64,000 nucleotides of DNA from Schizochytrium sp. TIO01. Its lineage: Eukaryota > Protista > Bigyra: Labyrinthulomycetes. The DNA is taken from NCBI GenBank assembly GCA_004764695.1, contig SMSO01000037.1:2766747-2830746 (forward strand). The letters run 5' to 3'. Under the pieces are notes generated by a model. It did not search any database, was not told where the DNA came from, and was given only the letters and a program-made list of their open reading frames with translations. How positions within the stretch are numbered: the first letter of the stretch is position 1; each line of letters begins with the position of its first letter. This document shows positions 1 through 64,000 of this stretch, piece after piece. Made by a program: the position numbers and the translations under genes.

Positions 1-257
1 AAATCTCTGATTCTATCGTTGTTACTCTTTGCATCGGCCACTTTATTATCTGCATCTGCATTGGCATTGGCATTGCCAATGCCCTGCCTATCACCATTGC
101 CTTCGCCGCTATTTACACCACGAGCAGAAACTGTCGCGTTTCCACCAGCTTCATCCTCTGTTGTGTCAGTGCTAGTTTGCGAGCGTGGTCCCCGCACAAA
201 GACAAACGCGAGGGGCTTCTCTACCACAGTCGCATCATCCTTGTCAGGCTGGGCCAT
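1..257 (-). CDS. 5' part of a hypothetical protein running off the left window edge (MAQPDKDDATVVEKPLAFVFVRGPRSQ...)
   Basis: Manual translation: ATG at 257-255, in-frame TGA seven codons upstream, frame open for 85 codons to position 1. Divergent from CSL4. Missing from the ORF track because there is no stop in the window. No homology recognised. Confidence 0.5.
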   Translation of the reverse strand, partial: MAQPDKDDATVVEKPLAFVFVRGPRSQTSTDTTEDEAGGNATVSARGVNSGEGNGDRQGIGNANANADADNKVADAKSNNDRIRD

Positions 258-855
258 CTCTTCCGCTATTGATCGTCAGTTTGCAACGCCGTTTCGCACC
301 TACAACTTTCGTCTCGACGAGGACAACTTTGAGGGCAAAAATACCTTCTTTTACTAATCTATCTGTTTGAGCCAATTTTAATAATAACCAACTCATTGAC
401 ACGGTTCCTCATAAGTTCCTCAATTGTTCTCTTTTGTTCCCCGCACATATCACGAATGTTTAATAAGAAAATTGTAAAATGGTATCTGTACAACCAAGGC
501 AAGTTCCGTTCTTTAATTGTTCTCCCAACCATATACCTGCCTAATAGTACGCTGTTCTGTGTTATTTATATTTTTAACCATGTTGTATCATATAGTGCTT
601 ATAAAAATATACAATAGACTATACGCAACCATACATTATTTTCAAAATGAAATAATAATAGAATTTTGAGAGATGTGAATGCCGATTTGAGTGATTGACA
701 AGTGAATTTAATTAGTTCAAAGCAGTGATTGGCCTTGAGCGTCTCTTGCAAATCGTCATCACTCCTGCTCTTTGGGGGATTTCTAGCTACAGGAATCCAT
801 TCGCTTAAGTCTCCCTCTCCTTACGTACCACTTTACTCAACTCCTTCTCTTCGCC

Positions 856-1512
856 ATGGCCCCTGTTGCCTCCGAGGAGGTGCAAGCCGGCGCCATCGTC
901 GTTCCGGGCACCCTTCTCTTCAATCCTGCCTCCAAAGGTGCCACCTCTAAGGTTTCTGCTGTGTCAGGCTCTGGCACATATGTCTCCGAAGATGGCTCAA
1001 TTCTCGCCTCCGTCGTTGGCAGAGTCTGCATCGACTCTGATCATGACCTCGATTCTGCTGTTGGCGCCAGTGCGGTGTACTCTGTGGAGACAGCGTCTCG
1101 GCGGTCCAAGGTGGTGCCGGTGGTAGGCAGCACAGTAACTTGTCGCGTAACCAAGGTGACTCCTCGCTTTGCTCTTTGTGATATTGTTTTCGTTGGTGCA
1201 GAGAGTGTTCCAGGATCAGGATTCCGAGGCATGATTCGTAAGGAAAATGTACGCAGCTTTGAGGTCGACCGCGTTCTGATGCACGAGAGCTTCCGTCCTG
1301 GGGATGTTGTGCGCGCCAAAGTCGCTTCGCTTGGATCGGCAAGGTCTTATGAACTTTCCACGGCAGATACCTTACTTGGTGTTATTGCTGCGATGGGAGA
1401 AGCTAATGAACCTCTTGTCCCGGTCAGCTTTGAGGAGATGAGGTGCCCGGTGACTGGAGTTGTAGAGAAACGCAAGGTTGCAAAGCAGGAGGACCTGCAA
1501 ACTCCGCAGTGA
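856..1512 (+). CDS. CSL4: Exosome complex component CSL4 (EXOSC1)
   Basis: 218 aa with an N-terminal VVPG..GSGTYV...I.AS.VG domain and an S1 domain (VPVVGSTVTCRVTKV, FRGMIRKENVR, SFRPGDVVRAKVASLG, YELSTA...LGV). Ends in MRCPVTGVVEKRKVAK; all are hallmark CSL4 motifs. Confidence 0.95.
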   Translation: MAPVASEEVQAGAIVVPGTLLFNPASKGATSKVSAVSGSGTYVSEDGSILASVVGRVCIDSDHDLDSAVGASAVYSVETASRRSKVVPVVGSTVTCRVTKVTPRFALCDIVFVGAESVPGSGFRGMIRKENVRSFEVDRVLMHESFRPGDVVRAKVASLGSARSYELSTADTLLGVIAAMGEANEPLVPVSFEEMRCPVTGVVEKRKVAKQEDLQTPQ

Positions 1513-2108
1513 TTATTAGTGGATATCTAAAGATTGCGAGCAGTTGGCATGTTTATTCCTGTGCTGGCTGAATGCTTGGTCCTGTACCTGATAAAGCGAG
1601 TGCGTGGGCTCAAATTGTGATTGCGGTAGATATTTTTTTTACATTTTAGATACATCCACCTCCTTATTATCTTTCCTCAAGATTCAGGTGAACCTCGTCT
1701 AGCTATGATGGCATGTTGAGGCGATTACTTACTACGTGCTTATCGTCAGGGAAGGTGTTGTGGCAGGTAGAAGCTACTGTTGGTCAGTCTATGGATGTCC
1801 TGGGAAAGGACAGGATTGATATCATAGCAGAAGGTGAACCGGTTCTGATTGCTTGATGAATTGCGTGAGACACCGTATATATCAGTTATTAATTTAAGTG
1901 ATCGTTGTTCTACTACATCGTGGGGTGGTGTTGATACTACTACGGACTAATATACTACGATAAAATATTGCCTTTCTAGTAAGGCCTTTTCTCACATATC
2001 GTCCCTCTATTTACTCCTCAACGATGATAGAGAGAAGGAAAGAAGAAGATATTTAAGGAGGTAGATACGCTCTTATCCTATTGAATTGTGGAAGTGAGCT
2101 TTCCCCAT

Positions 2109-4454
2109 CTAGAGCTCTTCATCATCATCAAGCGCAGCGTGCATAGGGGCTAGAGCACTTTGGTTATTACTACGAGAGGAAGAGGATCTTCGTTTGGTGC
2201 GTGTTCGCCCACCTGAAGTTGAATTTTCTGCTGTACCCGTATGCTGGTCTTCAGAGCCAGCTAATTCATTTCTACTTTCTACAGTGGCATCAATTGATGA
2301 AGAGGTAGACGACCTCTTCTTACGGGACGATTTTTTTCCGGAAGAACTCTCTCCCTTGGATCTCCCCTTTGATCTGCTGCTAAGGTTCTCAAGAGGTACA
2401 TTGTCACTTTCACTGCTAGCTTTAGCACTTATTGGCTGCTCCTCTTTACTTTCACCTTGTGCAAGAACATTTGATTTTGTAAGACTATGTTTCCTTTTTG
2501 ATTGGCTGTCACTGCTTGAACTTGCGGATTTCCTACGCGTCTTTTCTGCCACAGTATTGTCGTTGCTTTCTTCATTGTTTTCTGCTGACTTTGCCTCGCT
2601 TGCCGAATCCGATCTAGCTGTTACGTCACGGTCTGATTCGGCACGAAAGGAAGATGAAGATGTGACTGCACGCTGAGGGGTAGTGGCTCGGAATGATGAT
2701 GATTGAGCACGAGCAACCGGATTTGTCTCCATGTTTGGTTTCGCTCGCACCGCATTGTTAAGTGCCATCTCGAGAGGGAGGTTGGTCTGAGATCGAGGTA
2801 CTACTACGGAAGGCAATGCCGGCTTGCTGAGCCCTGATTCAAGATCTGCCTCACCTATTGGACCCTGTTCTCCAGATTTGAAGCTAATTCGGATGTCATC
2901 GAGGAATGTGTGCAGATCATTGGTGTAAGACTGCAGTAAGGTGACACTATGACGCATTTGTGAAGACAGCTGGAATGCACGAAGCAAATGGGCTTCCTCG
3001 AAAGTATTGGATCCTTCAATTTTACCTCCATCTTTGCCTGTATCTCCCGTCCTCTTCGTTTTGTTACGTAAAATAACATGCGTGGTGGCATGAAAGGGAA
3101 ATGTTTTACTGAGGCCCCAGATGTGTGGATGATACATAATGCAAAGGACTGTTTGACAGAGAAAAGTAGAAAAAATCGAGAGGAGATTTACGACTTTGGC
3201 TCGGAACCAAACATCAACCAGATTATTAACAATGACGAGAAAAGGCAGCGTAAGAATCCACACTCCAACAAAGAGCCAGAACTTTTTGTAAAAGGCTCGC
3301 TTTTGCTTATAAGTGCGTAAGGTAATCGCGACTGCATAGGTGAACCATCCAAAGGCAACGCATCGCAATCCAACAAAAACAGCACCCGGAACAGTTTCGT
3401 AGACATATACAATGTCGGCTGGGTCAACGAAATAAACGTAGTAAACCCAGCAGCCAATGCTTGAAATGATGTAGATTGTCATGTAAGCAGAAAGACGTAC
3501 ACGACCGCGGGCTGAGATCTTGTGGCGAACAATGGTCCATCCCTTGGCCACAAGAACAACCATGAGCAAAAGCATGAATTCCGCCAAAAGTGAGAATACA
3601 ACACCAGCAGCTTCAAGGCCGTCTTGGTTAATACCAGTTTCTGAATACTGAGTGTATAAAGCTGTTTGCAAAAGGAGAGAGAGCATAGAGCAAAAGATTG
3701 AACTCATGAGAAGCTGAACACTGTAGTGAAACTTTTGTTCCTTACGGAGAATTATGATTGTACGCACGGCGAAAATAGCGAGCAGAAGGTAGAGCGCGAA
3801 AAAAGCAATAGCTGTCTCACGATACCAAATTTTATCTGCGCTAAAGTACATATTCGGACCCTGACCGTTGGTCAGGTTAAGATGGTACTTAATATCGAGA
3901 GAATTCGCACAATATCTCGAAGTGCAGGTAGATTTGCAATTACCAACCGAAATGAACATCCACCGCGATCGGTAGGTATTCATCTCGGTTTCTAGTGTAA
4001 CAGATGACCATTCTCGGCCATCGTCATCCGTATATGTTGTTACTTGGCGCCCCCCTGGAAGAGGCAAGTACATGCCACCATCCATACTAGCAATTTGTGC
4101 CTTTTCGTAGCACTTGAGTCCTTGGTTGTAAGCTCTTTCCCAATAGCCAAACTCTTTTTGTACACCGCTTGAGTCACCACCCTTGTAAAAGAGCATGACT
4201 GATGGTTTAGAGGCTGCATTAGATGGGTAGTCTACGCGCATCTCAAGTTTGCCCTTTAGATCATAACCTGATTTGACCGGGTTGAACACGAAGCGGTCAA
4301 GGTACATCCAAGTCTCACTACCTCGATAGGAGCCCTCAACAATTCCACCATGCGCTGGGGTTGTTAATTGGCTGACGATGCAGAAAAGCATCGCCATAAC
4401 GTTTAAGCTGCGCCATGCGATCGGGTGAAACATTGTCCTTGTGCTGCCAACCAT
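2109..4454 (-). CDS. TMEM145/GPR180-like (intimal-thickness-related receptor, GOST-family) 7TM protein
   Basis: 781 aa: hydrophobic signal-like segment, luminal domain (WMYLDRFVF, RWMFISVGNC, Y.L.LTNG, YFSAD), then seven TMs with LVAKGWTIVR and YVYETVPG motifs, and a long Ser/Lys/Arg-rich disordered tail. The true start may be a downstream Met. Confidence 0.85.
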   Translation of the reverse strand: MVGSTRTMFHPIAWRSLNVMAMLFCIVSQLTTPAHGGIVEGSYRGSETWMYLDRFVFNPVKSGYDLKGKLEMRVDYPSNAASKPSVMLFYKGGDSSGVQKEFGYWERAYNQGLKCYEKAQIASMDGGMYLPLPGGRQVTTYTDDDGREWSSVTLETEMNTYRSRWMFISVGNCKSTCTSRYCANSLDIKYHLNLTNGQGPNMYFSADKIWYRETAIAFFALYLLLAIFAVRTIIILRKEQKFHYSVQLLMSSIFCSMLSLLLQTALYTQYSETGINQDGLEAAGVVFSLLAEFMLLLMVVLVAKGWTIVRHKISARGRVRLSAYMTIYIISSIGCWVYYVYFVDPADIVYVYETVPGAVFVGLRCVAFGWFTYAVAITLRTYKQKRAFYKKFWLFVGVWILTLPFLVIVNNLVDVWFRAKVVNLLSIFSTFLCQTVLCIMYHPHIWGLSKTFPFHATTHVILRNKTKRTGDTGKDGGKIEGSNTFEEAHLLRAFQLSSQMRHSVTLLQSYTNDLHTFLDDIRISFKSGEQGPIGEADLESGLSKPALPSVVVPRSQTNLPLEMALNNAVRAKPNMETNPVARAQSSSFRATTPQRAVTSSSSFRAESDRDVTARSDSASEAKSAENNEESNDNTVAEKTRRKSASSSSDSQSKRKHSLTKSNVLAQGESKEEQPISAKASSESDNVPLENLSSRSKGRSKGESSSGKKSSRKKRSSTSSSIDATVESRNELAGSEDQHTGTAENSTSGGRTRTKRRSSSSRSNNQSALAPMHAALDDDEEL

Positions 4455-5748
4455 CTCACGCGCACGAGCAAAGCGCAGCGCTGCTGGAAAAGGTATTGCA
4501 GCCGACCAGCAAACAATTTAGAGATTGCTCGCTACTCTGGTGATATCTGCGACACAGGTCATTTATTGTCCTCACTTAATTTCATTTATACTGATTACCT
4601 TTGTTCCACAAAGTACACCCAACGTCTACAAGGATGTTTGCAAACTGTCTCCCCTTTCCACGCATCGCACACTTCTCGTCATGCAAGTTACATTTAATCG
4701 GCAGTCGACGGTCTTTCAACAATAGTGCATATGAAATATCATGATCGAAAAATATTACCTAGATGGGAACTTCATGATTGTTGTCGTTCTTTGCATCATT
4801 TGTGCATCTCTAAACTAGTGTCATTGTCATCGCCTGGGACAATGACAAAATGCAGAATCCTATGGTTCATTTCTCATGATATTACCTTTAAAAGGTCGTG
4901 CGCGTTTCTGCACGTTTCCCATCACTAAGTGTGTCGGTGGGGGGCGGATTCTTGCTCATTTGGCACAATGGCCGTGCATTAGGACCTATGTCGAACTAGC
5001 TATACCCTATCATTATAAACTTGAAGTATCAAGAATGTATTCGTTGACGGGAACGCAGGGAACATTGTCTTAGTTGGTGCTTTCGACTCCTACTCTTAAA
5101 GCAAGCGGCCTGGACCTCCCTACTCTCACAAGTCGTAGCTGAGCTCAGGCTGCTCACAGCTGTTACAACATACTTCCCTCCATACTTCAGCAATGCTGGT
5201 CCTTTTTGAGCATTCAAACATAGTATCATTTTCATAACTTTGTAAATAACAATGAACAAACCAAACGAATGAAGGAGTTCTCTCGCTATTCCTCAAACGA
5301 TCTAAATTTGTTCTGTGGAACCTTCGTGCTCTTGCAATAAAATATTCTATGGAAAACCCTTAGTAGGTAGCCTAATAATCTATTTCTATTGAAAACTCTA
5401 TAGTATGGTGTTAAACAAGACACGGTGTGGTACTCGCAAGCCCATGGTCTAAATAGTTTCTTGTGGATTGAATAATAACTCAACGATCGTCCATCACGAG
5501 GAGTTTCGCGAGCATCCAGGTTTGGGCGCAGAGATAAAGGCGTGGAGTTGAGGGTGACTGCACGAGGCTCTGATCGGTTGGCAAAGAGTTAACTTGTTGA
5601 AAACGGCTTTGATTGCTCGGAGTGTTCGCACAAGCAGCGCCAAGAACCAACCAAGCAAAAAAGGTCAAAGGGTGAGTGGCCTGAGATTACTTTGATCAAC
5701 GTAAGCCTGAAGCAGCAAGAACAGAGCTGTAAATTGGGAACAATCAAG

Positions 5749-6726
5749 ATGTCTGCGTGGGCAGGAGGAAACCCGCTTGTGAAAAAGAAGGCCGAGACAA
5801 ATGAACCTGCGGAGACAGCTGAGATTGCTGCTAAGATGGCAGAGACGAATCTGTCAAACCACAGCAGCACTCGATCTCCTGGCAACAAAGCCTCAACAGG
5901 GAAGTCCCCGATTCAGCTTACAGCTGACGCACCAGAGTTTACACCAACTTGGGCTGTGCCAAATGCATGGGCTGTGAAGAGCTCGATGGTGTCAGCGCCC
6001 TCTGTCGCTGTGAAGAATGTCTACGTGGATGGGAACTGTCAAGAGGCTCAGGAATCTGAGGACCAAAGCTCGGAAGATGTCAGTGTGGACTTGTGGGTTT
6101 GCTCTATCGATGTCGAGTGCGTTGCTACAGGCAAGGGTAATCATGACCGTGCAGTGGCGCGTGTAGCCCTGGTGGATGCTGAGGAAAATGTATTGATGGA
6201 TCGCCTTGTGAAGCCCTCAAAGCCCATTGTTTCATACTTGACGCAACTTACTGGTATCAAGGAGGGTGAATTAGATGATGCACTCTCTCTTGAAGAAGTT
6301 CGTGAAGAACTTTTATCCTTGATGCCCAAACATGCATTAATTGTGGGGCAGGGTATTCAACACGATATTGATTGGCTGTACCTTGAGGAAGGCACACACT
6401 ACCATTCTTCTCACGATATCGCCCATCTCTTTCGAGTTGAGCGCCCTGGTGATCGGTTTCGGTACTTTTCTCTTCGCCACGAAGTTATGCACCTGAATGG
6501 CTTTGAAGGAGCTGGCAAAGATATTCAGGAAGGTATTCATGACCCTTCTGTGGATGCCATTTATTCGCTGCGCCTGTACAAGACTTTTGTGGATGCCCCA
6601 GAAGATGATCTTATTCGAGCACGTAAGAAGCTCTCTTGTGTGCCCGCCACCCCTCCGTTTTGGCGTACCACACCGCATATTGATGGCGTTGAGATGGGTC
6701 CAGCGTGGTTTTACACTTCAAAATAA
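5749..6726 (+). CDS. DEDDh 3'-5' exoribonuclease (REX4/Pan2-nuclease-like) with N-terminal PAM2 motif
   Basis: First ATG at 5749 (the track start at 5692 is TTG). ExoI SIDVECV, ExoII IVGQGIQHDID, ExoIII HDPSVDA, plus VARVALVD and YLTQLTGIK. PAM2-like LTADAPEFTP at 5917-5946. Confidence 0.88.
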   Translation: MSAWAGGNPLVKKKAETNEPAETAEIAAKMAETNLSNHSSTRSPGNKASTGKSPIQLTADAPEFTPTWAVPNAWAVKSSMVSAPSVAVKNVYVDGNCQEAQESEDQSSEDVSVDLWVCSIDVECVATGKGNHDRAVARVALVDAEENVLMDRLVKPSKPIVSYLTQLTGIKEGELDDALSLEEVREELLSLMPKHALIVGQGIQHDIDWLYLEEGTHYHSSHDIAHLFRVERPGDRFRYFSLRHEVMHLNGFEGAGKDIQEGIHDPSVDAIYSLRLYKTFVDAPEDDLIRARKKLSCVPATPPFWRTTPHIDGVEMGPAWFYTSK

Positions 6727-7667
6727 AAATAAATTGCTATCATTAGATGATGTGTAGCAGGTAGTTAATTTTTTGTGCTGCAAAACCGTCTTATGATTCC
6801 ATTTGCCTGGATTTAGAGAATTCCGTGAATCGCTTCATTCCATTCGAGAGGCACCAGACACTTCATATATTAACTTGTTATGCTTTGAAGTAAGACTTTC
6901 GTTGTACCATTCCCAAACTCTCTAAGGATTGGTGCATCTTCAATTCGTTATTAGATCTTCGATATACAAAATGAACAATGCCAGTTTTCCTGTTTTAATT
7001 GTTGTAGTTTTTAGTGCTTTTAGAAAATAAGCCTGGCCGAGAAGGTACTGGCTGGCTGGGTTTTCATTAAATTACTGAATGAAAGGGTGTATGGTTTCGG
7101 AACGTATTTAATGGTGTCAACAAGGTAACTGGGACCCTGAACAGAGAAGAACAAATTGGAATCAATAGAGAACATCTTCAATTGACATTCATGAGAGGGT
7201 AAGAAGCGTTGGGTAGAAAACAAGATTGAAAAAAGCAAAAAAAAGAAATTGTAAAGCAAAACACCTTTCAAAACATGGGATTTTTGTTCAATGGTCACGT
7301 TCTAAAATAAGGGTGCATGAGGCACTACTACTACTATAAGATGACTAGGTATGAATCATCATGGGAGTTATATAAAAGTCATATTGGTCAATCAATCATC
7401 AATCAGGACACAACCGTGTTGAGTTCGGGAATTAGGTCTGCGCTGAAGGTTCACAACAAAGCTCTGCATGTATGTTAAAGAATCTCATTCTCCCATCACA
7501 GAGCCTTGAAGAAAGGATGGTATTGGCGCGTGCTATGTATCGGTGGTGCAACAAGCAAGCAAGCGCGCAGTAGCTGGGTAGCTAGCTATAAAATATTGTG
7601 GGTCAGGCAGGTAGCATAAATTGGCAAAAGTCCTCAAAGAGGGGGGGGGTAAGTTTTTCATTCATGT

Positions 7668-9021
7668 TCACTCGTCAGAGTCATCAGACTCGAGAATAGT
7701 TTCCAGACGCAGGTGGTGTTCATCTTCACTGTCGCTGCCCCAAGTGCGGAGCTCCTCATCAGATGCAGCCACTAATGCCGCAATGAGGTTGTCCCCAAGG
7801 AGCGCGCTGGACTTGTTAGCGTCATTACTGTTGTTGTTGCTGGTAGTGGAGGTTGAAGGAGAAGGACTCGTGGCTGCGTTCAACATGCGGGCATGACGCA
7901 CATGAGCAGCACTGCCAGCAGAGCGTGACATGGGCCCATTGTTCTCGAGGTGCTCAAAGACCCGACGACGACGCCTTCGCTGTGAAGCCTCGCCAGCCTC
8001 ACGCCAATGCTCAGAGCGACTGGTGCTAACGGGTGTTTCTTCAACGAAGATGTTGGCCCCGCGTGTAAGCTGAGCACTGAGATGAGCTTCGCGCTGCTTC
8101 GACTCTTCGGACTTGAAAAGAATAGATGCGCTGCGTCTGTGATGCCTGCGCTTGCGTTCGCGAGGGCCTCCCTTTCCACAAGCCTCTTCCTCGATTACGC
8201 TGGGCGTCTGAATCTCATCTGCCACACGTTGCAATGATAAGAAGTTCTCTTCTAGTAGCAACTCCACCGAAGGGTCCAGCGTATATACTGGATCAACGCA
8301 GGTATCGACAGACTCCATGCTAGCCGTATCGTCAAACTCGCTGTCACGGTCTTCTTCAACATCTGCATCGTTTCCACATCCCTCAGCTTCCCGTTTCTTC
8401 TGCACCTCTGCTCTGCATGCCACTGGCGAGCACGGGGCAGTTGAGCATGTTGCCACTGCGGCAAGATCAAGCTCTGTGTCACCTCCACATCCACTGGAGG
8501 TTGTAAAGATAACCTCTGGTGCCGATTTCCACCTCTGCTGTTTTACGCGACGCTTTGGCGGAGCCACCTCTTGGCCCAAATTTACAGATTCAGCCTGTAC
8601 CGCCAAGACAAATTTTCTTGGCAGTATTATTTTCATTGAAGCGATCGCTAATCACATCAGTATTGTCATCATTTCTAAAGGATTGCTTTTGCTGTGAATT
8701 AATGTGCGAAGCGTCGAACACGAACTTTTTGGCGATAGGACTTTCGAAGTCCTCTGCGCCGATCAGAAGGGCCGCTGCAGCAAGAGACCTCGTGCAGTCA
8801 AAGCTTCGTGTCTTGAGCCTTCGCTGGGCGGCTGCTGACTTTTTGGCAGGTGAGGAGGGTCCTCCTGTAGCAGCAGCAGCAAAGACTGATGTGCTACTTG
8901 TGCTGTGCCAGCGCCGGTGATGGCAGCCTCCGTCAAGGGGGTGGCTCATGCGCGCGTACCCAGGCGCTGTTGTGCCAATACTTAGCGACCCGCAGCTCAG
9001 CGTACGGCCCAGAGACACCAT
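7668..9021 (-). CDS. Hypothetical low-complexity protein encoded in two overlapping frames (9021-8590 and 8636-7668), joined by a small intron, a +1 frameshift or an indel
   Basis: An ATG ORF of 143 aa overlaps a 322-aa ORF in the +1 frame. Both share basic R-x-x-S motifs (HHRRWHST, KTRSF, QRWKSAP, RHHRRSAS, MSRSAGS). Removing a GT..AG segment at 8655-8595 (61 nt) gives a 430-aa fusion. Confidence 0.6.
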
Positions 9022-10621
9022 GCTCAGCCGCAGACAACGATCGCTCGCGGCACAGACTTTGCTTATGCTCGCAAAGTGCGCTCACGATCGAGGCAATTTG
9101 GCTTTGGTGAACAAGACAAGCACCGCGCCTTCGGCCCCTTCTGTGCCATGTCAATATTTTTATTACACTAAATTGTCCTCACTCTGTCTTATTCTCCAAT
9201 AGAGGACATCTTTTGGACACACTAGGAGCGATATGGTTGAGCAATTTTGCACGCGCGCCACTCCCTCTCACTTTCCCCCTTTTATTAATTTTTAAAAATG
9301 AAAATAAAAATATTGAAAATTACCCCTAATTAAAAAGAAAGCAAAAGAGAAATAAGGAAGTAAGATTACCACGGTAGTAAGTGATGGATGCTCATGAAGA
9401 ACAAGGAGGGCTCTATATTCTCTTTGAAAAGGTTTATGTTGGAAGTTGCATTTTTTTAATTGTTAGTTTCTTGTCACCCAGTGAGTCAGTTGAAAGGAGG
9501 TGGTTTTCCAAAAAGAAATCAACGCGGAAGAAACAAAGAAGCAGGAAAGCAAGAGTGCAATTTCTCGACAGCGAGAGAATTAGCTACCTCTCTAATGCTC
9601 AACATGCAGTAAATGAGCTTGTTTCCATTTTAATACGGTCATTGCAATTGTTCGAAGGCTGACTTATACAAGGTATGCATGCACTTCATACCTGGGTGCT
9701 ATGAAACACTTATGATTACTTTCCTCCTCTTCTTTTTGACACACTGAAAATATATAAAAATTGGCTGTTCAGGTTTCGTTCACCAGCAACCTCTCTTTAA
9801 AATTTTAATTTTTTAGTTTTATAAAAACGTGATGATTAATAAGGCAAAGCAACTTTTTAGTTTCTTTTTTTTAATGTTTTGTCTGTATCATCATGATTTT
9901 TTGTTCAAAGTTCTCGAGATGAGGTTCTCTGCTTGTTCCTTTGATCGTTCTCATCATCATGCTGGCTGCCTTCCCTCGGGCTGCTCATCTGCATCCTACC
10001 ACTCAATCGCTCCACCCTCTGGCCCAACCAATCGCAGTCATCCTCAGTTTTGGCAGACTTGCTTGCGACGGCAAAACGCCATTCGATTAGAGTATCGGAG
10101 GGAGAGCTTTGTGCTTGCAAGCGCAAGTCCTTGACACGCAGTAGCACCAATGATGTTCTCGCAATTTCGATTGCATTGCTTTGCATTGCTTTGCATCTTC
10201 CCAATATCTTAGGTGCTTTGGTACTGGAAATAGAACAAGAACCATCGATTAGTGCTAATTAATGGCATCATCATCGTCATTGCCATTTCTCTATTTCAAT
10301 GTAGGACGAGGGAGACCTATTAAAATACACTCCCTTCAGCAGCAATAAAAGCACTTGCCATCTACACTTTCGCACTTTATTTTACTACCACCGCTTTTCA
10401 ACGCGATCAATTTCATGGCAGGTTGTGACGGAAATCCGCATCCTCATCCTCCTCATCGGGTCAAGGTGGGGCCTGATGCGCCATCGCTGTGCCAGCGAGC
10501 GCCCCCCTTCGCGCTCAACGCTATGTTAGAAAGCGAGCAGCCACCTAACTGGTTGCCTCCCTGGCTCTTGAGTCATGCTCAGCGCTCAGGTGTCCATGTA
10601 TTTTAATGCAGTCATTCTTGC

Positions 10622-10622
<1 letters not shown>

Positions 10623-10659
<37 letters not shown>
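10623..10659. repeat. (ATT)n microsatellite
   Basis: About 12 tandem ATT units read directly from the sequence. Confidence 0.9.
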
Positions 10660-10660
<1 letters not shown>

Positions 10661-13325
10661 TTTATTTCTTTTCTTTATTTCTTTTATTTAAATGATGATA
10701 ATAATCAATGGAGCCAACTCTTCCCTATTTTCTTTTTCTTTTTTGTTGTTGAAGAAGAAAAGAGTTTACACGAGAACGGCAGCCTGTGCTGACTCGCCTT
10801 GATAAGGAGCACTACATATTGCTTAATCGCCTCTACGGCTCTCGTTTTGTTTCATTTTGTTTCATTCATGATACCATGGTAGTGGCGGTATTTTATTATT
10901 TTACCAAACATTTCTAATAAAAACCCTTGTTTCATTTACATGTTAAAAGAATGATGAGTTGAAACAGAATAGGACAGATACGGCTGTGGCCCAGAGTTGT
11001 GTTTTATTTTCGATCAAGTAGGAAAGAACGGCATTATGGAATAAAGTACCTGTACTTCGGACTAAACGCATTTTTTGAATGTATAAGCAACATACATGAA
11101 GAGATCGCTTTTGGCTACTTATATTCTCTAACATTTCTTTCGGCTTTTGGTTTCTTCACTCCCTTTTACCTGCTGACATGCGGTACAAAGCTGAGGCGAA
11201 AAGATCGCATTGCAGCAAGCTTTTGCTAGCTTGGCTCAGCAAAAGGCGACCCCGTGGGCCATTAACTGGTTTTCTCAGCTAGCTAGCTTCCTGTCCTAAG
11301 CAAGACCTCGCTGCCACGAGAGATCACAATTTGTTAATCTACTAAACTAGACTGGATGGACTTTATTATTTTATTTCAATTTTCGGTTCTCTCTTTTTTC
11401 TCTTTATGTTCTACTTAGCTAGGTAGTACCTAGCTACCTAAATTAATACTACTCCGCAATTTGATTTTGATTTTTTGTTTTGTTTTATTTGAAAAAATAT
11501 TTTTAATTACAAAGTTCATCATCGCGATTCGCTTGCCGTTTGGTTTGACTGCTGACTTCAAGGGAGATAGACATTTGTTTTGTTTGGTGTCCTATGGTTA
11601 CTCAGTCTTCGAAACTCGTTATATCTACCATTCGTTCAATTGCCAGTTAATCAGAAACTCTTCAAATCACGAGACTTTGTTGTTTGTATCTTGAAGCTGG
11701 AGATACGGCCATATACCTACTCGTGAAAATGACTACCTCGCAACTTGCAATGAGATCATGTAGGCCTAATCACTGCGAACGAGACATTCATTGGTAGGTT
11801 TGAAGAAGAGCAATTGTTTGAATATTAAGTTCTTGGAGTTTCTGAATCCTGTTTCCAAGTGGCGGCAAAAGGACAGCTTATCTCCATTCTGTCGATTTCC
11901 TAATCTCGCCTTGTATATGTTCCTTATATTACTATTTTCCAACTGTCACAATATATATTATTAAGTTAAAATATTTCATTTCCCTATACAACTTAAGTCT
12001 TTGCTAAGATTAAATAACAAGTATGGCATAGTAGGTACCTATATGAATCGGGAAAATAATACTGGGGAGAACTTGAAGAGCCAAGGCACTGCCTCGGTTG
12101 GGAACGCAGATTAAACTCTTGCGAAAATCGCGCATCTGAAGCTTCGCCGTCTAAATATCTACACATCATCGGCTCAAGCTTTCCAGGGAGAACCTTCGAT
12201 TTTTTTCTTTGCGTATACCTTGCCAAAACAACTGATTTCTCGCTCCGAGTTACTGACCAATCTGATGTCTTGGCTCGTTTTGTTTCGCTAATACATTCCC
12301 GTCTACTCTTTTCTTACCATTTCATTTTGTAAACATGTTAAAATATACTAACATTGACTGTTTATTCTTGCTCTTTCAATTTTAAAATATGTTTAAATAA
12401 ATAAATAAAAATAAACCAGGCCCCTTAGATCTCTTGTGCTAATTGAAGCGTTTTGAGCACTTTTTCACGTGGCGTATTTCTGACCCTCTTGACTCGTTTG
12501 TTTATTTTCTCTTCGTTCTTTGGTTCTTCTCCTCATGTCTACAGAAACAACAGTACCTACCTACATTTATGAAAGGGAGGCCTTTCCTGCTACAGAGTAT
12601 TCGGAACGATAGCTCAATAGCTGCTGGATAGGTACGCCATGATGGTCAGTGGCGTCGAGTCGGTTACCCAAATAACAGTCCCGCCTCAGGAGGCGAGGAG
12701 GTCTTTGTCTTTGCCAGCCTGATGTCGGCTGTCTGTCTGAACTTGAGAACCACGTTACCGTCGCGGCCTTCATTCCATGGCATTAAAAGAATAATAAAAC
12801 ATTTACATATTCCACAGGCCCCTGTTGAGAAGGAGAACGAGAAGGAGAAGAAGCCATATTCTCTGCTCTCGCCATTCGATCGAGCTCAATCTCTCTCCGC
12901 CGGGGGATACAAACAACTCGCGCTGGGGAAACTAACTTTGAACTACCTGGCGGCGTCCGCATCCCCGCAATCTCGCCCTATCCCGGCTCACTCGTCCGCC
13001 ACCTCCCAACGTCTTCGCCGTCTACGGGAGCAGCACCCTGAGCTCTCTACTCGCCAGAATTTCCAGCAGGTTTAGCAAAGGAGCACTTGAAGATCTCAAA
13101 ACGAGCGGCCGAAAGATTGTGGGTCCGAACGGATCCGAGGCTCTTTGTAGCTGCCGAGCAACGCAACGCACTCTTCGAGCCTGTTAAACAATCAATCCAG
13201 TTATGCAATCTCATCCCGATCTTTTGAGGCTCCTGGTCTGAGATTTTTTGTCTGTCTCAGGCTGTGGCTGTGGCGTCGTTCTTTTGTTTCTTCGTTCAGT
13301 GTGGCGAATGGTTTAATCTGCCTAC

Positions 13326-13414
13326 ATGTATGTATGTATCTATGTATCCATGTATCTATGTATGTATGTATCTATGTATCTATGTATCTATGTATCTTAT
13401 GTATCTATGTATGT
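13326..13414. repeat. Imperfect (TATG/TATC)n microsatellite
   Basis: catgtatgtatgtatctatgtatccatgtatctatg... Confidence 0.85.
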
Positions 13415-16400
13415 AAGTGCGTCTTGAAGATCACGATCGATCGATTGATCAGCGAATCGATCAGCAAAACCCTGCGAGGCCACTTGATCGACGCCGACCA
13501 TTACATCGAAGCCGCTGGAGAAAACGCACTTATGACACAAGTGACGCAAGTCCTAACTTACTTCAAGTTCAACTTGTAGCATCCTGTAAGCGTTACCAAC
13601 TCGTACTTACCTCTCTATCCTCTATTATATAGACATACCTCCCGGTGTTCTTTTCGTGTTCTTTTTAATACTTTTTTTAATGAGATACAAACAATCTTTT
13701 TTTACAATCAATCTGAACCGCAGTGCCTATCGTGAGCTCCTATGTACTACTACCGACAAGTACGTACGCATGTATGTATGTATCAGTTCTTTTTCGGCAG
13801 CCTTAGACCCCCCGTTCTTCGGGAAAGCCCCCTCGGCGAGTAGTTGGCGACTTGACGCCCTCCATATCTCTTCGAGCAAGCATGCTGTGCTGTACCTCAT
13901 CGACGCTGACCACCCTTGGCGAACGAGCGGCGCGTGCGGGACAAAGCCCATCTGTCTGGACCCGTACTTGCGCAGTGCCCCCGAGCAAGTGAAAGGGCTC
14001 CTCGGCGAAGAACGTTGAAAACACAGTCTTTCAACTCACAAGTAGTTAGTTCTCTTGCCTTCAAAGGAATGAGGTAGCTGTTCTGTTTTTAATTTTAATT
14101 ACTTTTAAAAGAAAGAAGAATGATAGTACGGCAGAACTGCTGATGAGGCGTAGCTTCATATACAGCCTGATGAGGGGAAAGTGAGGAACCTAGCTCCAGA
14201 GGAATGTACAGAGAAGAGTGTTTTCCGCTCTTGGGCTGTTTCGGTTTCTTCACTCGCTTCCAGGCGGTCTAATTTGCTGGTGGTAATTTTGACAGTATAT
14301 GATCTCGCTTCTGGAGGCGCAACCGCAAATTGCCTAAGTGAAGAGCAGAATACATGTTACCGTCAGCTTGGCTCCTTAGATTGAAGTTAGAATAAATATA
14401 ATCGACGATGATTTTTTTTTTTTACATTTTTTTTATCCTTTAAATTAACAAAACAAAAATATATAGGATTTACATCTAATCTCCCTTCTCCAGCAAAGAC
14501 CAAGTTTTTCTTTTCTTGTATCTAACACCTGCCTATGATCCTACTAGGAGCTTAATTATAACAGGAACGGAAGATAAAATAATACGTGCTGAAAATAAAA
14601 AATATATTTTGAAATTGCTGCTACCTTGTTAATCAAGAAGATAATGTAATAATAGAACGCAATTGAACAAAACGACGGCTCTTCAGCACGAAGAACTTTT
14701 CACCGGGTCTTCAAATTCGAGCAAATTTGAGGCAATGCTTGATTATTATGGCCATTCATATTCTAAGACTACTTAGCTGTTAGCTCGAATGAAAGGGCCT
14801 GTGTGAGAGCCCTTCAAGTTCGTCATGGGCCGCAAGAGCATTTCAACTCGCGCATTTGTGTGCAGAACCTGGACGGCTGGATCGCCGTTGCCTGCAGGCA
14901 CGCGGGCTCTCGCCGATGACAAAGCAGCGTTCTACGACACGCTTGCAAACTCTGCGAACATTGGAAAAATAAAGTAAAAGGCTAATTGAAACGTGTGGGA
15001 AGTGTTTGCTTACTTAGAATCCGAGCTTTGCAAGTGTAAGCGCCGTTATTAGCAGACTGCTCAGGATAGAACCGTCCTGACCTTTGATGATATGAAGTTA
15101 TTGGATTGGGTCAAGGAGATTGACTTGGGTTAGCCGCTAGAGTTGCATTAAAGCAATTCAGTTCATTGAACATGTCACTCCCTCCAGACACATAAGAGAG
15201 GTTTTTTTATGTTCGCACTATGTTTATCAAATTCTCTGCGCAGCTGAGAATTGCGAGCGAAGGGCTACGGATGGCAAGATATAGTTCTACTAAACTGATA
15301 GGTACAGGGTGCGAGGTTGCAAGGTTGCAAGACAAAGTAGCTGAGCTGAGATGGCGAAAGAGCACCAAGGGAATACCTGGGTCAGCGAACTCCATCATAT
15401 GCATGGCAGCGAACCCACCCTCGCTCCGAATTATCCATGCACAACGATTTCACCGGGAATTGACGAGGAAGATAGCTAATTGTTTTGTCCTTAAACTCGA
15501 GAACTTCGCCAAGACAAGTCGAACAACCCCACTTGAGCCCAAATTTGCTGTTGCTAGTTAGACTCCTGTCATTTCTTCTTGTATTAAACAAGCAATGTAG
15601 GGGTTTGATTGGCAGCAAGCAGCCGCTGAAAGTTCGAAATAGCTGAGCACCCAACTTTTACCATCGGCCAGGTTACCAAAAACTCCACTATTGTGCAACT
15701 TGAGCCCGAGTCTTGAGGCCAAACTTCAGAAACAATCGAAACCAAGTTTAACCAACCTAAAGACCTCTACAACTAGGTAGAACCTACATAGGGCGTTCAC
15801 CTCTTATTGATGGTTTTGCACATCAATTGCTCGGTATAACTAAGACTCTACCTACTAGAATGTCTAACAACACGTTCTCTGCAGCTTCAGTGCACTATCA
15901 TCGAATTCCCTCGCCGCGTGCAAGCACGTGAGAAATAGAAAGGCATAAGGATTAATTAAAATAAAATAAAAAACTGTTTTCAATTATATTTATAAGAACA
16001 AATGTTTCTTTTTTAACAAATTTTTTTAACACCACTGTATTTAATTTATTTTTGTGTAGTTTGTAATTTTAAAAAATACATATAATAAAAATAGAGTACC
16101 CTTCAACAGAATAATAGTGTCCTATTCAAAATAGAAGAAGATTTATTTCAAAGTACGTAGAAAAAAAAGAAGGCAGATATCCACTACCTCGATTGAGGTA
16201 GCGATAGCAATATAGCTTCAAATGTATTGAAGAGTCTTAAATTTAGCATTGTGTATTTTTTTTATATTTTGTATAAAACCTGACAAAGAGAAAAAAATTC
16301 AAGTATCTACCAATATGAAGAGTTGATAGCAACATATAATAGTTTTGAGTTGCTATTTTCATCTTCTTTTCTTTCTTTCTTGAGGAAGAAAAGCCATTTC

Positions 16401-19400
16401 GTAAAAGCAGCTTCCCTCTTATCGAAGCAATGGTTGCATTGCCGTTCCGTAGTAACAGTCAATGCCTCTGCTACTACTGCCAGTGCGTCGCCGCCACTAC
16501 CACTTGTCTCGCTTGACTTGTCCTCGTTCGTGAGCAATAATTTCATGAAATCATTCCGCAATAGTAGCTAAAACGAACCTCAAAGGTTACTGCGATAGTT
16601 TATTGTCTCAAGCTGAGTGCACCCACTACTAGTAGCTCAAAGGATGCATGACAGGCTATGACGGGATTATCGTGATAACATTTTTCAGCCTCCAGCTTCG
16701 TCATGAGCATAATAAAATTTTACACTTTGTTTTTGGAAAGATGCTGCAACTGATGAGAAATTACGAATTGAAATGCGGCCGCAATTGCGGCGGCATCCTC
16801 ATTAACACCTCTACAACTGCTCTTCTATTGATGGGAAACGAAAGTTTAATACTTCAATAGCTACATCGCTTCACTGTGCCTAGTGGTATCTGTTTGCAAC
16901 GTCCGAAACAAGGGTTTCAAGTTTATTATAAATGCCGACCTGTCAGTTCCTGAAGAGAAAACTGTGACTGAAAGATAGCTTTCCTGTTGCTCACCGCCGC
17001 AACCTGGTACAATCAGGTCCAATTACATGGCTCGATCGTAGAAAATTGAGGGCCATCCACATTGTTGGCAGCCAAAGCCTTGAAGCTCATAACCAATGAT
17101 TTACACTCTAGTTGGCTGATGTTATTGCTGAGAAACACCATCATATGACGGCATGGTTGGACCAGGTTTTCGAAGAAATCGACCTTCCTCAGAGTAACAT
17201 GATTGCAACAAAGTCAGAATTTGCGATTTTGATATGTTTCTTGATCCATGATAAAGGTCGAGAAGAACTGCGTCAACCATTCACAAGAATATAGTAATTA
17301 TTAGTTAAGAAGTTAGGACGACTACAGACATAAGCATAACTTTATAAGGACTTGCATTTTAGTTGTGTTAAATGGTGAGACTATATTTATTCTACTCCGA
17401 ACAACGATTCTATTCTTTTTTTCTTTCTTTCTTTAATGAGGTTAATGAGGTTAGTGATGTGCACCTCTGGAATGATCCAAGACTGAGTAATTAGAACCCA
17501 GCCTTGTTGCTCATGTAATTGGCCTTTCTTCATTTTCTTTTCTAAAATAGAACATATTGCTACTCGTTCACGAAATCTCGAGAAGAGATATCACTAAAAC
17601 TCAAGAATAAGGTTTGTAAAGGACGACTTTTGAGGAAATGTATAGCGAAAGCACCATTACTGCTTATCAGAGTGGAAAAGAGGATGAGAACTATAAAGGT
17701 TGAAGTAGTTTTGCGAAGAACTGTCATAAACCGAGTATCAATATTCCTTAAAAGTTAAACAAACTTCGAGTAGACAAATATACATAATCATATGTTTGAG
17801 TTATTGGGCTCGCAAGTATCGTAGCACTCATCGCACATCTTTGTTGCGGAGAAGTGGTAGTGGAAGCAAAAAACTGAGTGGGGCGACGACTCCTGTCAGA
17901 CAAGCTGGCAATCTGGATGAGGTAGAAAGCACGTGTTTTCAACCCTGCGTAAGTTACGCCTTCAATGTGTCCTGGAGAAGGGTTAAAAGCGGACGATTTT
18001 CCTAGTAAGACGATCTTCCTCAGAAGAGAATTTCTCTCTCTTTCTCTTTCTCTCTATCTCTTCATTGTATTAAAATATACAAATACACAGGAATGCTCAA
18101 CACAACCAGGAAAGGCATTGGGCGAAAGTAAATAGATCACCAACCGCATCGCTTGCGTTAGCAAGACCTTTAGTTGGCTCGATTTAATCTGTCCAAGTCT
18201 TTTCTTTTCTCTTCTTTTCTTTTCTTTTCTTTTCACTTCGATTTTTTTCCTTTCTCTCTTTCTCGCTCCTTTATTTAATTTTATTTATCTCCTCGCCTTT
18301 TTTTTTTTTCCTTTTCAGTGTTCCAGGAAGGATGTTATAAATAGCACACAATCTCGACAAGACAACTCTGTCCTACTGTCAGATAGTATCAATAAATGCA
18401 GAAGCTCCAGCTTGGCCAAAACGCATTTCCAGCATAGTATTCCGGCCGTCTCGCTTGTATATGGCATACCTCCATGAAGGTTGTCATCCAATACATTGTA
18501 TTAAAGTAAGCACCCTCGCAGCCATGGTGACTGCCGCAAAAGTGCCTGGTGGTTCACTTAAAACGTTTCTCCTTCCCTTCAAAATTTATCATCATGATCA
18601 TTTATAATAACTATAACAGTAAAACCTGGTCAAAAACTTTTCGAAAATGGATAATCAGCAACTTGCTCTCCACTCCACAAACTCAGGCTTGGACCTTATA
18701 CTCAGATGGGGATCAAAGGCCAGCATTGCTACGCTGCGCAACTACCATTACCAGAATTTTGCACTTAGTCAAGGTATAATATAAACTCACTAGAGGTGCC
18801 CCAGCGCGCACTAGCAGATCCGCAAATCTGATTGTTGTGATAAAATATACGCTACGGCGACATTAACATAGACATGAGGAATTTTAACTTCCTATAGTAG
18901 TACTAACATTTCTCTACTTACACTAGAACTGAGTTTCTTAATATTCTTTCCAAAGAACTGCATTTGCTTTCGGTAGTTATGGTTGTTCTCAATACCAATT
19001 ATGAGGGAGTGTAGTGTCTTGTGCCGTGCTTGCTCATGCATACATATTCGCATCATTGCTGGCTAACGATATACTGCTCAATCACAATGTACTGAGCAAT
19101 ATATCTAAAGGTAGGGTAGAATGCAGTCTTGGGAGATGTTCTGAAGATGCAATTTCGACTTTGTTTTCTTGTCCTGCTGTAGCTTTGCTTCCTACGGACT
19201 TACCTTAGTTGTTAGGTGGATGCAAGCAACGATGATGCTTTCAGTTTTGAACTGCCCTAAAACGCCCATCAATTGGATTCCGAAATACAGTGCCAAGATA
19301 AGCTTTTCACGCCTCTCTAGCCGATACCAGCATTCGCAATATGTTGGTCATTTATTTGCGCATTTTATATTAACTCTGATAAGCCTATCATTCACAAACA

Positions 19401-22400
19401 AATATCGCAGGATACTTTCAACTTATGAATTTCGGGATTCTAATTGCATTATGAAGAGTAGCATAAATCATTATGGACAGCATCCCGTTCATTAAAAGTA
19501 TACTAATTTCAATGTTTATATTTATTCAAACGGTATTTAAAAAAATAGAATACCTTATATGCAGTAAACAATTAGATTTAGGTGGATATTTTGCAAGAGT
19601 AGGCTAATATCGTTATGCACGTATTTTGTGTTTTCTGCTTTTTTTTTCACTCGCAAGATTTTATTTTCTCGAAGGGTTCTCCTTCTCCTTCTTTTTTCTA
19701 ATTTTATTTTCTTTTCTACTCAGTTACTAGCATTAATTTAACACATAGCAAGAAAGCCGGCTCAAAGGGGGGGGAAATATAATCACGGCATTCAGCGCAG
19801 AATGGTTTTTAATTAGCTCAGAATAAATATTTAGTTGTCACACTATATGATGGGTGAAGAAACCGAGCAGTTTCTCCCATCAGCTTGCACGTGCCGTATA
19901 TTCTATTGGTACGTGTTGTGCAGGCGCTGCTTCTCCTCTTATATAAAGCTATGAGAGACTCACAAATCAGACTTGGACTACAATGCAACCACTGTCAACG
20001 CCGGCACATCAACGCCGGCACTTCGGCTGACTGGTTCTCATCAACAAAATGATTCAAATTGTTCAATGAAACAGGTGTGTGGTCTTCTGCTTGATCTTTT
20101 CTTTCTCTTTGTCCCTATCTTATCCTTTTTGCTATCGCACTTAGTACATTGTTTTTTTTTTTTGTTTTTTAATACCATGTATTTTATTTTTGCATTAAGC
20201 CTGGGGCCATAAAAAACAATCTTCACCACTACTATGGTAGTAATCAGGTAAGCGAAAAAAAAAAGGGCCAGCTGGAAGTATTTCACTTCATCTACTGTAG
20301 CTCGGAGATCACTCTCTTTGCTCTTCTCTTTTTCTTTATACAAAAAGGTGATGGTGTGCGAAAGTTTATTGATGATCATTGTGTTCCGCCGCTTTTGGAC
20401 AATTTTAGGTTGAAATGCTAGAACATCTATATTTTGGCCGCATCGATACCTCACTTTTCTAATTCGTAGTTCCAGCACTGGAATTTGGTTTATTGACAAT
20501 TCCTATGGCCATAAACAAACTGCAGCCAGCTAGACTTTTGTATGTAGAACTGACATTTTCTATGCACACCCTCTTTCCTCCTCAGACAGAGAAAACTTTA
20601 GCAGCTAGCTTACACTTTATCATAACGGGGACTCCATTGTGAACCGCTGCAGAACAAACGAATTAATAAACCTAAAGCTGTCGATGGAATGCGAAGTGGC
20701 AGAAGGACATATCTAATTATTCATTATTCATTCATTCTAAGAATACATATTATACGAACTCAGATATCTACTACAGAAAGTTAAAGTATACTTGCTATTT
20801 TTGCTACTAGAGATGACAAGTAGAACGAGTTCCTCTTCTGGGTCCGAACGTGAAGCAAATTACCGAGGTGTACGTACCTAGCTCAATTCCGCTGAACCTC
20901 AAGCCACCTTTTGCCCTAAAATCGCGCTCGATGAATGATTTACTGGTGTCCAAGCGCATACACACAGCCGATTCGAACCCACTAGGTTGCTACGCAGCCT
21001 ATCGAGAAGGCTAGGTAAGAATGATGTAAAGTGGTGGATAGGCCACTGTTTGTGGTCATTGAAAATGTAAGGGTGTGTTTACGATAAACGTGTGTGTATT
21101 ATTGGTTGGCCACGGGGAAGGCATCCCAATGGGGACACCGCTAGACTTGTGGGTCCTCATGGTGGCTGTACAGCACGCCTGCTGCAACCTTCAGATTGTT
21201 TAATGGTGACCACCACGTTGTTTTTTAGATGAAGCAACCAGGCTGTCTTTGGATGTTCCTATGAAAAAGCATAACTATTATAAAGCATGGAATCGTGCTT
21301 CAAATTCAGCAATTTTCTAAATAGTGTTTCTCAAATACGATTGTAGAAAGAACACCATGGTAGTAGGGATGAAAATGATTTAGTTTGTAATTATATGATA
21401 CTATGTGATCCCCCCTTGTTTGTTATTTTGAATACTCAATTATAATTGCTACTTTTAATAATTATGACACTTACCCATATATTTTGCCTGCATAACGGAG
21501 GTTGGAATTCTAGCATCAATACTAGAATTGAACCCTAATATTCAGGTAGCTACAAACCAATTTTCCCTTCTGTTTATCTTGAAGATGACTTGGGTTGTTT
21601 CGAAAACCCTTCCTAGTTTCTTTTCAAATCAAACTTTCATCACCTTGATCACTCCCTAGCATTGCTATCACTTTAGATTATTCTGTTTTCTCAGCCAAGC
21701 AAATTTCACTTAAATAACAGCATATGATAAACGATATTGCATATTTTTTATGCAATCAAGAGCTATTGCGATACCATTGTAGAGTAAACGATACCATTAC
21801 CCTCTCTATTCGCAAGAAGTTTGCCTTCTGTTGCGTTTTCCACCCTCCAGCCAATCCACTGTCTTGGCAGCAGCCTTCGCCAATGTGCAGCCAACCAGGG
21901 TGCGATCAAACTGCCAATGCTGGCGCTTATCTTAATGCCTTATTGCGACTCTTATGGTTTGCGAGTCCCATTTCTTAATATCGCGTCTTCCTCTAAGTCC
22001 CTCACCCAGCATTTTGTTCAAATAGACGTTGTTATTACTACCAGCAGCCAGTGGTCCATTATTACTGACGACGAATGGCGATTGTATGACAGCAGAACAG
22101 CTAGCAATTGCAACGTAATAAGCCAGCGTTGCGCCATCTAGTTATTACGATGTTCCCAAGTCTGAGAGGGTTTCTGGCTGTAAGTCAGTCTCAAACATAG
22201 CATCATGAGACACTTTATGAGTTGGTTAAACACAAATGATTAAAATCACCCACGAAGTGTTCCCTAGATCACTCCAAGAGCTCCTTCTCTAACTCTGTCA
22301 TGCAAAATCATCACGACAAGGTAACACTACTTGGCAGCGTTCTTAAACTTGTGCAAGAACCACTACTACTACCTACTACTACCACAAGCATTAGGTGAAC

Positions 22401-25400
22401 ACGCTAATAGCTACGGTCTGCAAGCTAGATTTTTGTCCTTTCTTTTTCCAGTGTTTTTTTTATCGCAACCGACCTGTCTCAACTTCATGGTATCCTTCAA
22501 GTTACAGGGTACTCCACGTTTAATGTTGGATTAATTAGGGCTAGAAGGGACCGGCCAGTGCTCGGCTTGCAGCCAGCAAAGAAACCAGCGCCAACCGAGC
22601 GACCGAGCGACCGAGCGAGTGATAATATAAAGGAATAGGTAGTTCTAGGGCGTGCTAACTAGGTCTTTTACTCCTTTTTAAAGAGACAATGAAGAGAAAT
22701 GATGGCGCTTCCACCATTATGGTTATAACAGTTACCACTTTCAAGGTGTAAAATGCCATGTATACTATATCTCTTAACACCAGCGAGTGAAAAGAGGGCG
22801 TTCTCTGCCTTACGGAAAGCAGTAAAAATCCAGCAACATTTGAATCCTTTGCGGGTCTTCGATGGTTTCGCTCAGGGCAATGTTGTGAAGTTGAGCAGTT
22901 TCTCTGGCGAACTTAGAGAAACTTGGGCTGATGAAAACTGTGAATAACTGGAATGAAAAGTCTGGTTAGCCCACAAGGCCATGTTGTTGACTTCGCACCA
23001 AAATAAACTATTGACGTCAGGGTTTTCGAGGCTGCTTTCAATATTGTCAGTGGGCCTGACCTCATTTACCAGTGTTCCTCAATCACATGATCATGGGTGT
23101 ATTTAGTAAGGAGTGAACAAGAACAGAACAGAATAGTGCAGACATCACACGTGCGCGTGGCACTCCAAAAATTCAAGAGAGTGTGCACAAAGAGGGAAAA
23201 GCCGCCCGTGAGCATGGTAGAGATTAGAAACCTTGCGCACGCCCATTCTGAATGCATGTGGTCCGTCTGTAGGAACCGAAAATCATGGCGGGCGATAGGG
23301 CTGTCGTAGCGGTGAGAAGCTCTGCAGGGACCGATGCTCACCCCAAAGGTCCACTTCATTTCCAACGCACCACGATAGAGTATCTACTACTGTGCACAGT
23401 CTAATACTACTACAATCTGGGTACTAATCGAAAAGCTTTATCTTTTCTATACCTCGGCGCATAAAAGAAACCTGATGACAATACTCCTGTAAAATAAAAT
23501 CCAACTTGAGGAACAACAACAGCAAGAACGACAACGGCAAATTGGATGAGGAATAGTAGAACTACTATCACTGCGTAGCTAGCTGCCAATATGAGATGGT
23601 GGGTGATTTTCACTTCGACGACTCATCATAACCTTGAAGGCAAATGACGCAGAATGCGGAGTCGGTCTCAGGTGAATGGAAGCCAGGTTTTGGTCATCAT
23701 CAGATTCATCACATCATATGATTAGGCACCCCAGAGCAAAAGAAGTGATGTTCCTTCAAGTTAGCTGAGCTTTCGAGTGTCATTGCTGATAGCTACAGCA
23801 AGTAAGATGCGTTGTAGGTCTTTTTTGTAAAGGAAAGGAAGTCAAGGTATTGCGCAGAATTTTAAAGTAGAATATTAAATTGTCTACCTCATGCAAAGCC
23901 GATACCAGCATTTTGTAACCCAGAGACTGCGAAATAGTCAAAGAAGCGTACAATGGCTTTTCTTATTGAATAAGGTGCCATAAAAGCTTTGCTTTTAAAA
24001 CATGATTCTAAACATCAGCTTCAAGGAAGTTGTAAAAATGAAAGCTCCGCTCGATAGACAGCGCCCCTAAATCCTACCTTTTATCAAAAGAAAGACCAAA
24101 GAACCAAAAGAAGCCTTAAGGCCCGAAAGACTGCCTTCTCTCAAAATACAAGACCCTGCAACTTGTGCGTCTTCACCATTGCAGCTAAAAGCTACTTGTC
24201 ATGGTCCAAAAGGATTATAAAAATAAAAGTTGCTAGCGAGGCATCACGATATTATCTTTTTTTATCCTTCTGAGGTGATAGTAGTAGCAGTAGTATTAGT
24301 AGGATTTCTTTGATAAGCTTTAGGTTTCCTATATAAAACACTTAAGACTAATAGCAACTGCCAGTACACACCCGTTGCAGAGAGCCCAAAACTTCGAAAA
24401 ACGGATGCTCGGCAAAGAATCTGAGTACGGCTGGCAACTTAAATGTAAGTAGGTCCTTAATGCCCTCCAGATGTGCCAACGCTGATGGCTGGAGACCAAA
24501 CAATGAGTGTCGCGACGGTGACGACTAGTTGCGGGCTAGCAGCCATTCAATTTTCAAGTTGTTTTGATATCCATCCCGCACGCAAGCTGTTAGTGGAATA
24601 AGTGAAGACTTTCCTGGCCATCACGTGCGTCCCTTGCATCAACCGGCCCTATGGTAAATCAAGCGCAGCGCAACGACTGCCACACATAGGTCCAAAGGCG
24701 AGAGCGAAAAGGAAATTACACTTTAGAATGCGCTATTTACTACTTCATGGAAATCAAAGCCTGAGGAAGCTGACCTTTTTGAGGACAATGATGACAATCA
24801 GCCAATCAATCTGTCCAAAAGATTTATTTTCTGGGCTGCACTTTAAAAGTATCGACTGCTTCATGCGTCCTTATTAAATAACTTATGTGTCTTTCAGTTA
24901 TGGCCTGGGAAGTTGGAGATTAGCGGACTTGAAGAGCTACAATCGCGGTTACAGAATGTTTGCCTTCTGTTCTCACGATCTGAGGGAACTTTTTTACTCT
25001 CAAGTTTACTCTCTAGTTCAGTCTGTGAGGCCACAACTATACATTATCAACTAGCCCTTATTGTTTTTCAAGAGCACAGCTAAGAGAATAATATTAGTAG
25101 GCGACATCATGAGTCTGTAAGAGTTTTCGTATGTCTTGACCATCGCTATCATGAGTAGGTATTGCATTCACGCGTCGGCCAATGACCCCAACCGACGTGA
25201 GCAGTTCGCTTTAGGTATGCAGTGCATTGGAGAGTTGGAGCAATAAACCCGAAGTCAAGGCTACAATCGATCCGGAACGTATCTTTTCATCCTGTACGTG
25301 TGTGCGTGCGTAGGTAGAACTGAATAGAGCGAATAAATGCATGACACTTGGATTCACTGAGCTAAGGAATCTCCAGGTTGCCATAGTTGAAGTCATTGAG

Positions 25401-26399
25401 GGATTATGAATCTTCGCATTTAGAAATGATCTTCCGATTACCTTCATTGCGAGCGAAACTTGATCCTGCAACCTAAGGATATTATTCAAGACCATACAGG
25501 TACTAGCTCAAGGACGTGCGAGGCATGCGTACGCTACGCATTGCGGTGTGAAAGGAGCAGAAGGATGGTCTGGCAATCACTCACGTTCGGCAATACACCA
25601 TGAGTGATAGCTTCGGGTGGAATTCTTACCCAAGTGAAGAAATTTTGAGGCGCTGCCTTTGACCGATGAATTGCATGACACTGCGTATCGTGGTTCAAGT
25701 TTGCATGTGCCCTGCATCCAAGAAGATCTTCTCAAACTATTTCTTATGAAAGTGAAAGCGCGTGGAACGTGATTAACTCTCTGATGTTGAGCCCGCCTGC
25801 ATCTTTGCCACAGGAGATTTGAGCCAGCCTGGCGCCACCCTAAGGGCCAAGCAGGCCGTCAGACCATTGACCAATTTGCGAAAGCAAGATTCGCTTGCCC
25901 CTTACGATTGAAGATTAAAAAATAGCAAAAGAAAATGGTACCGACAAACGCAACTTTAGCTTATTCGTCTTTTTCTAGGAATAGGCAAGCAATATTTGTT
26001 TTAAAATAGTCGAATGGCAACCTTTTTTTAAAGATGTTCGAAAAAGTGCTGTACAAAATTCATGCTCAACTCGTTCTTTGACGAGAGATTGATTACAGCT
26101 AACAAGTAAAGTAGCACCTAGGCTTATGGCTGGATTAAGAACTTCGGAAGGTAAAACAATCGTAAGTATAGAGGACACCATTCAGAGAATTTTCAAACCC
26201 AAAGTTAATATAAGAGCAGGCGCTCATGAATAAGTAGTAATAGTTTGCTTTCTAGTCATGTTGGAAAATAATCTATACATCGCATCACATTTGAAAGAAA
26301 CTATGAGAACCACGTGCGAAGTCTCGAAGAAGTTAATGGAATGATTGTCGAAAGTTGAGAGTGAATAATATTGAAAATAATCTGCACATACATTGAGTA

Positions 26400-28052
26400 T
26401 TAAAATGTTTGGCTAGAGTGTCTAGAATCAGGTTGGTCCTCATGATCTACCTCATGGCCATCGAGGGCACTGGAGCTGCCCCCGCCACGAAGCCAAGCTG
26501 TAATAGATGCTGTGTAAGATGAAGTTGAGCGCGATGGCCTAGGTGAAGAGGGGGGTGACATAGCTGCCATCTGCGATGCTTGAAAAGCTGCCAACCTCGC
26601 TAGTAGATCGTCCTCATCCGAGCGACGAGTAGCCAAATCAACTTTAATCCGTGCTAGCTCAAGCTTTGCATCGTCTAAAGAATGCTCAAAATTTTCATTC
26701 TCCTTTTGTAGCCTTGTAATAACAGCATTCTTGCTCTCAATCGTTCCTTTACTCTCAGAATCTACACGCAGCAATTCCTCTCGCAAGTTGTAGATTGTTT
26801 CGTCTTTCGCTTGAAGGAGAAGGTTTAAGCTGCTCATTTCCTCTTCGAGCGCACCAATTCGAACCGCATCAGCGCTTTTTCGCTCTGCAAGACGAAGTTG
26901 CATATCTTCACGGAGATCACGCACAGCAGATTCGTACTCTAAACGTGCATTACCACTAACGAGTTCGGCCTCTCTTAACTTCTGTGTTAAAACACTCTCA
27001 CGATGCGATAGCTCTTGTGCCTCCTTAGTCTTTGCGACCAAGTCTGCCTCGAGAGCCTTCACACGAACGCGCAGTTCTTCGTTCTCGTCTAAACTAGTGT
27101 CATTTGGCGAGGAGATTGCATTCCCCTCCACTTGGTTATGATGTTGTGCTAACTGATGTTCACCCAGAAGCAGAATTCGGTTGGTGTTCTCTTGAGATAC
27201 TGTCAACGCCCCCGTTACAGCCTCCAAGGCTGACGAAACGCTCTTCAGCATAGCCCCTTCCATTCGTTTTTCATGGGTTGAGAACATCCTTTCAAATAAA
27301 GAGGTGGCCTCTTCTTTGCTTTGTAATCTAGCCAGGCTTTCACTTACAATTGCAGCTCTACCTTCTGCTTGCAGTGCGCGCAACAAAAGTTGATCACAGC
27401 GAGTTTGTAGCTTGTTGAGGATTTCATTGTTTACTTGGTGCTGCTCGGCGTCTAAATTTGCTTCGGCAATTCCAAGCTCCTCCAATAAACGCTGATCCAT
27501 CGCCGACCACTTTTCAAGGTCTGCAAGCGCACTATCCACACGTGTGCTGGGAGTTACAGGTGCCTCGGAAATATCGTTTGAAATAGCGAGTGGAGAGAAA
27601 CATGTGTCATCTTCAACTACACTCTTGAAACCTTTCTTAGCGGTTGTAATGGTTTCTTCAATTTGCTTTGCTTCGTTGACAATGAGGTCAGCTAGAGGGC
27701 TAGATGGGGAATGCACTGTTGAATCAATAGAGGATGGAAACATCTCAGTATTTGCTGTCCACTCTTGAATCTTACTTTCATACTTGCTTTTAGCCATCTG
27801 CGAGGCGATTTCTTGATCCTCGCCCATGTGTGTATTCTTGTAACGAACGCTACACGAGCTGTCTTCTGCTTGGTTATAGCTTTCGTCATCTGAGTCTTTT
27901 CCCTCCTCTTGGTCGCTCAATTCAGACTCTTGACCTTGAATATGCATCTTGCTATTATCAAGTAATTCTGCTTGCTTTTTAGAAATGCAGTCCTTTGGCG
28001 ATGATTCCTGAAGAAATGGTGAAATCGCTGTGTCGCTGTCCATGATGGGCAT
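26400..28052 (-). CDS. Hypothetical coiled-coil protein (550 aa)
   Basis: Long ATG ORF with an acidic, SP-rich disordered N-terminus, an extended heptad-rich E/L/A/R region and a short SITAWLRGG C-terminal motif. No family recognised. Confidence 0.8.
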   Translation of the reverse strand: MPIMDSDTAISPFLQESSPKDCISKKQAELLDNSKMHIQGQESELSDQEEGKDSDDESYNQAEDSSCSVRYKNTHMGEDQEIASQMAKSKYESKIQEWTANTEMFPSSIDSTVHSPSSPLADLIVNEAKQIEETITTAKKGFKSVVEDDTCFSPLAISNDISEAPVTPSTRVDSALADLEKWSAMDQRLLEELGIAEANLDAEQHQVNNEILNKLQTRCDQLLLRALQAEGRAAIVSESLARLQSKEEATSLFERMFSTHEKRMEGAMLKSVSSALEAVTGALTVSQENTNRILLLGEHQLAQHHNQVEGNAISSPNDTSLDENEELRVRVKALEADLVAKTKEAQELSHRESVLTQKLREAELVSGNARLEYESAVRDLREDMQLRLAERKSADAVRIGALEEEMSSLNLLLQAKDETIYNLREELLRVDSESKGTIESKNAVITRLQKENENFEHSLDDAKLELARIKVDLATRRSDEDDLLARLAAFQASQMAAMSPPSSPRPSRSTSSYTASITAWLRGGGSSSALDGHEVDHEDQPDSRHSSQTF

Positions 28053-29958
28053 GCAAGTTTTTTGTAGAAAGTTTTATAAGCCTAATATAAACCTGACTTT
28101 GAGATGACAACAAAACCCCTCTGGTTCTGAATGTTTTCTTCAATACCTAGTGTTGTGCTGGTGCTTCCTGTGAAGCTTCTTCACAAGACAGCGTTGACTA
28201 ACTCTTGTCTTGATGGTTGACGAGTAGACAAGTAAACAATTCTGAAACCCAACGATGGTTCAACCTAATACTGTTTTATTCGGGGTTTCCTGCACAAGTC
28301 CACTTCAAGACCACTTTAACAAATTCCACAGTGATGGGAGAGAACCTCGTTTGCTGAGCTATGCCTTAACTTTCCTGGTGTCAGACTTCCTCTCTCACAC
28401 CAGTTCCTGAGAGAGGTTTCCTTGGCGCAAGCCAGCTTCGTGATGCGAGCTTGCTTTCTTTCTGCTCTCTGTGCTTATTCTTATGCTTCTATTTTAAGGA
28501 ATCGCCAGCTGCTGCTAAGTTTTTGTCAATAAATGTAATACGGGGACTATGACAAGCGGAGTGTGAAGGAGGGTTATGCAGTCTTTTTCTTTCTGGTTAG
28601 GTATACACCTATCAAAGGTCTAGACCTACGTACTACAATATGTTTTCTTTTCTTGTAGCAGTTTAGACAATGCAGCCATGCGTTGAAACCAAGGAGACGC
28701 TGTCGTTGCAGCACCTTTCACGGGATGGCAACGCGTGATGAGGTTTTTCTTGTCAGGGTATGTGATGAGCTGCCTCGCTGCAAGTATTGAGGGTCTCTTC
28801 TTCTGACCTGTAAGCAACTCTTCTGTTTAAACGAGCAAACCGCTCCAACCCTAGTACTGCACAAGTCTTGGCAAACTCATTGCAATGAGCAAAGACTTCT
28901 GTTGAATTTAATTTCACAGTTCTGTGCTATAGTACCTACTAGATTAGTAACCTATGCCAACACCACCTCCATATGTCATGTATCCTTTCTCGCCAGCATT
29001 ATCAAAAATACCTGAACATGAAACTGCAGACTATCGAAGAGTCAGACTGAGCGCCGGTTCCACTAGGGTGCACACGGAGGTCTAAATGTATAAATCAACC
29101 AACCCCTATGACATCCATTGCCACAAACTTTCAATTGCATAGAAACCATGTCTTTATAAGCCCAAAAAATAACAAACAAATTATTGACGACCACTTCAAC
29201 CTTGCCCAGCACCACGTGTCACCAATACATGATCGGCCTGCAAAGCGTCGCATCCACATCATGATTATCTCCAACCCTCGCGAATGTCTGTCTTCTCAAG
29301 CCATCCAAGTATCCGTTGGCGCTGCCAGAGAACGTAGGGAATCCATTGTGCCAGGGGAACCATGGTAAAATGGGGAATACGGGGAAACGAAGGCAGGAGA
29401 AGTCCATGCGGGTAATTGTCCACAGCAGAGCGGCCTAAATACCCATTTGGTGAAGTTGCACTTGGGCCCCGGAAAACCTCGTTTTAATTCTCAATCCTTT
29501 GGTGCTTCAGCTTTTCCGGCGAATACCCGCATACCGATGCAGTTATGGCGGGTGCTTTCATCGCGAAACCGCCTGAGCTCGAGAGTCTCGCTGGGTTCTT
29601 CTCTATGGCTTGAGCGGAGGAGCTTCGGAGAAGCAGGCGAAGATGATGCGGCCTTTTCTAAGGCGAAGAAGAAGAAGGCTGCCATATTGATGATGTATCA
29701 AAGCACATTGAGGAAATGAGATTAAAAAAGATTAAAAGGTCTGAGACAGTGCTATTGCGAGTGCTAGCGCAGGTACGGGTTTTGGGGTGAGTAGTTGAAG
29801 TGCAGCAGAAAAATTGCGATCAATCTTGCAATATTTCGCCGCCAAGGCCGCGAGATCTTTGCGATTGCAAGAGGGGTTGGTGCTTGGGCAGGATTGAATA
29901 GGAGGACCGGTTGGCTTGCACGTATAGCAGGGTAGATATAGTCTTGGTCGTGGTAAAG

Positions 29959-30666
29959 ATGGCAGGATCGGGCGTGGGCACTGTGCTAAGGCGGGAGCTC
30001 CTGGCGGGAGCCCGCACCCTCGACACGAGGATACAATCTGTGCATTTGCGAGCTGGGCCTACGTTGAAGATGCGTGGGTCAGACATGTTTCACGCTCGTG
30101 AATTTGAGCGTTTTACGAGATATGTGCCGCACATTAACGCCAATGATCCCATTCGGGACGGTGCTGCTCAGCAGTACAGCATTGAGAGCCTCTTTGCCAA
30201 AGCGTTTCCTTCAGACGAGGCCATGCAGGACTCTACTGAAGCCGGTTTTGCAGCCTTACGTACGATTTCCCGTCGCAACCAGATTTACAAAAACCAGACT
30301 TATTCACCGGCCAAACCGGACTACGTCAAGCTCGATATTGGAAATGTCTTCCACCATAAGAAGCATGGTTTTCGTGGAGTTGTCGTCCAGTGGTTTCTTG
30401 AATGTCCTGCTGGGCCAGATTGGCTTGAGCAGTGGGGGCCCTTCAAGAAGGGTGCTAACCAACCTTTTTACCGCACGCTTGTAGATACTCACGACCGCCC
30501 TCAGCCCTTCATGGCGTTGGCTGCCGAAGAGAACCTTGAGTATCTTCCCAACCCTGAGGGCCCAGAGGTTTCTCACCCCAAAATTGACGAATTTTTTACA
30601 GACTTTGAGTTTGGCCACTTTGTGCTCAAGGACAAAATGGCCTGGGCCTTCCCCGAAGACTGGTAG
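29959..30666 (+). CDS. YccV/HspQ-like (hemimethylated-DNA-binding-like) domain protein, possibly mitochondrial
   Basis: First ATG at 29959. The C-terminal half matches YccV-like motifs: DIGNVFHHKKHGFRGVVVQW, QPFYRTLVD, AAEENL, HPKIDEFF. Confidence 0.85.
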   Translation: MAGSGVGTVLRRELLAGARTLDTRIQSVHLRAGPTLKMRGSDMFHAREFERFTRYVPHINANDPIRDGAAQQYSIESLFAKAFPSDEAMQDSTEAGFAALRTISRRNQIYKNQTYSPAKPDYVKLDIGNVFHHKKHGFRGVVVQWFLECPAGPDWLEQWGPFKKGANQPFYRTLVDTHDRPQPFMALAAEENLEYLPNPEGPEVSHPKIDEFFTDFEFGHFVLKDKMAWAFPEDW

Positions 30667-31356
30667 TTATTGTGGCTACCTTTGTAGGTAGATAGATATT
30701 CGCCAGGAGATCTCCAAGAACCAAATGGCAAGGGGCTGTCTAGCACGACAAATCAGTGTTAGCGTGCAAACCTTTTACATAACCGGCCTCTTTTGTATGC
30801 GAAGTTCCATCCTGCCTGGCACCTTTAGGTCTTATTTTGTTTACTGGACGTCACGAGATGCAGCTCTAATCAATCAGCGCGCTTGTGTCACATGACTGAT
30901 CGCTCTTGTTTGGCTTATCCAACTAATTACCCATTGCAAATATTATACAATGTGCCAACTTTGAGCCTTTACTTGATTACTTGCTAGCATCCTGACTTGC
31001 TTCTTTGTTGAACCGCTTCTGATGCCAATGAGAAAAGCTTCTATTCTGCGTAAGATTGTTCTCTGTTACATGATCTTTAAATAAAACATTATGAATCTGC
31101 CGGCCTAAGGACTACAGCCAATGGAATATTGAGACCAAATGCCAGGGTTTGGAAAGATGGGTAGCGACTGTAAAATCCGAGATCGGTATTTATTGGTGAT
31201 TTAAAAGGATTAAAGAAAGAATATGCCATATCATCTTACTTTGCATGTCTACGCCAGTATCGAATCCAGCACTGGCCTGATATCTCAGGCACTACTCACA
31301 AACATGGGATCTCATCTCAGCGAACACGAGTATTAGTAGCAGCAGCAATTAATGAA

Positions 31357-33009
31357 TTAGCGTCGAGAGGAAATTGTACAGGTTGCTGATCGAACAGCAA
31401 GTGATCCGTCCACAACTGTAGGAGGGACACCACGAGCGGCACTTGCACGCCGCGTAACATTGACACGCCCGTTGACAACAAGCAATGGGTTAGCGTTATC
31501 TAGAGTCTCTGGAGTTACTGTCACACCATCGAGGTATTGCTTAAGCAATGCTTTGAGTAAGTTGTGCTCGTTTTGCAAACGTTCTTTCTCCTTATCTACA
31601 GCAAGTTTAGTTAACAGTGCTTTGTTGAATCTCTTAAAAAATCCATCTAGACCTTGCCACTCATCGACAAGTTTACCATCAGATGCCACTGCTCTTGCCT
31701 TATCCATAAGTTCGGCAGGGGTCTCGAGGTCATGATGTAGTACTCCCATCTTACCGCCACTCTCTTCAGTGTCAGTCGCATCCTTGTCCTTCTTCTCTTT
31801 CTCGTCTGAAGGGCTTGTGCCCACCATACCAGCTGAATCACTTTCTTCTTCTCCGGTATCAGAGGTTTCGTAGAAAGGCAAGACTTTCTCCTCCATAGTC
31901 TCGTAATTTCTGGCCATTTCCGCAAGCTTGAGAATGCGTTCTGCAAGGTCCACATTCGAGGAAATCTTTTTCCGTGCCTCACTAGTTGCCTTTGTGAGAT
32001 CTGCCAAACGGGTTGCCTGGGAATCTCGAAATTTGTTCATACGGGTTTTCAAATCTAGGAAGTGCCGATTGATTTGGTCTTTTTCAGCACGCAAACTGCC
32101 GTTCCGGTCATCACACTCCTTCATATTTTGCGAAATCTTGGTACGCCAATGACTTAAGGATGCTTGCAAACGCTCAATTTTTTTAATTTTCGCTTCGATC
32201 TCCTTTGAGAGTTCATTATCTTTACGTGTGAGGAACTTGAAGTCTTGCGTACGCTGATCAGTGTTCTGCAGATAGTTCAAGTGTGCGGATTCAAAGCAAC
32301 GTTCGAGTTCTTCAATTGTGCTTTCAAGGGTAATTCGTAGAATATTGACATCTTCGAGGTTTTTGTTGCGCACCTCCTCCCGAGTTTGTTCATGCTCCTG
32401 ACGTTCCTCACCCTCACGTTCTGCTTCTTTTGCATCAACTGCGGCAACAATGTCAAGAAGCTCCTGTTTTTCAAGTTGATGTTGCATTTGGATTTGTTCA
32501 CGCTCAGCGTTAAACTCAGCAGCGATCTCAGTCATTTCTGCCTCAAATTCATTCTCAAGAGCAAGAAGGCGAGCATCCTGTTGGTCAATAAGTCGATCGA
32601 TGTTTGTCAAGTGCGATCGAAGCGCAGTTTGATATTGTTCCTCTGCTTCTTCAAGATCACGATCGAGACTTTGGATAATAGCATCCTTTCGATCCACGTC
32701 ACGTTCGTGATTTTGGGAAAGAATCTCAATGTCGTTGCGGAGAGATTCCACCTTGGCAAGGCGTAAGATTTTCCGCCACTGCTGCTGCACGCGTAGACGA
32801 TTAGTTTGCGTATTACGTGCTTCTTGCATCATTTCAGTTTCAAGTCGCGCACGAAGCTGAAGTGCACGTTGTTTACGAGCATCATTTTCTGCGAGACGCA
32901 ACTTCTTTTCTTCCTCAGCGCGGTCTTCCTCGCTCATTTCAGGGTCCCCCTTGCCGCCCTTGCCGCCCTTTTTCTTGCCGCCTTTGACATCCTTGCCAAG
33001 AACCGCCAT
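31357..33009 (-). CDS. DRC2: Dynein regulatory complex subunit 2 (CCDC65)
   Basis: WRKILRLAKVESLRNDIEILSQNHERDVDRKDAIIQSLDRDLEEAEEQYQTALRSHL, ETMEEKVLPFY, FFKRFNKALL, LKQYLDGVTV and NPLLVVN are diagnostic DRC2/CCDC65 blocks. Confidence 0.93.
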   Translation of the reverse strand: MAVLGKDVKGGKKKGGKGGKGDPEMSEEDRAEEEKKLRLAENDARKQRALQLRARLETEMMQEARNTQTNRLRVQQQWRKILRLAKVESLRNDIEILSQNHERDVDRKDAIIQSLDRDLEEAEEQYQTALRSHLTNIDRLIDQQDARLLALENEFEAEMTEIAAEFNAEREQIQMQHQLEKQELLDIVAAVDAKEAEREGEERQEHEQTREEVRNKNLEDVNILRITLESTIEELERCFESAHLNYLQNTDQRTQDFKFLTRKDNELSKEIEAKIKKIERLQASLSHWRTKISQNMKECDDRNGSLRAEKDQINRHFLDLKTRMNKFRDSQATRLADLTKATSEARKKISSNVDLAERILKLAEMARNYETMEEKVLPFYETSDTGEEESDSAGMVGTSPSDEKEKKDKDATDTEESGGKMGVLHHDLETPAELMDKARAVASDGKLVDEWQGLDGFFKRFNKALLTKLAVDKEKERLQNEHNLLKALLKQYLDGVTVTPETLDNANPLLVVNGRVNVTRRASAARGVPPTVVDGSLAVRSATCTISSRR

Positions 33010-33718
33010 GATTGCTACGATTTGAGCAACTACCTAAGCGACTTCCCGCAAACTTGTGAAGGCTTGTCGTTTGAGGAGGTGCTGTTACCCGATCGTTTTC
33101 GCCGCCTCCTCCACGCGACGGCTGCTAAATAAGCAGAGAATCTGCTTGTCTTTGTTTCCCAACTTGCTCGCCACTTGGTGCTTGACGAGATACGAATGAG
33201 CAGTAAATAAGTATCGTAGCGCACACAAGCAAAAGAAAGACAGGATCGCAACGCTACCTAACTGTGCGCATAACTAGCAAAGTACACACTAGCGTTTGGG
33301 AACTATGCAGCTTTCATTAAACGATCTAGAAGTTTTGTTTATATCCTTATTGTTCTCTCTTATTTCAAGTTATACTAAGTGAAACTCATATACCATGAAA
33401 GATAGGTAGGATAATCTAACGGATAGGTGTGTGCGGAATTCTTGTTAGATGTATTTAGAAAATATGAATTACAAGACTTCGAGTAGAACTTGCAACTCTG
33501 ATTATGGGATGGTATTATCTAATTTGCAAAATAGTGTGATTAGGGGTAGGTAGCAAGTAGTAGAATGCGTTATTTTAGGGTAAGGTATTAATTAACTAAA
33601 GGTAAAGTTAGCACTTCTTTGGGGTTCACAATGCGAGAGCGGCAAAAGATAGTCATTGCAAGGTATATGTTGCGGCTTCAAAGAGAATGTTCAACAGTGT
33701 TTATGGTTTTTGGAAAGT

Positions 33719-35629
33719 TCACTTTGCGAGTCGAGAGAGCTCCTCTTCTTCGCGGCAGAATTGATCAAGAAGATCAAGACGCTGAGATGCCCAATCACGA
33801 CACAAGCGTCGCTCTGCCTCAAGGTTTTGTGCAAGGTTAGCGGAACGAGTCACCTCCGCAAGCAAACGTTGGTGCAGGTTCTCCATTTTGTTGTTTGTGT
33901 CCAGCAGGCGCCTCTCTTGGGCCTGGTTTTGCGCCTGAGATCTTTGCAAGGATTCCTGCAAGTTTGCGAGCTGGCGATCCTTACGCATAAGAGTCTGCTT
34001 AATATCTGTTGAGTCAGCAGTGGTTTCTTCACGAACATGTTCAAGCTGTTTGATTTTGGTGCGAGCATCATCCAATTCACGCTGCTTACGAATGATGCGT
34101 TGATCAGAGTCTTTGAGGCGCTCAGAGAGGTCCTTGACCACAGACGCGTGCTTGCGTTCTGACTCATGGAGTTGTTTTCGCAGGAGAACAGTGTTTTCTT
34201 CGAGCTCCTCAATGGTGCTCCCAAGAAGAGTTATCCGCTGCTCAGCAGTACTGAGTGCAGATAATGTGTCAGAGAGAGTAGTTGCCTGGGTCTCTGTGCG
34301 CTCCTCGAGCTCTTTGTTACGCTTATATAGATGATCGCGATCAGCTTTAATAGTTTCGAGTTCACGCTGTGCAGATGCGAAACGGTCTTCGTCAGAAGAT
34401 CGCAAATCCTCCAAAGAGATCCGAGCTTCATCAAGTTGCTCTTCCAGGGCATTAATCCGCGTTTGCAGCTCTCGGACACGCAGCTCCTCACTTTGTGCAC
34501 GGTCGTGCTCACTTCGCAACTCATCTTGCGCAAGTTCAAGATCCTTCTCAGCCTGGGCCCGGTCATCCTCCCGCGCTTTCTTTTCCTGATCCAACGCCTC
34601 CATCAAAAAGGATTCAGAGGATCGTGCAGCTTCACGAGCTTTTGCAATCTCTTTCTCCTTTTCTTCAACACGGGTCTCCAGAACCTGAACCCGCTCGAGG
34701 GCCACCTCAAGGTCGCCGTAGAGTCTTCCTTGGGAGTCAATCGTCTCTTGAGCTCCCGCAAGTGAGTTGCGGAGCTGCTGATTCTGCTGAGTCAGAGCTC
34801 GAATTCGAACATCCTTCTTAGCACTGTCTGCCTTAGTACGTTCAAATGCCAGACGCTGGCTACGAAGCTTCTCTAGAGATGCCTGGATTCGCACTACATC
34901 GCCAGAGCGCATCATTCCCATAATTGAAGCTTCTTCTTGACGATCACCAAACGAAGGTGGTACAGATGCCGGAGATGCCACCATTGTTCCGGGAGTCATC
35001 CCTACCAGGCGACCAACACCTCGACCCGGCGTTGAGTGAGGTGTTGAGAATGCAGCTCGGTTCTCTTGGAGCGGCGTCATCGGGTTGACATCTGCCTTTT
35101 GATGGAATCTCTCTTGCTCATACGCTGCAAGGTTAAACTTTGGTGGAGGTGGAGTGACTTCCTGCGGATTATTGTGGGCTCTGGCTTGGCGTGTACCTGG
35201 CGTCGGCATGCTCACGGCGCTGTTGGCGCTGCCGAGCCTTCCTCTGCCAGACGTTTCGGGCGTCCTAGAGGTCATTTCAAGCTCAATGTCCTCCATGGAG
35301 TCTGCCACGATGATCGAAAATGGTTTGCTGATCGACTTGAGTCTAGCGAGTTCCTTTTGCACGAGAGCCACAGGCATTTTCACGAAAGAGACTTTGGCAC
35401 TTCCAAGAGAAGCTCCAACGAGGACTTGTCCAGGCATAAGTGAAGAATCACCTGCTACAATGCCATGGACTGCTGCAATTCGAGACGACGGTTCTTGAGC
35501 ATCTCTTCTTACTTGAATAGTGACCCTTTCATCAACAGTGACCCTGCGAACACTGTTGCTTTGCTGCATTTGTGGCGTATGAGGTGGTACCGAAGCGGTC
35601 CGCGGTCGTAGTGCTGGTGAAGCGTACAT
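33719..35629 (-). CDS. Hypothetical protein: degenerate PDZ-like N-terminal domain, S/T-P-rich linker and long coiled coil (636 aa)
   Basis: Long ATG ORF. Residues ~30-110 (LMPGQVLVG...VALVQKELARL..KPFSIIV) look PDZ-like, followed by many SP/TP motifs and ~390 aa of heptad repeats. Confidence 0.8.
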   Translation of the reverse strand: MYASPALRPRTASVPPHTPQMQQSNSVRRVTVDERVTIQVRRDAQEPSSRIAAVHGIVAGDSSLMPGQVLVGASLGSAKVSFVKMPVALVQKELARLKSISKPFSIIVADSMEDIELEMTSRTPETSGRGRLGSANSAVSMPTPGTRQARAHNNPQEVTPPPPKFNLAAYEQERFHQKADVNPMTPLQENRAAFSTPHSTPGRGVGRLVGMTPGTMVASPASVPPSFGDRQEEASIMGMMRSGDVVRIQASLEKLRSQRLAFERTKADSAKKDVRIRALTQQNQQLRNSLAGAQETIDSQGRLYGDLEVALERVQVLETRVEEKEKEIAKAREAARSSESFLMEALDQEKKAREDDRAQAEKDLELAQDELRSEHDRAQSEELRVRELQTRINALEEQLDEARISLEDLRSSDEDRFASAQRELETIKADRDHLYKRNKELEERTETQATTLSDTLSALSTAEQRITLLGSTIEELEENTVLLRKQLHESERKHASVVKDLSERLKDSDQRIIRKQRELDDARTKIKQLEHVREETTADSTDIKQTLMRKDRQLANLQESLQRSQAQNQAQERRLLDTNNKMENLHQRLLAEVTRSANLAQNLEAERRLCRDWASQRLDLLDQFCREEEELSRLAK

Positions 35630-38117
35630 CGTGCTCTTAAAGTCCCTCAGATATATTGAACTTCAACTCTGATTTGAGTGCCAACCGATTTCCCGCTTTG
35701 GCGTTGCAGAGTACACTGCAAAGTCCTCCACGACGTCGATGGGAAAAAAAAAAAAGGCCACCTCGAATGAATGAGCCTCCGCTACCTAGTCCAGCGTGGC
35801 CAGCGTACACGGGCGCGCGACTACCGAGCCGAGCAACCAGGCAGGGCCTCTAGATTCGCTGCAGAACTCTTCCGCCACCCGAGATCCGATTTTGGCCACA
35901 AACAAGAGGTAGTAGCGTGTTTACCTGCGTATCGGCACTTGGTGTTCACCCAAGGAGGCGGTGATTGTGCTTCTCTTTCTTCTCTTTCACTCCATCTCTT
36001 ACTTCATTCACTTATATAATAACTAGGAGGTGCTACGCCTATTACCCTGTTTATGTAATGAATGATCTTGTAATGCTAAGCACCCATTTTATTTTAGCTC
36101 CTCTTCTCTTCAGGCTCAGCCGCTTGGGTGTAAATGGTCTCTTAGGCATCCATTCCAGTATGTGTACTTTATATGGGCTTGCTCACCCCATCAATCCCTG
36201 TTTGTGCTGTCTGATAAACCTGTTAATTAATTCATTTCCCCAAGATGGTGACTTGATATCAGAGACGATGACTCGCTTTTTTCTCCCTGCCTCGTTTCCT
36301 TACCCTGTTATTTTGGTAACGCTTTTGTCTCTGCCCACACTGCACTCTTTGTGAGGAAGACCAACCCAGTGGTGCCTGAGACAACACTGGGCTAGAGTCC
36401 CCCATTATAACTATTTTTAGTTTATCCGTGAGGTTATATCTTGTCTGCAGTGGAGCTGTGAGTGACAAGCGACGAAAGAAACGGTGAAACGTGCAAACTT
36501 TTAATTATAAAAGCCTTCTTTTAAAAACTTTTATAGGGGCATTACTGAAGATAAATTACTCCGATCGGGTAAACGGGAGAAAGAGAGGAAATCTGTAACA
36601 ACTTGCCAAATCGTTATTGCTCGCAGAAGATTTATCAAATTACGGGGAGTTTTGAAATATGAAGACTACTAACAGTTATAAAATGAAGAGGAAGAATATT
36701 CACTTTGTAAAATTTTAAAAGTGAATGTTCATGCATTCTATCAAAGAAGGGCCACTCTGTCAATAAGAATATATGTACATGCAGGAATCTGTGATGGCCA
36801 AACGAAAGCAGGTTCTAATAATCAGTTTCAAAGCCCCTTTGTTGAGGAACACATATACAAAAGGAAGGTAGGAAAAGACTGGTTGAATCTGTATGCTTAG
36901 TTTGCATACAAGTGTAGTGGTCGTTGAGTTTTCGGATAGTTAGTGAAATTGAATATCGAACGATACACTTCCTATGAGCTATATCTTGTATAAAACAATT
37001 GGAATTACTTCAAATTTAACCTAAGCATTAATAGCTTGAATTCGATCTAGTATAGCGTTGAGTTTCTTAAGAAACCTCGCTCTTTGAAGCTAAGATGAAG
37101 CGCGAACAAATTTGTCCGTGCAAACTTCGAGCCTCTATGTAAACCCTGTGCATATCATGTAGCTCATATCAGCATAACAAATAGCTTCCGATATATTCAA
37201 TACAATAACTGTGAAGGAAGATTAGCTTACGATATAGAAGGAGCTAAATTTGCATCACTGTAGTAGAATTCAGAGTATCCAGACTCTGAACAATGTTTTT
37301 CAATATAGATGAATTGCTTTAATAAATTTGCAATGCTACAAAGCAAAGCCGGCATCTACGTTTCCTAGTTAGTTGCAGTAAATTGCAATCAGTTTTGGTT
37401 AATGTCAGGTTCTTGAGAGGAACAGCTTCTGCAGAATTCCATGCTTGACACAGCATGCAATACAAGAGGGCGACCATTTGATGTGATCTTTGCCTGAATA
37501 ATGCCAAATTTATAGACCTTGTTGTTTAGAATCTTTATCAAGGACAAATTATTACTACTTCAGGTTAGGTTTTATACCCTGTCGTTATCAGCTTCCTTTA
37601 TAGTCAGCTGAGTAGATTTCATACAAATCTTTGCATTAGAACGAGTTACTCCAAGGAGGTTGGTTTAACTAAATTAGAGCCCTAGCTCTTTTAATGGTCC
37701 TATGTTCTTTATACTAAGGTATAGTAGACCCCGTGCAAGGATGTTTCATGCGGGTAGCTGTCTATTTATTTTAATTGCTGCTCATATGTTCCAAACTAAT
37801 TTTTTCCCGATGTATTTATATCTTTCGGGAAATAAATGCTTGGCTAGCGATAATAGAGAAAATATGTCAGACAGGTGCGTGCAAGTGACACCTGTGTGTA
37901 CAATAAACAAAGCAACCACGGCATTTTGCTGCAGCCGATATTGTTAGAAGAGGGATTGCAGTGACTATCCTAGTAAGTATTATTAGTAACACCTAATAGC
38001 TTATATAGGAAATAAAAGAAGAGCCGTTGACGTCTAAGGCAATTGATGTGACTCTTTGTGGTTTGAGAGTGGGTAAACAGTCCCCAAACTTGAGAGCTAG
38101 TGCTCTAAGATTACAGA

Positions 38118-40292
38118 ATGTTTGCGGGAGAAGAAAAGGGCAGCTTTGACGAAGCCAAAATAGCTGAGGACGAGCGGCTAAGGGCGGCTTTAGAGCCTAC
38201 TTTAGCTGACTTTCCACTCCTTGCTTGTGGTACAAATGGTCGAGGACATATGGGACAGGATCATGAGGTTGCTGGAAAGACCGCCATCCCGTTAGCAGAA
38301 GCAATAAGATTCTTCAAAAAGGACTTCCGTGTAGGCAGTGTCACTTGCGCAGGTGACATTTGCATGGTAACTCACCAATCAACTGGAGAGCTCTTAGTGT
38401 GTAATTGTGGAGACAAAAATCCGCATGCTAAGTTTGAGACTATGGGCATGGATGGATTGTTCATAGCATCTACAGCTAGCACAAATACCACACGATATGT
38501 TCTGACAGGCCAAAGGCAAGTTTATGTATGGGGGAACAACGTATATGGTCAGCTCGGCAGAAATGAGTTTGACGAGACCATGAGTTTACGAAAACCAAAA
38601 TTAGTTCGAGGTATATCAAGTTTCCGGGTTAAAGAGATTGCCGCAGGACGCTATCACGTTCTAGCTTTGACCAATGCCGGAGTTATCTTTGCTTGGGGTA
38701 GAAACAATGCTGGTCAACTCGGGCTAGGTGATCGCAAGAATCGAAGCCAACCTTGTAGCATTGATGTCCTTGATGGTTGTAATGTTTCACGAATTGCTGC
38801 GGGTCCCGAGACAAGCGCTGCAGTTGGCGATACTAAAATCGGTCGTCTCATGGGTAAACATATCAACGCAAAAACCGAAAAGCGTCTTTTGTTCACCTGG
38901 GGTCGAGCAGATGAGCATAGGCTAGGCCATACTCGGCGGGATGGTGACGCGTTCGATCTTGACGATGAAGACGAAGAGGAATACGAAGAAGAAGAGGATA
39001 GAGACAGTAATACAAATGATCCCAGTGGGGAGTCAAACACAGAAGAAAGTAAGACTGTCGAGTCTCTGCCACCCAAAACACTTAAACCAAATGCACCTGC
39101 TGTGCTTGTACCGGGGATGTCTCGCCCACATTATGTTCCCGTCGTAGCAGCCATGCGCGAGCTACCTGAACAGCCAGCTCTTGGAGAGGGCCATGGCGTA
39201 TGCCGCCTCTCATCTGGCCAGTGCGTCGCATGGGGTTGCAATCAATACGGGCAACTCGGCCTCGGGCACATGTATAACGAACACGAGCCTGTATTGATTG
39301 AGGCCCTAGCAAATATTATCGACGTAAAGACCGGGCCGCATCACACAGCTTTCTTGTCTTCACCTGGGGTGGTGTATACAACAGGATTTAACCACTATGG
39401 TGAACTTGGTCTAGGTGATAAGCAGATGCGGCTGACGCCTGCACCGATGATGCACTTGGCTTCAGAGGGGGTGAAACCTCAAGGCTTACAAACAGGTAAT
39501 TTTATGACTTTTATGTGGACAATTGTTGCAGAACCAGATGCATCGCTCAGCTTTCAAGAAGACCTACGTCAGCGCCAATGCCGGCTTAGTGGAAATCCTC
39601 GGGCGCCCGAAACAGTAGAACGTTGTGCACCATCAGATGGCTTTGCTTATATTGCCCTCGCTGGTCCGGCGGTCAGCAAGGGATCCTACACATGGACTGT
39701 TAGGATTGATAAAATGACATCTGGGGATTCTGCTCTTGGAGTAGGGGTTGCAGGTGCAGAAGCAATGGACCCTTTCATTTTTGATAATTTCGATCAGGGA
39801 ATGTCGTGGTTATTTATGAGTAATGGCGAAAAGATGCATGATTCAACCATCGAAGGATATTCTGAGCCATTTTATGAAAGAGATACAATTGGTGTCCACT
39901 TAGACGTAGAGTTAGGTACTCTACGTTTCTCTCGACGAGGGAATGACCTTGGACTTGGGTTTTACTTGACAGCAACCGAGCCGCTTTTCTTATGTGTGTC
40001 CATGCCATCCGAAGGTGATAAAGTGACACTACTTCCACCCGAGGACGATGAAGTCTCGGGTCTTCAGGATCCTGGAACCCTAGTATGCTATAATGACGAA
40101 GGTGTTCATAAAACAACTGGAATCGAGGTGTTTTACGAATGTGGGCCATGCGGTGTATTGCTTTGTCGGGCATGTGTCCGACATTGTTCGCATCGTCAGC
40201 ATCGTTGTGAACTGTATGTCAACAACAGAGCTGCTCATCAGCACTGTGAATGCGATCCAGTTTTATGCCAAGCGAAAAAACTACTTTTTTAA
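38118..40292 (+). CDS. RCC1-repeat / SPRY (B30.2) / UBR-box-like zinc finger protein (724 aa)
   Basis: RCC1 repeats: VYVWGNNVYGQLG, IAAGRYHVLAL..WGRNNAGQLG, WGCNQYGQLGLG, TGFNHYGELGLG. SPRY: GSYTWTVRI, DTIGVHLD..GTLRFSRRGNDLG. C-terminal C..YECGPC...LCRACVRHCSH.QH...CECD. Confidence 0.88.
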   Translation: MFAGEEKGSFDEAKIAEDERLRAALEPTLADFPLLACGTNGRGHMGQDHEVAGKTAIPLAEAIRFFKKDFRVGSVTCAGDICMVTHQSTGELLVCNCGDKNPHAKFETMGMDGLFIASTASTNTTRYVLTGQRQVYVWGNNVYGQLGRNEFDETMSLRKPKLVRGISSFRVKEIAAGRYHVLALTNAGVIFAWGRNNAGQLGLGDRKNRSQPCSIDVLDGCNVSRIAAGPETSAAVGDTKIGRLMGKHINAKTEKRLLFTWGRADEHRLGHTRRDGDAFDLDDEDEEEYEEEEDRDSNTNDPSGESNTEESKTVESLPPKTLKPNAPAVLVPGMSRPHYVPVVAAMRELPEQPALGEGHGVCRLSSGQCVAWGCNQYGQLGLGHMYNEHEPVLIEALANIIDVKTGPHHTAFLSSPGVVYTTGFNHYGELGLGDKQMRLTPAPMMHLASEGVKPQGLQTGNFMTFMWTIVAEPDASLSFQEDLRQRQCRLSGNPRAPETVERCAPSDGFAYIALAGPAVSKGSYTWTVRIDKMTSGDSALGVGVAGAEAMDPFIFDNFDQGMSWLFMSNGEKMHDSTIEGYSEPFYERDTIGVHLDVELGTLRFSRRGNDLGLGFYLTATEPLFLCVSMPSEGDKVTLLPPEDDEVSGLQDPGTLVCYNDEGVHKTTGIEVFYECGPCGVLLCRACVRHCSHRQHRCELYVNNRAAHQHCECDPVLCQAKKLLF

Positions 40293-40901
40293 TGTAATTT
40301 TGTTTTTATTCATTATAGCGTTTTGCAAGCATCATAATCCATCAAAGCGCTGTGACCTTCTGATAAGTATTCCCCCATCTATCTAGTATCGAGTGCCGTA
40401 CCAATTCATAAGTGGCTGGCTGGCTGCTTAGTTCCAGACTGCAAAAGCAAAGCTGCCGCGCTTTCCCAAATTTGAAAGATGATATGTTCGTTTGTTAAAT
40501 ATGTTCGAAACTGTAAAACAGAAAACGTTAGTGTAGTCTGTGTTTCCTCTTGCATGATTTATTAGATGGCTCGTGATCACCGGAGCAAAGTAAACTTATA
40601 CAGTGCAAAAAGTGACCCCCTCCTTTCTCAGCAAAGTAATTAGAGCATTGGATAATGTGTGACAAAATCCATAATGAAATCAACAAGAAACTGGTGAAAA
40701 AGGGTTATCAAGGTTTAAAAATTGTTTGACTCGCATTATGATTTAGTAAAGCACTAATTTGTTAAAAAGTGCAAGTCTACAAACCTGTAGTAGGTTTGGA
40801 TTAATGCAATGATGAGACTAGACTTGATTTCGCAAGAAAGCATTTGATGGCGCGGTTGGCCTTTAGCTACAATGCACAATTAGCGCGTCTCCCACCCCCT
40901 T

Positions 40902-41861
40902 TCAAGTCATTTGGATCATGCCCTCATGATCATCACGGCGAGAGAGGCGGTCTGCCTCTGTAAACTCTTCGTCGCCATACTTAGGGCTGCTCGGAGGAGG
41001 CATTTTATCATACTTCTTTGAGTGCTTAGGCAATAAGAAGAAGAAGCACGCAAGGAAGACACCGACGAGCATAACGATTGAAACAATTAGGATGGCAGCA
41101 GCACCTGGCTTGAGGCTCTGCTTGGCGTAAAGGGCAATATTTGTTTGAAAAACGCTGGGGTCACCTCCACCACAACCGCCATCATCTACATTGCCAACGA
41201 TTGGATATCCAACTCCATCCTTGTAGAAGTCAAGTGAGCTAAAGACACTGCAGTAACCTGTGTCGAAGTTCTTGAGCTGATAGTTGTAGACCACCTCATC
41301 GTTATAGCACTCACATCCAGCATTGGTGGAGGTTGTGCAAGGGCACTCAGCAACTTCGTAGCTCATTTCACCATACTCATCCTCCTTGTCATAGCAGCAT
41401 TTGTTGAAAAGAACACTCTCAAAGGTGTTGATTTCCTGGAGATCATTATCAGTTAGGTCATTGGAGTCCCGAACATCAGCAACATCCTCCAGATTACCGA
41501 TTTCAACAAACAAGAAGATTGAGAGGATCATGCATCCTAACAGTAGAACCGCTGAAAATAAGATATAGAGGCATAGGGAACAGCGATTTTGGTACAGAGC
41601 ACCAAAGAATCCCAAGAGACCCACAAAAATAAGCCCAAATCCAAGACCTAATGGCGTCCAGATAACGGTTGCACTGACAAGATCACTGAGACCCTTGTAT
41701 TCTACACCTAGCCATGCCGAGAGCGAGATCATCACAATGCCTGCGGCAATCATAAAGGAGTTCAGGCTCAACAAGTAGCACTTGGAGCACTTACGCGGGC
41801 CTCCATCTTGCTCATCAGGCTTCACTTCCGGCGAAGCAGGTTTGCTCTTCTTGCCTCCCAT
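40902..41861 (-). CDS. Tetraspanin-family membrane protein (atypical CCY motif, predicted N-myristoylation)
   Basis: Four TMs with tetraspanin signatures (CYLLSLN, GLLGFFGA..NRCSLCLY) and an 8-Cys large extracellular loop. N-terminus is MGGKKSK. Confidence 0.85.
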   Translation of the reverse strand: MGGKKSKPASPEVKPDEQDGGPRKCSKCYLLSLNSFMIAAGIVMISLSAWLGVEYKGLSDLVSATVIWTPLGLGFGLIFVGLLGFFGALYQNRCSLCLYILFSAVLLLGCMILSIFLFVEIGNLEDVADVRDSNDLTDNDLQEINTFESVLFNKCCYDKEDEYGEMSYEVAECPCTTSTNAGCECYNDEVVYNYQLKNFDTGYCSVFSSLDFYKDGVGYPIVGNVDDGGCGGGDPSVFQTNIALYAKQSLKPGAAAILIVSIVMLVGVFLACFFFLLPKHSKKYDKMPPPSSPKYGDEEFTEADRLSRRDDHEGMIQMT

Positions 41862-42754
41862 CTTTGTTATTCAGACCGGACAGAATCCACCCTATCTTCT
41901 CTGTGTTGCTGGACAAGCCAAACCTTCTACACGCCGACTCCACTGTATTCTTGATCCAAATCGACTTTGAGTTCTACTAGGAATTACAAGTATAAATGTA
42001 TTGTAGAGATTAAGCCTATCTTTGCTCGGGCCGCTTCCGCTGCTGCTTTGATCGACTCCAGCCACTCTCTCTCTCGAGTTTTAGCCTCTCTATGTTCAAG
42101 CTCCAGTCTCCACAGAAGCCAGGCGTGACTCCACCCACTAGCCCCTTTGCGAGTGGCGTCGCCTCCGGCCCTCTTCCGTGCGAGGAGTTCGTGTTTTGAT
42201 ATTCAAGTAATCGATCGATCTCAGTCTGAGTTTGACCATTTAGAACTCTAACAACCACAACATCAAGATTAAGAAGAGATTCCTAAGGTCCTCCTAACCT
42301 AATCAATAGTAAAGACGGCCTCAGAGTAGGAACTACTTGCACTCAAACAAGCCACCCAAGTCATGAATATCTGAGGCTTTTGTCCAGTTTCAGTCATACA
42401 AAGATGCCGTATTTGGTCCTGCTCCATGGAGGACTTTATCTGTCCTGGCACACAGTCCCGCTTTCCATCGGATGCCTCAGCTTCTTCTCTTTCTGCAGCT
42501 AGAATTCGAAGGATTCACACAAAAGTCACAATGACTCCATTCCCACTGTTAGGGCGCAGTTAGGACCCATATAGAGATAGTCCCTTCCTACTCACTTCCT
42601 CTTATAGATAAAAGTAGATACTGCATAGGGAGGGTTTTACTCACCATCGCAATCTAAGCTTTTAGTGACTAGTGAGTTTGGTATTGCTATCAGTAGTAGT
42701 GCGAGTTTTGAAGGGCCTGAGCTTCTTCGTCTCTCTGTTCTTCAAGCACGTGTT

Positions 42755-42780
42755 GCTAGCTAGCTAGCTAGCTAGCTAGC
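42755..42780. repeat. (GCTA)n self-complementary microsatellite
   Basis: gctagctagctagctagctagctagc. Confidence 0.85.
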
Positions 42781-43630
42781 GTTAATAGTAATAAATGGTC
42801 GTTCTCCGTGACAGGGGACTTAAACACGCAGGCTTTTGGCTAATGTGGAATAAATAAGCGGCGCAATGGTGGTGGTGATCATCGACTGCATGTTCTATAG
42901 CACCAGGAGGGTACACAGTAGGTGATGGGTGAGGAGATAGGTCACCAGGATTGGATATGCTTGTGCATGCATGCCAACTTCTGAGATTCATGTATTTCTG
43001 ATTATGACCCGTACGTCGTTGACAGAAGGGAGATGAGGGTTTGTTTGCTAGAAATTTACTCGAGAAAGACAAAGGCAAGATTATCCCAGGGTTTCGGAAC
43101 ACATTAATTTTGTTTGTTATTTCACTTCTTTAAATACTCAAAGTGAGGGTCGTCTGCAAACCTATGATACAGTTCCTTTGTTAAATGTACAGTGTCGTTT
43201 CTAATTTGGCGACGGCAACAAATCGTAGTGTGGTTAAACATATCGATACAGCCAGGGACTCAGGATTGTGCCTATCGTTTTCAATAAACTGGTATCTAGG
43301 TGGGTAACTGTCACTACTGCTATTGATGAAAATGCCTTCACCTTCCGTACGTTATGTAACCCACGTTGTAGATATGATATTTGATTGTGCGCGTTATATT
43401 TATTTGTACAGATAAAATATCATGACACAAATCAGGTTAAAAAATATATATTCTACTAAACAGAAGGACAATTAGCTAAGTGAGTTCACCTTGGCTTGAC
43501 TTTGGTGCTCTAGATTCGAGGTAAGTCTACTTTTAAAGTTGCAACGTTCGATGCTTCGCCATTGACAGATACCCGCAAAACCGGGAACTTCATTACCTTG
43601 TGTAGGCAACTATGCTTCAACCGAGAACGA

Positions 43631-43736
43631 GCAACTATGGCCAAGTGGTAAGGCGCTGCACTTGTAGTTCATCTAGTAGTTAACTACTAGATGGCAATAT
43701 ATGCAGTGATCCAGAGTTCGATCCTCTGTAGTTGCA
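43631..43736 (+). tRNA. tRNA-Thr(UGU) with a 34-nt intron (43667-43700) at the canonical 37/38 position
   Basis: Acceptor GCAACTA/TAGTTGC plus discriminator A. D arm GCC-AAGTGGTAA-GGC; anticodon stem CTGCA/TGCAG; loop CT-TGT-A^A; T arm CAGAG-TTCGATC-CTCTG. Mature length 72 nt, followed by a T7 run. Confidence 0.92.
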
Positions 43737-43739
43737 ATA

Positions 43740-43746
43740 TTTTTTT
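43740..43746 (+). terminator. RNA polymerase III oligo-T terminator
   Basis: TTTTTTT 3 nt downstream of the tRNA discriminator. Confidence 0.75.
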
Positions 43747-44665
43747 AAAATTATTTTTTGTTCGGTTTCTTGTTGTTTAGAGAGTACTCTAAGCTCCAAT
43801 AATCTGTTTTTATTATTATTGCTGTTCTGTGGAACACATCGAGGCTAGTGACCCTTACATTGGCGTGGCCCCATCAACAGTATGTATAGAATCTATACAT
43901 ATAACAAAGGTAGGTAGGTACTCTTTCTGCTTTATGATTACTCTTCATGTCGCAGAATAATCAAATCAACAAACGTACAAAGTCAAGAGAGACATATAGT
44001 AGCTAAGTTCAAGTTATTGAGATTATCTTTCTGTGGTAAATCTAGTAAGACTGTGGATCTCCTGTTGAAAGAACAAAACAGAAAGAAACTCATCGCGTTA
44101 ATGTTGCGTGCCATTTTATCGCAACCAATAGCCCTGTCTACTTGGCGATCTCTGAGCAGCAAGTATGTGCAAATGACAGAATTAATACAGTTCCAGCATC
44201 TAGTTTGACTTGATTATTAAAACAACTTCACGAAGGCATTAGTTGTAAGCCGGGAAATGCTTGATTAAATTAATCACGCATGTAGACGTTAAAGACTTTT
44301 TTATATTTTACAAAATGATACAGACTAAAAAGCTTTATTTAAGCCTAGGTTTTCCATAGGAGGTAGCATTCAATCCAGTCTTGGTTTAAAGATAATAAAC
44401 ACAATGAGAACATCTTTCCTTGGCAAACAAATACATTAATACAAGTGAAAACATGCACGTCTGCAATGACAAATGCTTGAACTGATAGCAAAGATATAAA
44501 GTGAGAGAGTGAAATAATTATTAAATGAAATGTTTCTGTAAAGAAAGAAAATTGAAGGTGTATGCAGGCGGGGCGTGACAGTGACGGAGAAGATCCGCGT
44601 TGGCTTGAGGACTTATTTTACCGACTCGAGTTACAGATATGAGGTTCTGCTATTGTTGCAGGCAT

Positions 44666-46939
44666 TTAAACATCGTTGGGGCGAACAGTGTTCGAGTCGT
44701 TCTTGGCCTGGTTCTCGTCAGATGCCTGAGAGTCCTTGTCAGCGGTACCAGTCTTGGACTTGTCATGCACCCAGTACTTGCGGTCTTCGGAGCGGAAGAA
44801 GAATTCCGCAATCAAAAACCAGATGTAAGAGCAAATACCGATGACACTAAGGTACACAAAGGGGTAGAGACCTGGGAAATCAGTGATGACACCCTCCCAG
44901 CACAAGTTGAGCTCTGCGTTACCAAAGGATGCACACGTGGCTGGCTCATTGAGGGTAATGTTCTCATAAACCTCCGAGAAAACGCTGAATTCAGAAGCAT
45001 CGTAGTTGAGCATATCCGGGTTGGCCTCCACAAGGTCATACAGAGTTTGATTGCAAGCATCGGTGCCTTCATTGCAAGCAGCCATGTTCTGGTACAGAGG
45101 TACATCAGCTGCATATAGTGAGATATCAAATCCTGGGCAGCCGTAGTACTGATTAAACAACGAAGCGGCAGCTTCACCAAGGCGAGACTCAAGAGCACTT
45201 GTACTGACGCACCACTCACGGTCCATTTCGAGCGTGCTGGATCCACCAATACCGCCACCGCCTTCGCAAGAGCCATCACGCGTGATCAGGCCTGCATCTA
45301 CAAAATATTGTGGAACAATCGGACGGGGCTCCGGGTTATTGTACGGAATGTACTTGGAGGTCTTGGCAGCGAATTTGGGACTGAGAGCGCCAAGAGTGCA
45401 CTCGGAGGCCTCGTAGTAGAAAGGAAAGGAGCTGTCGAGGACACGGCCGGAAGAGTTGTCAGCATCATAGGTTGGGCAGGTCGCGACACCGCACTCGCAA
45501 GTGTTGATCGGGTTGGTGGAGCTGTAGTCAAGCGGGACGCAGCTCACATCTGGGGTAAAGGGCTCAATGTACATGGCAAAAGTGTTGCCAAAAAGCAAGA
45601 TACCAACGAGCTTGGAGAATGCCTCGGAACTACGCACTGCGCCTGCCAAAGCGCCCTTCTCGGTAGCAGGCACCTGGCCCATGATAAGAGAAAGCTCAGT
45701 GGGCACTACGGGCGAAGCGAGGAAGGAAAGTCCAACAGCAATGTAAGAGAGGTTTGCAGAGGGCGCAAAGGCAAATGCAATACCAACAAGGATGGTCCAA
45801 ATCATCGAGAAATGAATTGCACCCTTGAGACCAAAAAGCTTGACAAGAATTGGAGTGAGAAGGGCTGCACCAAGAGCAGATCCGAGCCAGATCATAACGG
45901 TAAACATGATGAAGAGATTGACTTCGGACTGCGTAAAGCGGCGCAACCACCATCCTCCAGTCACAGCTTCCATAGCACCGACACCCATCCAGGCGAAGGC
46001 AGCAGAGGCCCAAAGGCAGGAGAGGTATGCGCTGCGCTTGATGAGGGCAACGAATCCAAACGGGTTAGCACGCTTCCAGTCGATGATTCGTGTACGCTCA
46101 TCACGGTGGAGTGACTCCGGGAGGAAGAAGAGCATAAGAATGGCTACGAGAGATGAGAATCCAAGACCAACGCCATACGAAATGTTAAAGAGTTGGTTGT
46201 AGGGTTCAATGGCAGCCTCGCCTTCCTCAAGGTCTTTGCCTGTAGTGGCTTGGCTGATGGCAAGACTGATGAGAGCACCAGTGAGCAGACCGAGAAAGTA
46301 GCCGAATCCTTGGAGGATACCCATGTTGGTGGGAAGGCGATCTGGGCGAGATACATCTGAGATATATGCGATACCATGCGGTGTAACAGGGGAGCTTGCA
46401 CCGAGGCACATACCACCAAAGATGAAGAGGCCAAGTGTTTGAGTGTTCCATCCGATGAGAAAGAGGGCTCCAGCGCATGCATAGCCAGAGAGGGCGCCGA
46501 TGAGGAGAGGGCGTCGGCCCCAACGATCAGAGAGTGTGCCTACAAAGGAGCCCATAAGGAAGGTCATTGTACGAAGGAGGGAGAGGGTAAGAGTGAGCTT
46601 GCGCTGGGACTCGTCGGTTGCGGCAAAGCAATCATCTTGGACTTCAGGGTCGCATCCTTTGACCTGCTGGTTAACAATTAGATGAATCGAGAGAGGCATA
46701 GCGATGAAGAGCATTAGCACATATGAGCCGGCGGCGGTAAGCACCGCAAAGGTTACAAGTGCGACTTGACGCTGCTGACGGCGAAAATTCTGAACCACAG
46801 ACTTAGAGAGCGACCCATCATTGACAGCCGTGGGGTCCTTGACTGTGGCAGTCGCAGCCGCGGTGTCGGGCACCTCAGGAATGACCTCATTGTCCCGGAC
46901 CTGCTCCAGGCTGCTCGTGTTGTCGCCGCTGCCGAGCAT
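44666..46939 (-). CDS. MFS transporter (TetA/MFSD14-like) with large Cys-rich TM11-TM12 loop; paralog A (757 aa)
   Basis: Motif A GTLSDRWGRRP, AYISDVS, LPESL, ANPF, QVPATEKGALAG (TM11) and FPG (start of TM12); 12 hydrophobic segments; ~232-aa insertion before TM12. Confidence 0.9.
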   Translation of the reverse strand: MLGSGDNTSSLEQVRDNEVIPEVPDTAAATATVKDPTAVNDGSLSKSVVQNFRRQQRQVALVTFAVLTAAGSYVLMLFIAMPLSIHLIVNQQVKGCDPEVQDDCFAATDESQRKLTLTLSLLRTMTFLMGSFVGTLSDRWGRRPLLIGALSGYACAGALFLIGWNTQTLGLFIFGGMCLGASSPVTPHGIAYISDVSRPDRLPTNMGILQGFGYFLGLLTGALISLAISQATTGKDLEEGEAAIEPYNQLFNISYGVGLGFSSLVAILMLFFLPESLHRDERTRIIDWKRANPFGFVALIKRSAYLSCLWASAAFAWMGVGAMEAVTGGWWLRRFTQSEVNLFIMFTVMIWLGSALGAALLTPILVKLFGLKGAIHFSMIWTILVGIAFAFAPSANLSYIAVGLSFLASPVVPTELSLIMGQVPATEKGALAGAVRSSEAFSKLVGILLFGNTFAMYIEPFTPDVSCVPLDYSSTNPINTCECGVATCPTYDADNSSGRVLDSSFPFYYEASECTLGALSPKFAAKTSKYIPYNNPEPRPIVPQYFVDAGLITRDGSCEGGGGIGGSSTLEMDREWCVSTSALESRLGEAAASLFNQYYGCPGFDISLYAADVPLYQNMAACNEGTDACNQTLYDLVEANPDMLNYDASEFSVFSEVYENITLNEPATCASFGNAELNLCWEGVITDFPGLYPFVYLSVIGICSYIWFLIAEFFFRSEDRKYWVHDKSKTGTADKDSQASDENQAKNDSNTVRPNDV

Positions 46940-48020
46940 TTTGGCGTTGGTCTACTACTTCTCGTCTGCTGTCGCTGTTGTTGACAGTTAATCAATTCCG
47001 AAGCTTTCTTCTCGTCCACGCTGCTTTACTGACTGACACTAGAATCGCTCAACAAGTTGTTCGAGTCTAGGGCTCGCTGACAACAAGAGGGGTCTGCACC
47101 CTCGTTAGCCCCCGCACTCGCTGATTGGTTGATTGATGGACTGATTTGATTATCTTCGGGTCGTCGTTGCTGTCGCTGGTCTTGTTGTTGTCGCCGCCTG
47201 GGCGAGTTTCGGTTTTGCTGGTCTGCTGGATGCGTTCGCGTGGCGGATTTGGCTGCGGTTGATCTTGATCTGTAGCCACGCCTTGGACCTGTCTGGAGAG
47301 AGAACTGCCACGTTCTAGGAAGCACGCTCTGCCATCTAACAACTAGCTATAGCTAGCACATTAGTCAGACCAGTTCTTTACTTATATTAAATTTATTTTA
47401 AAAAAAAAAAAAAAAAAAAAGGGAAAGAAGGAAGTTTGAAAAACTTACTCACTTATTGTATGTCTATCTGAGTTATAAACTTATTTAAAGAACTTATTTT
47501 TTTTATTTTAAAAAAAAAATAGCAAAGAAAGAGAGAAAAACCTTCTTTAAAAGTACAACAAGCACCAAGGTTTTACAAACATCAAATCAACCATCAGGAA
47601 GAAGAAGAAGAAGAAGAAGAAGAAGTCCATTATCCACCTCGTCGCAAATTACTTGCAGACTTTCTCCGACGCTTTTCTTCTGATTGGCGTGCGCCCTTCG
47701 GCCCCTCTCCAGACATAGAAGAGGTCGCCGTCGAGAGACGCTCAGTAAGCAAGCAGCCATATGCTCAGCTTTTGCTAAAAGAAAGATGCTGCAGCAGCAA
47801 GTCTTCGTGACTAATCCATCAATCTTACAGCATCCTCTCAAAACCGCCACTGTTAGGAACTTTATTTCGTACTTCAGTAGGTACTTTCCCACCTCCCTAT
47901 TCCAAGTACCCATTAAGCTCTCCCTGCTCATCTTTCTAGCCCTTATCAGTTTCCAATCGGGTCCTTCACTTTGTTGCACAAGTTTCTTTATCCAAAAGCA
48001 AATTCCATTGTGTTTTTTAC

Positions 48021-48055
<35 letters not shown>

Positions 48056-48326
48056 TTCTTATCTTTTTTTAAATGTCAAATTGAAAACATGTATATTCTG
48101 CTTATTCGCCTATCTTCTATCTTCTTCGACGCAAACCTCTGAAAAAGAAGCAAATCGCCGTTTCGCTCTCTCTCTCTCTCTCTCTCTCAAATCCAACAGT
48201 GCGAGACTGCTTATTGCAATAAAAGAAAGCGCGAGCGGCTCTCAAAGACGATCTGCATCTGCTGCCTCCCTATTTCCGCCTATTTCCGCCTGTTTCTGCC
48301 TATTTCTGCTCTCCACAGACACAGAC

Positions 48327-48361
<35 letters not shown>

Positions 48362-49438
48362 CTGGAGGCCGGGTATTCTGATTTTGCGCCAATCAGCGCC
48401 AATCGCGTCGGCCTGAGGCGGAAGGAAGAGGGCGCGAGCGTGCTTGGATTCATTCGCCCACCTGCAGCAGCTCAGGGGTCCCGAGAGCGGCGCAGCAGTG
48501 AGTGAGTGGGTAAGTAAGTAAGAAAGTGAGGAAGTGAATGAGAGGCGTAGGCACCGAGGTACCCAGGGTACCTCCATTCCCTGTCTCACTCATCGCGAGA
48601 GAAACTCGCGATGATACTCGGGTTACAGTTTACCGTAGCTATGCAGTAGCGCTAGTTTCTTTGTTTCTTTAAAGTTCTTTTGATTCAAGCTCTTTCTTTG
48701 TTTGTTATCACTAACCTTTCTCTGCTTCGCTTGGGAATACTAACTCGAGCGCTCAAATGCACACGAGTTTCGCTCTTCTCTTTCAGAGTATAGCGTTGTA
48801 AGAGAGGATTGGATCACTGTTTGCCTCTAGAGCTAGAAAACCTAGAAAATAAACAAAATCATGGAGGTGCGTGTATGTATGCATGCATGTATGTAAATGT
48901 ATGATTGATATTGATAGTCAGGTCAGTGAGCGGAGAGAGAACTCTCAGAGGGGCTTCTTTCGCAGGGCCCTCAGGAGACAGAGAGTCAGTAAATGACAAA
49001 CAGACTACTGTCACCTTCGCCAAGGGCCTTCAGATGCTAGGGAGCTGTCGCTATCTCTTTAATTATGGATGGTTTTCCAATTTGATTGTCGTGCTTCGTT
49101 TTTCACTAGCTAGAGACGCTGGAAAGCATTGTCTAAAAGCTCGCGTGCAAAACTATACGCACGATAACAATATGCCAATTCATGCATAGAGCTAGCTGCC
49201 TAAGTGCTGCCACCAGCAGCTGCAAAACCGCCTGCCCGTTCTCCGCTCACTTTCAAAGGAAGAAGAAGGAAACGAGAGTAAAGTCCAATCATAAGTTATA
49301 CATTTCATTCGTTCGTTCATTCGTTCGTTCATTCATTCATTAATCCATTCGTGGAAATAAAAACCGAAAGAAGAAAGGATGCGATTTCAACGTGTGTGAG
49401 ATCATCAATAAACCTGTGCCGTCTCCTTGAGAACGAAG

Positions 49439-49483
49439 GTCAGTCAGTCAGTCAGTCAGTCAGTCAGTCAGTCAGTCAGTCAG
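49439..49483. repeat. (CAGT)n microsatellite
   Basis: About 11 tandem copies. Confidence 0.9.
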
Positions 49484-51266
49484 AGCCCTTCAGCATTCGC
49501 TCCACTTCCACCGCACTCGTCGCATCGTAGTACGTGACTGACTCAACTGCATCCCACCATACCTTCTCGTTTCGACAGCCACAGCCAGTCTTGAGCCAGG
49601 GCGTCTCGTTCGAGCTGGGAGGGCGCCTGCTTGAGGCCGACTTGCCAAAGCAGCCAAACTAAGTCATCACATGCATCCATGCAAAAGATGCAAAAGGAAC
49701 CTCGCACTTTTTGCCAACTCCTCAGGCAGGAGCAGACAGACCCAGCACCCCTTGTCCGCTTTTTCCGCACGTTCATTATATATATATATATACATATTGA
49801 TTTTTAATTAATTATTTAATTATTTTTAAAATTATAGTTTTTATTATTTCATTTTATATTTTATTTTATTTTATTTTTCGACTAAAATAGAGAAATAAAT
49901 GGATAAATAAATGTAAACCTACACGAAAATTCCACAAGAGCAAGGGTCAACCTCCTGCGAGCCTCCTCCTCAAAGACAAAGGAAACGGAAGAAGGCTTTC
50001 ATTTTAGAACAGAAAAGCAGAAACAAAAAAAAAAAGGCGAGGAAAAAAAGAGGGGGAAAAGAGAAAAGAATTGAAGACTACAACAACACTAATGAAGGGT
50101 AGACAGTAAGGGGCTTCCTAGCGCTTTTGGGATAGAAAAGAAATTGCAATGCGATGCGCTGCTCAGCTGCAAACAAACCAACCAAGCCCTCGCCGCGATG
50201 CGGCATCTCCACTCTGCGCAACGCCGGTTGGAGCCACCGGCCATGTGGCAGCACGCACCCTTCTCTTCGCTCCGCAGAAGGATCTTGGACTGGCTGCGCC
50301 TTTCTTTATAAATATATAAATATATAAATATATATTTATATATATTTATAATAGAGAGAGAGAGACAGCCTTGCTCCCTTCTAAGCTGCCGTTGTAAGGC
50401 AATTTGCAGCAATTTGCGGCAATTTGCGGCAATTGCAAGCGCAGCAGCGCTAGTCTTGAGGCCCGTCGCAGCTCGAGGCCGTGCAAGCAACATCGCCAGG
50501 ACAGGGCCAGCCAGCATCGGCAGCGGCGGCGGCGAAGGCGACACCAGAGACTGCCGCGGCGAGAGGCGACCGCGGCACTTACAGGCTCACAGAGGTGCCC
50601 GAAACCCCCAGAAACGAAACCCCTTTCCTGGGAAGCATATCCGTTCCCAACGAGAGAAGCAAAAGCACATGAGCAGTGTCCACTTGGGATGGGCGGATCT
50701 TCTGGCTTGAGTTTCCTCCCGCGCCGGAGCTGAAGGCTTTGGCCGCCTCGTCCCCTCTGGCTGCCTGCAGCTACTCGAGAGTGCCTGCCTGCATTGGTTT
50801 GGCACCAGCCGCTGCGCTGTAATCCCGCCGAGACTGCGGTCCTAAGGTCTCGTTTCAAATCGCTCAGGCAGACAACGGAGGAGCATTTGGACGATGCCGC
50901 CGCACTCGAGGAAGTCAATCAATCAACCAATCGATCGATCGATCGATCGATCGATGGATCGCCCGTCGTCCCTTCGGGAGCCCTCGGCGGTTTCCTTCGC
51001 TCCCCGCTCGTCTTCGAGGCTCCGCGTCGCGCAGCTCCAGGTCCCGGAGCGAGCGAGTTCGCGCCGTCGTCGTTCGCAGCGACGGCGCCTTCGATCGAAG
51101 GCGTGTTTCCCTGGAGCTGCTCGCCTCGAGAGACCGGCGTCACTTGCGCATCATCACGAGCGGCGCCGCGCATGAGTTGTTGAGGCGTGGCTGCGTGCAT
51201 GTCTTGCGGTGGTGATGCCTCTGCGAAGGCAGGAGCAGAGCAGATCACACCTGTTTCGCAATGGCG

Positions 51267-51267
<1 letters not shown>

Positions 51268-51312
<45 letters not shown>

Positions 51313-51366
51313 ATGGTGGTGGTGGTGGTGGTGACGATGGCGGTGGTGGTGATGATGGTGGTGGTG
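51268..51366. repeat. (CTG)15 followed by an imperfect (GTG/ATG)n trinucleotide tract
   Basis: 45 nt of perfect CTG, then atggtggtggtg... Confidence 0.9.
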
Positions 51367-52661
51367 CCCTTGACGCCCATTCACGCCTGAGCTGCAGAGA
51401 GAAGACGGTACACGAGCCAAGCCGTCGAAATCAAGCACGGCCAGACTAAGGAGGGGGTCCTTGTGGCCACCGTTTCCGGCACTCTGCCGCAGACGGTGCA
51501 AACTTCGTTGACGTTGCAGACACCGTCGTCGCTCAGGCACGAGCAAAGCTGCGATCGGCTCGCTCGCTCACCCTTTGCCTTTCGCCTTCTGCCTCGTCCC
51601 TGTCTTCGAGCTCGTGCATGAATCAATGCAATACAATGCAATGCAAGGCAAGACAAGGCAAGGCAAGGGGACGCATCGTTATCGTCCCAGCCTGCCAGAA
51701 CCCAAGTTTGTTCCTCCTCCTCCTCTCTAGGATACGCTCATTGGCTTTGAGCCGGTTGCGTTTGCAATATTACAGTGCGCGTTGTGGACCCGCCGGGACA
51801 GGATACGATGGGAAAGGTTCCCTTTGGCGTGCTCAGGTGGAGAGAGGATGGCGGTGGCGAATGCTTCCGCGAGAGGGGTGCAGGTTTCCGTGTGTTTTAC
51901 GAATGGGAATCCTTCAAGTCACTTATACAACCAAGAACAAAAGTTTTATTATTAAAAAGAAAAGAAAAGAAGTTTAATTAAGTTTTTTTTTTTATTTAAA
52001 ATAAATTATTTTTTTTAAATTAAAAATAGAAATAAAACAAAAACATAGAACTAAAGCATATTCAATATATATATATATTTTAAAATAAAAAAGTTGTAAA
52101 GAAGAAGAAGAAAAGGGCCACAAGACGCGGTGTATGAATGTATGCATGTATGCATGTATATGAAGAAGAGAAAGAGGAGGAAAGAGGAAGAAAGAGGGAA
52201 AATACGGTAAAACGAGCTTCATAAAACAAATAAAAACCAACCCTCGAAAGTCTGTCTCTGCAGAAGATACGAATGCAGTGCAGATGCGAGGCTTTCTGAC
52301 GGTGCTCGCGTCTCCTTCAAGGTGTTTCCTCTCCTTTGGAACTGGCTTCGCTCGAGGATATACCCATTAGCTAGTTCAGCTTCGAGGGTGGCGTGTGCAT
52401 CATCTCTGAAGGCCATGTCGAAGGTTCCAAACCCTCGATTCGGCGCCCTCGAAAGTCTCAAGTTGGCATCAGTTGGACCAGCAGAAATGCAAAGATAGGC
52501 GTGGCTGCGATGACTTCTCTCTCCGCTCATTCAGCCATTTTCACAGACAGGCCACGAGCGCAGCAAAGCAAAAACATGATCCCAGAGGACGGCATATCTA
52601 ACCTTTCCATTGGTTTATCAGTTTTTGTTTCACCTTCGTTTCAAGCTGTTTATTAATTTTC

Positions 52662-52749
52662 GTTTGTTTGTTTGTTTGTTTGTTTGTTTGTTTGTTTATT
52701 TGTTTGTTTATTTGTTTATTTGTTTGTTTGTTTGTTTGTCTGTTTGTTT
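52662..52749. repeat. Imperfect (GTTT)n microsatellite
   Basis: gtttgtttg... with ATTT variants. Confidence 0.9.
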
Positions 52750-54531
52750 CTCTCCTCGTTTCTTCACCTTTTCAAGAAAACGAAAACCACGCTTAAGACA
52801 GGAAAAAGGCAGCCGCGCGGCCGACCGATCTTGTGATGATGCAAGCCGCAAGCCTCAAAGACGGCACCCTCCGAGCCCATAAAGGCCCTCCGCCGACGAC
52901 GGCGGTGCATGCATCGCCGCGCTTTGATCGAGTTCTTGCGCCGCTGCAACCAATGACTCAATAGTCGATAGCTAATTCAGACCTTGCGAGCTTGCTGTCG
53001 GTCACTCCGCTCTTCTCCCATCCCAGTGACCTCTGCTTTGCGTCCCTCTGAGTTTGTTTCCCGCTTTATTTGCGTCATCTTCCTTAGGAAAGAACTGAGG
53101 ATGATCAATTAGAGAGAGAGCCTCTCTCTCTCTCTCTCTCTCTCAGGGAGTGCTCCTTTCTCTGGTCTGAGCTTGCGCAACGATCTGTCTCCGTCTCTTA
53201 GAGACCTTCTTCTGATGTTGACTCTCTCTGTCTCTCTCTGTTTGTTTGTTTGTTTGTTTGTCTGTCTCTCTGTCTCTATCTTTCCATCTGACTGATACGT
53301 GTAGGCACTTACCTACCTGCCTGCCTATGGCTGCCTACTTCTTCTCTCGCCGAAAGGCCACGAGCTTGCGAGTGCATTGCTCAAGGAGGGGGGACCTCCA
53401 CAGAGTGAAATCTGCCGCCCCCGCTGCGAAAGAGGCGCCGCATTCCACCCTCGGCGTGTGATGTCAACTCGCCGGTCTTCACTGGCGCCCTTGAGTTCTT
53501 TTCTTCGCTGTCCTCAGCCTTCTTTTCCACTTGGGGCTAGTAGCAAGTGCCTAGGTAGTTGTAGGTAGTTTTAGATTTATTGTTATTTTTTTTTTATTGT
53601 TATTTTAAAGAAAGAAAAAAAGTTTAAATCGTAATAACATATTTAAAAAGAAACAGAAAAAGCAAAAGGAAACATTTGGTTTGAAAAAAATAAAAAAGTT
53701 TATGAAAATTACAAATTGTAGGTTTGAAGTTCAAAGCTTAACCTCAAGTTCAAAATCTACTGCTGGATTCTGATTCCTGGAATGAAGATGAAAATTGTGG
53801 CCTTTTCGAGTTCAATCTTTGTCCTCAATAAATCAACCAATACATCCATCCATCCATCAATCAACTAATCCATCAACCAAAGGGCGGAGAATGCCATGCT
53901 TTCCGCTCGCAGTGCATCGACCGCCGGTGCATCTTTCGTCGCTCCGTCCTTGGGCTCCTCTCATGAGTTCCTTCTTTCTTCTTAATCGATCAGAAGCAAA
54001 CACACCTTCTTTTTCCCTTCAACTTCGCTTGAACGAACGAACGAATGAATGAATGAATAAGTGAACAAGTCAACAAGTACACCAACATCTTTTTCTCTTT
54101 CTCCAAACTCCATCATATTTCAACTCCTTCGCTCACAAATGGGACCGGCTGAGTAATACATACCTACTGCCCTCTACCTGTCTGCTCCGCAGCGGCTTTG
54201 TATCCTAGCTTTAGCACTGCTGAGCGGGAAAGCGGAGATCATTACTTCCCTCGAGCTTTCCCAGTTTCTCCAGTCAACTGCATAAGAAAACCGCCACCTG
54301 CTTAATCCTAGGAAATATAATTCATCAATTGGTCCTTCGTATCCACCCAGACCTATCCCTTCGAAGGCCACGGGAAGCATCCCTCTGAAAAAGCGCGGCT
54401 TGAGCCACCTGACTGACACTGGCACGCCAGCTCAGCTCAGATCGGCCCTGCGTTTGCCGCTGCTGGGCCCGCCACAAGTGCAGCGCCTCGACTTTTGCTT
54501 CTTCCTTACGCATCACGTGCGCGTGAACGTA

Positions 54532-54636
54532 CGAATGAAATGAATGAAAATGAATGAAATGAATGAAATGAATGAAATGAATGAAATGAATGAATGAATG
54601 AATGAATGAATGAATGAATGAATGAATGAATGAATG
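54532..54636. repeat. (GAAT/GAAAT)n microsatellite
   Basis: 9-bp GAATGAAAT units grading into a pure GAAT run. Confidence 0.9.
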
Positions 54637-55848
54637 AGTGTGCGAAGGCAGTCGTAGTAGTATCATGTACGGGTCCTTGCAGAACCCGAGTCGGCTGAGG
54701 GCTCTTTGGGGAATGGAGAAGAAGAGGGCCGCCGCGCCTCGAAGAAGAATCTAGCTTTCAGCGGCGCTTCGTGTTGGTTGGCAAGTGCCGAGTCGGCCAG
54801 AAGAGGCGGAAAGGGCGGATCCAGCTGACCCCGACTGCGTTCGGCCTTCAACCGCCGCTCATGCGCGCCGAATTGCGTCCAATCGAACTTGATTCAGAGC
54901 CCGAGCGAGAAAGCTGTCCTTCAAGCACTCAAGCGAGCAATCCATCAATCAATCAAACAAACAAGCGAACAAGCGAACTCACCTGAAATTGCGTTGCGCA
55001 GATCCACCCAGCGCTACTGCAGACGCAGTACCTCACTCTGCGGCAGCTCGGGGTCCCTTCAGACAGACAGGTATTCGTACATACGGACATACGGACAGAC
55101 AGACAGAGCCTTCTGCGAGGTCTTGGGAAGAGGAAGCTTCAAGTAGATCTTGCCTTCCGCTGCTGCTAGCGCGGTCTTTGGCTGGCCAGGCCTCCGTAGC
55201 AACAGCGGAAGGCGAGCTTGGTTCTTGGAGTGAGGAGTGGGTTGCCCAAGGCGCCGTTCTTTGTGCCGTTCTTTGTGCCGTTCTTCTCAGTCCCTTCTGA
55301 TCCTACGGATCATCCCAATTCTCGTTCTGACGGCGGTTTCGCAGAACTCGTACAGAACGAATAGCTGGCTCGCTAGGCTTCCGGCGCTAGGACCTGCTAG
55401 GGCGTCGCGCCGCGCCGGCCGGTCCCAAACCCATTCACTCCTCACGTCGTCGTCCTCACTCATTCACTTATAGTCACTTATAGTCACTTATACTCAATTA
55501 TACTCACTCATAATCACTCACTCAGTCGGATGCAAAGAAGCTTTGACTTTTCATAGGATCTTCTAGTTCTTTTTTAATTGTTTAATTAGAATAACATAAA
55601 TTGTTCATAAACAAAAACGGCTGCTTGGGGCGCCATGAGGTGGCGTCGCTGGCACCTTCGTCCTCCCTCGTCCCTTCGCCTTCCGCTGCTTTCCTTTCGG
55701 TTCCTCCCTCCCGAGGTCTCCTCCTCCTCGTCCTCCCTCTCGGCGGCATTGTCGCTTGCTTGCTTGCTTGCTTGCTTGCTTGCGCTGAGAGCATTTGGGT
55801 TTCACAATCGGGCGGACTGCTCTCACTGTGCTATCGATCAGCGCACAC

Positions 55849-56283
<435 letters not shown>

Positions 56284-58672
56284 ACTCATCGCTGACGTCG
56301 CAGAGACCGCATCCCGAGCGCTCTCCCACCGTCTGTCTGTCTGTCTGTAAGTCTGTCAGTTTGGCTGGCTGGCTGGCTGGCTGACCGGGCGTTCTCTGAG
56401 AACTTGCAGCAGCAGCAGGAGGAGGAGGAGGAGGCGAAAGCCTGAACGATCGACGGATGCTCGGAAAGCAGCGGCGATCAGACGATCAGACGATCGATCG
56501 ATCCTCTACTAGGCGAGGCTAGACGATGGATACATGGATAGGCCGTTGGCAGGTCGGCCTTCCTGCAACGCCAGGAAAGAAAGACAGCACATGCGTGGGT
56601 TTCCCCCCCTCCTGGACCCCCGCAGAGGGCCCCACTGTGGGCAGGCTTGAGGAACTTGGGCGGGCGGAATTCAGACCGTCCGAGGCAGACCCGCCAGACT
56701 CCTAGGCTCGGGCTATGTAGCTACTAACTAACTGACTGACTGACTTCTGACTTTTGACTTTGGTTTCTTCTCAGATGGCCATGATAAATAAAAACGATAT
56801 TATGTTATAATAAAAGGGAAAGAAGAGAAGAAGTAATAAAATGAGAGAGAGAAACAAATTGTTGGCAATAAATCAGTAAAAAGAATGCAAATTCAGGATC
56901 TTTACAAGTAAAGATGTTGTTGATTTACCCATCTATAAGTGGAGGCTGTCAAGAGAAGAGTCTTTCTTTGTAAGTAACTTGAGGCCCGACGAAGCAAGGT
57001 GCAGCTAATAACCTGGAGGCGTGGTCGGTGCGTGGCCCAGATCAACCTAGCCTCGTGCGGCAAGCTAACTCTTGGGCAGGCGAAGAAGAGAGCTCTTGCT
57101 GCGTACACTGAATGGGGCTTGTTCTTCTCTAGAGGCTCTATCATCGTGATACTTTGTTTGTTTCTCAGAATCGAAGATTAGAACTGTATCTAGCTGCCTA
57201 CGTACTACCACGACAAGCTGTTTAACCGGTAAGAGTGCATGCACGGAGTGCTAGCACCTCTGAATCGCGCCACATAAGGGGCTCCGCGCTTATTTGCTAT
57301 GGATAGCAGCAGCCTCTGAAGCCATCGCCACGATGGAGGTGATGGATGATTAAAGCTTCTCCGTGCTTCCTTTCTCGCTTCCCTTGCTTGCTTGCTTGCT
57401 TGCTCAGAGGCAGGTCGGGCGAGTCGGCCAGCTCGCTTCACGCAGAGACTTCTTTGGTTTACAATTGTGCAATGTATTTTAAACAAACAAGAAGTACGTA
57501 AACAAAGAGGTAATTAAACTGGACCTTGACTTCGAATGATTGTTTTTCGATTGAAAGTTTTAATTACCTAGAAGAATTAAAAGCGAATGTTGAATTAAAA
57601 TTGGGAGATCAAATATGATAAACAAATACATACATATTTAAAAATAAAATATCATTTTAAAAAAAATTAAAAATTAAAAATCTTCACATAGTGTGCAGAG
57701 TGTGCGCCTCTGAGAGGTTTTCGAATCCTCCTTGTGAAGAGAATATCGTCTCTGTCGTTTGACACCTTGAAGAAGAGAAAGAGAGAGAAAGAGAGAGAAA
57801 GAGAAAAAAGAAGGACGGACTACTACCTACGGTAGTACATATTTCAACTTCGAGAGAGAGCCTGAAGTTTGACGGATTGCCTGTTCTGGAAGAGGAGGGG
57901 ATGGATGAGCCGGAGCACAGGTTATTCTGGCCTAGTTCGTATCCTGCTCCTTAAGGAAGGATGACAGTATCCGGGTTTGCTACTCGAGTACGACAGGAAG
58001 ATGCCTTTAAAAAAATAAAAATAGCAAGATTGACGCCGCTTTTCTTCTAAATAGTATTATTATATATAAATATATATATCTTTTAAGTGAAAAAGAGTTG
58101 TTCCATCGTCAAGATAACGAAGAATTGCAAGGTAAGCCAGGCTTGGCTCAGCGCTAGCCTCGAGCCAGTGTTGGATTGAGCAAATGATTGTTGCGCAGTA
58201 CTAGATGGCTGGCTGTAGGTAAATACAGAAAGAGATGGTATTGTGTGAGAAAGATATCATTCATATCATATTATATAAATTTAGAATCGATGTTGATTAT
58301 CATCATCGTTGGAGCACGACCTCACCATCAGCGACCGCGCTGTGAACAAATCCTCAGGTCTTGAATAAGGCAAACGTGCTGAAGGGGGAGGCATAACTCG
58401 CCGGTGAACAAAGTCAAACACTTGGCCGGTTCCTTACGCGCATGAGGGTTTGTTTTGTACAGCAGTGCGGAGGGAGCATTGGTTGGGCTCAACAGCACAG
58501 AGCTGCATTTGAAGGCGCACGACTTTCTTGCCGGTGATGAAAATCAATACCAGATCACAATGATATGTACACAAAACAGTCCTTTCCTTTCCTTTCCTTT
58601 GGTTAGCGAGTGCCATATATCTAGCCTACAGAGTTTCCCTGGCGCACAGCGGAGCATTAATGCAGCTACTTG

Positions 58673-60910
58673 TTAAACATCACCTGGGCGAACTGCTGCG
58701 TTGGCGGGCGGCTCCTCAGCAGGGGTTTCGGTCTCCTTGCGATGAATCCAGAACTCGCGATCCTGGTCCTTGAACCACACCTCAGCAATAATGAAAGCCA
58801 CATAAGAGACCACACCCAGACCACTCAAGTAAATCAGCGGGTAGAGACCAGGGAAGTCAGTAATAACACCCTCCCAGCAAACATTCAGGTCAGCCGTACC
58901 CATAGACTCGCAGGATGCTGCCTCTCCACGTGTGATGTTCTCGTAAATACCAGTGAAACGAGCAAATTCAGTAGCATCGTAGTAGAAAACATCTGGGTTC
59001 GAGGTAGTCTCATTGTACAGAGCTTGATCGCATTCAGCAGAACTCGGATTAGCACTGCATACAACCTGGTTCTCGTATCTGTTCATGTCTTGAATATAAA
59101 AATTGAAGTCAAAGCCAGGGCAACCAAAGTCCTGGTTAAAAAGCTCCGCAGCCGCCGTCGAGACGCCACGACCCTCAAGAGTAGCAACACTTACGCACCA
59201 TTCGCGCTGCACAGTGACAGTAGCAGAGTCGCCACGTCCACCGCCGCCCTGGCAAGTATCACCACGAGTTACAAGACCAAGGTCAACAAAACTTTGAGGG
59301 ACGATAGGGTTTGGCTCCGGGCTTTTGAAGGGTACATGCGCGCTAGGCTTTCCAGCAAACATAGGGCTAAGCTGACCGAGGGTGCATTTGGACGGCTTGT
59401 AGTAGAATGGAAAGTCTGCGCTCATCACACGACCCGAAGAGTTCGTCGCATCGTATGTCGGGCAAGTGTTTACGCCACAGTCGCAGGTGTTGATCGGGTT
59501 GCTTGGACTGTAGTCCAGTGGAACACAGCTCACATCAGGCACAAATGGCTCGATGTAGCCAGCGAATGATGTGCCGAAAATAACAATGCCCATCAGCTTG
59601 CTAAATGCCTCCGAACTACGCACTGCACCTGCAAGAGCACCCTTCTCTGTGGCAGGAACTTGTCCCACGATGAGTGCAAGCTCAGTAGGAACAACAGGGG
59701 CAGCAAAGAACGAGAGACCCACAGCAACGTAGGAGAGATTTGCAGTAGGAGCAAATGCAAAGCCAAAACCAACAATGATGGTCCAGATCATGCCAAAGTG
59801 AATGGCGTTTTTAAGTCCCATCAGCTTGACAAGAATCGGCGTAAGGAAGGCTGCACCAAAGGCTGAACCGAGCCACACAGCGACGATGAAAATAATAAAG
59901 ATGTTCACATCAGTTTGCATGTACCGGCGCAACCACCAGCCACCTGTTACAGACTCAAGTCCGCCAACAGCCATCCATGCGCAAGCTGCACTGATCCAAA
60001 GGCACAACAAGTACATATTGCGAGTTACAAGATGTACAAAACCGAAGGGATTTGCTTTGCGCCAGTCAACAAAAGTGCTGCGTTCCGTCTTTTTCAGAGA
60101 TTCAGGGAGAATGAAGAACATCAAGACTGTCACGCTTCCTGCAAAAGCAAAGCCTGTGCCATACGAAATATTAAAAAGTTTGTTGTAAGGCTCAAGAGCG
60201 GACTGGTTTTCATCCTCGGATGCACGGCCGCGGGTGGACTCGCTAATAAGGAGACTCAGCAAAGCACCGGAAAGAAGGCCCATGAAGTATCCGCAACCCT
60301 GGAGAATACCCATGTTGGTTGGCAGGCGATCCGGACGGCTGATATCAGAGATGTAGGCAATGCCATGGGGAGTTACAGGCGAGCTAGCGCCGAGAACCAT
60401 ACCAGCAAAGAGAAAGAGTCCGAGCTTTTGCGTCTGCCATCCAATCAGCAGCAACAATCCAGTTGTGGCATAGCCGGTAAGAGCGCCAAGGAGAAGAGGC
60501 TTGCGGCCCAAACGATCGCTAAGCGTACCAAGGAAGGAGCCCATGAGGAAGGTCATTGTGCGCAACAGTGAGAGTGTAAGCGTAAGCATGAGCTGGGATT
60601 CATCCGTCGGGGCAAAGCAGTCATCCTGAACCTCCGGATCGCATCCATTGCTTTGGTTTACGATAAGGTGAATTGAGATAGGCATGGCAATAAAGAGCAT
60701 CAAAATGTAGGAGGCACCAGCCGTAAATGTGCAGGATGCTGCCATAATGGCCTGCTTTTGCTGCTGGCGAAAGTCCTGCACTACAGACTGGCTAATGCTC
60801 CCGTTGTTCTTGCCCAATGACTTGCTTTCATTTACAGACATCGACTGGGCCGAGCCGACCTCAACGGGAACAGCTCGTTCATCGACCTTTTCCGAGCCGC
60901 TGCCAATCAT
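58673..60910 (-). CDS. MFS transporter (TetA/MFSD14-like) with large Cys-rich TM11-TM12 loop; paralog B (745 aa)
   Basis: Colinear with paralog A (GTLSDRLGRKP, AYISDISRPDRLPTNMGILQG, QVPATEKGALAGAVRSSEAFSK, CWEGVITDFPGLYP), with the same 12 loop cysteines. Confidence 0.9.
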   Translation of the reverse strand: MIGSGSEKVDERAVPVEVGSAQSMSVNESKSLGKNNGSISQSVVQDFRQQQKQAIMAASCTFTAGASYILMLFIAMPISIHLIVNQSNGCDPEVQDDCFAPTDESQLMLTLTLSLLRTMTFLMGSFLGTLSDRLGRKPLLLGALTGYATTGLLLLIGWQTQKLGLFLFAGMVLGASSPVTPHGIAYISDISRPDRLPTNMGILQGCGYFMGLLSGALLSLLISESTRGRASEDENQSALEPYNKLFNISYGTGFAFAGSVTVLMFFILPESLKKTERSTFVDWRKANPFGFVHLVTRNMYLLCLWISAACAWMAVGGLESVTGGWWLRRYMQTDVNIFIIFIVAVWLGSAFGAAFLTPILVKLMGLKNAIHFGMIWTIIVGFGFAFAPTANLSYVAVGLSFFAAPVVPTELALIVGQVPATEKGALAGAVRSSEAFSKLMGIVIFGTSFAGYIEPFVPDVSCVPLDYSPSNPINTCDCGVNTCPTYDATNSSGRVMSADFPFYYKPSKCTLGQLSPMFAGKPSAHVPFKSPEPNPIVPQSFVDLGLVTRGDTCQGGGGRGDSATVTVQREWCVSVATLEGRGVSTAAAELFNQDFGCPGFDFNFYIQDMNRYENQVVCSANPSSAECDQALYNETTSNPDVFYYDATEFARFTGIYENITRGEAASCESMGTADLNVCWEGVITDFPGLYPLIYLSGLGVVSYVAFIIAEVWFKDQDREFWIHRKETETPAEEPPANAAVRPGDV

Positions 60911-62139
60911 CTTGGCAGGGAGTTGTTATAGCTTGAAGCTAACTTTCTGATCCACAATGTTCCGATGTCCACAAACCAGCTTATTTCCGTAAGTCCACTG
61001 AGGCTTAAGACAAGTTCTTATCCTAGGCTTTCCAACGGGGTCCGTCCTCGATGGAGTTTTGGTTTTGCTGGCCTTCGTCCTTCTTCGCAACACCGCCCGT
61101 GCGCCTGCCTCCTTGTAAAACCTGTTCTTCCTTGTCTTCTCTTAGAAAAGGGTACGGCGGGTCCCATTTCTGCTTCCTTTTTATCTTTCTTTTTTTCCTA
61201 GTACTTATCTCAATCGTCTGCTTTTTAATTGTTCAATTAAAAAAAAATAATAATCGCCTTTCCTAAAATCCAAATGGTGAAAAGATATCTCCACTTCCTC
61301 TGAGATTGCCAGTGGCGATGCAAGAGAGAATATACTCGATGGATCTAGATGACTCAGCGGTATATCATCAGTTTGGACTTCAAGGCTAAACAAAGGCTCA
61401 GAGGTCATGTGAGCTAAACACCATTTCTCTAGAAACCAGAGGTACCCACTTCGAAAACTCGTGGCAATCTTTCCTCTCTCCCCTGCCTCTGAGACGACCA
61501 AACTTTTAAAAAGTTCATCTCCAAGATGCTCTTGCTCTTTGCAGCAAGCCCATTCGCTTTCCTCTGCAATTACTCTGGGCCCTTTCTTCAGTCCGCTTGC
61601 TCTCTCCTGCTCCCGACCAGCTCCAAGGCCTTGAACGAAGCACGGCGAGATCTTGAAGCTTCGCTCTTTCAGGTTTCCAAGCCCTCCAGGGGCCAGTCTG
61701 TTAGTTCTTCTTTGCCCATACACAGTCAAAGCTTGCATGCATTCTTCAAGTCGTCTATCTTCGTTGACCTTGAGATGCACAAGCTCCCTGGAAAGAGGAG
61801 CCTCGCACAGCCTGGCCATTTATTGATGCTGGCGCAGGTCTGCTCCACGGAATCGACGCCTGGTGCTCCTCAAGCCCGGGGTGCTGCGGAAGGCCGTCCA
61901 GAGCTCGCAGCACGGGCTCGGGTCCTCTTCTCCAAGACGGCAGCTCGCGCTCGATGTGCGCGAGAAGGTCTCCCCACCTCGCTGGGTCGGCGGCGTGCGC
62001 AGTCCGTCTCACGCCAAAATTGGCTCGCGCGGCGCGATCCAAAAGCAGCGAGAGAGCGATCTGAAAGCAAGCAAGCGAGAGATCCGCGCTTCCACCTGTT
62101 CTGCGTCTGCTCGTTGGGCCTCCCTGAAAGCCTGATTCA

Positions 62140-62281
62140 CTCAACTTCAACTTCAACTTCAACTTCAACTTCAACTTCGTATTCATTTTTGTATTCAACT
62201 CCAAATTCAAATTCAAATTCAAATTCAAATTCAAATTCAAATTCAAATTCAAATTCAAATTCAAATTCAAATTCAAATTCA
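62140..62281. repeat. Compound hexanucleotide repeat (TTCAAC)n + (TTCAAA)~13
   Basis: Read directly. The repeat is stop-free and inflates the overlapping ORFs. Confidence 0.9.
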
Positions 62282-64000
62282 GATTCGACCTCCTCTCCTC
62301 TTCTCCTTTGTTTTTCTTTTCGCCACGATGACACTTTTTTTCCCTTTCGAGTGATTGATTGCCTCCGTACCGTAGTATCGGATCGGAGCGCAAACCTGGA
62401 CTGATAACTGCGCCAACGGCGAAACTTTGAGACCTTAAGGCCGCAGAGAGCAAGGAAGCGATTGGGCGTGAACTCTCCATGCCGAGTAAGTCATTGCTTG
62501 CTTGCTTGCTTGCTCGCTTACTTCTGCTCGAACTCGACTTGAACTTTGGCTTTTGGGAACTCTGGCAGGACCGAGTCCCATCTTGGGACTTAGCAAACTT
62601 GAATCTCCACACTTTTCGTATGCGCCGTCTCTGATCAAGTTCAGACTTTGTTTCCCTTTTTTAAAAATTATTTTATTTGTAAAAGTTAAAAGAAAAAGGT
62701 TGTACCTCCGCAGCTGATTGCTATTTGTAAAGAGAGATTCTGATATTATATACATATATATATTATTTAATCTTTTTTTTAAATTAATGAAACGGTGGAA
62801 TGATTTATCATAGAAAGTAGGTAGGTAGACAGATCTGTTTCGTAGCCATGCTCGTTTTTGGATACGTTTTAGGCATCGTTTGTTTTTTTGCTTGACTGCT
62901 TATATCTTTAAGCGTTTTGGGGAGGGGAAAGGCCACCAATATCCTGCGTCTAATACTTATCCCTTTTTTAAAACAAAAAGTCAAGCGTTGTAAAAAACAG
63001 ATAATGTCGAAACAAGGCGTGGTTGGCCGTCATATGCCAGCTTGTGCCGCTATTTATGAGACTCTCCTGAGTTATAACAATCGCTGCATAGGCGGTCTCG
63101 AGCTCGGGGACCTTGGTATTTGGCTCGAGCTTTTGCTTCTACCGCCTCATTTAATGAACTTCAAATATGGAGGTTGCCAAGGAAGAAATAAGTACCCACT
63201 TTCAAGAAACAAAAAGAGCATTCTGCAAAGCTTTGTACCATTTGTACATATTTTAAAGCAAACTCATCATTAAATTTTAAAAGCGCACGGACGAATAAGT
63301 AGAGGTTCATGCTATCCTTAGATACTTTTGGCCTTTGGCCTTTGTCCTGACATTTTAGTCTTCCCAGTTCTGTGCGTTTCGAAGGGTTCTAACAGCAGCA
63401 GCAGCAGGAGTGTCATCAAACCTGGACGAAAATGCCGAGCACGCAATATAGGTAGAATGTAATTGCTTATAGCTACGACATCTTGTGGATCTGCGTGGAT
63501 TTCATGAATTTCTTGCAAAACGATAGTGAATTAAAATTCGCTCATGACAGCAGCAGCAACAACAACAACAACAAATGAAAGGTCTGACGTAGTGCCCCCT
63601 TGCCTGCTTTAGAAATCGAGGTTAAGATTTGTTGTAATGTACATCTTCTTGAGGACACTCTAATGGTTTAAGCACACACCAGAGTCATTCTTAAATTCAG
63701 GGCTTTGAGTATAATCTTGCCCCCCCCCCCCAGAATAAACAGCCTTGCGAAAAACGACAATCAACTACTTTCGGACTGCCCACCAGCCACTGGCAACGCC
63801 AAGCGGGTCCCTCTTCAACTGCCTGTGCCCACAGCGCCATTTATCTCTACTAGTAGCAATGTCTCCAACATGTCATGAGTTTCGTGCTTCTGGTACGCAC
63901 GACACGCGCTCAAGAGACAGTCAGACAGGCATCGAATATTTATTATTTGCACAAGATGAGATCGTTTTGAAAAGAAACCCCTTTCATTCAATTAAATAAA

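Follow-up and report, generated by a model that had tools for sequence, protein, structure and literature searches.

Two genes for transporters of the major facilitator superfamily (MFS), referred to here as A and B, lie on the reverse strand of the window, the 64,000-nucleotide stretch of Schizochytrium sp. TIO01 DNA that was analysed (Table 1). Both reading frames are free of internal stops, and the two proteins share 63% identity from end to end. The Pfam MFS_1 match spans residues 70-445 in A (E 7e-18) and 65-437 in B. In each protein eleven transmembrane (TM) segments precede a large Cys-rich insert and one follows it, as judged from hydropathy and the logic of the MFS motifs. The boundaries of both inserts are exactly those given in the first-pass annotation. 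All 12 Cys of the ectodomain align between A and B, as had been claimed; NSS and NIT sequons are indeed found in both copies, and the Cys pair in loop TM1-2 is identical in the two. In A these Cys are residues 467, 481, 483, 488, 514, 558, 577, 601, 622, 629, 669 and 680, and the same domain has three N-glycosylation sequons and a net charge of about -25. The C-tail of A carries two motifs read from family sequences, a conserved D/E-x-x-Y/F-W after TM12 and VRP near the C-terminus. The DNA between the genes (46940-58672) is rich in microsatellites; no Pfam-recognisable ORF and no conserved partner gene was identified there.

Table 1. Features of genes A and B, in positions of the window.
Feature	Position	Strand	Basis
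Gene A: single-exon CDS, 757 aa, MFS transporter with TM11-TM12 ectodomain	44666..46939	-	ORF and translation
Gene A TM core, TM1-TM11, residues 59-458	45566..46765	-	Hydropathy and positive-inside analysis
Gene A loop TM1-2 Cys hairpin GCDPEVQDDCFA, same membrane face as ectodomain (predicted)	46622..46657	-	
Gene A MFS motif A GTLSDRWGRRP, cytoplasmic loop TM2-3	46508..46540	-	Read from sequence
Gene A ectodomain, residues 459-690 (232 aa, 12 Cys)	44870..45565	-	
Gene A TM12 and cytosolic C-tail, residues 691-757	44669..44869	-	
Gene B: single-exon CDS, 745 aa, paralogue of gene A	58673..60910	-	
Gene B loop TM1-2 Cys hairpin GCDPEVQDDCFA	60611..60646	-	
Gene B MFS motif A GTLSDRLGRKP	60497..60529	-	
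Gene B ectodomain, 235 aa, 12 Cys aligned with those of gene A	58847..59551	-	

The locus had been described as a tandem pair. A and B are neighbouring paralogues, but they are not the whole set: the genome has five, arranged head to tail on one strand in a single 35-kb row, with three of them beyond the end of the window. A six-frame search of the same genome detected the domain in these five copies only. The frame is open in all five, and 12/12 ectodomain Cys are invariant among them. All five genes have 1:1 orthologues in Hondaea fermentalgiana, which makes the duplications old; synonymous sites among the paralogues are saturated. The orthologue of A is FCC1311_016982 and that of B, with support of 100/100, is a protein annotated as 'Hippocampus abundant transcript-like protein 1'. 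Retention of the ectodomain after duplication, as originally proposed, is therefore seen on a larger scale, in five old paralogues matched 1:1 in another genus.

Lys and Arg are enriched in the odd (inner) loops, a positive-inside distribution that agrees with a 12-TM MFS protein, and the N-in topology is fixed by motif A in loop TM2-3. The TM11-TM12 insert is accordingly predicted from sequence to be on the non-cytoplasmic face, which could equally be the lumen of an organelle or the cell exterior. Two other loops are strongly conserved: the Cys pair of loop TM1-2 is present in 17-18 of the 18 family members covering that region, and GGWWLRR in loop TM7-8 is invariant.

Membership of the superfamily is clear from MFS_1 (PF07690), which scores 65.1 bits for A and 75.5 bits for B (gathering cut-off 33.4), and from the twelve hydrophobic segments in hydropathy plots together with motif A in loop TM2-3. 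The Tet(30)/TetA models of NCBIfam match the core best (E 1e-10 to 1e-9), with scores far below the cut-offs for Tet(30) (40.9 bits vs 730) and for the DHA1 model TIGR00880 (37.1 bits vs 131). Structure 6s4m (MFSD10) matches weakly (E 0.008), for MFSD14 no PDB entry matched, and a faint OATP match (PF03137) over TM4-6 is also below its cut-off (19.4 bits vs 25.8, E 3.6e-4). By sequence, then, the core appears to be a distant TetA/MFSD10-like (DHA1-type) MFS transporter that falls outside the Tet and DHA1 models themselves. The antiporter motif C in TM5 is G-x-x-x-G-P-x-x-G-G; TM5 here reads GYFLGLLTGAL, with the G-x3-G spacing kept, GL in place of GP and GA in place of GG. TetA/DHA1-type proteins (TCDB 2.A.1.2; MFSD10 = TETRAN, MFSD14A/B = HIAT1/HIATL1) share with A and B the number of TM segments, twelve, as well as the motif A consensus G-x-L-S-D-R-x-G-R-R/K-P in loop 2-3 and the signatures of loops 4-5 and 10-11. 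They differ in being about 400-500 aa long with a short TM11-12 loop; in the A/B family that loop holds a domain of 190-325 aa that is predicted to fold, and loop 1-2 has a Cys hairpin.

The ectodomain is predicted to be well folded. An AF2 model of the gene A domain (m7b3d973b82f0), built on an alignment of only 22 sequences, has pLDDT 82.9 and pTM 0.64, and the five models span pLDDT 72.9-82.9. It replaced an earlier loop-only model made from the five paralogues of the genome itself, which was poor (pLDDT 42.6). The N-terminal half is irregular and Cys-rich, with 8 Cys invariant across the family; the C-terminal half is helical and more variable, and returns via a β-strand straight into TM12. 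Every family member carries such a domain between TM11 and TM12, ranging from about 190 to 325 aa. It carries N-glycosylation sequons, the number of Cys in it is always even and its composition always acidic (D+E 20-51 vs K+R 7-17 in 21/21 members). The joints with TM11 and TM12 contain no indels family-wide except for one 4-residue insert before TM12 in P0012, while indels cluster in the helical half. Model and topology thus agree with the folded, extracytoplasmic, Cys-rich domain that had been predicted, and contradict a cytosolic or disordered loop, named at the outset as a finding that would count against it.

The ectodomain evolves about 1.5-2x faster than the TM core, yet it is constrained. 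dN is 0.28-0.32 for the loop and 0.13-0.24 for the core. Identity among the paralogues is 74-84% in the TM core, 66-77% in the N-terminal half of the loop and 47-60% in its C-terminal half; in the N- and C-tails, which are poorly conserved, low-complexity stretches of 40-60 aa, it is 36-47%. Loop and core are compared by dN and amino-acid identity, since saturation of dS makes dN/dS ratios proper unusable.

No Pfam family covers the insert of A or B, no PDB sequence matches it, and ESM Atlas gave nothing usable. No PDB or BFVD structure matched either, in comparisons where the helical half filled the match lists and the N-terminal half was barely probed. DUF1190 matched the loop of one member out of five (E 0.025), which was dismissed as noise. 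When 1.84 billion protein representatives (1.84e9) were searched by profile, 14 matches came back; 13 of these are family members, and the domain occupies the same place in each. In that search the insert occurs only within this one MFS family. The remaining match, P0023 (E 6e-5), is a bacterial Gly/Asp/Asn-rich repeat protein aligned in four short stretches with no Cys pattern, and was discarded as spurious. From the other direction, 20/20 relatives of the TM core at E <= 1e-10 carry the ectodomain, and no loop-less relative was found among them. The family numbers about 25 proteins; those of known taxon come from Labyrinthulomycetes, except for a single record that carries a dinoflagellate label. 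A metagenome locus scan with A1 found nothing; with P0011 it gave a 25-residue match on L012 only, which no family member confirms by tblastn. The domain was unrecognised when first noticed, and the lack of any match in Pfam, PDB sequences or PDB/BFVD structures supports a folded outer domain new to the libraries searched.

Complete MMETSP transcript ORFs that closely match the sequences of sister paralogues carry the loop, which is therefore not spliced out there; splicing-out had been listed as another possible refutation. It is extremely improbable that the loop stems from an artefact, be it an intron left unspliced, an assembly error or a disordered spacer. Independent proteins derived from MMETSP/JGI transcripts include the loop, and the five open frames with their invariant Cys, the limited dN beside saturated synonymous sites and the confident fold prediction all speak against such an artefact; nothing was found in its favour.

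The face on which the domain lies bears on another explanation, one considered rather unlikely. The transporters may be intracellular, in the membrane of the ER, Golgi, vacuole or a lysosome-like compartment, where a lumenal domain would mainly protect or stabilise the protein, or sort it, with no capture or docking at the surface. The topology fixes 'non-cytoplasmic' only, and the C-tail motifs (D/E-x-x-Y/F-W after TM12 and the terminal VRP) could be sorting signals. One Hondaea orthologue is automatically annotated as HIAT-like, and mouse MFSD14A/B are located in the Golgi and ER (PMC5263138). However, the tie of that orthologue, the one of gene B, to MFSD14 consists of the automatic name, and the tests of the core gave distant similarity to TetA/MFSD10. 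In addition, diversified recognition would explain better than passive shielding why five or six paralogues are kept 1:1 between genera and why their helical half diversifies. Neither argument is decisive.

The first-pass annotation labelled the proteins candidate transporter-receptors (transceptors), in which a nutrient or signal from outside would bind to the ectodomain and be relayed inward by the MFS core, acting as a receptor with or without transport. A conserved ectodomain that is predicted to fold, in an expanded family with a divergent outer half, is consistent with this idea. The label is nevertheless not supported. No signalling domain or motif was found (Pfam gives MFS only), the cytosolic tails are short and as poorly conserved as noted above, and the transport features, motif A and the conserved TM core, are intact. 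Known transceptors, moreover, sense via the substrate site and not via an added ectodomain. A transceptor role is thus improbable. A marginally lower probability is given to adhesion, in which the domain would tie the protein to substrate particles, to wall scales or to the matrix of the ectoplasmic net. In favour of this, the domain is acidic and rich in Cys and is predicted to be glycosylated and extracytoplasmic, and the lineage to which the family is restricted has an unusual surface biology; but the domain resembles no adhesion module, is never found outside the transporter, and has a rigid, linker-less mounting that suits a transporter mouth more than outward reach.

Few MFS ectodomains are known (SLC22, SV2, OATP, PepT), and each matters for gating, partner docking or toxin entry. 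Those of SLC22 (loop TM1-2) and SV2 (loop TM7-8) are large, glycosylated and disulfide-bonded, and differ from that of A and B in loop, fold and lineage. The OATP/SLCO transporters combine an MFS fold with a disulfide-rich ectodomain on the C-lobe, as predicted for A and B. The OATP domain is Kazal-like and lies between TM9 and TM10, whereas the A/B insert lies between TM11 and TM12, is 3-4x larger and matches neither Kazal nor any other Pfam family. PepT1/PepT2 (SLC15) and Acinetobacter AmpG1 likewise have folded domains in an outer loop of the C-lobe. These domains are Ig-like and lie between TM9 and TM10 of a 12-TM frame; the 'TM11-12' of AmpG1 is the numbering of a 14-TM protein with C-bundle TM9-14, and is not equivalent to the position of the A/B insert. 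The predicted A/B fold is not Ig-like, being a mixture of irregular Cys-rich and helical parts. The outer domains of PepT1/PepT2 and AmpG1 are reported to dock a substrate-making enzyme, trypsin and Slt, respectively (PMC13507758), and provide the model for a docking role of the A/B domain. The literature searched contained no MFS ectodomain between TM11 and TM12, apart from AmpG1 with its non-equivalent position, and no description of the A/B family in thraustochytrids. We know of no MFS protein with a big TM11-12 ectodomain; its absence from known members, as first asserted, is consistent with that literature and with general knowledge, which do not amount to exhaustive proof.

The best explanation overall, held with slightly better than even confidence, is that the insert is a disulfide-stapled, glycosylated extracytoplasmic cap in an old, lineage-restricted MFS family. 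The cap would be mounted on the transporter C-lobe through joints that hardly vary in length, probably packed against loop TM7-8 with its invariant GGWWLRR and against the Cys hairpin of loop TM1-2, which is just as conserved. Most likely it would shape or guard the outward-facing entrance, or dock a partner or substrate source as the domains of PepT1/2, OATP and AmpG1 do. The helical half, which evolves faster, would confer differing specificities on the five or six paralogues. Transport is predicted to be proton-coupled, with a small organic solute, possibly cationic, as the substrate. More tentatively, the insert may be a new fold that arose once in Labyrinthulomycetes, a module for recognising ligands or partners at an MFS position for which the literature searched describes no ectodomain. 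Its helical half might then provide paralogue-specific extracellular specificities, for instance by letting different copies dock hydrolases that these osmotrophic decomposers secrete, or capture cationic substrates.

The MFS is the largest family of secondary transporters. If the unmatched fold holds, the cap would be a structural module not seen before and would show the MFS C-lobe decorated in a new manner, at its last outer loop. With few members and a narrow taxonomic range, the family is a good lead for structural and cell biology and not a solved puzzle, and it marks a lineage-specific group of transporters in thraustochytrids. These organisms are important both industrially, for DHA production, and ecologically, as decomposers in the sea. 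Because their food is taken up as dissolved nutrients, surface transporters with accessory domains would be plausible participants in nutrient acquisition.

The two major facilitator superfamily (MFS) genes of the window, A and B, encode proteins with 63% identity over their full length. Pfam MFS_1 matches A at residues 70-445 and B at residues 65-437, overlapped by weaker matches to Sugar_tr and OATP (sub-threshold). As judged from hydropathy and the standard MFS landmarks, eleven TM segments are followed by a Cys-rich insert and then by TM12. The landmarks are motif A in loop 2-3 (GTLSDRWGRRP in gene A), D-x-S-R-P-D-R in loop 4-5, the corresponding C-half signature of loop 10-11 (Q-V-P-A-T-E-K-G) and a basic central loop of 29 residues. 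Lysine and arginine concentrate in the odd-numbered, inner loops (3/10, 2/20, 7/29, 1/9 and 2/18), whereas the outer loops have few (1/29, 0/3, 1/24, 2/17 and 0/4). From the landmarks and this distribution across loops, the TM11-TM12 insert is placed on the non-cytoplasmic face. The first-pass annotation had described an insert at this site with 12 Cys at aligned positions in A and B, NSS and NIT sequons in both, and an identical hairpin, GCDPEVQDDCFA, in loop 1-2; all of this was confirmed, as were the insert boundaries.

Features of the two MFS genes and their surroundings (window coordinates)
Feature	Position	Strand	Remarks
TMEM145-type protein, 781 aa	2109-4454	-	TMEM145 N-terminal and GPR180/TMEM145 7-TM domains, E 4.5e-44
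Gene A, 757 aa	44666-46939	-	ORF without interruption
C-tail of A	44669-44740		V-R-P and D/E-x-x-Y/F-W motifs
Insert of A	44870-45565		residues 459-690
Loop TM7-8 motif of A, T-G-G-W-W-L-R-R	45920-45945		residues about 327-334
A-B spacer, 11.7 kb	46940-58672		microsatellite-filled
CTG/TGG runs	51268-51366		in A-B spacer
(GTTT)22	52662-52749		in A-B spacer
(CAAT)~111	55850-56288		in A-B spacer
Gene B, 745 aa	58673-60910	-	ORF without interruption
C-tail of B	58676-58720		V-R-P and D/E-x-x-Y/F-W motifs
Insert of B	58847-59551

Other short motifs are also well kept. The T-G-G-W-W-L-R-R motif is invariant in the four intact paralogues of this genome and near-invariant across the wider family; together with the ectodomain it probably contributes to one outer vestibule. 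A V-R-P motif lies 3-5 residues from the C-terminus in most paralogues of this genome and of Hondaea (TVRPNDV, AVRPGDV, SVRPTAQT and others), and D/E-x-x-Y/F-W directly after TM12 is kept in most of the family. Both tail motifs are possible sorting or regulatory signals.

Among proteins, the closest matches come from Hondaea fermentalgiana, and MMETSP and JGI thraustochytrid transcripts are near-identical. The genome is therefore that of a thraustochytrid (Labyrinthulomycetes), perhaps of an Aurantiochytrium-like species. The window (G000:C36:2766747-2830746) is eukaryotic, shows no sign of human sequence and lies in an assembly of 64 Mb in 37 contigs. Also encoded in it are a TMEM145/GPR180-like 7-TM protein, an axonemal NYD-SP28 protein, an RCC1+SPRY protein and a tetraspanin. 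The first of these belongs to an orphan receptor-like family of animal type, here found in a stramenopile. The spacer between A and B holds no Pfam-recognisable ORF; at 50-52 kb it is 55% GC with overlapping ORFs of low complexity.

A and B had been described as a tandem pair. They are indeed adjacent copies, but searching the entire assembly in six frames gave exactly five copies of the insert, which share contig 36 and the minus strand and lie within about 35 kb. The three further paralogues, C, D and E (L002, L005 and L003), lie 3.7-15 kb past the right end of the window. The duplications are ancient, as synonymous sites have reached saturation between paralogues (pS 0.67-0.98). In maximum-likelihood trees (support values in pairs), A groups with Hondaea FCC1311_016982 (99/98), B with a Hondaea 'HIAT-like' protein (100/100), D with 016932 (99/95), E with 016892 (88/89) and C with a Hondaea-specific duo, 016952 and 016942 (83/79). 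The six Hondaea genes all lie on one 1.1-Mb contig, with locus tags near each other where given. The array is thus older than the split of the two genera, with all members retained. Compared with the JGI protein P0006, D is one base longer in a TTTTTTCC run (T6/C; L005:2741-2811, G000:C36 about 2840530-2840600, outside the window), which splits its ORF in this assembly into pieces of 296 and 443 aa. Either the frameshift is real and D is a pseudogene in this strain, or the homopolymer was assembled wrongly.

The insert has a consistent composition. Over 21 members it is 190-325 aa long and has 10, 12 or 14 Cys, never an odd number; Cys 1-8 and the final Cys are invariant in 21/21, and all 12 are invariant in the five paralogues of this genome. 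The Cys pair of loop 1-2 is found in 17-18 of the 18 members covering that region. Such a pattern is expected of a domain that would be fully disulfide-bonded and extracytoplasmic. Acidic residues outnumber basic ones in every insert (D+E 20-51 versus K+R 7-17), with a net charge of about -25 in A, and each insert has 1-5 N-glycosylation sequons. The joints to TM11 and TM12 are free of indels family-wide, except for a 4-residue insertion before TM12 in family protein P0012, and indels within the insert are concentrated in its second half. Between paralogues, identity is 69-84% in the TM core (dN 0.13-0.24) and 61-65% in the whole insert (dN 0.28-0.32), with 66-77% in its N-terminal half (dN 0.18-0.28) and 47-60% in its C-terminal half (dN 0.36-0.46). 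The insert is under constraint, yet it changes about 1.5-2 times as fast as the core, and variability is highest in its helical half.

AlphaFold2 modelled the insert poorly from the five paralogues only (pLDDT 42.6). With a 22-sequence alignment that included distant members, the mean pLDDT was 82.9 and pTM 0.64 (five models, 72.9-82.9), and pLDDT fell below 50 only in the GGGG loop (residues 101-106). The predicted N-terminal part is irregular and Cys-rich with short strands; helices follow at 122-140, 148-166, 173-181 and 190-205, and a last strand (216-226) runs into TM12. Foldseek gave no match to this model among 350,542 PDB chains (best E 1.4, TM about 0.13). BFVD yielded no match either, nor did a VIA structure search, whose lists hardly sampled the N-terminal half. 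Sequence searches of Pfam, PDB sequences and the ESM Atlas found nothing. The first-pass annotation had named ways in which its loop might prove unremarkable: a known Pfam domain, a cytosolic or disordered segment, or a spliced-out intron. Pfam is empty over the insert in both proteins, and the topology analysis makes it non-cytoplasmic. An intron or disorder artefact is ruled out by open frames, transcripts, constraint and the confidence of the fold.

The domain has a narrow distribution. An HMMER search of 1.84 billion representative proteins with a profile built from the five inserts gave only 14 hits (E <= 1e-3). Thirteen are the same protein type or fragments of it, with the domain between a TM11-like 'FG..FA.YI..F.PD.SC' and a TM12-like 'DFPGLFP'; the other, a bacterial repeat protein, is regarded as spurious. 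A search with the TM core only recovered 20 proteins at E <= 1e-10, all 20 with the insert, counting one split gene model (P0029 stops right after TM11, and P0011 holds the insert and TM12). Both parts of that model are from a set of JGI contigs with a maximum length of 56,399 bp. No stand-alone or otherwise fused copy was found in the six-frame translation of this assembly or among the 1.84 billion proteins. Insert and core appear to form one isolated, lineage-restricted family. Members of known taxon are from this genome, Hondaea and Aplanochytrium stocchinoi (MMETSP1346/1348), and the others are MMETSP, JGI or EukProt records. The NCBI protein P0030, on a 12.5-kb contig labelled as the dinoflagellate Durusdinium trenchii, is a full member that carries the annotation 'Tetracycline resistance protein'. 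Its placement as sister to the thraustochytrid group, nested in labyrinthulomycete diversity (95/98), suggests contamination of that assembly or gene transfer. The EukProt MAKER models P0019 and P0022 are both on scaffold_29 (gene numbers 1.16 and 2.37), with P0031 on scaffold_35; clustering may recur beyond the Aurantiochytrium/Hondaea group.

Of the described families, the TM core comes closest to the DHA1 efflux pumps of TetA type (Tet(30), E 1.4e-10; TetA/B/C/D, E 1.6e-9; TIGR00880, E 3e-9), but the scores against all these models are far under the curated cut-offs. Among solved structures, MFSD10 is nearest (6s4m, E 0.008), and a single-sequence PDB search found nothing. The earlier placement near TetA, MFSD14 and SLC46 therefore holds as a resemblance, which does not put A and B inside any of these families.

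TM11 of MFS proteins forms a side wall of the central cavity, and TM12 serves as a support helix at the periphery (reviewed in PMC8154325). Because its joints to both helices are short and nearly invariant in length, a compact domain here has to lie on the C-lobe's outer face, beside the cavity mouth. The outer vestibule would then comprise this cap, the conserved disulfide hairpin of loop 1-2 on the N-lobe and the invariant GGWWLRR loop 7-8 on the C-lobe. The cap could shape or guard access to an outward-facing site, or dock a partner or substrate source, and on this basis we favour access control or docking. As precedents, PepT1/2 ectodomains are reported to dock trypsin, and the periplasmic domain of AmpG1 to dock the lytic transglycosylase Slt (PMC13507758). 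The main rival is an insert lumenal in an internal compartment, with a protective or sorting role; mouse MFSD14A/B are Golgi/ER proteins (PMC5263138). The transceptor proposed in the first-pass annotation is without support, for Pfam finds no signalling module and the tails are short and poorly conserved. With access control or docking, the variable helical half would diversify the role of the cap among paralogues, and cationic ligands or partners would be favoured by the strongly negative charge of the domain.

That MFS proteins can carry ectodomains is already known. To our knowledge none is known at the last outer loop, and no literature precedent was found for one between TM11 and TM12. 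What is new is this position on the MFS scaffold, a confidently predicted fold without a match in the libraries tried, and a small isolated family that is labyrinthulomycete in all cases with a known taxon and has been kept as an old tandem array. The family is a solid lead for structural and cell biology.
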